This document shows positions 1 to 64,000 of a stretch of 64,000 nucleotides of DNA, piece by piece. The position numbers and the translations under genes were made by a program. Positions within the stretch are counted from its first letter, which is position 1; every line of letters starts with the position of its first letter. The DNA is from Camelus dromedarius (taxonomy: Eukaryota), in assembly GCF_036321535.1 (NCBI RefSeq), contig NC_087436.1, positions 25,484,001 through 25,548,000 on the forward strand, in the 5' to 3' direction. The notes under the pieces were generated by a model. The model ran no database searches. It was not told where the DNA came from and was given only the letters and a program-made list of their open reading frames with translations.

Positions 1-416
1 TCTGTGGGTCTGGATCTGGTCATAACTTAATTAGGTGCCTCTGAATTTGGTCTCTCTTGAGATTTCAGTCTACCTCTTAACTGGGGCTGCAGTCTCATCT
101 GAAGGCTCTACTGTGGGGTGGGATCCAATTTATAGGCTCACTCATATGGTTGGTGGCTGGCCTCAGTCCCTTGCCCTATGGGCCTCATCATGCTTCATAA
201 AGGAATAATGCAACATGAAAGGATACTTCATGATGTGGCAGTTGCTTTTCCCCAGGGTAACCAAAGTTATCATTTTATTGTCTGATCTCAGAAGTGACAT
301 ATCATCATTTTGCCAATTCTCTTTGTAAGAAGGGGGTTGATAAATTCAGCCCACATTGAAGGGGATTACACAAAGGCATGAATATCAAGGGGTGGGCATC
401 ACTGCTGCCCATCACA
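1..416 (-). mobile_element. MaLR LTR remnant (MLT1-type)
   Basis: Recalled MLT1 motifs in reverse orientation (tctgtgggtc..., ctcatctgaaggct, ggggattacacaaaggcatgaata); ends ...cccatcaca. Confidence 0.7.
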
Positions 417-2496
417 GCTATTTTCTGAAAAAAGTGTGAATAAGGATCAGAAAAACCAGCTCTAAAATACCCTATTACCTCCAGAATTTTCTGATTATTA
501 TCTTTTCATCCTTTCACAGTGGCTCAAGGTGATTATCAGTAAAACTCTTTCAGAAAAGGGTGGGCAGTGGGTAAAAGAGGCTGTACATCTGTGTCTGATG
601 GACACAAGAATGCTTATGAATAAAAAATTGCTCTACTCTCTAGACTGTCTCAAAAATAGCTTGACAATTTGGGGTTTGTTTAATAAGAAAAAGGAGAACA
701 CAGAAAACTAGATAGATTCTAAGTTGTTCTAGATTTTGGAAGAGGAACACTTGTGGGAGCCCCTGGAAGTTTCTGATGGAATAATGGAAAGAAGATTTCT
801 TCAATTCTTTAATCTTCATCTCTAAAATGAAGTGTAAAGTACCAACATTTCAGGTTTGTCATGAATATTAATAAAGAAAGAAATATCCTGGCAAGGTAGG
901 CATCTTCATACTCTCTTCTTTATCTTCATTCTCTCTTGTTTCCTCTATCATTTCCATAACACTGAAGAATTTAACCCATCAAGTGTCATGTAGTTTTTCC
1001 CTTCCTCCAAAAATCTATAGCAGTTTGAGTATCTAATGCTACTGATTGTGTTTATCATTATATTTAACATTCATTATTATTGCTTAGCTCTATATTTTGC
1101 AGTATTTAGCCTAGTTTTTGTACATTATAGATGTTCAACATATATTTATTGAATTCTATTGAGTTGAATTCATAAATGAATCTAAATGTTTACACAATTG
1201 CACTAATCAAAATAAAGACTGTATGCTAGTTTACATTAGTATCCCACAAAAATAATGAATACCAAATTTATACATTTTTACTATTTGCAGTAGTTGCAAT
1301 ACTGTCCTTCAGATGTGGTAATTTTGCTGTGAGCCCTGATATTAATTCAAAATCAATTTAATTCAATTTTTAGTTTATTTTTAAAGAATCAAGATGATTT
1401 CCAAAATGAAATGAATCCAGTGAAGTGATATGAATAATGTTTAAATTGTTTCATGTAGATTTTTGGCATAGAAACATTTTTTTCTAGCTTTGTTCCTTTG
1501 AGAGTACTTACAATTTTAATATAAATAATAAATTCATGTACTCATGTATTAGAATAAACTCACAATTACTAAGCAAAACTATATATAGCAAGAGACTTTA
1601 TCCTTTTTTTCCTAATAAAATGCCATCTTCAAATCATGAGTTACTTGTTTAGCTAAGGGAAAGTACCAAGTCTCTTAGGAAAATGTAAGCCACTTTTATT
1701 TGCTGTTCAGCATGACGATGTTAGCTAGTTTGGAGAGACTGATACTGCTTTTTATGGCTGTGACATTGATTTAATTTTATGATACAGAAGCAATTTATAT
1801 TGGAGAAAAGTATAACTATATTTCTTTTCTTTTGGAATGGTAAAATATGCAAGATAGGGAAAAGTTACACAGTTATTCTAATTGCATTTCTTTATTCCTA
1901 AAATTATTTTCATGAAACAACACAAGTCATTCAGAAGACTGCCTGGAACCCAATAAATATTTTTAAATTAGTTTTTATGATTATTGAAATTTTAAGAGTT
2001 ATATTATATTTTTCACTAACAGTAATTAAAATGTAACAACAAACCAAAATGCAGAAACTAACCCTTCATATTTTAAAACCAAATCTCTTCAGATGAATAA
2101 ATAACATTCAATCTTGTCTTCTTACTACAATGTGTGTGTGTGCGCATATGTATTGCATGTACAGGTGTACGTATATTTATATGAGAATAAGGATTTATAT
2201 TTACCAACTGTTAGTAATTTTGAAAATATTAATTCGTAATTTGAATTCTAAGTAGTAGTATTACAATGTATTCTATCATTATTACAAGTGTGGTAAAATT
2301 TCAATTAAAAAATTCTCCTAAACTGTACATTTTACTTGCCATCTTCCTTCTTGTCTTCTTTCAAATATATTGTGTGTTCTTCCATACATCATTTCCCCCA
2401 TGTAAGTGTGTGTGTGTATATTTAGATAGATACAGAATGTTTTGGTCATTTATTTTTTCACAAAATTGGTACCATATTAAATATACTTTTCTGAAT

Positions 2497-5240
2497 TATA
2501 AAAGTATATCACCTAATAATAGGGCTTTAAAATATATGAAGCAAAAATTGACAGTACTTATAGGGGAAATAAACAAATTCACAATAATGTTTAGGGACCT
2601 TAACACACTTCTCTTAGTTATTGATAGAGGAACTTGACAAAAGTAATGATTAAGGATAGAGAACATCTGATTGACACTATCAACTATCTTAGCCAAATTA
2701 ACATTTAAAGAACACTGCATCCAATAACTACAGAATGTGCATTCTTTTCAAGTACACACAACACATTCAATAAGGAAGATTATCTGCTGCACCATAAAAT
2801 AAGTCTCAATAGATTTCAAAAACAAATAATGAATCTCCCAAGAAATCTTTTTTGACTACATACAATAGAATTAAATTAGAAAGCAGTAAAAATGTAACAT
2901 TCAGAAAAGCACTCAACTATCTGGAAATCTGACAAATCACACATATCTCACAGGTAAAAAATAAATAATAAAGAAAATTAGAAAATATTTTGAACTAGGT
3001 AATTATAAAAATAAAACACCAAAATCTGAAGCATTTATCTAAAGAAACACTTAAAAGGAAATGTTTAACTTTAAATGTTTCTTTTGGAAAAGAAGAAAAG
3101 AGTCTGAAATTAATTACCTAATCTCCCACCTTGTGAAGTTTGAAAACAAACAATGAAACTTAAGTAAGTAGAATGGTAGAAAATAAAAACAAGATTAGAA
3201 ATTAATAAAATAGAAAACAGATGAATAGAGAAAAAATTTTAAAGTCCAAAGTTGTTGTTAGAAAACATCAACAAAATTGATCATTCCCTAGACTGAGATT
3301 AAGAAAAAAGGAGAGAGAATACAATTATCAATGCCAAGAATGAAACAGTGGGCCCTGCTGAAAATCCTGCAAAAATTACAAGTGTAAGGGAACATTAGAA
3401 CAACTTTACACCAATAATATTGACAAATGAAGAGAAATTCCTAAAGACATAAATTACCAAAACTAGTAAAAGAAATCTTAAATAAATCTTAAATAGAAAA
3501 ATTTAATCCTCATGTATCTATTAAAATAATTGAAATAGTAATCAAAACCTTCCCACAAAGAAAACTTCAGGCTCAGATTGTTTCATTGTTGAATTGTATC
3601 AGATATTTAAGAAGGAAAAGATTTTTGAAAAATTTCTTCTGTCTAGCACAGGGAACTGTAGTCAGTATCTTGTAACAATCTTTAATGAAAAAGAATATGA
3701 AAACGAATATATGTATGTATATGCATGACTGGCACATTGTGCTGTACACCAGAAAGTGAAACATTGTAACTGATTGTACTTCAATACAAAAATTTTTAAA
3801 AAGAAGAAATACTAAGCCAAGATGAATGCTTTCTACAAATAGGTAAGTAGGAAGTAGTTCCCAACTCATTTTATTTGGCTAAGATTCCTCTAAAACCAGG
3901 TAAAGACATCACAAAAAATTAACTTGAAATAACTTCATGAACATCAATGCAAATTCCTTAATAAAATATTACCAAATAAAATCCAACAATATATAAAAAG
4001 AATAATATATTAGGACCAGGTGGAGTTTATCCCAGAAATACAGCTTTAACATAAAAAAATCAATTTTGTATTTGGAAGATTCAAAGATCTCTTTAAACTT
4101 AATAAGAAGTAAACGCATAATCTGATTAATAAATGGGCCAAAGACTAACTGATACCTCAACAAAAAAGATATGCAGATGGAAAATAAGCATGTGAAAAGA
4201 TGCTCCACATCATATGTCATCAGGGAAATGCAAATTAAAACAACGAGATACCACTCCACTATTGGGATGGCTGAAATCCACAATACCTAAACATTAAATG
4301 TTAGTGAGGATGTGGAGCAACAGGAACTCTATGTTGCTGAGGGGCACGCAAAATCACATAGCCATTTTGGAAGTTGGTTTGGCAATTTATTATAAGCAAA
4401 CATAATCCTAACATATGATCCATCCATTGTACTCCTAGGTGTTTACCTAAATAAATTGAAAACTTACGTCCAAAACAAACAAACTTATGTCCTGCATACA
4501 AATGTTTATAGCAGCTTTACCAAAACTGAGAAGCAACAAAGTATCCAAGGTGTCCTTCAACAGGTGAATGGATAAACAAACTGGTAGGTCCATAGAATGG
4601 ACTATTACTCAGTGATGAAAAAAGATGAGATTTTGAGCCATAAAAAGAGATGAAGGGACTTTAATGCATATTGCTAAGTGAAAAATCTAGTCTGAAAAGT
4701 CTTCATACTGTATAATTCCAACTATATGGCATTCTGGAACATGTAAAATTGTAGAGACAGTAAAAAGATCAGTTAAAAGATCAGGCTTCCCGTGGTTGGG
4801 GAGCAGAGGGCAAATGGATGCATAGGTCAAGTTTAGGAGATTATCAGGGCAGTAAAACTATTCAGGATGATACCATTGTGGTGGATACATGATGTTATGC
4901 ATTTGGCAAAAGCCATCAAACTATACAAAACAAAGAATAAACCCAAATGTAAACTATGGTCTTAAATAATAATGTATCAATGTTGGGTCATCACTTGTGA
5001 CAAATGTACCATAGCAGTACAAGATGTAAATAATCAGGGAAACTGTGGTGGGGGGAGAGGGTGCATATAGGAATTGTACTTTCTGTTCACTTTTCTGTAA
5101 ACTCATTACTGCTTTAACAAATAAGGTCTATTAATAAAAATATTTAAAAATACATTTGATTCACCATATCACTAAATAAAGGAGGAAAATTACCTAATTA
5201 TTTCAATACGTGCAGAAAAAGCTTTCATGATAAATAAAAC
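2497..5240 (+). mobile_element. Old L1 fragments (ORF2 endonuclease to RT start, then ORF2 end and 3'UTR; L1MB/MC-like), degenerate
   Basis: Translation 'ISPNNRALKYMKQKLTVLIGEINKFTIMFRDLNTLL' resembles the L1 endonuclease; 3'UTR motifs such as aaatgtaaactatgg and acaaatgtacca; many stops. Confidence 0.85.
3635..3800 (+). mobile_element. Short young L1 3' end (camelid-type) nested in older L1
   Basis: tagcacagggaactgtagtcagtatcttgtaa...aacattgtaactgattgtacttcaat followed by an A-rich tail; same motif recurs at 10900, 30170, 41220, 42800 and 53640. Confidence 0.8.
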
Positions 5241-6738
5241 ATCTTTGCAAATTAGGAAAAGGTATGTGAAAATACATTTGCCTTCAAGCTGGTCTAGGGT
5301 AGCTCCATGTTTAAGTTTGTTAATGCTTGGAAATCTGGTACTGACTCTTGGCCACGGTGAAAATAAACTGTGCTACCTAGTACTTTCAATGTGCTGGTTA
5401 AAGTTCACAGTTTCCCTGGAGACAAAATACTCTTGTGTCTATTGTTAACTGAAAATGTATTATCAATGATTTACATCTAGTTTAATTGGTTACATAGCCT
5501 GGTTTTAGGTACTTTACCAGTGGAGTACAGAGGATTGTGGAGTATTGTGTTTTGACTTCCCTGAAACTAAGACTAAACACATAGTTTGAAAATGAAGGAT
5601 ATTCTGTGTAACCAAGAAAAATCCCTGGGGGCTGTGCTTAAAAGTTTTCTGATCTCTGAGATGATTTCTTGCAGTTCCTTTCTCTTGCTGTACCATATCC
5701 CTTATCTTTATGAACACCTTTACAGGAGTTTACCCTGTGGATGTTCTTTCAATTACCTGATTAATTGCTGCAGTTGGCATGGTGAGCAAGTTAATTGTAA
5801 TACTCTTGACTCAATAATATAAATAATTGCTAAGACTTAGTGTAGGAAAAAGAAAGATGAGGAATGGCAGAATGGAGAATATGCAGAGCCAGGATGGCTT
5901 CCTGACCACCTCTGCTTTGAGGTCCTCAATCACTGTGACAACTGAAAGGAAGAAACACTTATCAGTGGGAACTGGAGACATTAGATCTACAACAGCAGGG
6001 AGTAGCCAAATGGATTCTTAAAAATTCAAACAAAGGGGAGGTTAGCCCCTTAATATGGTACTTTGGTTGCTTTTGATTGCTTTGGAGAAAACAAAAGTAA
6101 CTGATAAAAATCTCAAGGCTGTCAAGCTCTCAAATTACAGTCCATGAACCTGTGTGTTCAGAGGACAAACATGACACCAAAGAAAGGTAGGCTTTTTTTT
6201 TTTTTTTAATGAAATGTGATTCTCATCCAATAATAAATCACTGCAAGGATTATATGGATTACAGGAGATATGAATTAAGATACACCTAAAAGATGGGAAT
6301 ATTGATTCAAATGGTTAAGTCATTTTGTGGAACATTATTAGTAGATTTATTCTAAGACATTATTTAAATAGATCATTGGTGATCAGGGAGCTATTCCCTT
6401 GTATTAGATGTTACTAAATGAAAAGGCACATTTGGTCTTAACTCAGGATCTTCATTAACTTCCACTTTGCAGGAAATATAGCTAGATAGACAAACTCCCA
6501 AACTGTTGAATGACATAAAGTAGAGATAGGTAATTTACAGCCTGAGAAAGAAATTGTCCAAATCCATCCCAAGCTATTAAATGGAATACTGTTTCTGAGG
6601 CTGCTGAAATGTGGGACGTGCAAACACACGTGGATTCGTTTTAATGATGATACAGAAGTAGTCAGTAACTCTATGCCTTTGACCAAAGTGATGTTTGATG
6701 CTGTGAGAAAGGAGTTTCCAATTGCTTATTTGGAGACC

Positions 6739-7557
6739 GAGGACGGGCTCCAAAAGAAGTGACGGGAAAGCTGCCGACAGGGGGCTCCCCCTCCCCCAGA
6801 GAGCCCTCTTCCTGTTAAGACTGTGAGAAGCGGCCCCCAGGGCGATGAGAAAGGCGGTGGAAAGGTCAGGTGGCCAGGCCCGGTTGGGGAAGCCCTTCCA
6901 GCTCCTGGTTCTGCTTCAGTTCCCTCATCCTGTGTCGGCAGCGCCGCAGGAATCTCATTATCTTCCGGGCTGCCTGGTCTTGCTTTTTGGTGAGAAAGGA
7001 GCCTTTGTTTCGGGCAGGCAGGCTGCCTGTGGGCCGGTGGGGAGGCCCAGGCCGGCGGCGGTAGGAGCGGTAGTGCTGCTGGATGAGTACTGCTGCTCTG
7101 CGGCTCTGCTGAAATCGCTTCTGTTCGTAGTAGCTTCGGAACTTGCTCTGGATCAGGATGGCTGCCTGGGTCATCTTCTTATAGAGTGCAAACTGCTTGT
7201 ACTTCCGGTAACAGCGCTGGATCACAGCTGCTGCTACCTCCTGCTGCTCCTTCAGCCGCCGGCCCTTGTACTTTCGGAAGGCTGTCTGGATGACCCGGGC
7301 TGCCTCATACAGTTCCCGCTGCTCATGATCCGATAGCGTCAGCAGGGCAAAATCACTCTCCATCTTGCCACTGGCAGACGCAGAGAGAAACTCGGCGCAG
7401 GAAGGTGCTGGAGGGATAGCCAGGCGACCCCGCTCTAAGGGCAGTTCGCTGGGAGGGGCTGAGCTGGGGAAATGGTCCACATTCTCCAGGTAGCTGGCCA
7501 GCCAGGACATGGTCTCGCTGAGCCCCACAGCCCCCGTCCGCTCCCGCATTGGGTCTC
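6739..7557 (-). pseudogene. CAMTA2: Processed (intronless), 5'- and 3'-truncated CAMTA2 retrocopy: last ~227 codons plus ~127 nt of 3'UTR
   Basis: GC/CpG-rich island in AT-rich DNA. The translation matches the recalled CAMTA2 C-terminus continuously across what are several exons in the parent gene. No poly(A) tail. Confidence 0.93.
6866..7549 (-). CDS. CAMTA2: Intact 227-aa ORF: CAMTA2 C-terminal fragment with tandem IQ calmodulin-binding motifs; lacks CG-1, TIG and ankyrin domains; expression unknown
   Basis: MRERTGAVGLSETMSWLASYLENVDH...IQTAFRKYK...IQRCYRKYK...IQSKFRSYY...IQQHYRSY...ELEGLPQPGLAT*. No stop or frameshift. In-frame TAG six codons upstream in the flank. Confidence 0.55.
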   Translation of the reverse strand: MRERTGAVGLSETMSWLASYLENVDHFPSSAPPSELPLERGRLAIPPAPSCAEFLSASASGKMESDFALLTLSDHEQRELYEAARVIQTAFRKYKGRRLKEQQEVAAAVIQRCYRKYKQFALYKKMTQAAILIQSKFRSYYEQKRFQQSRRAAVLIQQHYRSYRRRPGPPHRPTGSLPARNKGSFLTKKQDQAARKIMRFLRRCRHRMRELKQNQELEGLPQPGLAT

Positions 7558-7720
7558 CAATTCCCTATTGTCAGAACAGGGTCACATAAGGCAGAGTGAT
7601 GTGACAGGTGTTGTGGAGTACTTCCTTGCTGAGCTTCCCCAGTACGGGGTGGAGTAATGGGAAAATAGTTGCAATTTAAGAAGTAAACAATACAAATTAA
7701 ATGCATGAAATACCCATGGA

Positions 7721-7761
7721 GCAATTAAACCAAGTAGAAGGGCAATTAAACCAGGTAGAAG
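7721..7761 (+). repeat. 21-bp tandem duplication
   Basis: gcaattaaaccaagtagaagg followed by gcaattaaaccaggtagaag. Confidence 0.9.
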
Positions 7762-9097
7762 TGTTCAGATAGTTAATTAAAACAAGACATAAAAAAGGAA
7801 GAGATAGATGAAATAGCTATTAAAAATTTACTGGGTTACTATAAAAAAAATAGGTGGTTTAGCTACTCTCCACCCCTAATACTGCACAAAGACCACAGTG
7901 AATTTATTGTTTGCTATAGCTTTGATGAATTTTAAAAAATAACACAAAGGAGGAATGTAAAATTCCTTCTAAATAGTGCCAATTAAATGTTGTGAAGTAA
8001 AGGAGATGCTATAATTTTGAGTGGCAGGATGACTAGGATCTTTTAGTGTAACCCCAGCAGGGGACCAAGTCCATTTGCCTTAATAAAATGGTCTAGATAT
8101 GGTGAATAAACTTTATTGTGACTTCTTGACACTAGTGCACAAAGTACTGTCATAACTAAACTCATTAATCAAAGCCTAAAGGGCAATAGAATTATGTTAA
8201 GAAGATACAGTGATGCCACTATAAAAGACTTCAAAGTATGAGGAAGAATTTAAGAACAAATGTTACCTATGATTACTGTCCCACCCCATCAGTGTGTATA
8301 ACTGTAATGGGACAGATGTTTGAATGGGAGACTATGTCCTTTTCCAAACCATTGGAAAAGGGATATCATTCAAATCTGCTGTCATACTATTTTAATTTGT
8401 ATGCCTAATAAGAAACTTTACATTACCTAAACATACTTCAGTGGTTAATTTAAAGCAGTATCAGATACCTTGGAGAATATCAACACATTTCAGCTTTAAT
8501 TAAGGATATTTTAGATCCAAATCTCTCAGTACCCACAAGTTCTTTCTTTAGCAGTCCAGTATGGTCTAGAGAAAAGGTGATGGGTCCAGGAGGTTAACTT
8601 TAGACTACAGAGGACTACGTGGAGTGTTGCCTTCAACAGCATCAGTTCTTCCCAATGTGCGGTTAATTCAAACTGTCCTAGAAACTAAAGCAGATTCGGT
8701 GTTCAATTTGGCTAACATTTTCTTTTCAGTAACTACTTCAATTTTTTTTAAAGAAGAAAATTGGGGGTAAAAAGCCAGAACCAATGTGCAATCATGTGAG
8801 ACAAACTCTAATATACATTCAGAATCTATAATATTGTGCTTACATAGGGATATTTAAATTCCCTTATTGCCAGAGTCTAGAGAGAAGGACTTATACTTGA
8901 AATTAATATTAAATTGGAAGTACATAATACACACGTGTGTGTGTGTATAATATTGATGATATGTTGATTCTCGATTGGTAAATCAAGCTCAGATTGAGTT
9001 ATAAATTCTGGTTAATCATATAATTTCCAGTGTGAAGCTGGTTATTCTGGATAAGGTATACTGTTTATCACAAATGGGAAAATTCTTGGGAATATTC

Positions 9098-12000
9098 AAT
9101 TAGCAAATCAAATCCAATAATGTATAAAAGTAATCATTCATCATGATCAAGTAATATTTATCCCAACTATGGAAGGCAGACCCAAGATTTGAAACTCAAT
9201 TATTATAATTTATCACATAAACAGGCTAAAAAACCCTGAATCACATGATCATATTAGTAGATGTAGAAAAAACATTTGACAAAACCCAACACTCATTCAT
9301 GATAAAAACTCTAAGGTAAACAAGGAATAGAAGAAAATTATCTCAACTTTATAAAAAATATACACAAAATTACTACAGCTAATATCATACTTAATGGTGA
9401 GAAAACTGAAGCTTACCTACTAAAATCAGGTACAACACAAGATGCCCCCTCACCAGGCTTTTTAAACATCACACTAGAAGTCCGTGTTAATGTAATAATC
9501 AAGAAAAGGAAATAAAAGTTATACAAATTGGGAAGAAAGAAAGAAAAATTGTCTTTGATCACAGATGATGTGATCATCTATGTATAAAATTTTTAAAAAT
9601 TGACAAATTTCTGGAATTATTAAGCAAATCTGGCAAGTTTGCATGATATAAGATTTATATATGAAATCACTTCTCTATACATTAGCAATGAACAAGTGAA
9701 TTGGAAATAAAAAACACAATGCCATTTATATTAGCACCCCCCAAAATTGAATGCTCAGGTATAAATCAAGCAACATATGTACAAGATCTATATGAGCAAA
9801 ACTACAAAACCCTGCTGAACAAAATTAAAGAAAAACTGAATAGAGACAAATTTCATGTTTATGGATAGGAATATTCAATGTTGTCAAGATATCAGTTCTT
9901 CCCAATTTTATCTGTAGATTCAATGTAATCCCTGTCAAAATGCCAGCTAGTTATTTGTGAAAATTGGCAAACTAGTGTTACTTTATATGGCAAGGCAAAA
10001 GACCTACAATAGCCAATGCAATACTGAAGGAGAAAAACAGAGTTGGAGGACTGATGCTCCCAACTTCAAGCCTTCCTCTAAGTCTATGATAAGCAAGACG
10101 GTGTGGTATTGGCAAAAGAATAAACAAATCAATGGAACAAAAAAGAGACCAGAAATTGACCCATGTAAATATGGTCAACTGATCTTTGGCAAAGGAATAC
10201 AGTCCACACAATAGAACAAAGACAGTTTCTTCAACAAATAGTGCTGGAACAACTAAACATCCACATGCAAAAATAAATACATAGGAGAAAAGGGAGATCT
10301 CCTACATTGTTGGTGGGAATGCAGTTTTGTGAAGCCATTATGGAAAACAGTATGGAGATTCCTTAAAAGAACTAAAAATAGACTAACCATATGATCCAGC
10401 CATCCCACTCTTGGGCATATATCTGGAGGGAACTCTAATTCAAAAAGATGCATGCACCCCAGTGTTCACAGAACTACTATTTACAATAGCAAAGACATGG
10501 AAACAATCTAAATGTCCACAGACAGATGACTGTATAAAGAAGTTGTGAAAATTGGAAATTTTCCACCTGGAAAATTCCATATATACAGTGGAATACTACT
10601 CGGCCATAAAAAATAAAATAATATCATTTGCTGCAACATAGATGGACCTGGAGATTGTCATTCTAACTGAAGTAAGCCAGAAAGAGAAAGACAAATAACA
10701 TATGATATCAATAATATGTGGAATCTAAAAAAAGACACAAATAAACTTATTTATAAAACTAAAACAGACTCATGAACATAGAAAACAAACTTATAGTTAC
10801 CAGGGGGCAGGCAGGAAGGCAGAGGGAAGTGATAAACTGGGAGTTTGAGCTTTGCATATACTAACTACTATATGTAAAATAAACAACAAGTTTATACTGT
10901 ACAGACAGGGAACTATATTCAGTATCTTGTAGTAACCTATAATGAAAAAGAATATGAAAATGAATACATGTATGTATATGTATGTATGGCTGAAACATTA
11001 TGCTGTACGCCAGAAATTGACACATTATAAACTGACTATACTTAAATAAAAAATAAATACATACACAAATAAATCCAGATATAGCCCTTACACCCCTCAC
11101 AAAACTTAACTCAAAATGGATCACAGGCATGCATCTAAAATCCAAAACTATGAAACTACCATAAGGTAATAAAGAAGAAAACCTAAATGATCTTTGGAAT
11201 GATGATGACTTTTTAGATAAAACGCCAAAGGCACAATCTACAAAATAAAAATGGGTAAGTTGGACGTCATTCAAGTTAAGAACTTCTGCTCTATGAAAGA
11301 CAATGCCAGGCAAATGAAAGATGACTTACAGACTGGAAGAAAATACTTGGAAAAATATCTCTGATATAGGACATTCATTGAAAATATACAAAGATCTCAA
11401 AACTCAACAATAAGAAACTATACAACCTTATCAAAAATGGGCCAAAGACCTTAAAAGACACCTCAACAAAAAGACATACCAATGGAAAATAATCATATAG
11501 ATAGATGCTCCAACTCTTATTAGGAAAATGCAAATTAAAACAATAATGAAATACCACTACATCTATTAGAATGGCCAAAATCTGGCACAATGAGAATACT
11601 AAGTGCTGATGAGGATGTGGAGCCACAGGAACTCTTATATGTTGCCGACAGAAATGGAAAATAGTAGAGCCACTTTGGAAGAGTTTGGCAGTATCTTACA
11701 AAACCAAACACACTTTAACCACAAGATCCAGCAATTGTAATCCTCAGTATTTACCCAAAGAGTCTAAAACTTATGTCCACAAAAAGTCTGCACGTGGATG
11801 TTTATAGCAGCTTTATTCATAATTGCCAAAACTTGGAGGCAACCAAGATGTCTTTCAGCAGGTGGATGGGTTAATTAACTGCAGTACATACAGACAATGG
11901 AATATTATTCAGCACTAAAAAAACCCCCCATCTATTAAGCCATAAAAAAGACAGGTAACTTAAATGCATATTATTAAGTGAAAGAAGCCAATTTGAAAAA

Positions 12001-12435
12001 GCTACATACTGTATGATTACAATTCTGACATTACGGAGAAGGCAAAACTATAAAGGCAATAAAGAGATCATTGATCTCTAGCAGCTGGGAGTAGAGGGGA
12101 CAGGTAAAGAGGTGGAGAACAGAGGATCTGAAGGTCAATGAAAATACTCTGTATAATGTCATGATGGATACATGTCATTACACAGGTGTCCAAACCTATG
12201 GAATGCACAACACCAAGAGTGAACCATAATGTAAACTACATAATTTGGGTGGTTATGATGTGTCAATGTTGGTTCATGAATTGTAACAAATGTACCATTC
12301 TGTGGAGGATGTTGATAATAGGGGAGGCTATGCCTGTTTAGGAGCAGGGGATATAGGGGAACTCTCTGTACTCCCTCTTGATTTTTCTGTGAACCTTTAA
12401 CTGCTCTAATAAAAGAAAAGTCTTAATAAGAAGAA
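9098..12435 (+). mobile_element. 5'-truncated old L1 (RT region to 3'UTR, L1MC-like)
   Basis: ORF2 motifs (AEKAFDK-like gtagaaaaaacatttgacaaa, KTVWYWQKN, YGQLIF); 3'UTR ending ...ctgctctaataaaagaaaagtcttaat. Confidence 0.88.
10284..11048 (+). mobile_element. Younger camelid-type L1 3' fragment with perfect 15-bp TSD
   Basis: TSD aaaaataaatacata at 10269-10283 and 11049-11063; ORF2 C-terminus and 3'UTR lie between them. Confidence 0.9.
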
Positions 12436-12439
12436 AGAA

Positions 12440-12545
12440 AAGCAAGCCACAGCTCCCATCCACAATCAAAGGGAAGGGATTATGTGGGGATGGAAATAGT
12501 GGGAAGTGGGCATCATAGCAGCCATCTTAGAGTCTGCCAATCACA
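12440..12545 (-). mobile_element. MLT1 LTR fragment
   Basis: caaagggaaggggattat...gccatcttagagtctgccaatcaca; resembles 340-416. Confidence 0.55.
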
Positions 12546-13599
12546 ATGTTTCTTTTTGTCCTGTACTACAGTAGATAATTTTACTCAGTTTATTCTTTAA
12601 ATAATACTTTTCTATACTGCCTGCATTCTTCAATATATCCTTTTTTCCTTTTTCTTTCTTTTTTTTTTCTTTTTGGTAGCAAATTACAGTAAAAATTGTT
12701 GTGCATATATGTGAAGGATATTTAGCAGGGAAGGTTCGTTTTTAATTTTCTTTTTAAAAAAGGTTATGGTAGTGGTAAACTGAGTATAGTCAAATGTAAA
12801 ATTAATTAACTTGCAGCTGCTCTGATCTTATCAAGACCACATGCCACCAAGTCCTGATACTAATCTAATGTGATAACGTCAAGGTAAACAGTCTCAGAAA
12901 CATACTTGAAAATTAAAAACTTACAAATTTAACTTACTAGCAACAGCATATTTTTAGATTAAGAAATTATTGTTCAGCGCTCCAAAAATGCTCATGCTGT
13001 ATCCATTGGATTACTTTGGTAGATCACCAACTATTTGCCAGTCAGGCTCTCTGTACCCATAAACTCATCATACAGACCAAATTGAAATGTCCATCATTTG
13101 TAAACACTCTGAAGTACACTGAATATTACTCAAAAAGTTAAATCTTTCTTTTTCAGGGAAAATGATTTTAAAGCATAGAGGTAGCTGATCTTGTGAAATT
13201 TAATTTGCATTCTGTGTAAATTAGTTTTAATTTAAAAAATTTTAAAAGTCCTGTTTCACTTATATCTCTTCTGGTTATTAAAAAACATTCTGAAACAATG
13301 TTACTCAAAAAAATTGTTTTTTTCCAGTCTGAATTTTTGTCACAACCTACACATAATAATGGTCAATTTAGTGTTAGTTCATTCTTTTCTAGATTTCTTA
13401 CGGCCTCAAAAATTATCAAACATTTTAGAGAAACAGCATATAAGTTTCTATTGGACTGTAATGCTTTTCTTTATTCTCATCCTCATTGCATTTCCAAATT
13501 AGAGAAGGAAATTTTCATTTTCTATACTTTGCAAATATTTCTAGACCAATGTTTACATGCAACAGACCAACATTTTAGCCTTTTTTTTTTTTTTTAATG

Positions 13600-13813
13600 G
13601 GTTACAATAGCGAAAGCCATCTTATAGATACAGATCTAAGGAGGACACTTGTGATTATATTTAATGAGCCTACATGACTAATCCAGGATAATGTCTCCAT
13701 CACAAGATTAACTTAATCACAACTGCAAATTCCTTTGCCATACAGGGTAATATTCACAAGTTCCAAGGATTGGGATCAGGATCTCTTTGGGGACCGTTAC
13801 TCAACATACCACA
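13600..13813 (-). mobile_element. MLT1 LTR fragment
   Basis: aaggaggacacttgtgattat...ataatgtctccatc...ttaatcaca...ctttgcca...ggtaatattcacaagttcc. Confidence 0.7.
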
Positions 13814-14209
13814 TTTTATCTATGACTTTCATTACGAAAAATCACAGGTGAGAAAATTATACCCCTAATTAACAATACATATATTATTTTACATGTATAG
13901 AATATTACATAGGTAAAGTTATTTCATTTTCCCTGATATGAAATTTATAGATGGAATGGAATTTGCCAAATATGCAAAGAGGTTAACAAAGTTTAGTTTG
14001 TATTTTGACAAGATTTTAGTAATATTTTATGTTTTCTGTGGTTTCATTAAAATCTTCATAGAAACAAGGAAATGATTTTAAGCTATGTTTTTTGGAAGTC
14101 CAAGTATCTAAGAGTTAGGGAGAACAGTTTGGGATGCTGTGATTCAATACATCACTTTATAAACTCTAGAAAGCATGATGGTAAGATCTGACAGGATGAG
14201 CTCTATACT

Positions 14210-14675
14210 TGTATGAGTTTCCTGTGGCTACCATAACAAATTATGGTAAACTGAATGGCCTCAAAGAACAGAAATTTATTCTCTCTGTTCTGAAGGTTAG
14301 AAGTTCAAAACCAAGGCACTGGCAGCACCATGCTTCCTCTGAATGCTCTAGGAAATAATCCTTTCTTCCCTTGCTTCTTCCTAGCTTCTGTTGGTTGTTG
14401 GCAATCCTTGGTTTTCCTTGACTTATAAATGCATCCTTCTAATCTCTGCCTTTGTTATCACATGGCATTCTCCTTGTGTTTGTGTGTCTGTCTTCACATG
14501 GCTTTCTTATAAGGACATCAATCATTGGGTTTAGGGCCTACTCTGATCCAATATGCCTAAATTTAACATGATTAAATTAACCTGACTACATCTGCAAAGA
14601 CTCCATTCCCAAAGAGACTGATATTTTGAGATATGGAAAGATATGAATTTTCAGAGACACTGTTCACCCAAGTAT
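14210..14675 (-). mobile_element. MaLR solo LTR (MLT1B/C-like)
   Basis: tgtatgagtttcctgtggctaccataacaaatt...ttataaggacatcaatcattggg...acatctgcaaagac. Confidence 0.8.
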
Positions 14676-15167
14676 AATACTCTAAGACACTAACATAACT
14701 GTTATCAATTTTTTTCTTCTGTTTGCTCACAGTACATTATAGTTGCAATCTGTGAGTCAGGAAATATAATTATCCTGTTTTAGGAAGCAATAAAAGAGCA
14801 GTATGACAATGCATGTTCATTCCCATGGTATGCCCAAGCTAATTCAGTGCTATTTCTGACTGAGCATTGGTGTCTTTTTGGGAAACAAAAAATGTTTCCA
14901 TTGATCTAGAGGCACTTGCCTATATCATCCTAGACTTGCGAGATTCAGTCTCCACATGTGATTTCGTATCTCCTTCTCCACACTTCGGCCAATGTCAAAT
15001 TCTTTTTTGCATATCATACAGTATGCTTTATGTTGGTCCTAATGCATTGTGTATGTCCTTCCTTTGCCAATAAAATAACCTAGTTGTTACAACTCTAAAA
15101 GTCCTAAATAATTATTATTATTATTTGTTTTATAATAAACTCTTGAGTAAATAAATCATAATCTGTC

Positions 15168-15240
15168 TCAGTGGTTGACAAACTATGGCCTATTGGTCAA
15201 ATCCTGCTTTTGTACATGAAATTTTATTCAACTCATTTGT
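15168..15240 (+). mobile_element. Truncated MER58-like hAT fragment (part of duplicated block)
   Basis: cagtggttgacaaactatggcctattggtcaaatcc...ttttattcaac; paralogous to 49528-49600. Confidence 0.65.
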
Positions 15241-15769
15241 TAACCTAGTTGTTAACTTTGTCAGTGACACCCGAGACTTGCTGGCATTGGTATTATAATC
15301 ATTCTCATATTCACCACCTGAACTCAGAAAACATCACAACATCCACAATGTTATAAATAAAACTAGTAATATTTGCAATACAAGGCACAACAGCTAATCC
15401 ACAAATGATCACACCACACTTAAATTGCATCATTCAGAATAATGCTACAATGGATGATTCATGATTGTGAATTGTCAATCATGGTTACCCATATTAGCAC
15501 TCAAGTAAAAACAGTGACCATGATTATGGAAGTTATATAATCTATACCATATCCATTTGATATTCAAAACAGTGTTTCCTTCAGTCCCTATATTTGGCCC
15601 ATCATACGGGTTTTATACTTTTCCACTACTTTCTACATTGACTACTGAAATCTTTTGTAGCCAGGGTTGGGGATTTCTGGGATTCAAGATTTTCACTTAC
15701 ACAGTCCAGATGAATCAGGATAGTTGATCACCCTTCTTAGGATCTCAATATTTGAATGATATTAAAAGT

Positions 15770-17560
15770 GACAGTAACTTAACATCATGCTGACTGCTAA
15801 GATTTTGGACTAGAAAATTATTTGAGTCTTCTTATGATATACACCCTTTGAAAGTCAATTAGTGGGTTGTTTTTTGGCTTTAGTTTAAACTACTTCTATT
15901 AACAGAAGAACCTAAAATTATTTTGAGATAATACCCGTTATACCATGGTTTATGTTACAACAGCATTCCAAAATAAAAGGAAGTGCAAAGAAAGGTTTCC
16001 ACATCAAATAGATATGGTATGTTTAGGACATTTTCACAGTGGGTTACACTTGGGAATAGTTATTGCATTTATGAATAGGTAACTGGCATAATTTGGGGTC
16101 CTACATTAGATACTCCAAAGCTAAATAGTTCCCACCCAATGATCAGTATCTGAGGGTGCCAGACAAGCTGCATGATTTAAAGATGGTAGTTCAAGAGTGG
16201 AGTGGTAACTGGTAACTTGGAAAGTAGTTTTATTGCCTATGTAAGGGCTGATCAAAGAAGGAAAAGGTAATTCTGCTTAATGAGCAAACTTCAGATCAGT
16301 GTTCCTAGTGGCATCCAAAAGAACTAGATAATAAGAATAATTACATGGAATGGGTTTTCAGCAATATAAGAATGGGAAACAATGGATTAACAGTATGGCT
16401 GAAAATGGGTCTTAGATACCTGGAAAATTGAATTTAAATTTGGGGTGCTATGTTATACAAATTTGGGTTTAAAGAGGGAAAATCAAAAGGGGCATGTTGA
16501 TAACCTCAAAAGAATCCATCTTATGACTTCAGAGGGGACTGGAACCAGTAAGTGGATGCCCTTATTCTTTCACAGAAATATCTCCCATATATGAGATGAA
16601 TGGCATGGAGACATTTAATCATTGAAACACCTGGTGGATAAAAAGGGATTCCACTAATTTATGACACTAAAAAGCTTGAAATATAGTAACAATTATTCTG
16701 TTTTCAACAGAAATGTAAGAGACAGGACAGCCATGACAAATACCTATTAAGAATGTCTTCGTCAGTGTGGCTGCTATAACAAAATACCATAAACTTGCGG
16801 GGCTTAAACAACAGACATCTATTCTCCGCAGTTCTGTAGTCTGGGATGTCAAAGATCAAAGTGCCAGCAGATTAGATTCCTGATGAGGCTCCCTTCCTGG
16901 CTACAGACAGCTGCCCTCTTGCTAGATTCTAGCAAGGAAAAAAGTGAAAGTCCTGGTGTCTCTTTCTCTTTTTATAAGGAGTTTTATCCCATTATGGGAG
17001 CTCCACCTTTACGACCTCATCTAAACCTGATTACTTCCCAAAGGCCTCACCTCCTAATACCATCACATTGGGGGGGGGGGGTAGGGTTTCAACATGTTCA
17101 TTCTGGGGGACAAACATTCAGTCCAGAACGGAGAGATTCCAAGTTGACCCAGAGCTGGCTTATTATGCACGGCTCCAGGTGATGCTAGTAGGTCTTGCTA
17201 AGATATGTACTCATTCTGGATTTGTATTTGCATACCCAGTAACTGACACAATTTTTTAAATGTTACTATAGGTCTAGAGACAAAAGTATTATTTCGGATT
17301 GGATTCCCTGCTTATTTGTCACCTGTTCAATGAATCGGTTTTTATTAAAGATGCAGCACAACAATGGGCTAAGAAGCATCATATGCACTGTATTTATCAT
17401 ACACTTTATCATCTACCAAAGCAGTGTACAGATTGAAAACTGCAATGGGCAACTGAAACACCCCTTTACTAAATTAGTGGAGTAGAGGAGCAATGAGGGA
17501 CTGAAGGGGTAGCCTACATGACTGAATATATGTTAAAACTTAATTTGTATGGAAATAAGG
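15770..17560 (+). mobile_element. Continuation of degenerate ERVL-like pol: connection, RNase H and integrase
   Basis: RFWTRKL (~15800), YTPFESQLVGCFLAL (~15840), A*FKDGSS (16170), DWNQ*VDAL (~16537), integrase THSGFVFAYPV (~17210), QQWAKKHH...YH and IENCNGQLKH (~17355-17460). Confidence 0.78.
16753..17125 (-). mobile_element. MaLR LTR (MLT1A0/MST-like) inserted into the ERVL integrase
   Basis: ggctgctataacaaaataccataaac...cttaaacaacaga...acctcatctaaacctgattacttcccaaaggcc...ggggacaaacattcagtcc. Confidence 0.82.
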
Positions 17561-17689
17561 TGATCATCATTGGATAGATTATTGAGATATTGTGGGAAAT
17601 ATACGGGAGAGGAAGTAGGGGATGACTCAGGAACTTATATAAACTTCTTTCCATTACTAAATTTTTATTTTTCTCTGCCTGGTTATATA

Positions 17690-18300
17690 GTGTTGAAATC
17701 CAAACTGTATGTAAAATTCCAAAGATGATCAATTGCTGAACATGATACCATGTAAGTACCTCTAAATAAGATATAATAAAAAGCAAAGACTCCATTTACT
17801 ATCACAAAAATAATACATGATATATAAAACCATAAATATAAATTAAAGGTGGTCAAGTTATTAAAAAAGGGCAAATTTTTAACTATCAAAATGATAGAAA
17901 ATAGACATATATCATACTCTTGGATATAAATACTAAATATTAAAAAATATTTATCTATTTTCTGAGTTAGGCATATAAATTTAAACAACTCCTAGATGAC
18001 AGTTTTTAAGAGAACATTTTTAAAACTTGACAGAATGTTTACAAAACATAATGGAAATAAGAAGACACTGTTGCAGAACATTTTGAAAGAAAAAGACGGG
18101 ACAGCTGGCCTCTTTTCCTTTCAGAAACTAAATTTAAAATTAAACTTTCAAAAAAAAATTTAAAAAATTCTCTTTTGTACAGGCAAACAAATAAACTAGC
18201 AGAATAAAGAACTCAGAATGCAATCAATTAGCTGCAATCAATATCTCTTGGTTATACACACTTAACAAAAGTTAGTGAAGAATGTATTTAATAAAGAGTT
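17690..18300 (+). mobile_element. Very old L1 (L1ME-like) ORF2 remnant
   Basis: A-rich, with decayed ORF2 motifs (catatatcatactcttggata, acttgacagaatgtttacaaa). Confidence 0.5.
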
Positions 18301-18389
18301 TTATTTTAATACAGTGAGTTACAGGGAAATATTGAATTCTAGCCATCTTATGTGAGTTGTTCTCAAGGTATAGAGTTCTTTGGTAACAA

Positions 18390-18810
18390 CTAAGGCACTT
18401 GTAAAAAGGAAAACTGGAAAACCAAAACTAACAAAAATTTAAAAAAAGACTTGCCCTCATATAGCTAATACTCTAGTGAAGAAAATGACAAAGGTAACAT
18501 TTATAAGTTGTGCTGTAGGAAATACAAGCTCAAGGAAAGAGGGATGAAAACAGTGGACTGTGTGGGACAGATAGCAATTTTAAATAGAGAGGTCAGAGTA
18601 GGACTCAGTGAGAAGGGGCGTTTAAGCAAAGTTGTAAAAGAGACAATGTAGCAATCATGTGGAAGAACATCCTAAGCACAAAGAACAAGCAATTCGAAGA
18701 CTGACGGGAGAATGCTGGAATATTAAATAGTAGGAAATCCGATGCACTAAAAGAGCATGAGTAAGGGGAATATGTCACAGGATGCAGGTAGGAGATGAAA
18801 GTAAGGGACA
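18390..18810 (-). mobile_element. L2 fragment
   Basis: ttgccctcatatagct..ctctagtg, tttaaatagagaggtcagag, aagaacatcctaagcacaaagaacaagc. Confidence 0.6.
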
Positions 18811-19839
18811 AAAATGATTAGTATTTTAAAATCTCTTTTTATATACTTCTAAATGAAACAAATTTTAAGGATCGGTATAGGGAAGGCGCAAGACCCCACT
18901 AATCCCCCTCTTCTTCCAAGTATCTTTAGCTCCTCTAAAGCGGAAGCTTGATAAATACTTATTTAAGAGTGGTCCATCTGTTACAGTTTATAATGTTTGG
19001 GCAAGTAATGACAATATACATCTAAAATATATTACAGGCAATGGTTATGCTTTATATATACTTGAGTTTGTAAATGCTGTGTGGGGTTATGCATAATTTC
19101 ACTCTAACTCTGTACTTAAGTGATCATTTTCCTTTGGTAACACAATGTATTTTGTGTTATACACGCATTCAGATGCCCGCTACCAATTCCAGGCCCAATG
19201 TAAAAGGAAAATGTGTGGCATAATTAGTACTGATCTAGAAAATATAAAGAGTTGTTCCAAAATGTCACTGTAACAGATCACATTAAACAAAGGATGCACA
19301 TATTCTAAATAAAGAGCCATTTATACAACAAAAATGTCACTGAAGACCAGGGAAACGAAAAAATCAACTCCATTAAGAACAAAACAGGCCATAGCGTGAG
19401 CAGAAGGGAATTATGTATGTGTGGCATTTTCTATAGGCATTTAAAAATACTAAGCAGAAATCCATCATATTCACATCTTACTGAGCCTTAGTCTCCAGAG
19501 AAAATAACAGATTTTATCTTAAATATTTTATTTCTTTCCAATACATATCAATATAAAGGTCACAGCAGATGTTTAGAGATATTTGTAATGAGTACCTGAG
19601 ACAAAAACTCAATGAAGTTACTTAATTATATTTTATAATTACAGTCAATGTTACCAGTAAAATGAAACTTATTTATATTTTGACATAAAAAGGTATATTC
19701 ACTCAGTGTAGCTCCTTATAATTGAAGTTATTAAATTCAAATGACTTGGGAGAATATTTGTGCAGATAAATGTGTCAAGTTTTTTTTTTAATTTACATTT
19801 GCATCCCACATAAAGTGTTTCCTATATTTAGGAGGGGAT

Positions 19840-22800
19840 TCTGAAAAACAACAGTACCCTAAACAAAGTAAGATATAAAGTGATTTAATAGATGTAAACT
19901 GTGACATCAAAACATAAATCATGGGGAGGAGAAGTAAAAGCTGTACAGCTTTAGAATGCATTCAAACTTAACTTTCTATCAACTTAAAATAGACTGTTAT
20001 AAATATAAGTTTTTTATATGATCTTCATGGTAAACACAAATCAAGAACTGATCATAGATATACAAAAGATAAAGAGAAAGGAGTCTAAGCATACCACTAC
20101 AGAAAATCATCAAATCACAAAGGAAGGGAGCAAAACAAGAAAAAAACAGAACTAAAAAACAGCCAGAAAACAATGAACAAAATAGCAATAAAGACATTGT
20201 CTATCAATAAAGATTACAAAAGTAAATGGAATAAATTCTCCAATCAAAAGACAGAGTGGCTGAATGGATAAAACATGACCTATCTGTGTGCCGTTGACAA
20301 GAGACCCACTTCAGATGTAAGCACACACTCAAACTGAAAGTGAAAGGATAGAAAAAGATCTTCCCTGCAAATGGAAACCAAAAGAAAGCTGAAATAGCTA
20401 TGTTTATATCAAACAAAACGGACTTTAAAATAAAGAATATAATAAAGATGGTCATTATATAATGACAAAGGGTCAATCTAACAAGAGGATATAGCACCTT
20501 GTAAATATATATGTATTCAACATAGGAGCACCTAAGTATGTAAGTAAATAATTACACCAGTACAATGATGAGAGGGGACTTTAATATACCCTTTTTTACC
20601 AATGGCTAGATTATCCACAAAGAAAATCAATAAGAAAACATTAGCCTTAAGTGACACACTAGTCCAGAAGGACTCAAAAGACATGAGGAGAACATTCCAT
20701 CCAAAAGCAACAGGATATATATTCTTCTCAAGTGCACATGGAACATTCTCCAGGATAGATCATATGTTAGGCCACAAAACATGTCTTAAAGAAATTTAAG
20801 AAGACTGAAATCATATCAACCATCTTTTCTGAACACAATGGTACAAAACTAAAAATCAATTACAAGAAGAAAACTGGAAAATTCAAATATGTGGAGATAA
20901 AACAACACACTACTGAACAAGCAATGGGTCAAATAAGAAATCAAAAGAGAAATAAAAAAAAACTTGAGATAAATACAAACGTAAATACCACATACCAAAA
21001 CTTAAGGGATGCTGCAAAAGCTGTTCTATGAGGAAAGTTCACAGCAATAAATGCTCACATCAAGAAACAAGAAAGATCTCAAACAACTTTACACCTCCAG
21101 GGACTAGAAAAACAAGTAAAATCCAAATTTAGTAGAATAAAAGAAATAATAAAGATCAAAGTAGAAATAAATGCAAGAGACCGAAAAGATGACAGAAAAA
21201 AATCAATGAAAGTAAGAATTGTTTTCTTGAAAGGGCAAGTAATTGACAAATATTAGCTAGATTCACCAAGATAAAAAGAAACTGAGCTGAAATAAAATCT
21301 CAAATGAAAGAGGAGACATTAAAACTGATATCACAGAAATACAAAGGATCACAAGAGACTATTATGAGCAATTAAATGTCAACAAATGGACAACTTAGAA
21401 TAAATGGATAAATTCCTAGAAATATATAACCTACTTGGAAACATACAACCGACCAAGACCGAATCATGAGAACAGAAAACCTCCCAACAATAAAGTTCAG
21501 GACCAGATGTCTCACTGGTGAATTCTACCAAACATTTAATGAAAAATTAGTATCAATTCTTCTCAAACTCTTCCACAAAATAGAAAAGGAGGGAACACCT
21601 CCCAACTCATTTTACAAGACCAGCATTACTCTTATACCAAAACCAGACAAGGATGCCACAATAAAAGAAAATTACAGGCCAATATTTCTGACAAATATAG
21701 ATGCAAATATTCTCAACAAAATTTTATAACACCAATTTCAACAGTACATTAAAAGAATCACGTGGGATTTATTCCAAGGTTGCAACGGTGATTCAATATC
21801 TGCAAATCAATTAATGTGATATACCACATAAACAAAATGAAGAATATAAATCTTGTGATCATCTCAATAGATGCAGAAAAAGCATTTGAAAAAATTCAAC
21901 ATTGATTTTATAATAAAAACCATCAATAAATTTAGTATACAGGAAATGTATTTCAATACAGTCGAGGCCATTCATGACAAGCCTACAGCTAACATCATAC
22001 TCAACAATAAGAAACTGAAAGTTTTCTGTTTAAGACCAGAAACAAGACAAGGATGTCCCATCTTGCACTTGTTTTCTATATAGTATTAGACGTCCTAGTC
22101 AAAGAAATTAGGAAAGGAAAAGAAAGAAAAGGCATTCATATTGGAAAGGAAGAAGTAAAATTACCACTATTTTCAGATGACTTAATATTATATAAAGAAA
22201 ACCCTAAAGAGTCTTCCAAAATACTGTTAGACTAACAAATGAATTAAATGAAGTAGCAGAATGCAAAATATACAAAAATCTGTTGCATTTCTATGCACTA
22301 ATAACAAACTATCAGAAAGAGAAATTAAGTAAATAACCCCATTATAATTGAAATTGAATAAAATACCTAGGAGCAATATATAACCAAGCAGGCAAAACAA
22401 CTGTACACTGGAAACTGTAAGACAGTGATGACAGAAACTGAAGAAGTCATTAAGTAAATGGAAAGATATTCTATGGACATGGATTAGAAGAATATTGTTA
22501 AAATGTCCGTACTACCTAAAGCAATCTACAGACTCAATGCAATCTCCATCAAAATTCCAATAAGCATTTTTCAGAGAAAGAGAACAAACAATCCTAAAAT
22601 GTCTATGACAACCACAGAAGACCCCAAATAGCCACAACAATCTTAAGAAAAACAAAGAAGGCATAATGCTTTCCGATTTCAAACTATATTACAATATAAT
22701 ATAAAAAGTAATCAAAACAGTGTGGTATTGGCATAAAAACAGACACATAGATCAGTGAAAGAACAGAAAGCCCAGGAATAAACCCATACATACAATGGTC

Positions 22801-23848
22801 AATTAATTTATCACAAAAGAACTGAGACTATTCAATGGGGAAAGGACAGTCTCTTTAATAAATGGTGTTGAAAAAATTGAATAGCCACGTGTAAAAGAAA
22901 GAAACTGGACCACTATCTTATACCATACACAAAAGTCAATTCAAAATGGATTAAATACTTGAACATAAAATCTGAAACAACACTGTTAGAAGAAAACATA
23001 GGGAGTGGTTCCTTGATACAGGGTTTGGCAATGAATTTTTGCATTTGACACCAACAGTAAAGGCAACAAAATGAAAAAATAAAAAGTGAAATTATATCAA
23101 ACCAAAAAACTTCTGCACAGCAAAAGAAATGATCAACAAAATGAAAAGTCAACCTACTTGAATAGGATAGAATATTTGCAAACCATAAATCTGATAAGGG
23201 TTAATATTTCAAATATACAAAGAACCCATACAACCCAACAGAAAAAAAAATACAATTAAAAATGAGCAGAGGATCTGAAGACATTTTTCCAAAAAAGACA
23301 TACAGCTGACCAACAGGTACACGAAAAGGTACTTAACATCACTAATCATCATGTAAAATGCAAATCAGAACCACCACAATGAAATATCACCTCACAACTG
23401 TTAAAATAGTTATTTCAAAGAGATGGAAAATAACAAGCATTGGTGAGGATGTGGAGTAAAGAGAACCCTTGTGAACTGTAGATGGAAATACTAATTAGTG
23501 CAGCCACTATGGAAAACAATATGGTGCTTCCTCAAAAAATTAAAAGTAGAGATAACACGATTCAGCAACTCCACTTCTGGGTATTTATCCAAAGGAAAAC
23601 AAAATCGCTATCTCAAAAAAATATATGTACTACCATATTTGTTGCAGCATTATTTACAATAGCCAAGACATGGAAATAACTTAAGAATCTACTGAATGGA
23701 TAAGAAAGAAGTGGTCTGTAACTGTGTGGTGATGAATGTTAACTAAACTTCTTGCAGTAATTTTTCACAATATGTACCATATATCAAATCATTATGTTGT
23801 ACACCTACAACTAATACAATATTATATGTCAATTATATCTTAATAAAC
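19840..23848 (+). mobile_element. L1 (L1MA-like) with intergenic region, ORF2 and 3'UTR; internally deleted and non-coding
   Basis: ORF pieces FFSSAHGTFSRIDHMLGHK, GEFYQTF...PNSFY...LIPKPDKD...ENYRPI...[23 protein letters not shown]; 3' end tatgtcaattatatcttaataaa. Confidence 0.93.
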
Positions 23849-24129
23849 ATCTTTAAATTTTTAAAAACTGACAAAATGTGTGGTTAAGATATCTACAGAG
23901 CTCAACTGGACTAGAACTCAGGGAAATACAAACTAAAGCAACAATAAGACATTATTTCATAACCATCAGTTTAATTAAAACATAAAAGTTTTATTATTGC
24001 AAGTGTTGGTAAGAAATATAAACTGTCCTAGCCAGATGACAGGATTATTAAATTTCTTAAAAAATAATGCTTAGATAAGATTCATTCTCAAGCTGATGTG
24101 CACCACCATCATTATTATATTAACTTTTC

Positions 24130-24255
24130 AGTGTCATAACTAACATTTATTGAGAGTTTGGGATGGCTCCAGTTTTCTGCTGAGCTTTTCATGGATTATC
24201 TCATTTATTATGCATAAAAATCTGGAGATAATTACTATTACAGAAAGCAAATTAA
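24130..24255 (-). mobile_element. MIR fragment
   Basis: ataactaacatttattgagagttt...catggattatctcattt. Confidence 0.55.
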
Positions 24256-27014
24256 ATGAGTAAAAAATATTTTCAATTCATCTTTAATTTGTTCAATGTC
24301 AACATTTATATAACTGTATCTAAGGAGAAATAAACTCTAGCATAATTATTTTTTCTAGCCATGATTCTCACTGGTGACTATGATACATTAAACCCAAATA
24401 ATGCATATACCTTGTAAATAACATAGTTTTTCTAATGCTAAGCAACATAGAATTTCTAAAATTCCCATTAAATTGTCCAGAATCATGGCATTCTTGAGGA
24501 AACAGACTTTCTTTCCTTGTAGTTGTTGAATATTATATATATTTTATAAATATATATAGCAAAACTTCAACTTAATAAACCATATCCTTGGTAAAAAATA
24601 AAGTAGCCCATATTCTAGTCTGTATTCTATAAAAACTTAGGTCTTATATAAATACATATTATATGGATGGCATTCACAAAGATAGATACCTTTTTTTAAG
24701 GTAGAATCAAGGTAGAAACTATTTTATATGTATACATGAGGTACTAAATAATATTTGATTTAATTTACTAATTTATAAGGAGTCTTCTCAATATCAGAAA
24801 TACATGGGAGAAAAAAAATCAGTGAACAAGGGTTTCCTTCAAAATAAAATTTCATGTCAGCATTACTCATAGAAGTAAGAGGTATATCTTATTAAAGGCA
24901 TTAATATCCTGGTACTTTCAACCACATGCCTCTGTCACGAGGTTTTATACCGTATTACGTCTTCAACTAAGAAATATGGTACCTGTACTGTTTTTTTGTT
25001 GTTGCAAGCCTCATAAATCACTTTAACAAAAAAATCAATTTAACAAAAACATTTACTTGAAGGATAAGGGTTTCTTATAGAGCCAAGAGTAGTTGATGTA
25101 TCAAGCTTAGGAAGGTTTAGGAATCAGGGCGGATCCAGGTTTCCAGATAGTTAAGAGCAGATTTTCTCAGGAACCAATGGATATAAATTAGCCTAAGGGC
25201 AAAATGTCAGGAGAGAGGAGGCAGTTGCCTGAATCTGAGTTAGGTGTTCACCTCTTGAAAGATGAAAGGTAGGGCACATTGAATTAGATCATTTCTAAGA
25301 GACAAAATTTACTAATGTGAACATAAATAAAAGGTAATAGTTACTAAATGGACCAAGGAATCCAATGCTTACTATCACTTAGAAAAGTATATGCAGAGAA
25401 CAGAGGTGTAGCAACACTGAATTAATAACACATCACACCATAATCTAGTAATCTGCAGTAGAGCAGAGTGTGGCAAACCAATTAGGGTTCTTAAAGAACT
25501 TCCTGTGTTTATTTTATGCTTGATAGATATGTAAAGGCATGCATTGAGAAGTTAATCTCCATGTAAGCGGTCAAGTGGAACAATCAGAAGTCAATAAAAG
25601 ATGAAAGTTCATGGTTTGCATTTTTTGAAGGCCAAAATTCATGTTTCTGGGGTAGGCAAGATTCAAAAGAATTGCTTTCTTCCTAGTTTAGCTTTATTCT
25701 GTTATATTTCTTTGGTGTTAGCACACTGCCAGCAGCTTTCCATCATTATGTCAGGCTAGTACTTCATAATATTTTTCACATTTTCTGCCTCATACATCAA
25801 ACTATAGAATTTTATCCATAAGGCAAAGCTGTCATTCTGTAAAATTTTTAGCAATGTTCTCATTTTTATCTGACATCTAGAAATACCTAAAGTAATAAAA
25901 AATCATTTTTACCTCATATTTGCTTTGGTTTTCATTCTGTCCCTGTCAGTCTATATACAGTACAGCAAGAGAAGATTTATATAACATCATTTTGGGTGTT
26001 CCAGAATCAGACAAAGAATCCTCACCTTAGTCGAATTTTTCCCCACAGAATTTCATATAAAAGCATAAAAATCTGTACTTAATACTATGGTTCTCTTAAA
26101 AATGTTACTTTTTGCAATGAACACTTTCCACTAAGTTTGTAATATATGTGTATGATAATTTATATGTAAAATAGTCAACAAATTACAAGGAAAGAAAGAA
26201 TTTTCAACAATGTCACTATTCTGGGCAATTTAAGAAAACATGAGAAAATTGCTTTTATGTTGCTTAGTATTGTCTCATGATAGATTTCAACTACTGAGAC
26301 ATTTGAAAAAATGATTTTACCAAACATCTAGGTTTCAATTCAATTCTGATAATGCAAACCAAGCACTAAAATAAAATCGTTATTTTCAAACAACTTATTT
26401 CCCAAATTGGTTTAAGTAAAAATGTACATTCATCCTTAACATGTCCCACTACAAAGACTTGGGGCAGTTAATGAGGAAGTACTTAATTTGATCCTTAAAT
26501 TCATCAAGGATTGCTGGAGAGCGTGACATTATTTCTGAATACTCAGGGCATAACTGGGTCAACTAGGATTAGCAAAAGTACATGCATGTATTATCAATTT
26601 ATGAAGAGAGTTTTTATTCTTGCTGTTTACCACTGTTTGACTGTTTTGCAGGTAAAATTAATGGAAGATACAAAAGCAACTCATTTGTAATGAATTCCAA
26701 AAATACTTCGTTTACTAAAGCTTCTAAAAAATGCATGACAACATCAAGTTATTTTGCTTTAAATAACAGCAATACCTAGCTTACCTACACTCATAGCATA
26801 AAAGGTTTTTAAGAGTTTTTACTTAGCCTATCATAAGTATACAAAAGCCAAAGTACTTTCACTATTCATTTAAAAATAATAATATTGAATGGTTTTCTTC
26901 ATTTATGAACTGTTTATAAATCATAGCTTGGTTTTATAATAATGACTACTTTTGCCTCAAAATTAATTGTAAAATGTATGTGATATAAAAGTGATTTTTC
27001 TTTAACTAAATAAT

Positions 27015-27425
27015 TGAATAAAAAGGCAAATACCGTATGATGTCACTTATATCTGGAATCTAAAAAACTGAATTCATAAAAACAGAGTAGATTGGTGGTT
27101 GCCAGGGATAAGGGAGTGGAGAAAATGGGTGAAACAGGTCAAAGGGCACAAACTTTCAGTTATAAAATGAGTAAGTCCTGGAGATCTAATGTACAGTATC
27201 ACGACTACGGTTAACAATACTGTACTGTGTACGTGAAAGTCACTGAGAGTAGAACTTAGATGTTCTCACCACACATACATAAAAATGGTAACAATGTGAG
27301 GTGATGGACATGTTAACCAACTTTATTATGGTTATTATTTCAAAATATATATGTATATCAAATCACTGTGTTTTAACCTTAAACTTACATAATGTTTTAT
27401 GTCAATTATATCTCAAAAAAAGCTG
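27015..27425 (+). mobile_element. L1 3'UTR fragment (L1MA/MB-like)
   Basis: caaataccgtatgatgtcacttatatctggaatctaaaaa...gagatctaatgtacag...tgtcaattatatctcaaaaaa. Confidence 0.88.
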
Positions 27426-28092
27426 GGAAAAATTAACTATACATAGAAACAAGCAAAAGAAATAAAACAAAACTAGTGTTTCTGTTACCAGACCTGACTC
27501 TGCAATTGACATAATTTGCCAAGAGGTCAAAGTAGTGTGTCCATTGCCAAATCTAAACAGGCAGTGTGCCTCTGGTAACCAGTTAACAAAACATTGCATT
27601 TTGTATTTATTTATAAACATATAATTTTTTTCCTGTATCACTAATACAGTAGCAACAAATAAACATTCTCTTGACTATTGGTAACTTTAGCTATATGTTT
27701 TTAAAGGCATAAAAGGGATTGATTCTTCACTGAGATGAACTAGCAAATGGGGTTTTAGATATTCATGAGATAAATAATTCCATTCATAATCCTAATAATT
27801 GGATGGCAAAGGAAGTATTTCATTTTTGATATTATAACTGATGAAAAACCTATGCTTAGGTTAACTCCTAAAGTGATGGGTTTGAGATATGAATCCAACA
27901 ACAACAAAAGTCCTCTTTCTTCCCATGCCTTGTCAACTTTATCAACTAATACCAAATCCCAGGTGAGAGTAAAATTACAATTCTCCATTTTCAAGGGTCA
28001 GCCTCCTTAATACTCATCTACTCATGGCTGTCTGGGCACATTCTCACTTCCTAATGCAATGACATCCATTCAGGCATTATTGGAAGAATCTT

Positions 28093-28635
28093 TGTGGGGG
28101 CCAAGAAAAATGGTTCATTCTCTTTGTGATAAAAAATGTTGCCAGCCATATTAGTAAACAAAGGATGCTGTGGTCATCCAGTCATCAATCACTACTGCCG
28201 CCCCTGACAGTGAGCAAAGGGAGACTGGGGTGGTGACAAGCAGGCAGCCTGGCCTCTGCAGCCACCCCCAACTGTGCACCTTGAGGGAACTTGGGATATG
28301 AAAGAACAGGATACTGGTGCATATCAAAGGAAAGATTTCAGTGAGCCCAGACCTTTGCATGTTCCCATACACAGAAAAGAACTAAATTCCTTAACTTGAA
28401 GTATCTGTTTTTCTGGTTGTTTGTTTGTTTGTTTGTTTTTTAATTAACAGTACTCTTTTGATGTTCCGACTACCTGGTCTTTGTTGCAGAAACTCACATA
28501 TTTTGGCTTCTCCCTGCCTCTTCGGTGTAGTCTCTTAGAGTAATCTCAGAGGCTGTCTCCTGCACTTGAATCCTCAGAAAGTCCAGCAAATAAATATAAC
28601 TCTCAACTTACAGGTTGTGCATTTTTTAGCCAACA
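28093..28635 (+). mobile_element. ERV solo LTR (~543 bp) with 4-bp TSD
   Basis: Begins TG (tgtgggggcc), ends CA (gccaaca), flanked by tctt on both sides (28089-28092 and 28636-28639); aataaa near 28589. Confidence 0.8.
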
Positions 28636-29901
28636 TCTTCATATTGTGTTTAGTCTGTCTTTATTCTCTTACATACCACCTGCCTGATCTTGTCCAGTGT
28701 TATCTCTCAAATTGGTGAATATTTTGTTTTCCTGAACCTTAAGTGCTAGAGATGTATCATGGAAAATCCCTGACATTTAGGATTTGGACTCAAATTCCAG
28801 TCTGCCACCTAATAGGGCTTCTTAATATCTAAAATTCTGAACTTGGTCAGAATGATAATGTTGCTTTCCAGTTTTAATGTTTTATGATTCTAATTGTCAG
28901 TTGCTTGATATAACACTTGTGAATTGGATGTGGCTAGTTTACTTTGACAATAATACAAGTATTATAATAATGATTATGGTCAGTATGTCCTGACACGCTT
29001 TTTAACAACAGAATTCAGATATTTCATCAATGCCATTATTCTAAACCCTCTACGTCTCTGAAGATGTTGAAATAAATTTCAATCTTCATGTTCAGGCAAA
29101 CATTTAATGAAAAGATGCAGGGCATTTCAAGTTGACCTACGTCTATTTTGGGGGTAGAGGCAGAACATCACAAGTTTGCATGTCAGCAATTAGAACAAAA
29201 GGATTCTACCCACTCTACTTGTTGGCAAAACAACAAGCCTAGAAAATATCTCCGCATTCAATGAGAGGGGGCTGAAAGTTATTTAAAAAAAAAAAAAAGT
29301 ATCCTCTTCCCAAAAATGATTAGGAGAAAAGTAGAGACTAAGTACCTCTATAAAAATAGCTTTCTAAAACTAAAATGTGGAAATATATAAATATTATATG
29401 CTTGGTGTTAATCAAATATATCAAAGAAGATAGAGTCTCTAAGAAAAAAGAGCTTGGACTCATAAAGGGAAATCACAACTGGGATGAAGACAAAAATGCA
29501 AAGAGAGTTAACTGGGAAAAAAATGCTTGGCAATGCAAAATACACTAATGGCAAAGATTATATTTGAAACTTTTGGAAACATGAATCAGTGATTTGAAGC
29601 ATACACTTGAGAGACTTGAAAGACTCACTGAGAAGGCAGTGGAAGATTAAAAGTGAGTTTAATGAAAGAGTGGGTATGAGCATTGAGAACCAGAGAATAG
29701 TAATCCAATCTAACACAGTTAGTTGTTGACAGAACAACCAACTCAAAAGGAATGAGAGCAGTAAAATTGTTAATATGAGGGCAAGAGACAAACTCATTAA
29801 TTCCAAAACTGAGTTTACAAATTCATAAGAATTACATTCCTGCATTAGAGAAATACTGACTTGTTCAATAAACTAAGGAAACTATTAGAATTTAAAATAA
29901 T

Positions 29902-30320
29902 ATGGATGGACCTGGAGACCGTCATTCTAAGTGAAGTAAGCCAGAAAGAGGAAGAAAAATACCATGTGATATTACTCATATGTGGAATCTAAAAAAAGAA
30001 AAAATAAGATACTAATGAACTTACCTACAAAACAGAAACAGACTCACAGACATAGTAAACAACTTTATGGTTACCGGGAGTAAAGTGGGTGGGAAGGGAT
30101 AAATTGGGAGCCCAAGATTTGCAAATATTAACTAGTATATATAAAATAGAAAAACAACAAGCTTCTTCTGTATAGTACAGGGAACTATATTCAATATCTT
30201 GTACCAATCTATAACAAAAAAATATGAAAACAAATATACATATCTATATGTATGACTGGGGCATTATGCTATATGCCAGAAATTGACACATTGTAAACTG
30301 ACTATACTTCAGTTAAAAAA
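29902..30320 (+). mobile_element. Camelid-type L1 3' end
   Basis: atggatggacctggag...gaagtaagccagaaaga...aaattgacacattgtaaactgactatacttc followed by an A-run. Confidence 0.9.
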
Positions 30321-30759
30321 GAATTCTTACTATCAAAATAACCACAGAATTTCAGACAAAATAATCTGTTTAGTCACAGAAAGGAAGCTACAAAGAAATT
30401 TCCCCCAATTTCAGAAACTGGGCTAAACATTTTGATTATGATGGTAGACACATTTATTTTTATTTTATTTATTTATTTATTTTAAGAAAAGGGAAAACAA
30501 AATAATGTTATATCATCAAAAAGCTGAATCCATAATAGGGGTTTAATAATCATTAGTCTTCATGTGATTCATCAAAACTTAAAATGGCATAATTTTTAGA
30601 AGTACAAAGGGAAAGCTAGAGAAACAAAATTATAGATTTTTTTTAGTCTTTGCCATATTAAGTAGACTAAAATGAATCAAAAACCAATATTTTAATTATT
30701 AAATACATATGTCCATTTTGATGAATTAAAAAAATAAAGTAACTAATATAATGTTGAAG

Positions 30760-31189
30760 ATAAAGATTAATAAAAGGGCACTTGTATTACCAGCTCTTCA
30801 ATAATATTTTAAAACTATAGTAATTAAAGATATGCAATTGGCACAATAAGTAATAGATCAGTGCAGCAGAACATAGCTCTGGAAAGAAATTTACATAAAA
30901 CTGAGCATGTTTTAAAGGCATACACATATGCCAGTATGTAATTATTAGGTATTTAAGAAAGTATGTGGGGGAAAACGGATATATGGGAGTTAAAAAAAAA
31001 ATCAAATCAGCTGTTCATCTCAACATATGCTAAGACAAGTTCCAGCTGAACTAAAAGTGAAACATAGAACATAAAACATTGTGGAAAGAAAACATAACAA
31101 CTGATCATGGAAAAGTCATTACCTTTCAATATGCAATAGAAATTAAACCACAAAACTGTGAATTTCAACCTGAACTTAAATGTCTGTAT
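30760..31189 (+). mobile_element. Old L1 ORF2 remnant (host of the 31190-34320 insertion)
   Basis: ggcacttgtattaccag...aaaactatagtaattaaaga...taatagatcagtg; decayed ORF2 C-terminal region. Confidence 0.55.
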
Positions 31190-34100
31190 TTATTTATTTA
31201 TTTTTTACTTTTTGAGGAATTTAATGTATAAATATTTACAAACATTAATATATCCAACCCTCAGAATTAATGGTAACATTTCTTCATAACTGTTTCCCAG
31301 TTTTTCATCTGAAGGGATTACAAATATGACTAAACTCATCTTTTACTAAGACCTATATTCCTATTTTTCATACATTTAGTATTTATCCTTTCATTCCATT
31401 TTACACACATAGGTATGCATTCATAAATGGTCTAAGAGCATTGTTTTTGGTGTATTTTTTAACTGCCACAAATTAAAGATATACAGATTATTTCACATCT
31501 TGCAGCATTATGTTTTTGAGATGTACCCACATTCTATCTGCTTTATAATGTTTCATCCTGAGATTGTGCCCTATTATATGAATGTCTTTATCCTTTAGTT
31601 GTTAAATACTTAGCTTATTCCCTTGATTTTGCTATTAAGGAAAAAATGCTTCTTTCTAGACATTGTCTTTGTTTTTTTCTTTTCCAGTTTTATTGACATA
31701 TAATTTATATAGCACTGTATAAATTGAAGGTGTACAGCATAATGATTCAACTTATATACAACATGAAATGATTACCTCAATAAGTTTAATGAAAATTCAT
31801 CATATCATATAGATATAAAAGAAAAAAAAGCTTCCTTTTGATGAGGAGTCTTACAGTTTACTCTCTCAACTTCCGTATTTTGTACACAGCAGTATTAATT
31901 TTATTAATTATGTTGACATTATATTCTTAGTGCTTATTTATCTTATAAACGGAGGTTTGTATCTTTTGACCACCTCCATGCAATTCCCCTTCCTTTCACT
32001 CCCTGCACTGTTTCTGGTAACCACAGATCTGATCTCTTTTTCTATGAGTTTGCTTTTTGGAGTATAATAGATCTACAACATTATGTTAGTTCCTGGTGCA
32101 TAACACAGTGGTGATTTGATATTTCTATAGATTAAAAAATAATCACCACTATAAATCTATTTACCACAGCCACATCCTACTCAAAGGTGAAAAGCTAAAA
32201 GCATTTCCTCTAAGATCAGGAACAAGGAAAGGATGCCCACTCTTGTCACATTTATTTAACATAATTGTATTGGAAGTCCTAGCTACAGCAATCAGACAAG
32301 AAAAAGAAATGGAAGGAATCAAATTGGAAAGGAAGAAGTAAAACTGTCACTGTTTGTAGATGATGTGATACTATATATAGAATATCCTAAAGACACACAG
32401 AACTACTAGAGCTCATCAATGAATTCAGTAAAGTTTCAGGATACAACATTAAAATACAGAAATTTGTTGCACTTCTATACATTAATAGTGAACTATCTGA
32501 AAGAGAAAATCAATCTTATATATAATTGCATCAAAAATAATAAAATAGCTAGGAATATATCGAACTAAGGAGGTAAAAGACCTGGACTTTGAAAATAAGA
32601 AGACACTCATAAAATTAGTGTAAGACTGCTCAAATTATGCTGTTCTCATGGATTTCTGGAATTAATACTGTTTAGGTGACTACACTACCCAAGACAATCT
32701 ACAGATTCAGCGCAATTTCTATCAAAATGGCATTTTTCACAAAACAAGAAGATACAATTTTAAATTTTGTATGGAAACACAAAAGATCCCAAATAGCCAA
32801 AACAATCTTGAGAAAGAACAGAGCTAGAGGTATCAAGCTTCCTGACTTCAGACTTTACTATAAAGTTAGTCATCAGAACAGCATGATACCGACACAAAAA
32901 CAGACATATACATCAACGGAACAACACAGAGACCCCAGAAATAAACCCCTGCTTATACGGTCAATTAATCTACAACAAAGGAGACAGGAATATACAATAA
33001 GGAAAACACAGCCTCTTCAACATACTGTACTGGGAAAACTGAACACTTGCATGCAAAATAATCAAACTGGACTACTTTTTAATACCATATACAAAAATAA
33101 ACTCAGAATAGATTAAAGACCTAAACATAAGACTGGAAACCATAAAACTCCTAAGAAGAAAACAGACAGTATGCATTTTGACATCAGGCTTGGCGATGTT
33201 TTTTTTTCAATCTGTCTCCTCAGGCAAGAGAAACAAAAGCAAAAATAAACAAATGAGACTACATCAAACCAAAAAGCTTTTGCACAGCCAAGGAAACTAT
33301 CAAAAAAAAAAAAAAATGAAAAGGCCACCTACTGAATGGGAGAAGATATTTGGAAATGATACATCTAATAAGTGGATAATATCTCAAATATATTTATCTC
33401 AAATATATAATATCTCAAAAATATACAAATAACTCATATACAACTAAATATATATATATAAAAAAAAACCAACCTGATTAAAAACAGGTAGAGGACTTAA
33501 AGACATTTTTCCAAAGAAGATACACAGATGGCCAACAGACACATTAAAAGATGCTGAACATCACCTATCATCAGGGAAATGCAAATCAAAATCACAATGA
33601 GATATCACCTCACCCTGTCAGAATGTCTACAATCAAAAAGGCAAGACATAACAAGTGTTGACAAGGATGTGGAGAAAAGCATGCACTGTTGGTGGGAATG
33701 TAAATTGGTCAGCCACTATGAAAAACAGCATGGTGTATCACTAAAAAATTAAAAGGAGAACTACCATATGACCCAACAATTCCACTTCTTGGTATTTTTC
33801 CAAAGAAAACAAAAACACTAATTTGAAAAGATATATGCACTCCCATATTCACTGCAGCATTATTTAGAATAGCCAAGATCTGGAAGCAACCTAGTGCCTT
33901 TTGATAGATGAATGAATAAAGAAGTAGTGATACATACCCACACACAATGGAATATTACCCAGCCATAAAAAAGAATTAAAATCTTGCCATGTGATAGCAC
34001 TGATGGACTTAGAGGGTATTATGCTAAGTGAAATAAGTTGGACAGAGAAAGACAAATACCATAGACTTCACTTATATGTAGAATCTAAAAAAAAAACAAA

Positions 34101-34320
34101 ACAAATGAACAGAGTTACAGATACAGAGAACTAACAGGTAGTTGCCAGAGTGGGGAGGAGTGGGGTGGGAGAATGAGTGAAACAGGTGAGAGAGATTTGT
34201 ACAAGAGGTACAAACTTCAGTTACAAAATACATGAGTCACATGAATGAAATGTACTTCCTGGGGAACATAGTTAATAATAATGTAACATCTTTGTATGGT
34301 GGCAGATGGTAAATAGACTT
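31190..34320 (-). mobile_element. L1 insertion with 5' inversion (twin priming) and putative 3' transduction
   Basis: L1 3'UTR on the minus strand at ~31668-32167 and ORF2/3'UTR on the plus strand at ~32168-34320, both ending at the same L1 position (ggtaaataga(c/t)tt). Imperfect TSD at 31174-31189 and 34317-34333. Confidence 0.8.
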
Positions 34321-34529
34321 AAAATGTCTCTATATATTTAACATCATATTGAAACAATATATTGATGTTAACATTTACTGAGAGTTTATTGTGAATGGGA
34401 GAAGATTACAACCCATTCTAATGAAAGTGGGTGTGAGCCCTGAAGAACAGAGAATGATAATCCAATCTAACATTATAGTTGCTGAAGGGACAGCAGTCAA
34501 TTTAAAAGAAAGATTTAAAAAAAAAAAAA

Positions 34530-34720
34530 GAGTTTCAGATTTATTAACATACCTAATCCTAAAATAGCCCAGTGATATAGATGCTATTACTGCCTCCCTT
34601 CTATGGATGAAGAAACAAAGGAACAGGTTAAGGAATTCACACAGGGTAACATAGCCAATAAGCACAGAGCCAGGATTAGAACCCAGATGATCTAACTCCA
34701 GAGCACAATTTTAAATTAGT
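34530..34720 (-). mobile_element. MIR fragment
   Basis: ctatggatgaagaaac...ggttaagg...cagagccaggattagaacccagat..tctaactccagagc. Confidence 0.7.
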
Positions 34721-35647
34721 ATTCTACTGTATCACAATGAAAATGGAAAATGAAAAAAAAAGTTTGTTACTAATTTGATAGGGAAATATTAGGTGCACAA
34801 CTCAAATACATATAGGAGAGACATTATTCAAATTTGCAAAATACAAAGACTTTTTAAATCAAAAATGAATTTTAAAAATGATACGGTCTGGTAAGACTGG
34901 TATTTTTATATAGGGTGTCAAATTTCTCGGAATTTTCTAGAAAGTGATTTGACTATATGAATCAGGAGCCTTAAAAAATTTTACATTTGGCCTTTGATCT
35001 AGGGATTTCAAATCTGGAGGGCACTCTAAGAAAATATTTAGTGATACAGAATGTACAATGTTCCATTATTTGTCACACTGGTCATTTGTATAAATATATT
35101 ATAGTGAGAAACCACTTTTCAAACCTGACTATCACAGTCCCCTGGGGAGTTGTACCCAGAATCACAGATTCAGAATTTAAAAAAGACCCACTGCTGATCT
35201 GTTGCAGAATCAGTGTTAAATAAATTATAGTACCTATTAGAATTCTTTTGTACATTGAATTTTTAAAATAATATTGAACATTATATTAAATATTTTCAAA
35301 ATTTTGATTTCAAATATATTAATTTTACAGTTAAAAAATATGAAGAACAGAGTAAACATATTGGCTCATGTTGAACAAATATGGCACAAAAATTCACTCT
35401 GGTCTACACTTCACTAGGAAAATAAAAGTTTACACATAGCGTATAGGCATTTACTCCAAGGCTCAGTTAATCTCACTATTAATTTCATGATCAAGTAACA
35501 TACACTCCGTTAAAGGTAGTGTTTTTATCTTGGTAATCTTCAGATCTCTAGGTACTAATAATCTTGCAGAAAGTTACCATTCAAAAAATGAATTAGTATT
35601 AACAAGAAAATGGCTAATAAATGACTGAACAAATATGAAAACAATTA

Positions 35648-36038
35648 TAATCAGCCCACCATATCCGTGGGTTCCGTATCCACAGATTCAATCAATCTGG
35701 ATCAAAAATATTTGGGGGAAAAAAAAAAAACTCAAGAAACTTTCCAAAGGCAAAACTCGAATTTGCCAAGCAGGCAGCTATTTACATAGCATTTACATTG
35801 TATTTAAAACTATTTACGTAGCATTTACATGTATGAGGTATTGTAAGTAATCAAGATGATTTAAAGCATAAGGGAGGATGTGCGTAGGGTATAGGCAAAT
35901 ATTTGCCTATATATTATATATAATACATGTAAAAATATTTATAGGACATTTTACATAAAGGACTTGAGCATCTGTAGATTGTGGTATGGTGGGGGAGTGT
36001 CCTGGAACCAACCCCCTATGGATACTGAGGGACGACTG
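35648..36038. mobile_element. MER2-like Tigger (Tc1/mariner) non-autonomous DNA transposon
   Basis: Terminal inverted repeats cagcccaccatatccgtggg and cccctatggatactgagggacgactg, followed by TA. Confidence 0.85.
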
Positions 36039-38656
36039 TACAGAACTACTTATGTATTAAAATATCCTTGGAATATCTATGTTTTCTCATCATTTATTTT
36101 TGAATATAAAATCCTCTACTCTTATGGGTTTAGAGTAGCCTATTCTGTGTAGTGTTTTTCTTACTCTTTGCATTAAAAAATATATTACTATCCTAAAATA
36201 TATGCGATTTCTCTGTTGGATTCTTAATTGCCTTATGCTCTTTTTCTAAGATTCGTAGACTTGAGTTTATGGTCAGACTTTTCTGTCAAGTATTAGAATT
36301 GCAAATAGGGCCCACTTGCTTTGTATTAGAAGAACAAGAGCTGCCAGTGTCTGAAAAGTTAATTAGACCAAACAGACAATTAATTACATCTTATTAATGT
36401 GTAAAAGACCTGTGACAAATTGCATTAATTGCATGCTCTTATACATCTGAAGAGGTCAGGCTACTTTAAAAGTATGTTGTTAATGGAAGACAAATATATC
36501 TTTATGTGCTTGATAAGAATATTATAAACCACATTATTTATGACTCCACTGGAATCCTTAATAATTTTAAGCTTTAAATGAAACTGCTCATTAAACAGGA
36601 GAGCTAGTACCAAGTTCTTAAAATAGGCTATAAAAGCTGGCTGCAGTGTAAGATAAATTTGAAGGTCTAGCATTTCCCCAGAATGTCTTTATACCCTTAT
36701 TTTTAAGTGACTGAGCCCTAGAGAAGCTAAACTTATCTTAATGTGCCCTTAGTAAAGGGGAGAATTCTTCCATTAACAGTATTCACCACAAAGAAATACA
36801 GGATTCATTTTTAAAAGCCCCTATTTGCTTAAACTGAGGATATCTATAGTTGAATACTCTCATTAGCTCTTAAGCTTTATTTTCAAACAAAAAAGATGGA
36901 AATAAAAAAAGTAATAAAGCTATGGGTGTGTGTTGTTTGCAGGGACAAAGGGAATTTTAGGAGACGGGCAAGACTAGAGGCAAAGAAATAGTAGTGGTAA
37001 AAGAATATGTTAGAAAAGTGGACAGAACACCAAACAGAAGCTTAGAGAGACACAAAGAAGTAGATGGAAACAATTTCAAATGAGGAATGACTCAGACTGG
37101 CTCTTGCAGGCAAATACTTAATTACATAAAGCAGCTTTAGTCTCTTTCATTGAGTACCTGTCAAGGGGAGGAAGCCCTAGCAATTTGAGAGGAAATTGTT
37201 TCTATTTCACTTAAGAAAACCGGGTGCTCACTCAGGGCTCTCAGAGAGGCTTCACAAATAATGTAGGATTATTTTTCTTATGTTTCCCAGAAACAAAGGC
37301 CTTCTCAAATGAACCTGTCACCACACTTTAGACGTTTATGGTTGGTGAGCTCGGTTCATCAAAGCAGGGTGCTCATGAAATCACAATGCCAAGCTTCACT
37401 CTGTCGGGAGTCTGGAAACTGCACACAGGCTTATAGTTAAAGAAGGGGCAAGGATAAAAGATAAACTCACACCTTCTGCTCTCTGTATGCCCATCCCAGC
37501 ATCTTCTTGCTGTTTTAATGGGCACCTGCATCAGAGCACACTAGAGCCGTTGCCCCTGTATGAACAAACTCAAGTAGGTGATTGAAACATCTGAACATTA
37601 GTAATTTCAATATAAAGCCCATAGAATTCATTTACTTTCTTTTGCTTTTCCATCTGTATCTCTTTTCCTACCTGTTGTTTATAAGTTAGACTCAAATGCC
37701 ATATTACAAAACTTTATAAAGTATCTACAGTAAGGTAATTTTTTACGCTCATGTATATAAAAAGGCCTATTTATAATAGGTATTTAAATAATAATAATTG
37801 AACCTAAACCTAAATCATTGGAAAATCAGTTCCAAAAAATTTAAACTTAAGATATTGGCAAAGTATGATGAGGTCTATTAAAGAATAAGTAGACAGATGA
37901 CCTCTGGGATTAGAAACTTAAGTCTGAAGACGAGAGTGTATTACATCACGCCTGATCGTTCCAATATTTCAGCTGAACAACTTTTGGATCACTAAGAAAA
38001 CTATCGTTATAAAAGCATAGATGAAATTAGTTGTCCAAATATATGGTGAACAATTTTATAAATGATCCAATCATAGTCATGGTTTTTTGAGAAATTCTTG
38101 GTGTATCTTCTACACTAAGCACTTGGTAAAAGTAAGTTTTCAATGCAACCATCTGTTCCACACATTCACATTTCATAAACTTTCTTCCTAGTGAAAATTT
38201 GCCATTATTGCTAATTGATTTTCAGTGTATTTCAGGTAAAACACTGAATTTCAGAGAGATTTAAAGGTATGCATTTAGGAGAGGAAAACTCATGCACGTA
38301 ATGTTGACAGGAAATTTTGGTATGAGCATTTATGTTGAAAAGAATGTGGTTTATTTAGGTCACTGTTATCTCCTTTTTCTGGAAAGTTGAAATCAAGGTT
38401 GGACAAAAAACCAAGAATAAGGGTCAGAGAGGGATTTTAAAAATGTCACTTGCCAGAATATGAAGCCAGGGATTCAAACACCAAAGGGATGAGATGAGTC
38501 AAACTATTAAGTGGTAATATGGTTAGCATGGTCACGGTCAAGCAATTGAAAACCATGTTGTTTCTGATAAACTTTTATGTATGCACTATACTAAATTTCA
38601 ATTGCTCACCACAAGTAAGATGCAAGAGACAGAACAGATGTAAATGGTAATGTTTT

Positions 38657-38815
38657 AATTTTTTTAATTTTTAAATTTTTCTACTGAAGTGTAGTTGATT
38701 TACAATGTTTCTTTCTTTCTTTTTTTTTTTTCCTTAATGATGGTATTGGGGATTGAACCCAGGACCTAGGGCATGCTAAGCATTTGCTCTACCACTGAGC
38801 TATACTCTCTCCTCC
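38657..38815 (-). mobile_element. tRNA-derived SINE (Vic-1-like) with an L1-3'-like tail inside one TSD
   Basis: Reverse complement reads ...tatagctcagtggtagagc (A box)...gggttcaatcccc (B box), A-rich linker, aacattgtaaatcaactacacttcag, A-rich tail. TSD aaatggtaatg(c)tttt at 38642 and 38816. Confidence 0.88.
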
Positions 38816-39004
38816 AAATGGTAATGCTTTTAAAAGTTCAATTATAAATTCATTTTCTATTATGGAAAGAATATAATCATCCTATAAACTGATAAAAATA
38901 GAAATGACATGAATAGTCTTATTTCACTGGGTCCATCTCTAAACTTTTGATCATACTTTGAGAGGTCTAAGACTCATCCTTTCTGTTCCTAACAAATACC
39001 ATGG

Positions 39005-39485
39005 GTATTAGTTTCCTATTGATGTTATAACAAATTGCCACACTCTGAGTGGCTTAAAAATAAATTTTTTTTTTTGTCTCAAAAAGATTAAAATGTAAGG
39101 AGGATCTGCAGGGTTGCAGTCCTTCCACAGATCCTAGGGGGAAAATCTATTTCCTTTTGCAGATTCTAGAGGCTGCCTACATTCCTTGGCTTTAGCCTCT
39201 TTCTCCATCTTCAAACCTGCAGTGGATCTTCGAATTTCTCTGTTTTTTTTTTGCATCTGTCATCACATCATCTTCGATCTGGTTCTAATCTTCTTGCCTC
39301 CCTCCCAACAGGACCCTTGTGAATATTTTGGACCCACCAGGATAATCTAGAATAATCCCCCATCTCAAAATCCTTAATTTAATCACACATGCAAAATCAC
39401 TTTTACCATGTAAAGGAGCATGTTCACAGGTTCTGGGGACCAGGATGTCAATATTGTTGGGAGATCATGATTCAGCCTATCACAC
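39005..39485 (-). mobile_element. MaLR solo LTR (MLT1C/D-like)
   Basis: gtattagtttcctattg..g.tataacaaattgccac...ataatccccatctcaaaatccttaatttaatcaca...attcagcctatcaca. Confidence 0.82.
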
Positions 39486-39574
39486 TCTAGTTTCTTCTGG
39501 AACCAATGAGCAGCTAAGCAAATAATCCATATATGAACAATCCTAAATTTACAAGTTAGCAAGATTTGAAAATA

Positions 39575-39958
39575 ATTGTTCCTTCTTGTTGCAGATTTGC
39601 TTCCCCAGGAAACTGCTTTCAAGATATGTGCCGGGGGGAAGTATATTGAAAATATGCTAGAGAACAACTTCTTTGAGATTAAGGAAAGTGAGATTAGTCA
39701 CAAATTAAGCTGTGATACAATTGTAACAGGGACCTCAAACAACCTCATAGAGAGCTCTGAAGGGGCAATGCATGGGGGTCATTAGTGCAATTGTTGGAAG
39801 GGAATGGGCAGGGAGAAAACCCCTGAGTAACTGCTTCTGTTTACAGAGGAACACAGCTGTGACATGTTGACAGCCTACAATGCAAGCAGCTAGGGACTGA
39901 GAGCCTTAGCTTGGTTCTGAAAGGGGATCTGGTTAGCTCATTAGAGCAACCACTATAT
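39575..39958. mobile_element. Old MaLR LTR remnant
   Basis: ggaaagtgag...ttaagctgtgat...agctctgaag...agctgtgac...ctgagagcctt, typical of ancient MLT1 LTRs. Confidence 0.45.
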
Positions 39959-41197
39959 TGTTCTTCTATCAAGGGTTGAATCCATGAGTATTCAAAAATA
40001 CATAAATAGCTAGCCACCTCATTACCTTCCTTTATGGTGTCTAGGGTACCATTTTTCTCTTTCTCCTTCCTCTCAAGGTAATGAGCCCCCCAAAGGAAAG
40101 TTCATTCTTAGTGTCAGCCACTTTAATAGGCAAGTGCCTGACCTCTGTCCTGATCCTACAAATTCCATTTTCTAGAAACTACTTCCTCTTTTTCTTTGTT
40201 TTCACACAGAATTGTGGAAGATGACATGGCTTTCTATCTAACCTGACTATTCTACTGAATTGCTACAAGTTTCCTCATGTACTATGCTTTCCCATTAGCT
40301 TCTGGTTAAATCTCCTCTATACAACTCAATCACCTACTCATTCATTGAGTCATATCTTCATTCCTTCATTCAACAAATATATAATGTTCACCAAATAAGG
40401 GTCAGGTTTGGTGAATAAAACAAATATACTCAGTCTCTTCATGGGTATTATTTTTAAGGGAGATTCACAACAATAACAACAAAAATCGGAGGACTTTCCT
40501 AGGATGTAAAAACCTGAAAAGAGGATTGCTTCCACTCTGATAACAATATAGCATTAGATGATATACAAAATCACAGCTTTTTTTGAACCTCTCAGAGAGC
40601 TGTGGTTGCAAGGCAGCCAACTAAGCCAATAATAAGGAAAAGCAGACATTTCCAAGGAGACACAGGAGGTTAGCATTTGCTTACCTGGAGTAAACATGGG
40701 ACACCTTGGAGACCAATAAGAACTCACTCAAAATTTTTAATAAATGGCTAAAGCTTGAGTATGGGTGAATGCGAGAATATAGAAGTATTGGAAGCCACAC
40801 ACACACACACACAAGGGGAGTTTTGACAAACTCACAGGTTCTTCCCAAAAGACCTCACTATAAGCTCATGATAGCTTGGGCCTATTTCTTGGGGAATGCT
40901 TTTTCTGGTGTATTCCTAGGAAGGATATACATCTAGCTTCCATATCCTCTATGAACCAAAAGCCTTCAATCAGCAAAAGTTGGGTAGCAAATCGTATCAC
41001 CTTTAGGGTAAGGGTGAAGACCATTCCAGCTGGGGGAAAAGAACAGAAAATAATTCTTTCTACCCTTAGGGAAGGGGCAGGAATACATCTTGGGCCCAGA
41101 TAAATAGCAGTCTCCCACAACAGATGAAGATTGGTAAGAGAACTGAAAAGGCTCCACAATCAAAAATCAGGGACATGGTGCCTATCCATGCATCCAT

Positions 41198-41685
41198 CTA
41201 TCTGTTATTTAAGTATAGTCAGTTCACAACGTTGTGTCAATTTCTGGTGTACAGCATAATGTTTCAGTCATTCATTTACATACATATATTTATATTTTCA
41301 TATTTTTTATTACAGGTTACTGTAAGATATTGAACATAGTTCCCTGTGTTATACAGTAGGACCTTGTTGTTTATCTATTTTATATAGAGTAGTTTGTATC
41401 TGCAAATCCCTAACCCCCAATTTATCCCTCCACCCCATTTCTTCCATCCCCTCTTTGGTAACCGTAAGTTTGGCTTCTATGTCTGTGAGTCTATGTCTGT
41501 TTGTAGATAAGTTCATTTGTGTCATTTGTTAAAGATTCCATGTAAGTGGTATCATACGGTATTTTTCTTTCTCTTTCTGACTTACTTGACTTAGAATGAC
41601 GATCTCCAGGTCCATCTATGTTGCTGCAAATGGCATTATTTTATTCTTTTTATGGCTAAGTAGTATTCCATTGTACAAATATACC
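41198..41685 (-). mobile_element. Camelid-type L1 3' end
   Basis: ttaagtatagtcagttcacaacgttgtgtcaatttctggtgtacagc...ccaggtccatctatgttgctgcaaatggc. Confidence 0.9.
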
Positions 41686-41959
41686 AAATAGAGGTGACCC
41701 AGGACAACCGAGAACCACTCCCTTTTCCTCTACCAGCCAGTTAATAATCTGAGTTATAAATAATAGCAGTCCACTGCTAAAGAAGGTCAAGAGCATGGAG
41801 AAAGACCCTCTCTGAAGTGTAACTGAAGGGGAAGATTTAAAGCTATAGATGGAACAGATATTGAGAAAAACCTGCCAAACCCATCTTGCTCCAAATACAA
41901 GAAATAAGCACTAGACAAATGGGAAGCCTCTGATGTATTGTAGATAACATAGGATGGGA

Positions 41960-42532
41960 GATAGAATCCTAAATTTGTCCCTCAACATCCTGAAGTCATA
42001 GGGATTTTTGTGTTGACTTTGAAGGAGCAAACTGCCATGGTTTGCAGGGGAAGGCAAGCACTTCCAGCTGCTAAGAATGGCCCCCAGTTAACAGACACCA
42101 AGAAAGTAAGAACCTCAGTCCTATAGTCATGAGAAATTGTTTCTGCCAACACCTGAATAGACCAGAGCCTGAAATGCAACTGTAGCTTTGGCAAAAAGTG
42201 TGATTTCAGCCTGATGACCCTGAGCAGACGCTGCATCTGCACTTGTGACCAAAGGAACTAGGAGATAATAAATGTGCGTTTTGTTTTCACCTCCATTTTT
42301 TATCACCTTCAGTTGCATAGGCTCTAATCAGCTCCTTAAGGGAATGAAAATCCTTGGCTTCAACAGATGGTGAACATAACATAAAATTAACATTTTAAGG
42401 GGCACAGTTTAGTGGTATTTAGTTTATTTATAATATTATGCAACCACAACCTCTTTTTAGTTCCAAAAATGAGTGTCATTTTAAGTCACTAGGTTTGTGG
42501 TAACCTGTTAAGCAGCAACAGAAAGCTAACAC
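41960..42532 (+). mobile_element. MaLR LTR remnant (MLT1-type) with internal fragment
   Basis: gaaggagcaaactgccatg...tctgccaacacctgaat...ataataaatgtgcgttttgtttt...tttgtggtaacctgttaagcagcaacagaaagctaacaca. Confidence 0.65.
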
Positions 42533-42639
42533 AGATTTGGGGGCCCAATATGCACTGCTGGATGGATGATGGATCAAATCAAAGAAATAAAGGTACTGAA
42601 GGTAGCAGGAATTCATGTAAATATAAAACAAAAATTTAA

Positions 42640-43520
42640 CTGCTATAGAACATAACTAAAACAAAAAGGAAAGCGATTTACTGTAAACTGATAACATTTA
42701 TATGAGTAAAATATATGACAACAACAGTATAAAGGATGGGAGGAAGGAGTTAGGAATATGCTGTGTAAGGTCCTTACAGTATAAGGTCTTTTTTTTAAAC
42801 TGAAGTATAGTCAGTTTACAATGTTGTGTCAATTTCTGGTGTATAGCATAATGCTTCAGTCATACATATACATACCTATTCTTTTTCATTATAGGCCATT
42901 ACAAGATATTGAATATAGTTCCCTGTGCTATTGCTGTGTGACATGTTATCAGCTAACTTGTTTCAATCTACTCCTAATTTAACAAATATATTGTACACTC
43001 TAAGGCAGAAAACTTTTTCATGAAATGCATGAATAACAACAGTGGAAAAAATAAAATCATGAAAACTCATCAATCCAAAAGAAGGCAGAAATGGAGGGGT
43101 GGACAACAGATGAACAGATAGAAAATAGCTACCAAGATGGGCATTAATATCGACATTAAATATAAATGCTGTGAACACACCAAATAAAAGAGACTCAAAG
43201 AGATACTATCTACAACTAGCCTAATTTAAATGGAATTGAAAAAAAATTTAAATATCATGTAAATGTAAATCAAAAGAAAGCTGGAGTGGCCATATTAACA
43301 TCACACAAGGAATATTACCAGAATAGAGGGGGACATTATATAATAAAAAAAAAAATGGGTCAACTCATCAAGAAGACATAACAGATGAAAAAGTTTATGC
43401 GTATAAGAACAGAGCTTCAAAATATAAAGTAAAATAAAATAATAATAATAATAATAATAATAATATAATAAAAGAATTGAGAGAAGTAAACAAATCCATA
43501 ATTATATCTGGAATCTAATC
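42640..43520 (+). mobile_element. Old L1 intergenic/ORF2 5' remnant
   Basis: caaaagaaagctggagtggccatattaacatc, gggacattatataat, gggtcaactcatcaagaagacataac. Confidence 0.75.
42789..42931 (-). mobile_element. Short young L1 3' end
   Basis: T-run then ctgaagtatagtcagtttacaatgttgtgtc...gaatatagttccctgtgcta. Confidence 0.85.
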
Positions 43521-43911
43521 TTCTAAATATCTCAGGAAACTTTGCTTTAGGTAGTGTGTTCCTATGAAGGTCACCAATGGTTGTAAGTATTCAAAATGCA
43601 AATAGAATCTAAGCCTCCCCATGGCATGTATTTCTCTGACTCTCTCCACTCACAGTCACAACACTGTACCCGAGACATGGACAGTCTCGTCCAGTCCTAG
43701 CCAGGAGCAGAAGGCTCTCAAAGGAAGGATGAAATCAGAAATTCACAAAGGAAACCATCTTAGATACTCTAGAACAGTCTTTGGATTAGTGATATCTGAG
43801 TTTCTCATGGGCATTGGCATTCTTACAGTCAGAAAAAGTTCAATCAAATGCTATTTGTTATGTTTGAGGTAAATTCCACCATGATGCTGGATAATCCTTT
43901 CCTTCCCCTAT

Positions 43912-45318
43912 AGCACTCGTTCTCAGTTTTTTTAGTCTCAAAACCATTTGCACTCTTAAAAACTACTGAGTGTCCCAAATCGCAAAGAACTGTGTATGTA
44001 GGTTTTAGCTATCAATACTTAGTGTATTCTCAATCAGAAAATTGAGAAAACTTTAAAATACTTATTAACTTTAAGATAATAATAAATCCATGATATGTTA
44101 ATAAAAACTATGAAATAACTACATTTTTTCCTAACAAAAGTATCAGTGAGAAGAGTGGCACTGTTTTACAGTTATGTCAAATCCCTCTAATGGCTGGCTT
44201 AAAGCAGGAAATCTGGATTCCCAAATCTGCACTCAACCTGTTGTATACGTTGCTTTGGCTAAAGTGTATCAAGGAAACTCAGCCTTATGCAGATACGTAG
44301 TTGGAAAAGGGATGAGTATTTTAACAGACTTTTTAGATAATTGTGAATATTCTTCTTTGACAAGCAATAGTTTCTTAAGGATGAGCTCCGATGCGGAATC
44401 TGAAACCATCAGTGAATTTTTGTACTCTGTTACGTTAAAATCCATTCAATGCTCATGCATTTTGAATGGATCATCTGCCCATATACAGTTTTGTAATATC
44501 ATAAATTGGTCATTTGGAAAATTGATTCCTTATGCTATGTAGATATTCCAAATGTTGATAGATTTCTTTATACAATAATAATAAAAAACACATTTGCTAT
44601 CATCATCAGTCTCATCAGAAAGCCTTTAAACACTAGGAAGTTATCAAGCTTGTGGCGGCAGATACAAGCTTTCCAAAATTCCAATTTTCAATTGAAAGTT
44701 CAGATTTTATCACTGTTGCAAATATTGTCAAGCTATTTTCTTTGAAGTGACAGGCTCCGTGAATTTATTTTCAAGAAAATAATTAGCCAAATACCAAAGT
44801 CTGCAGAACCATCAGCTTGGAGTCATTCTTTCAAATAAAAATGGTGCCTTATGAAAAATGTGGCCAGTTCACCTCACTATTCAGACAATCATACAAGTGC
44901 TTTTCCTCAAGTCAACCAACATATTACCCTGCAGAGTGCTTTATGTGTTCTTCTCACTGTCACAGAGAACATTAAAAAGATGCATGCATAAGGGTTGAGA
45001 TTTAATCACATCAATATTTCTTACTACTTCATTGGGGCATTCGTAATTGAAATTGTTTTTTGTTTTGTTTTGTTTTATCTGCAAGTGCATGAACAATACC
45101 ATGATTCCTAGCAGCTCTGTACCACTGCCTTGGTTCTTGCTAAGGTAGCAGCAGTTTTACTGCGGATAATTCACTATTATTGCAAATGGCAACACAGTGA
45201 AAAAGTAAGTAACAATGCTATTGTAAAAGACTATTTTGATATCACAGATTACCTGAAAGAAAAAAAATGTTTGGACACCCCTAGCAGTCCATTGGAGTAC
45301 ACTGTGAGAATAACCGCC
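43912..45318. mobile_element. Charlie1-like hAT DNA transposon (~1.4 kb)
   Basis: Start gttctcagtttttttagtctc...cactcttaaaaactactgag; internal gtgagaagagtggcactgttttaca; end cacactgtgagaa-like terminal repeat. Confidence 0.82.
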
Positions 45319-45659
45319 TTACTTCAAATATATACTGGTGAAAATAAACTTTAGGGGTATACTGACTACAACTGTGAAGGTAAAAGGATGGCAGTGGTTA
45401 ATTTTATGAGTTAAGTCTACATTAATGTATTTTCTTAGTCACTTTGACTTAAAACTTTCAGTAATTAGTTGCTAATATTTGGCTCTGTAAAAGAAGAAAT
45501 ACACACTTCTTAAATAAAAGGGATAGCACACTTTTTAATCCTAAAGGTGAAACAAAGGAAAAGAGTTTATATCCCCCATCCAGCCCTCCTTCTCAATCTC
45601 ATCCTAATTTGGAATGGAGATTTAGCTGCTACAGATAGCATTATTGACACAAAGAGAAG

Positions 45660-46235
45660 ACTTGAATTATAATGTCCTTGAATTCAGTGAAGTCAGTCAG
45701 TTACAAGTAAATATAAAAAAGCTATCCTCCATATATACTAAGTATGAACAGTTAGAAAATATAACAGAAAAAAACAACCCTTTGACAACCCAATAAAAAT
45801 GTAAAATCCCTAGCAAGAAACATAATAAGAATATGCAAAACCTCTCTGAAGAAAACTACATTAATTTACAGCATAAAAAGACCTGACAACAGGTAGAGGC
45901 ATGCCATTCTATTAGGTGGAAAGAATAAACAATTGTACATAATGTAAATCTTGCTCTAATTGACTCAATCTCAATCAAAACCCAGAATGAAATTTCATTA
46001 ACTTCTCTTTTGAATTTGACAACACGATTTTAAGTTTCTTTAATAGAATAAATATGCGAAAATAGCCAGAATAGTTTTGACAAAGCAGAGAATATTCATT
46101 TACTAAAGATCTGCATGTCAAAGCTACAACCATTGAAATGTGAGGTACTGGGGCAAGGTTAAACATGTTAACCAATGCCACAGAACTCAGAGTCAAGAAA
46201 TCGACCTAAGTTACATAATAAATGTTGTCATGAAG
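45660..46235 (+). mobile_element. Old L1ME-like ORF2 remnant
   Basis: gaattcagtgaagt, gaatatgcaaaacctctctgaagaaaactaca, aaaatagccagaa. Confidence 0.65.
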
Positions 46236-46249
46236 ATGATGATCATTAA

Positions 46250-46400
46250 AATAATAGTGCATGCTGAGTGTTTATTATAGGCTGTATACTATTCTAAGTG
46301 CTTAATATATATTAACTCATTTAGTCCACTCTGAAACCATGTGAGGTAGGTATCATTATTTCCTCACTTTAGAGATGAGTTTTCTGAGTTTAGCAAATTG
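46250..46400 (-). mobile_element. MIR fragment
   Basis: actattctaagtgctt...attaactcattta...gtgaggtaggtatcattatt..ctcactttagagatgag. Confidence 0.75.
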
Positions 46401-47089
46401 AAAATGATTGAATAACCAATTTGGGAAAACTGATTTACTGTTAAGAAAGAAATAAAGTCAGAAGTTTTTGGTTTTTTTTTTTAATATATCTACTCTAAAA
46501 TACATTTCAAATGGGTTATATTAAATCTAAAAAACAATTGACAGAACTTTAAAAACATGGTGGGCTATTTACATGAACTAATAGCAAAAAATACCTCTTT
46601 AAGCATGATACCAGAGACATAATGCAAAAAGATAGTAAATTTAGGCAAATTATATTTTTATTTCTATCTTCAGGCAAAAATTTAAGGATAGATAATACCC
46701 AGAATGGTAGAGTTATAGAGAAATGTATAACCTCTTTCCTGCTAGAGGAATGATAGAACAATAGACTTAAACATATCTGTACACTTTAAGCCAATGATTT
46801 TATTTCTAGAAAATTTTTACTAGGAATTATAAAAATGAAGAAGCATGAATATATGAAAGATATTCATAAATATTTTTATAAGCATAATACATTAGATATA
46901 ATGTAAATATTCTGTAACAGTGGCTTATTGAAATAGAAATTACAGTATATTCATTTAGGCATTTTGATGATGCTTGTATTTATGGGCATGGAAAGATGTT
47001 CTATGGTGTATTAAATGGAAAAATGCACATTAATTGTATGAATAATTTGATCCTATGTTTATTACAGATACACACACACCCCTTCTAAA

Positions 47090-47268
47090 ACAGAGATGCT
47101 TAACCTTTGATGCAAGTTAGAATCACCTGGAGAGATTATTAAAAATCCAGTTACCAAGACTTAATTCAGACCAATTTAATCAGACTTTCTGGAGGTGAGA
47201 TAAAAGTCAGTAATATTTTAATACTTCTAAGATAATTCCAATATGCAGCCAAGTTTAAGAAATGGATA
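47090..47268. mobile_element. MER5-like hAT MITE
   Basis: ttagaatcacctggagag...taatcaga...gataattccaatatgcagccaagtttaagaa. Confidence 0.75.
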
Positions 47269-47409
47269 CAGAACCATCTGCTAAGTTCTTAGCTATGAAT
47301 GTCTTAATGGGATAGAATTACAATAAAGTTTATATGTTCTTTTTATGTATGTTTTCAATTTAATGTATGAATTAATTGAATGCTGATAATGGTATGGGTA
47401 TATTGATAT

Positions 47410-47757
47410 GTATAAGAGGAGATGGACTCCATTATTTTGATGTCTGACTTTGACAGCTTTAAGCCTCACCCCTCCCTCTTCTCCCTGGCATCCCACATCT
47501 GATCAAGCTGATAAGGAGACGTGCGTTGCCATCCTTTGGCACAGGTGAGAGACTCAAACTATGCAAGCCTCCTCTCACAGGTGAACCCCAACTTCAGCCC
47601 TATCCTGTAAAGATGATAAAAACCCAAGCCAATCTCCTTTCTTTGCTTTCTCAAGCCATTTCAGACCTGCTTGAGAGACTACCCTATACTCCCCAGGGGC
47701 TGCAATTATGTAAAGTAATCAATTTTTCATTTTTTCATGTGTGTGGCATCATCAGTC
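47410..47757 (+). mobile_element. ERV1-type LTR (MER39-like), cut by an L1 insertion
   Basis: gactccattattttgatgtctgac..tgacagctttaagcctcacccctccctc...caagctgataag...gtgtggcatcatcagtct. Confidence 0.65.
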
Positions 47758-49113
47758 TTTTTTTAGATTTCAATATAAGTGATATCATATAATATTTTTC
47801 TGGCTTACTTCACTTAGAATGACAATCTCCAGGTCCATCCATGTTTCTGGAAATGGCATTGTTTTATTATTTTTTATGGCTGAGTAGTATTCCACTGCAC
47901 AAATGTACGACAACTTCTTTATCCAGTCATCTATCAATGGACATTTAGGTTGTTTCCATGTCTTGACTATTGTAAATAAGGCTGCTATGAACACTGGGGT
48001 GCATATATCTTTTATATTAGATTTAATAGAATCCATATCAAATTACCCAGGACATTTTTCACAGAACTAGAATAATCCTAAAATTTATAATGGAATCACA
48101 TAATACCCATAATTGCTAAAGCAATACTGAAGAAAGAATGAAGCTGGAGGAATAACCCTTCCAAGCTTCAGACAATACTACAGAGCTAGAGTAATGAAGA
48201 CAGCATGGTATTGGTACAAAAACAGACATATGGATTAATGGAACAAAATAGAGCCCCAAAATAAACCCACAGACTTTCAGTCAATCTTTGACAAAGGAGG
48301 CAAGAACATACAATGGAGTAAAGACAGGCTCTTCAGCAAATGGTGCTGGGAAAACTAGACAGCTGCATGTAAACAATGAAGTTAAAATACTACTTCACAC
48401 CACACACTAAAATACACTCAAAATGACTTAAAGACTTAAGCATAAATCAAACACTATAAACGTCTTGGAAGAAAACATAGGCAAAACATTATCTGACATA
48501 AATCTCAGAAACGTTGTCCTAGGGCAGTCTACCCAGGCAATAGAAATAAAAGCAAAAATAAACAAATAGGACCTAATTAAACTTACCAGCTTTTGCACAG
48601 CGAAGGAAACCAAATGCAAAACAAAAGGACAACCCAAGGAATTGGAGAAAATATTTGCAACAGATGAGACTGACAAGGGCTTAATATCCAGAATATATAA
48701 ACAGCTCACACAACTTAATATTAAAAAAAAAAAAAACCAATCCAAAAATGGGCAGAAGACCTAAACAAGCAACTCTCCAATGAAGACATACAAATGGGCA
48801 TTAGGCACATGAAAAAATGTTCAATATGACTAATTATCAGAGAAATGCAAATCAAAACTACAATGAGGTATCACCTCACACCAGTCAGAATGGCCATCAT
48901 TAAAAAATCCACAAACAATAAATGCTGGAGAGGGTGTGGAGGAAAGAGAACCCTCCTACACTGTTGGTAGGAGTAGTAATGATACAGCTGTTATGGAAAA
49001 CATTGTGGAGATTCCCCCAAAAAAGTAAAAACAGACTTACCATATGATCCAGCAATCCGACTCCCGGGCATATATCTGGCAGGAACTTTAATTTGAAAAG
49101 ATAGCATGCACTC
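47758..49113 (-). mobile_element. Young L1 with 5' inversion (twin priming)
   Basis: Minus-strand 3' part at 47758-48011 (ICTPVFIAALFTIVKTWKQPKCP) and plus-strand ORF2 part at ~48012-49113, both terminating at aaagata..tgcac.cc. Confidence 0.85.
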
Positions 49114-49527
49114 CTCTTGGGTTTTGATGCCATGACAAGAAGTTGACTGAAATTTCAAAATATCAGTTTTAGGGCTTCAGAGTTGATTATATTTTTATAT
49201 CTTCTCTAGAAGAGTCACTTCTACCATAGTTTTGACCAAATTTCCTTTTGTTTTAAGCAGCCAGTCTTTAGCTATGTCTCTTTTATACTCATCTTGCCAT
49301 GCACCTGGCAATATTATTGAATTTGAGAATCTTTTTATATTCATTAGCCATTAGTTAGCCTTCTTTATAATCTTTTATATCTATACATATTTTAGTACCT
49401 AGAATGATTTTAAAAATCTATATTCTCCTTAATTATATTAAATAATTTACAACACTAAAAGTCCTAAATAATTATTAGTTTTATAGTTTCATAATAAGCT
49501 CTTGAGTAAATAAATTATAATCTGTGT

Positions 49528-49725
49528 CAGTGGTTGGCAACCTGTGGCCCACTGGCCAAATCTTGCTCTTGTGCATGAAATTTTATTGAACTCATCTGTT
49601 TGTGTTTTTTGTGACTGCTTCTGCGTTACAACAGGAGAGTTGAATAGTTGTGACAGAGCCCATATGGTCTGCAAAGCGTAAAATATTTACTATCTGTTCC
49701 TCTATAGAAAAGTTTGCTGACCTTG
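49528..49725 (+). mobile_element. MER58A-like hAT MITE, near full length
   Basis: cagtggttggcaacctgtggccc...gagttgaatagttgtgacagag..catatgg..tgcaaagc.taaaatatttactatctg...aaagtttgctgacc.tg. Confidence 0.88.
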
Positions 49726-49844
49726 ATCTAGGTTACTGTGAAACAGCTAGAGGTTCTAAGACTTTCCACAGTAAAAACTACTAAAACAAACAGGAATAAT
49801 AAAACATTTTAAAATATTTCGTAAGTGAAAAAAGTTGTAAGAAC

Positions 49845-50470
49845 TGTGGTGGCCTGGAAGGGGACTGAGACATTTTATGTTTACCATGAAACATAGAATG
49901 CTACGTAAATACCCGTTTTTCACTCACAAAACCCTACAACCCCATGTCTTCCTGTTATGTTTTCAAAGGCAAACTTTCTACAATAAATTCTGGAGGAAAT
50001 AGGAATTTTTTTTGTCATATTCTCTTCTTAATCCAGATTAAGTCCCATGTTTCCCTAAGTCTGGTTTCCGATAGTCTTGGCTCTGTTAAAGAATATTTTC
50101 TTAAGGTAAAATTGTGGTTCTCTTAGAAATATAAAGTAAACATATATCAAATATTTAACTCAATTAATGAGAGAACTTGTAAGATGTTATTACCTATTCA
50201 AAGGAGAATTTTAAAAATTGGTATGCAGTAAAGAAATGCTAAAATTTACTTTAAAAAGATGCAAAACAGTCTAGCCACAGGCAAGAATCAATTGCATGCT
50301 ACTGGGCACAACAAACATACATTTCTATGACTAGGAATCGTCTGCATTAGTATCTGTTTTCTACAACTAACAGCGCTGTAAAATAGCTCCGAAGCCATGA
50401 AAGGCAAGGATCACCCAGATGGAGCAACCAGATAGGACTCCTGCCAGTCCTTTTTGGCCCATTTTAAATT
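49845..50470 (-). mobile_element. Probable old ERV LTR remnant
   Basis: LTR-like motifs (caattaatgagagaac, caagaatcaattgcatgctactgggcac, aaggatcacccagatgg); family uncertain. Confidence 0.4.
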
Positions 50471-51625
50471 CACAATTTTTCCTGACAGCTCAAATGCTCC
50501 ATTTCTCCTTGCCTGTTTTATTAACAATACGGAATCCTACTTTTTTCATTTGTTCCTGAAATACTGTGGTTCTCTGAAGGGATATACAACACTTTGGGGA
50601 CTAATGCTAATGTAGCTGTATAACAAAAGCACAGAAAAGGAGAACCTTAACATTTAGTATTATGTATTACTAGCCAAAGACGTAGGCCACTCTTCTCTGT
50701 AGTTATTTCTAAAGTTTCTACTGTTAAACTATTCTCAACTATCTCTTCACTGTCAATGGCCTACAGAAATCCAATATTCCTTACTTTATTATGCAAATAA
50801 ACTGAGCATCCTCTTCATCTCATCCTTGGACCTGACTATGCCCAAGAGGACACAACTGGTCAATTGCAATTTTCCACTGAGATTGATTATTATGTTTTTC
50901 TAAATCAAAGAACCAAAGAACCAGCCCCTAGATGTAAAATTACGTCAGTTCTCTAGAGGACAAAAATGTCTTTAGTCAGTTTTTGGTTTTGATTCAACAG
51001 CAATTTCTTTCTCTGAGGTAATAGGTATTGTGTGGGGAAAAAAAAATAGGGTAAGGGCTATGGACAATTCTTGGAGCTGAGGCAGGTTTGCTGTTTGTAT
51101 TGAGCTGCTAAGGAAGACCTGGCAAGAGATTCTGATGAAGGGAAGGAGGATCTTTCCCCAGGTTTAAGACCAGCCAGTGAATAGTCCTTAATTGTCAGTG
51201 TAGTTGAGGAAAAGCAAAGAACCAAGTGCAGATGAGGAGAGTGAGTGAGGAGGCAAGTGTTAGAAGACAGAGAACATGGTAGAAGCCATCTCGTGTAGGG
51301 CCTCATTGCTAAGGTATCTGTAAGTCATAGTTTGTCCAGAAGAGTTAGAGTTTTGCCTATTTTCCAACTGAATTGTCTATTGCTTTCTTTTACTCCTCAA
51401 AGTATTTTGATTTAGATAAAAAATTACATACTCACCCTGCTTAAAAATAATAGCTAAAGTTTTTACAATGATACATAAGTGAAATCAAGAGCCACTGTCG
51501 AATTTCAAGCAGTGGGAAGACATGAAGCTATATACATTTTAAAAGAAGAAAATTTAAAAGTTAGGATATTTTCATAGATATTGAAATCCCCAACAATTAT
51601 GCCAGGAGGAAGAGTTATACTGAGC

Positions 51626-52122
51626 TGTAGAGGAGGAACATTGTCTTTCCTCTGTGTCTTAGGTTCTCAACTGTGTCTGCTACAAAAAAGATTAGCAAGA
51701 GAAAAGCATACGAATTTATTTAATATAATAAGTTTTATGTGACACAACGGGAGATTTCATAAGGAAATGAAGACCTGAATAAATGGTTAAATCTGAACAT
51801 CTTTATGCTCGGTTTGATGAAGAGTAGAAATCATGGAACAATGGGCTAGGACCAAGGGTCCCAGCTCAGTGTAGTGAACTGGGGGAACTTGGCAAATCCT
51901 GTTGGTTCCGTTTCCCTCAGCTCTTCCCCTTTTTGGAGAGAAGGACGCTGCATTCCTCCTGGGAGACGGAGGACACCTCTCACATCAGTCTTACAACCTG
52001 CTTCAGGAGAGAGGGTCAGAAAGCCCTTCCTCTACCTGCCATTTCTCAAATTCCCTCAACTTAAAGTATTCAATACGACAAGGCACCATATTTTGGGATG
52101 GTGTGTCCTGAATCCCGTCACA
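51626..52122 (-). mobile_element. ERV1-type LTR (MER4 group-like)
   Basis: tgtagagg start; reverse poly(A) signal tttatt at ~51715; aaatgaagacc; end caccatattttgggatggtgtgtcctgaatcccgtca. Confidence 0.7.
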
Positions 52123-52439
52123 GTCCGTTGCTGAAATCTAGGAGTAAGGAGGAGTAATCCAAGCCCTACCGAGATAGCAGTAAAGACAGGTAGCAGGTGA
52201 TATCACCCATAAGAGCAAGTGAGCTTTGAACCTGGGGGGTTTATGGAAAAGGAACCATAATAGTCTGGAAGCAGCAATAAGGAGCAAGGAAGAGATCTGT
52301 CCCACCTCAGGGCCCACTGGTAGGTTTCAGGGCAAACCGTGATTTCAGGGGAAAATCAGATCTCAGTTAGAACAAGTTGGTGAAAGGAAAGTTGCATTTT
52401 CTGAAGGTCCTTATTACACAGTACCCTGAATGCAGGCAG

Positions 52440-52675
52440 TATGCATGATGTCTCAGGGCACAGATTCTGGAGCCAAACAAACTTGACTTTGACTTTTATT
52501 ACCAAAAGTGTGAACTCAGGGAAGATGCTTAAACTTCCTAAGTCTCATTTATCTCTTCTGCAAAAATGAGTGTAATATACTTACCAACTTTTTGTAAGAA
52601 CTAGTTGGAATAGCAAGAATCACTTACCTAGCATGAAGTCTGACGTAGTATAATAGGCAAGTAAATAGTAACTCA
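52440..52675 (+). mobile_element. MIR
   Basis: gcacagattctggagcca...tgtgaactcagggaagatgcttaa...ctcattt.tctcttctgcaaaaatg. Confidence 0.7.
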
Positions 52676-53635
52676 AATGGATCCTTTAAAAGTTTATATT
52701 AAATAAATGGATAGAAGTCTGTAGTCAGATGCTAAGGCAAGTAATTAACTAGATTACAGAATCAAAAACATCTATTGGGCACTTTCTATGTACAGGCTGC
52801 AGAGAAAAATGGATCTAATTCCTTAATTTCCTCCTTTTAAAATATGCATGTTTTCTTATCATTCTTATGCTCCAAACTACAATGGCTCTCAATTTTCCTT
52901 AAAAGAAAAGCTAAAGTTTTAAAGAACCAATGTAAATGATTTCCCTATGCAAATATAATTTTAATACTGATTGCTACCTTCAAATCAAGATGAAAATGAG
53001 ACTTCTACTTCAGGCCAAGATGAAATAACACGGACTGGATATACCTCCCACTTCAGATAGCAGAAACAAAACCAAATCAACTAGCAGTGATTTTTAAGAT
53101 AGTGGATATCAAGCAGCAAAAACCAATTATCCTTGAAAGAGAAGCAACTGAGGATGGCAGAGGGAGTCAAGAGGGTCTCTCAATTGCTTCAGTTTACTGC
53201 TGCAAGAGAGTTCCCAGCAACAGGGCAGGAAGGGGAATCCAGAAGGAGCCTGGAAGTCTCTCTGGAGTGAGGGGATGGAGTGAGGTCCAGGAAGACCAAG
53301 GCAGCTAGAGTTCACAAGACAGAGTACAGGAGAGAGAAAGATACACAAAGACTCAGGTATGGAGAGGGTCTCTCGTGGAACCCTCAGCTGAATCCTGATA
53401 AGCACAAGTGCTTGAAGAAAATGTCGATGCCTACAAGAACCATGTGAAAGGATTAGATATAACAATTCCTGCAACTCACCCAGGGTCTAGAATGATGCTT
53501 TTTTTCTACCAGCAAGAATGGTGGGCACAAGCAGAAGAAAAAGACAAAATGTCACTAGCTGATGTACAGGTTGTTCCAGAGCTATGGTACTTATTGTTAC
53601 TAACTACTATCTATTAAAATAGATTTAAAAAATAG

Positions 53636-53798
53636 TCTTCCGTATGGCACAGGGAACTATAGTCAATATCTTGTAGTAACCCATAATGAAAAATATGAAG
53701 AGGAATATATGTATGTATATATATGACTAAAATATTATGCTGGATACAAGAAACTGACACAACATTGTAAACCGACTATACTACAATTAAAGAAAAAA
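53636..53798 (+). mobile_element. Short young L1 3' end
   Basis: gtcttccgtatggcacagggaactatagtcaatatcttgtag...aacattgtaaaccgactatactacaattaaagaaaaaa. Confidence 0.85.
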
Positions 53799-54103
53799 GC
53801 GCTCAGCTGGGATAATGACAAAAAGAAGGTCTAAAGAGGGAAAAAAAGGAAGTAAGAGTGGTGCTTTTGGAAAAATTACTACCACTAAAAGCGATTAAAT
53901 GAGGATACTAAACAGTAGCCACTGGATGGTGATCTGGGTTCATAAGCTATTGATTCTATGCAGTGTGACATGCCATCAGTGAACCTCTCTCCTTGGAAGC
54001 CAATATCTTCTCTTTCCAAAAACATCCATCGTTTAAAGGAAAGAGGGGCAGGAGTATGGCTGCCATCCTCTGGGGAAACATGATGCAATATAAAATGTCT
54101 AAA

Positions 54104-54272
54104 GCAGTGCCTCTCAAACTCTAATCTACTAAATAAAATTCATCTAGGAAATTTTGTTAAAATGCAAATAATGATGCAATAGGTCTGGGGTGGGGCCAAG
54201 GATTCTGCATTTCTAAGTTTCCTCCCAGAGCTTCTGCTGCTGTTCCACAGGTCACATTTTCAGTACTAAACG
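54104..54272. mobile_element. MER5-like hAT MITE
   Basis: gcagtgcctctcaaact...tgttaaaatgcaaat...taggtctggggtggggcc...tctgcatttctaa. Confidence 0.78.
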
Positions 54273-57200
54273 TCTAAAAATTTTAAAATGCTCTGTGCAC
54301 TTTAATTAGTGGTCCTAAAGACTGGGCAGTGGAGGCTAAGTTTTTGTGGTACCAAGGCATATATACTGTTTCTGTTATACTAAGTAGTGCCTACTCCCAA
54401 GGGAGTTGCCTAATGCAAACACTGTATAAAGGGTATCAGATTATAATTTTTAGATTAAAAAGGGGTTACATAGATAATTTTATAAACTTTGTTAACAATA
54501 TACTTTCAGGAAGAAACAGTTATTGGCTTAAATTAAATTATTTATATTAGGTTGCCTTGCCTTACACATGTAAATCAATTTCATCCATTTCTTCTTGAAC
54601 TGAGAAACCTAAAGAAATACAGTAAGATAACCACGTGTTTATATGCAAAAATGGACTGGGAGAAATATGAAAATTCTGAAAGTTAATCTTTTGACAACAT
54701 AATGCCAGTAATGTACGTGCTTCTACATTATAAACTAAATCAATTCTAAATAAAGCAATAGAAACCATAGATAAATGAACCTCGAAAGTTCCATCTATTG
54801 CAGGTCTTAATTGCCATCATTAGTGCCTAGGCTAAAGGTTTCTGAAGATACTAAGACAATTAGAATGAACTTAGAAAAAAAAAATCCCTTTGAAATCATC
54901 TCAGATCACGAGTGGCCAGGAGAATATTGATCTTAGAGATCTATCAATGTTAACTGGCATCCAAGCAAGATGCTCTCAACTATGTTCTCTATGTCCTTTG
55001 GTTTTTATCTTAAAAAACTGAAGGGAGCCAAGGAAGCTATAAACTGTAGAGTAGTATCATTTTCTTCAAGGCGTTCTTCAATAATAGAACTGGAGCTGTA
55101 CAATCACTGAAAGGCAGATAGACCAGAGAGAAGCAGCTTATTGTTAAAGGAGGGCACTGAACTGGCAACAAGTGTTTTTAATCTTTCTGAGTCCTCCTAC
55201 ACCTAGGAACTAGGCTGGTAAGATATCAAGACTTTGTGACTTGAGAATGAACTGTGATGTCGTTTGTCAGACTGACCTGGGTGAAGTAAAATGTATGCAG
55301 TTTATTTCATAATGAGGTTTGTGGAGCAGTGACATAGCCGTTATCTATTCCGAGTCCAGGCAAGGTGCTATTTCAGTAACTGTAACTGTAGGTGCTAAAG
55401 GTGGTGATTTTCTCCCCAGGCTGTCATTGCCCCCTACTTTGCATTTCCCTGCCAGCTGTGCAATTTGCTGGGGATTTGGCATGGCCGCTGGAGTTCATTA
55501 TTCAGAACTGCATCTTAGAAATGCTATTTTCTGTTTATTTCCTACGGAAGGAAATGAAAAGACTAGCGTTTCTCAAAATTTATTCAAGTAATCATTTCGT
55601 TCTCTTTTATTTCCCTTGGGAAAGAGTCCTGTTGGCTCCAGCAGGTATTCTGTCTTTTTCATTAGGTGCCTCTCACTGATAAATAGAAAGAAAATGTTGC
55701 ATCATATGGTTACTAAAAGAATTTCTTGCAAAGTTCTCTCACTGATGGTCTTCGGCTAGTCTGACTTTTTAAAAGCAAAGCAAAGATTTGTCTGTCAGGT
55801 TATCCAATCAAACAGCTGCCCAATTTTCAGGCCATATAGCAATATGACTTAAACAAAGCCTCAGAGGAGATACAAAATATATACTGTGAATTCAGTGTCA
55901 GTAACAATTTATGACAGACAATTGTAAAAATATAGTTTAATAAAAGGAATTTTATTTGTTATACTATGGGAATAGTAAAATCTTTTTAGCTTGGATATAA
56001 AGTAGGAGGGGGAAAAAGTGAGTTCCAAAAGAGTTTGATTTGTTTTTTCCTTTGCTCCTTCTTTGCTTCTTTTCTTCCTCCGTCCCATCACCCATAACAA
56101 CCAAGATGGCAGGACATTCCCTAGGTGGAGTAGATGTCTAGATTTTTTTTTCTCTCATTTTAACGATAGTGTATGGTTTTCCAAGACTCAGCTTTTGAAT
56201 ATGTCAAAGGAATATCAAGCCCATTTTGTAGTTTGGGGGTAATTTACAAAGTATGTGGTTGTATATTATGTGACTTTTTTTTTTTTTTTAAATGTTCTAT
56301 GTCCTCAATTCAATTGAGAAAACAGTGAGAGCCAAGGACTGTGAAGCATTGTGCAATAAATGACTGGTGATGCCAAACTGATTAAAGATGGCCTCTGCCA
56401 ATTTATGGAGGAGATAGTTACTTGCAAAAAATGTATAAGACAAATTTGGAAAATCATTGTAATTAATTGATTGATTTATACATTTGCTGAGCTCCTGCTA
56501 TATGACAGACATGCTATGCAAAGCAGTGGTCATATGAGAAAAAGACACAGACTTGATCTTAAGGAGCTTGTAATCAAAATTTAGATAGACAAGGAAGCAC
56601 ATAAGAAGTGCTTATAATAATTGCTATATAAAAACATAGACACATATATAACGAATCTCTGAACCTTATCTGTATCAAAGATGCTATACACTATATTTAT
56701 GCACATGCTACCATTTCAGTGGCAGACATTGGATAACAAATTTTAATACTGCTAAGCCTGAACAGAACCCTTTTACTCACAGCATTCCAGGCAGTAACTA
56801 CAAGTTGAGTGACAATGATAGAAGAAAGCTATTATCCATTTCTTATGTGTCTCCATCATCCCATCCACCCATTCATCTTTTTTCCTCAATTGTTCTCCAA
56901 AAAAACAACACATTATATATGTCAAGATGCCCAAATCTGCATTTTCAACAATAATCTCATTCTAGCCAAGTTTGTAATAGAATATTTTTACTATTTTTTC
57001 ATCCATCCTTCAAATAAATGCATTTTCTTGTTCCTATGCACAATCTTATATTTTATGTTCTTGCTCTCCTTCCTATTCCTTGCCAAATCAATTACCAATT
57101 CCAGTGCCTTTCATTATAATGCATTTGTTGCAAATCTGTGAAATTCTTGATTCCTCATCCAGGTCAAGACTGTCATTTCTTTTTAAATCAACTTCTATGT

Positions 57201-58029
57201 GGCCTTCAAGTTGTACTTCTTGATTTAATCCCCTTAGTTTTATAGCAAATGTCTGTAATACTCTATACATCACTCCCAGCTTGAAAATCAAAAGTATGTT
57301 TATGTTCTTCATAAATTAGAATCTTAATTCTTCAATCTAATAATTAAGGCCCATCATAGTTACTGTAACTTAAACTGCACAACCAACATGCACAGCACTC
57401 CAAAGTTTACAAGGCACATTCATGCTGTGATCATAACATTAACAGAGAAAGTTAACATGCATTATTTTTCTAAGGGACAGAATGATTTTTCTGAAGTAAT
57501 GGGGCAATTGACAACACCCCAATTTGAATTTAGATATTTTGCCTTCAAATGTGGATCTTCTAAAATACAATGATCAATACCATCATATGTATCAAATGTC
57601 CCCATAGTGACATTTTTCTTCAATAATAGGTTACACAAAACAAAAAAACCCCTCCACCTGAAATGTTTTTCCTTATTCTTTATTATTCCATATCTATTAT
57701 TTCCTTAAGAACACAAACTTACCTTCTTTAGAAACTCATTTTTGGATAGAATTTCTTACTTGTATTAATTTTAAAAATAATGAATTAAGTGAATTGTTCT
57801 CCATACTTACTTATTTAAATTTTACTACACTATCTTTACTTGCTGTATTAGTTTATAGTTTGTTTCACTTTGGTATGTTTTGTTACCTTTGGCTCTTTAA
57901 GAGCATAGTATGTCTTCTGATATTTTAAAATATAACACTTAGTAAAATTTTTTGCACACATCATTACTGGTCTTCTCCATCACACATTGTCCCTTATAAG
58001 GACCTTTTTTGTCAGACTCTACACCTATT

Positions 58030-59080
58030 TGTGGTAGGCAGAGTAATGGCCTCCCAAAGATATCCAAGTTTAATCACCAGGAACTATGAATAGTTTAGGT
58101 TAAATGCAAAGAGCAATTAAAGTTGCAGATGGAATTGAATGTGTTAATCAGCTGACCTTGAGATAAGAAGATTATTCTGGGTTACTCAGATGGGCTCAAC
58201 ACAATCACAAGATTTTTTATAAGCAGTAGAGGGAGGTGGAAGAGAGAGAACCAGCGACATAGTAGCACAAGAAGGAATCCCCTTGTTAGGCAGTTAGATA
58301 AGTGGGAGCACCATGCAGATGAGGTAGAGGAGAGGGAGACGGTCTGGAAAATGGTGATAAGCCCGCCTTCAACATAAGGGGCTTTACTTCCTCTAAACGA
58401 GTGGCAGCAAGAAACTGGTTGGGATTGGATGGCCACAACTGCACTGTCGACAAGGACCTAACCAGACATGACCCAATGCTGACTGCATTATAATTAACAC
58501 TGCTGTTTAGCCCCACTCCCCCGTGGGTTCTTCTGTGTGCATCATGAGTAAGGAAATGCACAGAGGGGGACGGGCATGACTAAGCATTCCAGGGATGAGA
58601 GCTGTCAATCAAGAGGCTGCCTCCAAGTAAGGGTAAAAGACCAGGGACAAAGAAAGACCGGGACTGCCATCCTCTCTTCGATCAACTTGCCCCCGCTCTT
58701 GGAGGTGTACTTTTGCTTTACTAATAAAATCTTTAAAATCTTCAACTACACGATGCTTTTGTCTCCCATCTGAAGCCTTCTCTTTTGAGCAAGACAAGAA
58801 CTGAGGCTCTCCCCTTTTGGGGTAACACCCTCACATTGCTCATTCTGTAGATTCAGGAACGGGCCATAAATAAAAGAATGTTGGTGGTCTCTAAAAGCTG
58901 GAGAAGGCCAAAAAAATGGATTCTCCTCTAGCATCTCTAGAAAGCAGGGTAGCCCTGACTGTAGCCCAGGGAGGCCAATTTCATGCTCTGACTTCCGGAA
59001 CTGTAAGACTATATAAGTCTGTGTTGTTTTAAACTACTACATTTATAATAATTTGTTACAGCAGTCACAGGAAACTTATA
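58030..59080 (+). mobile_element. MLT1D-like MaLR LTR split by a younger ERV LTR
   Basis: tgtggtaggcagagtaatggcctcccaaagat...ttaaagttgcagatggaatt...aagctggagaaggcc...tttgttacagcag. Confidence 0.88.
58284..58827 (+). mobile_element. Young ERV solo LTR (544 bp)
   Basis: TGTTA...TAACA termini, perfect 4-bp TSD ccct (58280-58283 and 58828-58831), AATAAA at 58723, several retained CpGs. Confidence 0.9.
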
Positions 59081-59259
59081 GTTAATATGCCATTCATTTT
59101 ATAAAAATATTAAACATAGACTTTTACAGAAAATCTACTGAGATTTTCTAAACCATATGAAGAGTACATTCATACTCAGCTTAGATTTTCCATAAGTGTC
59201 TTCTGCGTGTGTGCAGCCTGATTATTAAACAGCCTGTAGCTAAATGTCAGCTAAACATG

Positions 59260-60560
59260 AACCATCTTGGCATGACCCTTGCTAACCTCTTCAGCTGCAT
59301 CTCGCATCATCATTCTCCTCTCATTCGAGACCCACACCACACTCCACATGCACCTTCTAAAAAAGCTAAGCTCACCTCTAAATGTTGGCTTTTTCTCATT
59401 GCCCCCCTGCCCTCTACACACTTAGGTTTTAAAATTCAGTCTGGACCTCACGTCCATGGCAACCTTGCAGCCCCCTAGTCTGAGGTGGGCCCTTTCCTCT
59501 GTGCTTCATGTGCCTGCTACACTTGACTTGCTGTAGTTTAGTTGCATTTTGACATCTCAGTTTTCCTTTCTAGGTTTTCAACAACTTGAGGCCAGAAATT
59601 GTGGTTTTAATTGTCCTTGGAACTCCAGTTTGGGCAGTGCTGTTCAGAACAGTTAATAAAACATTAGGCAGCGAATGGAAGAACTCCAGCAAACCTCCGA
59701 ACACCTCTCTACAGCCTATTTCCAGATATGTTCTGCATTTGATTCGTTCTAGTTACCCATGCCTACTTTGCTGACATTTTAAATTTCTCCTTTTCACAGA
59801 GTTCCATGTTAACATTCTATTTGCCTTCTTCCTTTTATTGCCAATTCCTGAAATGTGTGAGCTACACCTGGGCCACAGCTTCTACTCATTTACGTTTTAA
59901 TCCCTTGTGTCTGGCTGCAGAAAATACCCTATGATGGAAATTATTCTCTTAATATCACCACCTGCCTACCCAAATTCAATAACCTTTCTCAGTTCGTATT
60001 TTGTTCAATCTCTTGAACTCTTTAGACTCTTGATCTTTAAGCCTCCTTATGATTCTTGTTCTTCTGCTCTTTTCTGCTGGTTTCTCCTTCTCCAGAGCCG
60101 GCACTTTCCCTCTTGATTCATAAATGTGGTTTATACTCTAATTTGGTTCTGTGTCTCCTGCTCCTCTCCCTAAAGACTCACATGATGTGTCCTCTTAGAG
60201 CTTCAAGCACCATTTCACAGTCCACTCCCCGGCTTCTCACCTTTGCTTCAGTCCCATACATGCAAAACTAAATGGCAATACAAATTTGTTTCCCTGACAT
60301 GATTAGAAACTCAACCTTTCCTAAACAAATATTATTTTCCCTGAAACCAGTTACTCTTCGGAATATGCCCACTACTGCCAGGAAAACAGCTTTAGTTGTA
60401 CTTCCCTGTATCTCAACTTTTGCAAACAGCATGAATTCGTGTTTTTACTTTATCCATTAGATTCAGTCCTTCATAGAGTTCTCTCTTACCTATGATATAA
60501 ATTATGTGAGCATACGCAATGCTTTTGCCAGTCCACGATTGTGCATTCATCATTTCCTAC
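59260..60560 (+). mobile_element. L2 fragments
   Basis: Pyrimidine-rich L2-like tracts (catgacccttgctaacctcttcagctgcatctc; ttctctt..tatcacca; cttagagcttcaagcacc). Confidence 0.5.
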
Positions 60561-60579
60561 CTGTTTTTTAAAATGCTGG

Positions 60580-60800
60580 GTATGATTTGAGTGCACATTC
60601 TGATTCCCTCTCTGCCTCCTCCAAGGGAAGGTTGCTTAACTTCTCTAAACTTTGGTTTTCTGAATTTGCAAACAGGACTATAAAAATACCCGATGATGTT
60701 AAGGGTTCATAGAGGCTGTTTGAGAGTGAATTGATGTAAATAAAACATTTAGCACACTTTCTGATACATAAAAAGCAAAAGCACTCCTTAAGTAGTAGAT
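60580..60800 (+). mobile_element. MIR
   Basis: gggaaggttgcttaacttctctaaac...catagaggctgtttgagag...gtaaa..aaacatttagcaca. Confidence 0.65.
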
Positions 60801-60805
60801 CTTAT

Positions 60806-60990
60806 TGTATTCATCTACTAAATGATGCACTTTTTTCACATTTTAACATCTTAGAAATCAGACTGTGTTTTATAATCAATAGCATGTCATAGATTATGCG
60901 CCAGAGTTTATTTTCTCCTGGTTCTAGAATAATCAATATACAATTATGCATATTTCCATAGAGGGTGTTTAAGAGTCAATGAAATAAGGT
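60806..60990. mobile_element. MER104-like Tc2 MITE
   Basis: tgtattcatc...gatgcacttttttcacattttaacatc...gagtcaatgaaataagg. Confidence 0.6.
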
Positions 60991-63459
60991 AATATGCTAT
61001 TGTGTTATTCTTGTATCAAACTCTTAACTGGTCTTTATTCAGCTTTCTCTGTACTATATTGCTGTCTGCCTACCTTTTCCTAAATATCACTGGTATCATT
61101 TTACTCCATGGTTAAGGTTTTACACATTGCCCTTTGTTTCTCAATATTTTCACTTTTAAATGTCCTCCAACACTTAAATTCCTATTGGTGTTTGGTGCTA
61201 TATACCACTCCCCCAACTCTGCATTCATCTGGCCAGAGGGGTCTTACCACTGCTGCCCACCCTCTAACTTTCACCCCTGTTCCACCTCTATACCTTTGAT
61301 CCTGTGACCCTTCTATGAATCTTTTTTCTACCTACTTAAATACTGCTTATCTTTACAGATTAGATTCAGTTTCAATAAATGATTCTATTAAAATAGAGAA
61401 AAAAATTAAAAAGTTTCATTAAACTGCTCCTACATATATGTTCAGAACATATTTTAACTTGATATGTATTTCAACATAGCAGGATTAAACAATTTCAGAA
61501 TATTTTTTCTTTTCTGATTCCATTAGTAATGCATGCAGTTAATCTTATTTTCTCACCTCATGTCATAGCATCAAGTAGCCAGATGATGGCTCCCTTCATG
61601 AGCTCATTTGAAATGATTTGCCTTCTTCCTTGAGTCAGAAGAGGGCAGTATCATTGCCTCCCTCCTTCATGATTTTTCATGTATTTTGGACATTTTCCCA
61701 GAGTCTGTTGTGGTAGGTGCCCCCCACCTTTGATCTTTTAACAGTCATTTCTCAGAACCATATACGAAAGTGCTCCCGCCAAATGTCAGAGGGCCTGTCA
61801 ACCTCTGGCACCCAGTTAATCCAGATAGAACCACGGGCTCAGGAGTGGGCAGGAAGCTGGCAGAGGAAACGGAAAGGACACCTGTTCCCTCTAGTGATGT
61901 TTATTCCCTAATGAGCAGGGAAGAATGGGCAAGTGTCCTGATTTTCGCATTCTCCCAGTATCCATAGTAAAATGATGTTCAAGCTTTAGGAAAAATGTAA
62001 TTTGAACATTTTATATTCAATGAAGTATATGCAGTATATTTCTAGATAAAATACAGTATCAGATGAGTAACTGAAAATTAAACTATCGGATTTATTTAAA
62101 TAAAAATGTAACTTTGAGCAAACAACATAGACCATTAGGTGATTTGGATAAAAGTACTGCTGAACTTTGGAGAACAAGATTTGAAGTCCAGTAGGATACA
62201 GACTGGATAGAAAGGTGCAAAAGTTATTTTCAACAACTAGGCTATATTTATGTGTGATAATTATTTATGCATCTGATATTTAGTAATGTAAAATGATAAA
62301 ACATCAGAACGCTAGTGATTCAGATTTCTGTCAACCATGTCATGTACCCTTAAAAGAGACTCATTAAAATCACATTTTAAATATTATCTTTTAAGTAAAT
62401 ACATCCATATTTATTTATGAACATTGCCTAATCTTATTAATGCAAAACTATGTAAAATATTATTACATAATTTAATACCTTCATATTTGATTCCTTTTCT
62501 TTACATTACATCTACCCTGCCTTTGATAAGCTCTAACTCCTACTCTGCACAAACTGTCAGAATCTAATCACTTCAGCTAACTTAATTGTTCTTATTTTTA
62601 TTTCTCTCAATCACAAAAATTTCTTGAAAATAGCTTTAGGGATGTTTTTAAATCGTTCTTTAAAAACTCAGTTGGATCTATTCAAATTTAAACACTGTAC
62701 AAGTTGCCAAAACAAATTTAATTCAACTTACAGTTGATATAACTTGTCCTTCAACTCAGTGACTCTGATTCTGTGCCTACCATATACTTTCCTGGATTAA
62801 AGAGTCAAAAATCATTGTTTTAACTAGCTTAAACCAAAAAGAGTAATATACCAATTTCATTTTTAAGGGAAATGTATCACCATATTTACTCTATGATGGG
62901 ATCTGAGAATGAATCTGAGCTAGTAATGTGAATATTGAAGAAAATAAGGGATAGACAGTCTTGAAAAAATTGCTATAAACAAGAAATTCTTTCTGCTATA
63001 CTCAAAATATCACTTAGTGAGATAGTTAGAGAAGTAGAACATATACAAATCTTTTTTCTACCTAGTTTTTCAGGATAACCCAAGATCACCCGAAGCATCA
63101 TTAACTAATGTCTCATGTGCCCCCAGAGAGGTGCAGAGTGGGAGAAGAGACATTTATCTGAATCTCCTGCCTAGGCAGATCTATATAAGTGGCTATAACT
63201 CTTATAAAGACTTTTCCTTTGGGATTTCATAGATGTAGTAATACATTTGACAAGCAAATATAATTAGAGATCACACTCTAACATTCAGATATAAATGTTT
63301 CTACTGTACATTTATCTCCTAAATAAAAGGGGAGGAGAATCTCCTTCATTTTGTCTGCACTCTGGCATCACACTAACATTCTAGTTTCTACATAATACGG
63401 GATCACATTTTACCTCTGCATTTTTTGAAAATATGCTCATTATAGGTGAGGTTGCTTAC

Positions 63460-63755
63460 TTCAGTGGTTTTGGTTTCTCCTGAGCCTCTCTCCTTGGCAT
63501 GCAGATGGCTGCCTCCTCGCTGCATCCTCGCATGGCTTACTCTGAGTGCACACATCCTGGTGTCTCCCCCTCTTTTTATAAGGACACCAGTCATATTCGA
63601 TTAAGGCCCACCTGTATACCTTCATTTAACCTGCATTACCTATTTAAAATTACAAACCTAATTTAACCTCCAAATACAAGCATGTACTGAGGTATACAGG
63701 GGTTTCGAACTTCAACATGTGAATTTGGGGGTGGGGACACAATTCAGTCTTTAAC
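63460..63755 (-). mobile_element. MaLR LTR fragment (MLT1A-like)
   Basis: tggtttctcctgagcctctctccttggcatgcagatggctgcc...ttataaggacaccagtcatatt...ggggacacaattcagtc. Confidence 0.82.
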
Positions 63756-64000
63756 TTGAAAGAATTTGTGGAACAATGTATTGTTGATTATACTAACAAT
63801 ATTTTTCCATTTGGTTTAGCCATGGTATTCTTTACTATAAGTTAAAATAATGGACAGTGCTCTCTGGGACGAGTAACTTTTTAATTAATAATTTAGGTTA
63901 AATGCACATAAAATTAGACATCTAACCAGCCAGACCTTGAAGGAATGGAATATCTAACAACAACATCTTCTGTGGAAGAGGATCAAGGAAACCCTGGAGT

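Follow-up and report, generated by a model that had tools for sequence, protein, structure and literature searches.

A tail-less, doubly truncated CAMTA2 retrocopy with an inexact target duplication and an inverted repeat at its junctions

The window, that is the whole stretch of 64,000 nucleotides of dromedary DNA analysed here, contains what its sequence identifies as a copy of spliced CAMTA2 mRNA that is truncated at both ends, has no tail and is flanked by a target duplication (Table 1). It is a real and recent retrocopy, and its junctions, the reading of which is suggestive and hinges on the empty site, hint at a pairing of the RNA with the far side of the break and at an editing of the exposed DNA by a host mutator, which they suggest and do not prove. 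The reading that we prefer, with a probability of roughly 0.4, is that a spliced CAMTA2 mRNA was recently retrotransposed into a 17-nt staggered cut, with LINE-1 reverse transcriptase as the most likely enzyme, and that far-overhang pairing and editing took place. Tail-less cDNA captures are already known, and the locus represents one unusual variant of them.

Table 1. Features of the insert and its junctions (window coordinates; IR, inverted repeat; DR, direct repeat)
Feature	Position	Strand	Remarks
Spliced CAMTA2 mRNA fragment (retrocopy), both ends truncated, without poly(A)	6731..7552	-	Open frame, exon joins, GC step
3'UTR part, first 135 nt, no poly(A) signal, last 24 nt fold as predicted local hairpin	6731..6865	-	
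Coding part, stop and final 228 CAMTA2 codons, IQ calmodulin-binding motifs	6866..7552	-	No frameshift or premature stop
Left copy of 17-bp DR (3' target duplication relative to mRNA)	6714..6730	+	T6716, G6724, T6726 differ
Right copy of 17-bp DR (5' target duplication)	7553..7569	+	C at 7555, 7563, 7565; probably unedited
Left arm of IR	6730..6738	+	T6730 target; 6731-6738 probably parent UTR, from peptides
Right arm of IR	7552..7560	+	G7552 from parent Pro codon; 7553-7560 in right DR copy

The insert of about 821 bases represents a near-intact CAMTA2 3' end. It forms a GC-rich block within an AT-rich window, in which the GC content outside the insert amounts to 28-43% per 2 kb and steps up at both insert ends. 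Its open frame is 98% identical to cetacean CAMTA2, which gave the top protein matches. Five exon borders are fused without introns, as can be seen from intron read-through peptides and isoforms: two borders follow from the intron read-through peptide P0231, two from P0173 and P0163-P0172, and one from the skipped micro-exon LTWIALK, which is present in 58 of 156 aligned proteins. The earlier note had described the insert as a doubly truncated internal fragment of a spliced mRNA, and the five intronless exon borders and the missing tail bear this out. At the 5' cut, an in-frame Met is left three bases inside the insert (7549-6866, minus strand), and because of this position the copy has an intact 227-residue frame with IQ motifs; ATTAAA (6645) and AATAAA (6351) are found on the same strand downstream of this frame, in the flank. 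The insert is most likely functionally neutral. No CAMTA2 retrocopy was found in the literature searched, which consisted mostly of open papers, and supplementary lists of polymorphic retrocopies might include this one.

Both junctions carry a copy of a direct repeat. The imperfect repeat that the earlier note had seen (6717-6730 and 7556-7569, 12/14 identities) was recovered and extends to 6714-6730 and 7553-7569 with 14/17 identities. A 12/14 match near both junctions was obtained with 88 of 200,000 random position pairs. For a repeat that was already there before a blunt insertion, the 12/14 match was counted at 47 of 63,000 flank positions (11 without low-complexity sequence) and the 14/17 match at 14 of 63,000 (2 without low-complexity sequence). 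The overall chance of the direct repeat is thereby about 1e-4 to 1e-3; it is evidently not a chance match, and a duplication is present at both junctions. Like a canonical LINE-1 processed pseudogene (class 1 TSIP), the locus shows intron removal together with a target duplication (14/17, inexact), but unlike such a pseudogene it has neither a poly(A) tail nor a poly(A) signal 10-30 nt upstream.

The earlier note was right in stating that the UTR ends without an A-tail; the UTR length of ~127 nt given there has to be corrected to 135 nt (6865-6731), because the left arm of the inverted repeat contributes eight bases to the UTR. None of 12 poly(A)-signal hexamers scanned was found inside the UTR part, and the sole hexamer match, AATAAG, lies in the flank at the junction. 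A search with the off-frame UTR translation yielded three clusters with 11 proteins (P0163-P0173) that read through the CAMTA2 UTR. As these related peptides read Val-Ser-Thr in 11/11 cases, where the window reads Val-Ser-Lys-stop, the parent UTR should reach 6731 and then diverge from the window, the parent bases being deduced at the peptide level from relatives and not from the DNA of this species, with no camelid-named protein among the matches listed. P0165 is the closest UTR peptide, with 24 of 25 residues as in the window, and the other ten appear ruminant-like; the first 31 residues of P0165 are off the CAMTA2 UTR frame of the other ten, which points to a chimeric contig or to another CAMTA2 UTR copy. 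Past the junction, the UTR of the relatives goes on with Thr-Pro/Ala codons and runs on for 27-159 codons in 11/11 peptides, and as no Lys codon follows over at least 25 codons in any of the 11, there should be no run of five A beyond the junction. An A-rich priming site in the parent UTR, which the earlier note had named as the finding that would speak against its own view, is thus absent in 11/11 related peptides, and A-rich internal priming appears to fail because the parent UTR continues without an A-tract. It is for these reasons highly improbable that the copy arose by ordinary priming at poly(A) or at an internal A-tract with a later loss of the tail and an ordinary decay of the duplication: the length of the duplication is typical for LINE-1, with a peak at 14-16 bp (PMC2912911), but a poly(A) signal and an A-tract in the continuation are missing, and three mismatches are too many for a copy of this young age.

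The insert is bracketed by TTGGAGACC (6730-6738) and its exact reverse complement GGTCTCCAA (7552-7560), and this 9-bp inverted repeat, also described in the earlier note, is not extendable by one base on either side. The two arms appear to have different owners, as 8/9 bases of the left arm would belong to the parent 3'UTR and 8/9 bases of the right arm to the direct repeat. At the 5' junction, the parent proteins read E-A-G-A-P-M (169/218), and the window frame reads G-I-G-D-P-M; the right arm thus encodes Asp where the parents have Ala in 211-214 of 218 aligned proteins, and otherwise Thr or Val. The parent origin is certain only from 7552 down and not upstream thereof, and 7553-7555 may alternatively be parental with one substitution, in which case the duplication would comprise 14 bp; no off-frame peptide spanning the 5' junction was found among 249 fetched proteins. 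If a duplication of 17 bp is assumed, the informative core of the inverted repeat is 7 nt, with 7553-7559 being complementary to UTR positions 6731-6737. For a single register, the chance of this core is 5e-5, and it rises to 1e-3 to 3e-3 when the plausible registers are counted together, a figure on which it bears that the inverted repeat was picked after the fact in a large scan. Of the 821 insert nucleotides, 721 were scanned for the target 7-mer, and nowhere but at the truncation point did it match with one mismatch or fewer.

Two explanations that had been offered for the inverted repeat find no support. A stem of the mRNA that closes the captured fragment does not agree with the right arm, which encodes Asp instead of the parental Ala, Thr or Val and lies inside the target duplication, and an inverted copy of the empty site does not agree with the left arm, which appears to be parent UTR. 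Also a DNA-transposon-like element with terminal inverted repeats was rejected, as one arm is mRNA and the other overlaps the duplication. To all appearances, the inverted repeat represents neither the terminus of an element nor a stem of the mRNA. The CAMTA2 coding part contains a 24-nt inverted pair (7050-7073 and 7241-7264, 83% complementary), and as this pair exceeds the junction repeat in length, it is a reminder that GC-rich insert sequence readily yields such pairs.

In the preferred reading, the inverted repeat would be the footprint of a pairing between overhang and UTR. A staggered cut would generate two complementary 3' overhangs, and the terminal 7 bases of the minus-strand overhang on the right would pair with UTR positions 6731-6737, in the manner of the second primer in twin priming, with the RNA past this overhang hybrid being lost, which would result in a tail-less 3' end exactly there. 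The left-hand plus-strand overhang, which ends with TATT, would then prime the cDNA without base pairing, about 820 nt would be copied, and the end of the cDNA would join the right overhang. Finally, the left overhang at three C and the cDNA at one C (7397) would be deaminated while single-stranded, and the resulting C to T and C to G changes would render the duplication inexact. The weak points of a LINE-1 model are the only partial endonuclease site and the unpaired priming: on the plus strand, the nick CTATT/GT agrees with TTTT/AA only in part, and the nick on the other strand shows no agreement with it. An unpaired priming without poly(A) is not the usual behaviour of LINE-1. No description of far-overhang pairing or unpaired priming was found in the literature searched. 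It can be proposed tentatively that the locus naturally records two TPRT steps in the germline, namely the capture of the mRNA by the second overhang and an editing of the APOBEC3 type that affected the cDNA and the bottom-strand overhang on the 3' side. Such a second-overhang capture would fix the tail-less 3' end without inversion, and the literature consulted reports neither step from cells.

The proposed pairing has a relative in twin priming, in which the other DNA end finds a short complementary stretch within the same RNA and anneals there (Kojima 2010, PMC2912911), and fold-back annealing of cDNA ends has been described as well as twin priming (PMC2912911, PMC11702581, PMC13174262). 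Also at the locus, the second DNA end is complementary to an internal RNA site, over 7 nt, but twin priming results in an inverted 5' segment and a 3' segment with poly(A) (PMC2912911), whereas the locus has one segment in one orientation and no tail.

It is possible, albeit doubtful, that the 7-nt complementarity is coincidental and that a LINE-1 insertion with target duplication used a decay fragment as template that stopped at a hairpin base in the UTR, perhaps with a few added A that paired with the terminal TT of the target, hence the missing tail. The 3' end of the insert indeed lies at the base of a predicted hairpin with -10.8 kcal/mol, the sense-strand flank starts with AA, and just 7 of the 9 paired bases need an explanation, a kind of coincidence that a scan selects; the UTR folds no better than shuffled sequences (z -0.84), however, the chance of the 7-nt match is as low as given above, and truncated oligoadenylated templates are, in the passages of Noll et al. 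(PMC5322556) concerned with them, unsupported for the tailless copies of 5S and U2.

Another proposal of the earlier note was the capture during double-strand-break repair. Its first part, an internal mRNA fragment, stands, and a plain patch fits poorly with a 14-17 bp duplication exactly at both junctions. Class 2 TSIPs are described as polymorphic insertions without target duplications (Onozawa and Aplan 2016, PMC5110952), and they and the products of RT-product-mediated break repair (Ono et al. 2015, PMC4516963) are spliced cDNAs of 300-800 nt that, like the locus, have no poly(A) and are doubly truncated. Their junctions, as far as described in the portions of these two papers that deal with them, show microhomology or microdeletion and no duplication, which differs from the 14-17 bp duplication of the locus, and the no-duplication feature of class 2 would hold at the locus only if the right copy were a templated insertion. 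In this manner it could be envisaged that a double-strand break was patched with a cDNA made beforehand (class 2 templated insertion or RT-mediated repair), that the right junction arose by folding back and copying the left one, followed by a TCCAA switch onto the left flank, and that the TATT match is due to chance. This is unlikely. Tail-less, doubly truncated spliced cDNAs of similar size were captured at mouse zygote breaks (PMC4516963), TCCAA at 6717-6721 is the reverse complement of 6730-6734, and the perfect 9-bp match would be explained without mutation, but two template switches and a chance 5/7 in-register match would be required, class 2 events are defined by the absence of a target duplication (PMC5110952), and it would be left unexplained why all mismatches are at C.

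Closest to the locus are the tailless retropseudogenes, which are 3'-truncated, have no A-tail and possess duplications that measure 8-35 nt and show an identity of 70% or more (Noll et al. 2015, PMC5322556). According to the same source, those with duplications are found in thousands, doubly truncated long RNAs included, and copies of mRNAs with truncated 5' and 3' ends are also abundant (Schmitz et al. 2004 is cited therein). The locus is similarly 3'-truncated and without A-tail, and its duplication has 17 nt at 82% identity. Tailless retropseudogenes show complementarity at the priming 3' junction, often in A-rich single-stranded RNA (PMC5322556), whereas the locus appears to have no complementarity at its 3' junction (primer TATT), is not A-rich there, and has a 7-nt match at the 5'-junction overhang instead; its truncation is not in A-rich single-stranded sequence but at the base of the predicted hairpin. 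The locus is thus not a clean tailless retropseudogene, though behaving like one, because one defining feature of each family fails. Among the mobile-element insertions of 1,019 human genomes, 15.7% were non-canonical, and two thirds of these were without poly(A) (PMC12350158).

A tailless retropseudogene would result if the insert had originally been in the opposite orientation, primed by the minus-strand end via the 7-nt match, and had later been inverted between its near-complementary ends, whereby the inversion would also have perfected the repeat. With the segment flipped, there would be a primer complementarity of 7 nt at the 3' junction and a duplication of 17 bp, both within the ranges of 2-18 nt and 8-35 nt given by Noll et al. 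(PMC5322556), and the editing would have taken place on the 5' top strand, as observed by Richardson et al. (PMC4003774). We nevertheless regard this course of events as quite improbable, since an extra inversion via only 8-9 bp is required, GGAGAC/TC, the nick at which priming would have begun, does not correspond to a LINE-1 site, and the parent would have to read TGGAG just 5' of the Pro codon, with GGA being used in 0/10 Gly codons of the copied frame.

In the preferred reading, the mismatches of the duplication date from the insertion, and the age of the copy bears on this. Within 231 residues, the insert differs from cetacean CAMTA2 by four amino acids, one of which is at the junction and two of which are at mammal-variable sites. 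The fourth is a Trp to Cys exchange at base 7397, at a Trp that is invariant in 218/218 aligned CAMTA2 proteins, and it corresponds to a C to G change on the plus strand. C to G changes are known from deamination followed by abasic-site bypass. The observed/expected ratio of CpG is 0.54 in the insert versus 0.09 and 0.13 in the flanks. To judge from these values, the retrocopy is a young, recent insertion. At a divergence of 0.2-1%, neutral decay would leave three mismatches within 17 bp with a probability of only 4e-5 to 4e-3, and the three mismatches of the duplication therefore probably date from the insertion.

At all three mismatches, the right copy has C, and the left copy has T, G and T. 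The differing sites are 3/6 C versus 0/11 other bases (Fisher p 0.03), a bias that comprises three sites only, was noticed after the fact and presupposes the direction of change. As every C of the repeat sits in TC or CC, the sequence context is uninformative for editing. The three mismatches and the Trp to Cys exchange are all at plus-strand C, i.e. on the strand that would be primer and cDNA, and this pattern suggests a cytidine deamination on a single-stranded overhang, with the left copy being the edited one. Richardson et al. (PMC4003774) describe one inexact duplication that was caused by APOBEC3A, with C to T in the 5' copy, and that was recovered in cultured cells with uracil repair blocked; for the bottom strand, a case unseen in cells, they predict G to A in the 3' versus the 5' duplication. 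The locus has the polarity of this prediction, with two G to A changes and one G to C change, and it resembles APOBEC3A-edited duplications in the strand-specific C changes between the copies and in the cDNA strand (PMC4003774). C to G changes such as those of the locus are not mentioned in the relevant sections of that paper (PMC4003774), which was the only one found in a literature search for APOBEC3 and inexact duplications.

Sequencing runs give some indication of how widely the insertion is shared. When 252 sampled words were compared across 24 listed runs, with five rows of a share of at most 0.13 set aside, one run contained 1.00 of the words, and 13 other genomic-size runs from 9 studies, one of them belonging to a second organism, contained 0.91-0.94. 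An empty site together with an intron-containing parent would result in a share of about 0.90. The best other run misses 15-16 words, which is on the low side of the empty-site expectation (p 0.02-0.05), and the same ceiling is expected from at least five private substitutions in the source haplotype. It is thus a possibility, with roughly even odds, that the insertion is polymorphic and a rare allele, and the word counts fit loosely with this. A chimera of genomic DNA and cDNA that arose during assembly or library preparation in the source sample is very unlikely: all sampled words are present in just 1/24 listed runs, possibly the own source of this DNA, which would agree with an artefact, but neither a junction-exact 17-bp duplication nor a copy-specific substitution of an invariant Trp would be expected. 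The word shares of the RNA runs were 0.66, 0.56, 0.34, 0.31 and 0.25. The runs with 0.34 and 0.31 correspond to the prediction from the insert alone (0.31-0.32), which was counted toward the youth of the copy, and the two with 0.66 and 0.56 (window positions 5900-8400), which are labelled as reproductive system, have about twice the share from the insert alone, which may reflect transcripts from the flanks or carried-over DNA.

The priming of tail-less mRNA copies and the marks that APOBEC3 enzymes may leave on germline retrotransposition intermediates have mostly been addressed in cultured cells. If the empty site equals the right copy, bottom-strand editing has a natural case in this locus, whose two signatures can be counted genome-wide. 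The overhang-capture reading, if true, predicts a class of tail-less retrocopies inside a short inverted repeat, with one arm from the RNA and one arm from the target duplication, and with C-biased inexact duplications; such insertions would be misclassified by pipelines that rely on a poly(A) tail or on two identical copies of the duplication. Taken alone, the locus is a single insertion that is probably neutral and that, as a possible rare allele, may serve as a marker.

In the flanks, self-comparison revealed no match at the junctions and otherwise just remote similarity to repeats in other parts of the window. An 82-codon plus-strand frame (6514-6762) enters the insert from the left, probably by chance, and for this frame no homologue was found among longer proteins (those of 41-131 aa lay outside the search) or in PDB, and none above cut-off in Pfam; also nine other flank frames gave no family above cut-off. 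With the flank frames having no homologue and no family above cut-off, a disrupted host exon or a provirus at the site is unsupported. A right-flank frame that was compared with 1.84 billion representative proteins gave six repeat-like matches of 30-55% identity, none from the locus, the frame that runs from the right flank into the insert is absent from the protein collection, and no metagenome contig matched a 22-nt motif from the right flank. A tRNA-like match at 38738-38809 (minus strand, 39.1 bits) is probably a SINE head or a tRNA pseudogene, and 150 bp to the right of the insert there is a 21-bp tandem duplication (7721-7761) with 95% matches.

Follow-up and report, generated by a model that had tools for sequence, protein, structure and literature searches.

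Products of LINE-1 usually carry short microhomologies and duplications of 14–16 bp (Kojima 2010, PMC2912911), and the canonical 5′-truncated LINE-1 processed pseudogene combines these with intron loss, a poly(A) tract and a TT/AAAA insertion site. Tailless retropseudogenes, truncated at their 5′ and 3′ ends, have no oligo(A) and end inside their template (Noll et al. 2015, PMC5322556); in the accessible part of that paper, tailless forms with truncation at both ends are called common, a filter admits target-site duplications of 8–35 nt with at least 70% identity, tailless copies are defined by a 3′ truncation of at least 10 nt without oligo(A), and the class is characterized by a target match of 2–18 nt, A-rich priming and a TT/WAAAAWW site. 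Class 2 templated sequence insertions (Onozawa and Aplan 2016, PMC5110952) consist of spliced cDNA without a poly(A) tract or cryptic signal, are joined through microhomology, may be accompanied by a microdeletion and, according to the available text, lack a target-site duplication. Here we compare with these systems a fragment of the gene for the calmodulin-binding transcription activator CAMTA2 that lies in a window of 64,000 nt, the whole stretch of dromedary DNA that was analysed.

A genome search located the source of the fragment on contig C16 of the same genome, where six exons (G000:C16:18344690-18346553) match the minus strand of the window at 6731–7558 in 824 of 828 nt, with no indels; upstream CAMTA2 exons are also present at the parent locus. 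The fragment consists of the final 110 nt of one exon, four complete exons and the initial 199 nt of the last exon. The parent has five introns with GT-AG borders (246, 205, 305, 167 and 113 nt), and all are precisely missing, leaving exact splice junctions after positions 7449, 7265, 7193, 7005 and 6930. The copy thus arose by reverse transcription of spliced CAMTA2 RNA; a piece of 828 nt, truncated on either side, became integrated within an old repeat of contig C1. The 5′ end of the piece lies 87 nt into a parent exon, and at neither end is there a poly(A) tract. Its GC content is ~0.60, compared with 0.33–0.40 in the flanks, and its observed/expected CpG ratio is 0.53 versus 0.03–0.09. The original prediction of an mRNA-derived, intronless, GC- and CpG-rich segment of ~820 bp is therefore borne out; it also recognized a real insertion, but the edges that it placed at 6739 and 7557 actually lie at 6731 and 7558, shifts of 8 and 1 nt.

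The copy differs from its parent by four substitutions: one nonsynonymous, two synonymous and one in the untranslated region (UTR). The sole amino-acid change in this copy, W51C, is encoded at position 7397, and the corresponding residue is W in the related copy of Camelus ferus as well as in the parent. The three silent differences comprise a synonymous change at 7091 and a 3′ UTR change at 6824, both with loss of a CpG in the copy, and a synonymous change at 7331 where the copy keeps the CpG; retention of this CpG suggests that the change at 7331 probably occurred on the parent side. With four substitutions in 828 nt and a related entry in C. ferus, the fragment is a young copy of the IQ tail of CAMTA2 only, as had been proposed, and belongs to the camel genus. 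A more distant match (82%) to two of the insert exons at G000:C14:65962077-65962205 (L009) is presumably the paralogue CAMTA1.

On the minus strand, an open frame of 227 residues begins at 7549, with a Met that is internal in the parent protein, and runs to the native stop at 6866, undisabled as predicted. It corresponds to the last 227 residues of CAMTA2 and contains four IQ-type motifs beginning at residues 87, 110, 133 and 156 (7052–7291, minus strand), which were detected by PF00612 and PF24609 above cut-off and by pattern match, and all four of which are identical to those of the parent. IQ motifs and calmodulin are a well-established pair. In contrast to full-length CAMTA2 relatives, in which CG-1 (PF03859), TIG (PF01833) and ankyrin (PF12796) domains precede the IQ motifs, the insert has no DNA-binding, TIG or ankyrin part, and it also lacks the promoter, the 5′ UTR and most of the 3′ UTR. 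The first ATG does lie near the insertion edge, 9 nt inside it rather than ~8, and its weak context was correctly described: C stands at −3, and A occupies that position at the second ATG (7510). The start Met corresponds to V, I, L or P in the CAMTA2 of pig, cow, elephant and rat; judged by this comparison, it is an incidental internal codon of the parent. A human entry named ‘CAMTA2 protein’ (UniRef100_Q8N5H1, P0005; 221 residues) begins with this second Met and has a 7-residue insert missing from the camel copy; this entry is probably a partial cDNA and not evidence for a natural short isoform. Beyond the insert, on the minus strand of the flank, possible poly(A) signals include the AATAAA at 6346–6351 that had been pointed out and a closer ATTAAA at 6640–6645 that had been overlooked; unless they are used, these are chance hexamers of AT-rich DNA.

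The 3′ junction places the copy among tailless forms. The original prediction noticed neither the missing tail and the 3′ truncation nor the flanking repeat, the complementary ends and the change W51C at an invariant residue. After the stop codon the insert retains 135 nt of parental 3′ UTR (6731–6865, minus strand), ending mid-UTR ~630 nt short of the likely parental signal, an ATTAAA at C16:18347187, and the flank follows directly, with no A tail, poly(A) tract or cryptic signal. The insert is bounded by an imperfect repeat in which 12 of 14 nt agree, with a 3′ copy at 6717–6730 and a 5′ copy at 7556–7569 (both minus strand); the final 3 nt of the 5′ copy double as the opening 3 nt of the insert. 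This candidate target-site duplication passes the filter of Noll et al. as given in the accessible text. A repeat as good was produced in only 3 of 400 simulated blunt insertions at random sites in the same old DNA, and a true duplication is therefore favoured. Against this, in a relative of the host element on contig C36 the flanks of the insert align to successive segments ~9 nt apart, which argues weakly against a duplication, the relative being distant (63% identical) and single. The insertion site is not TT/AAAA, as the 5′ repeat copy begins with AATA and is preceded by AC. Neither does the 3′ junction offer an A-rich priming match: the parent continues C-rich and has at most 1 nt in common with the target.

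With the canonical 5′-truncated LINE-1 pseudogene (PMC2912911, as far as its available text goes) the insert shares intron loss, 5′ truncation with microhomology and a candidate duplication of a length near the 14–16 bp peak, but it differs in its missing poly(A), its truncated 3′ end and its site. With the tailless class (PMC5322556) it shares the absence of oligo(A) and a 3′ end inside the template, whereas a target match of at most 1 nt and the absence of both an A-rich priming site and a TT/WAAAAWW target separate it from the class as characterized in the part of the source at hand; since the signature of internal priming is missing, the insert resembles this class rather than being a strict member of it. 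With class 2 insertions (PMC5110952) it has in common the spliced cDNA, the absence of poly(A), the junction microhomology and a possible microdeletion, yet the 12/14 flanking repeat sets it apart from the duplication-free insertions described in the accessible text. Capture by a retroviral integrase or a DNA transposon, which the TG...CA-like inverted ends might recall, was rejected on three counts: the end sequences come from the parent, the inserted piece had been spliced, and a duplication of 4–6 bp does not fit. A 21-nt tandem duplication (95% identical) was noticed in the host element at 7721–7761, 160 nt from the insert.

We consider it highly probable that the insert is a dead, or not yet used, doubly truncated and tailless fragment of a processed pseudogene that most likely does nothing. 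LINE-1 reverse transcriptase acting in the germ line would have begun synthesis inside the 3′ UTR, without using the poly(A) tail, and halted 87 nt into an exon; 5′ joining would then have proceeded through the 3-nt microhomology, leaving a duplication of ~14 nt that now has two mismatches. The insertion presumably preceded the split of this genome’s lineage from C. ferus, or the allele may have crossed later. Without a promoter, the copy would since have been changing with no visible selection.

The alternative that survives best concerns the route of insertion and would also suit a dead copy. A double-strand break might have been patched by endonuclease-independent, RNA-templated repair as in class 2, with a few nucleotides deleted rather than duplicated; panhandle-forming ends would have kept the two termini together at the break and fixed the breakpoints. 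The missing poly(A) tract, the site that is not TT/AAAA and the 3′ priming match of at most 1 nt all agree with such a patch, as does the alignment of the flanks to successive rather than identical segments of the C36 relative; the rarity of comparable flanking repeats among the simulated insertions speaks against it, and the C36 relative is remote and the sole one found. On balance we regard a break patch as possible but clearly the less probable route.

The idea of a panhandle derives from the ends themselves. Perfect 7-nt inverted repeat arms, both of parent sequence, lie at 6732–6738 and 7552–7558, and the complementarity extends to 14 of 18 nt (78%; 6730–6747 with 7543–7560). Of 20,000 end pairs drawn at random from this mRNA, 11 attained a complementarity of 7 nt, and the energy of the 20-nt end duplex (−24.8 kcal/mol) was equalled by 7 of 5,000 such pairs, in a post hoc test made after the feature had been seen and on a single case. 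The end pairing probability is ~1 in the isolated fragment but does not exceed 0.02 when a longer part of the parent mRNA is folded; any panhandle would therefore have formed in cut RNA or in cDNA, where it could have anchored the growing end at the place of integration. Moreover, the fold of the whole insert is no better than that of shuffled sequences (z −0.31), and a second CAMTA2 fragment on contig C30 has no complementary ends. We thus consider it doubtful that a panhandle set both breakpoints and left its trace in the complementary ends. Complementary ends go unmentioned in the accessible text of Noll et al. (PMC5322556), and the literature searched, supplements aside, yielded no paper on them. 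If they were general among tailless mRNA fragments, they would offer a new insight into how breakpoints are chosen.

The C30 fragment (G000:C30:12275666-12276110, L012, minus strand) comprises 445 nt of CAMTA2 3′ UTR, is truncated at both ends and has neither poly(A) nor a clear duplication. It shows 10 substitutions and two short tandem-like insertions relative to the parent, and these more numerous changes indicate that it is older than the copy in the window. It crosses no intron, so that it is a candidate for RNA origin only. The occurrence of a second tailless fragment suggests that such CAMTA2 pieces need no function and arise repeatedly. A search for further fragments with 6.7 kb of upstream parent DNA, covering part of the gene, gave repeat matches only.

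The exact 227-residue protein is present in NCBI, UniRef and nr, on two contigs, and UniRef100_A0A8B8U018 has two members, both from Camelus. In the cluster of the insert protein we found XP_032347440.1, a 227-residue ‘calmodulin-binding transcription activator 2-like’ protein of C. ferus, so that the copy is already automatically annotated in this sister species; an automatic ‘like’ annotation is no evidence of expression. The C. ferus protein has the same start and is identical to that of the insert at 224 of 227 residues, with W51 as in the parent and with private N23I and K188R changes. Its gene model lies on a 121-Mb contig and hence not on the 58-Mb parent chromosome. From these likenesses, the C. 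ferus entry is almost certainly the same insertion as the one described here. Among the 15 of 37 cluster members that were listed by name there was no alpaca entry, a weak negative. No paper on this copy was found in the literature searched; subscription papers or supplements could list the locus.

The small number of differences also bears on the state of the frame. After two to four neutral substitutions, and with indels included at an assumed rate, a frame of this kind would stay intact with a probability of 0.74–0.55, which supports the original caveat that the open frame may simply reflect youth (a neutral probability of 55–75%). The frame is most likely open because there have been only two or three coding substitutions so far and because an internal Met happens to lie so close to the edge. 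The count of synonymous and nonsynonymous differences from the parent, which had been proposed as a check, came to two and one and is not unusual under neutrality (P 0.16–0.22, or 0.44–0.52 without the probable parent-side change). The sites of W51C, N23I and K188R are each invariant in all 120 full-length mammalian CAMTA2 sequences compared, the 120 listed of 217 matches, many of them isoforms of one species. Across the tail 176 of 227 positions are invariant, and three random changes would all fall on invariant sites with P 0.47; none of the three changes in the two copies is in an IQ motif. The parent tail differs from that of three whales at two residues only. Three of three changes at invariant sites, next to a conserved parent tail, suggest relaxed selection in the copies, in counts that are small.

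Fewer changes have accumulated than an old split would predict. A split 4.4–7.3 Myr ago and a rate of 1.1e-8 per 5-year generation have been published (PMC7305198, available text). At 2.2e-9 per year over 4.4–7.3 Myr, 8–13 nucleotide changes are expected and 3 were seen (P 0.04–0.001); for amino-acid changes, 9–15 are expected under the same split and 3 were seen (P 0.02 or less). The copy’s own clock gives an age of ~1.6 Myr (0.3–4.8). Gene flow between dromedary and Bactrian camel is put at 6–7% in the accessible part of PMC12337305, and clock uncertainty together with such gene flow could explain the low count; on the sequences compared, weak constraint may also have contributed.

Among the readings that give the copy some activity, low-level passive read-through transcription, for example in germ cells and with no selected role, fares best. 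Shares of locus words were compared across sequencing runs, of which 14 DNA-type runs and 5 RNA runs out of 24 were used; X20 and X24, with small shares, and X21–X23, with 0.00, were set aside. The RNA shares were compared with computed expectations, a comparison that cannot demonstrate expression: X17–X19 contain 0.27–0.36 of the words, near the 0.30 ± 0.03 expected from the parent mRNA alone, and X15 and X16, which carry a reproductive-system label, contain 0.65 and 0.55, where the insert alone would give at most 0.35. The flank words that X15 and X16 must therefore hold would agree with passive transcription. The contigs of these two runs, however, amount to 939 and 839 million letters, or ~40% of a genome of 2.3 Gb; background alone would supply that many flank words. 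Passive transcription accordingly strikes us as improbable.

The original prediction further saw in the fragment a candidate calmodulin buffer or dominant-negative retrogene. On this reading a promoter in the flank would drive a camel-specific mini-protein of 227 or 214 residues that binds calmodulin but not DNA. It would serve as a buffer or compete with full-length CAMTA2, and its frame would have been maintained in two lineages of Camelus. The intact frame that a functional retrogene needs is indeed present in both known copies, the four IQ motifs are unchanged, candidate poly(A) signals lie downstream, the change count falls below the old-split prediction, and NCBI has entered the C. ferus copy as a protein. 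Calmodulin is, moreover, thought to be limiting, and it is bound by worm CAMTA via IQ domains (PMC8428840, available text). All three amino-acid changes nevertheless strike invariant residues, the open frame is expected by chance, the start Met is incidental and not conserved across mammals, the copied piece contains no promoter, and the RNA word shares fit parent mRNA plus background. The functional proposal was thus not supported, and we judge an expressed IQ-only retrogene to be very unlikely.

An assembly or laboratory artefact such as a cDNA chimera, suggested by the missing tail and by a hexamer at both ends that we take to be a type IIS restriction site, has a negligible chance of being correct, as both hexamers are parent sequence, the copy has substitutions of its own, a differently changed sister copy is annotated in the assembly of another species, and the share of locus words is 0.90–1.00 in all 14 DNA-type runs, where a genome lacking the insert should give 0.86 ± 0.02. 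This DNA may itself derive from one of these runs, and the same sampled words were used in all, so that the shares lend modest support to the presence of the insert in DNA data.

Mammalian genomes hold many such fragments, and as it stands this one matters little. It does call for some caution: the ‘CAMTA2-like’ protein entry of C. ferus is probably not a gene, and, at 99.5% identity, the copy can mislead read mapping and variant calling in the six terminal exons of CAMTA2. Presence or absence of the insertion can serve to trace camelid history. Were the copy expressed, its product should bind calmodulin and would provide a natural test of calmodulin buffering by CAMTA tails.

The insert lies in opposite orientation within an old, heavily broken element on the plus strand (approximately 5800–8700), which we take to be an ERVL-like internal region from protease and RT motifs. 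Pfam assigned it no family in any of six frames, and a genome search for close copies returned one distant relative, the 62–63% match on C36. Outside the insert the window contains at most 13 CpG in any kilobase, and no Pfam family was found in 21 of its 45 tested long frames; no host gene is thus seen in the window, although the short exons of a long gene would escape this search. By eye, fragments on the plus strand that are presumably old L1 flank the host element (~2500–5200 and 9100–12400), with what look like younger L1 3′ ends nested at ~3600–3800 and 10280–11050. A GC- and CpG-richer block at ~58280–58830, likewise seen by eye within an older repeat, is presumably a solo LTR. Finally, a tRNA-Ala-like match at 38738–38809 on the minus strand (Rfam, ARAGORN) bears an A-rich tail and is one of thousands of candidates genome-wide; it is a tRNA-derived SINE and not a tRNA gene.
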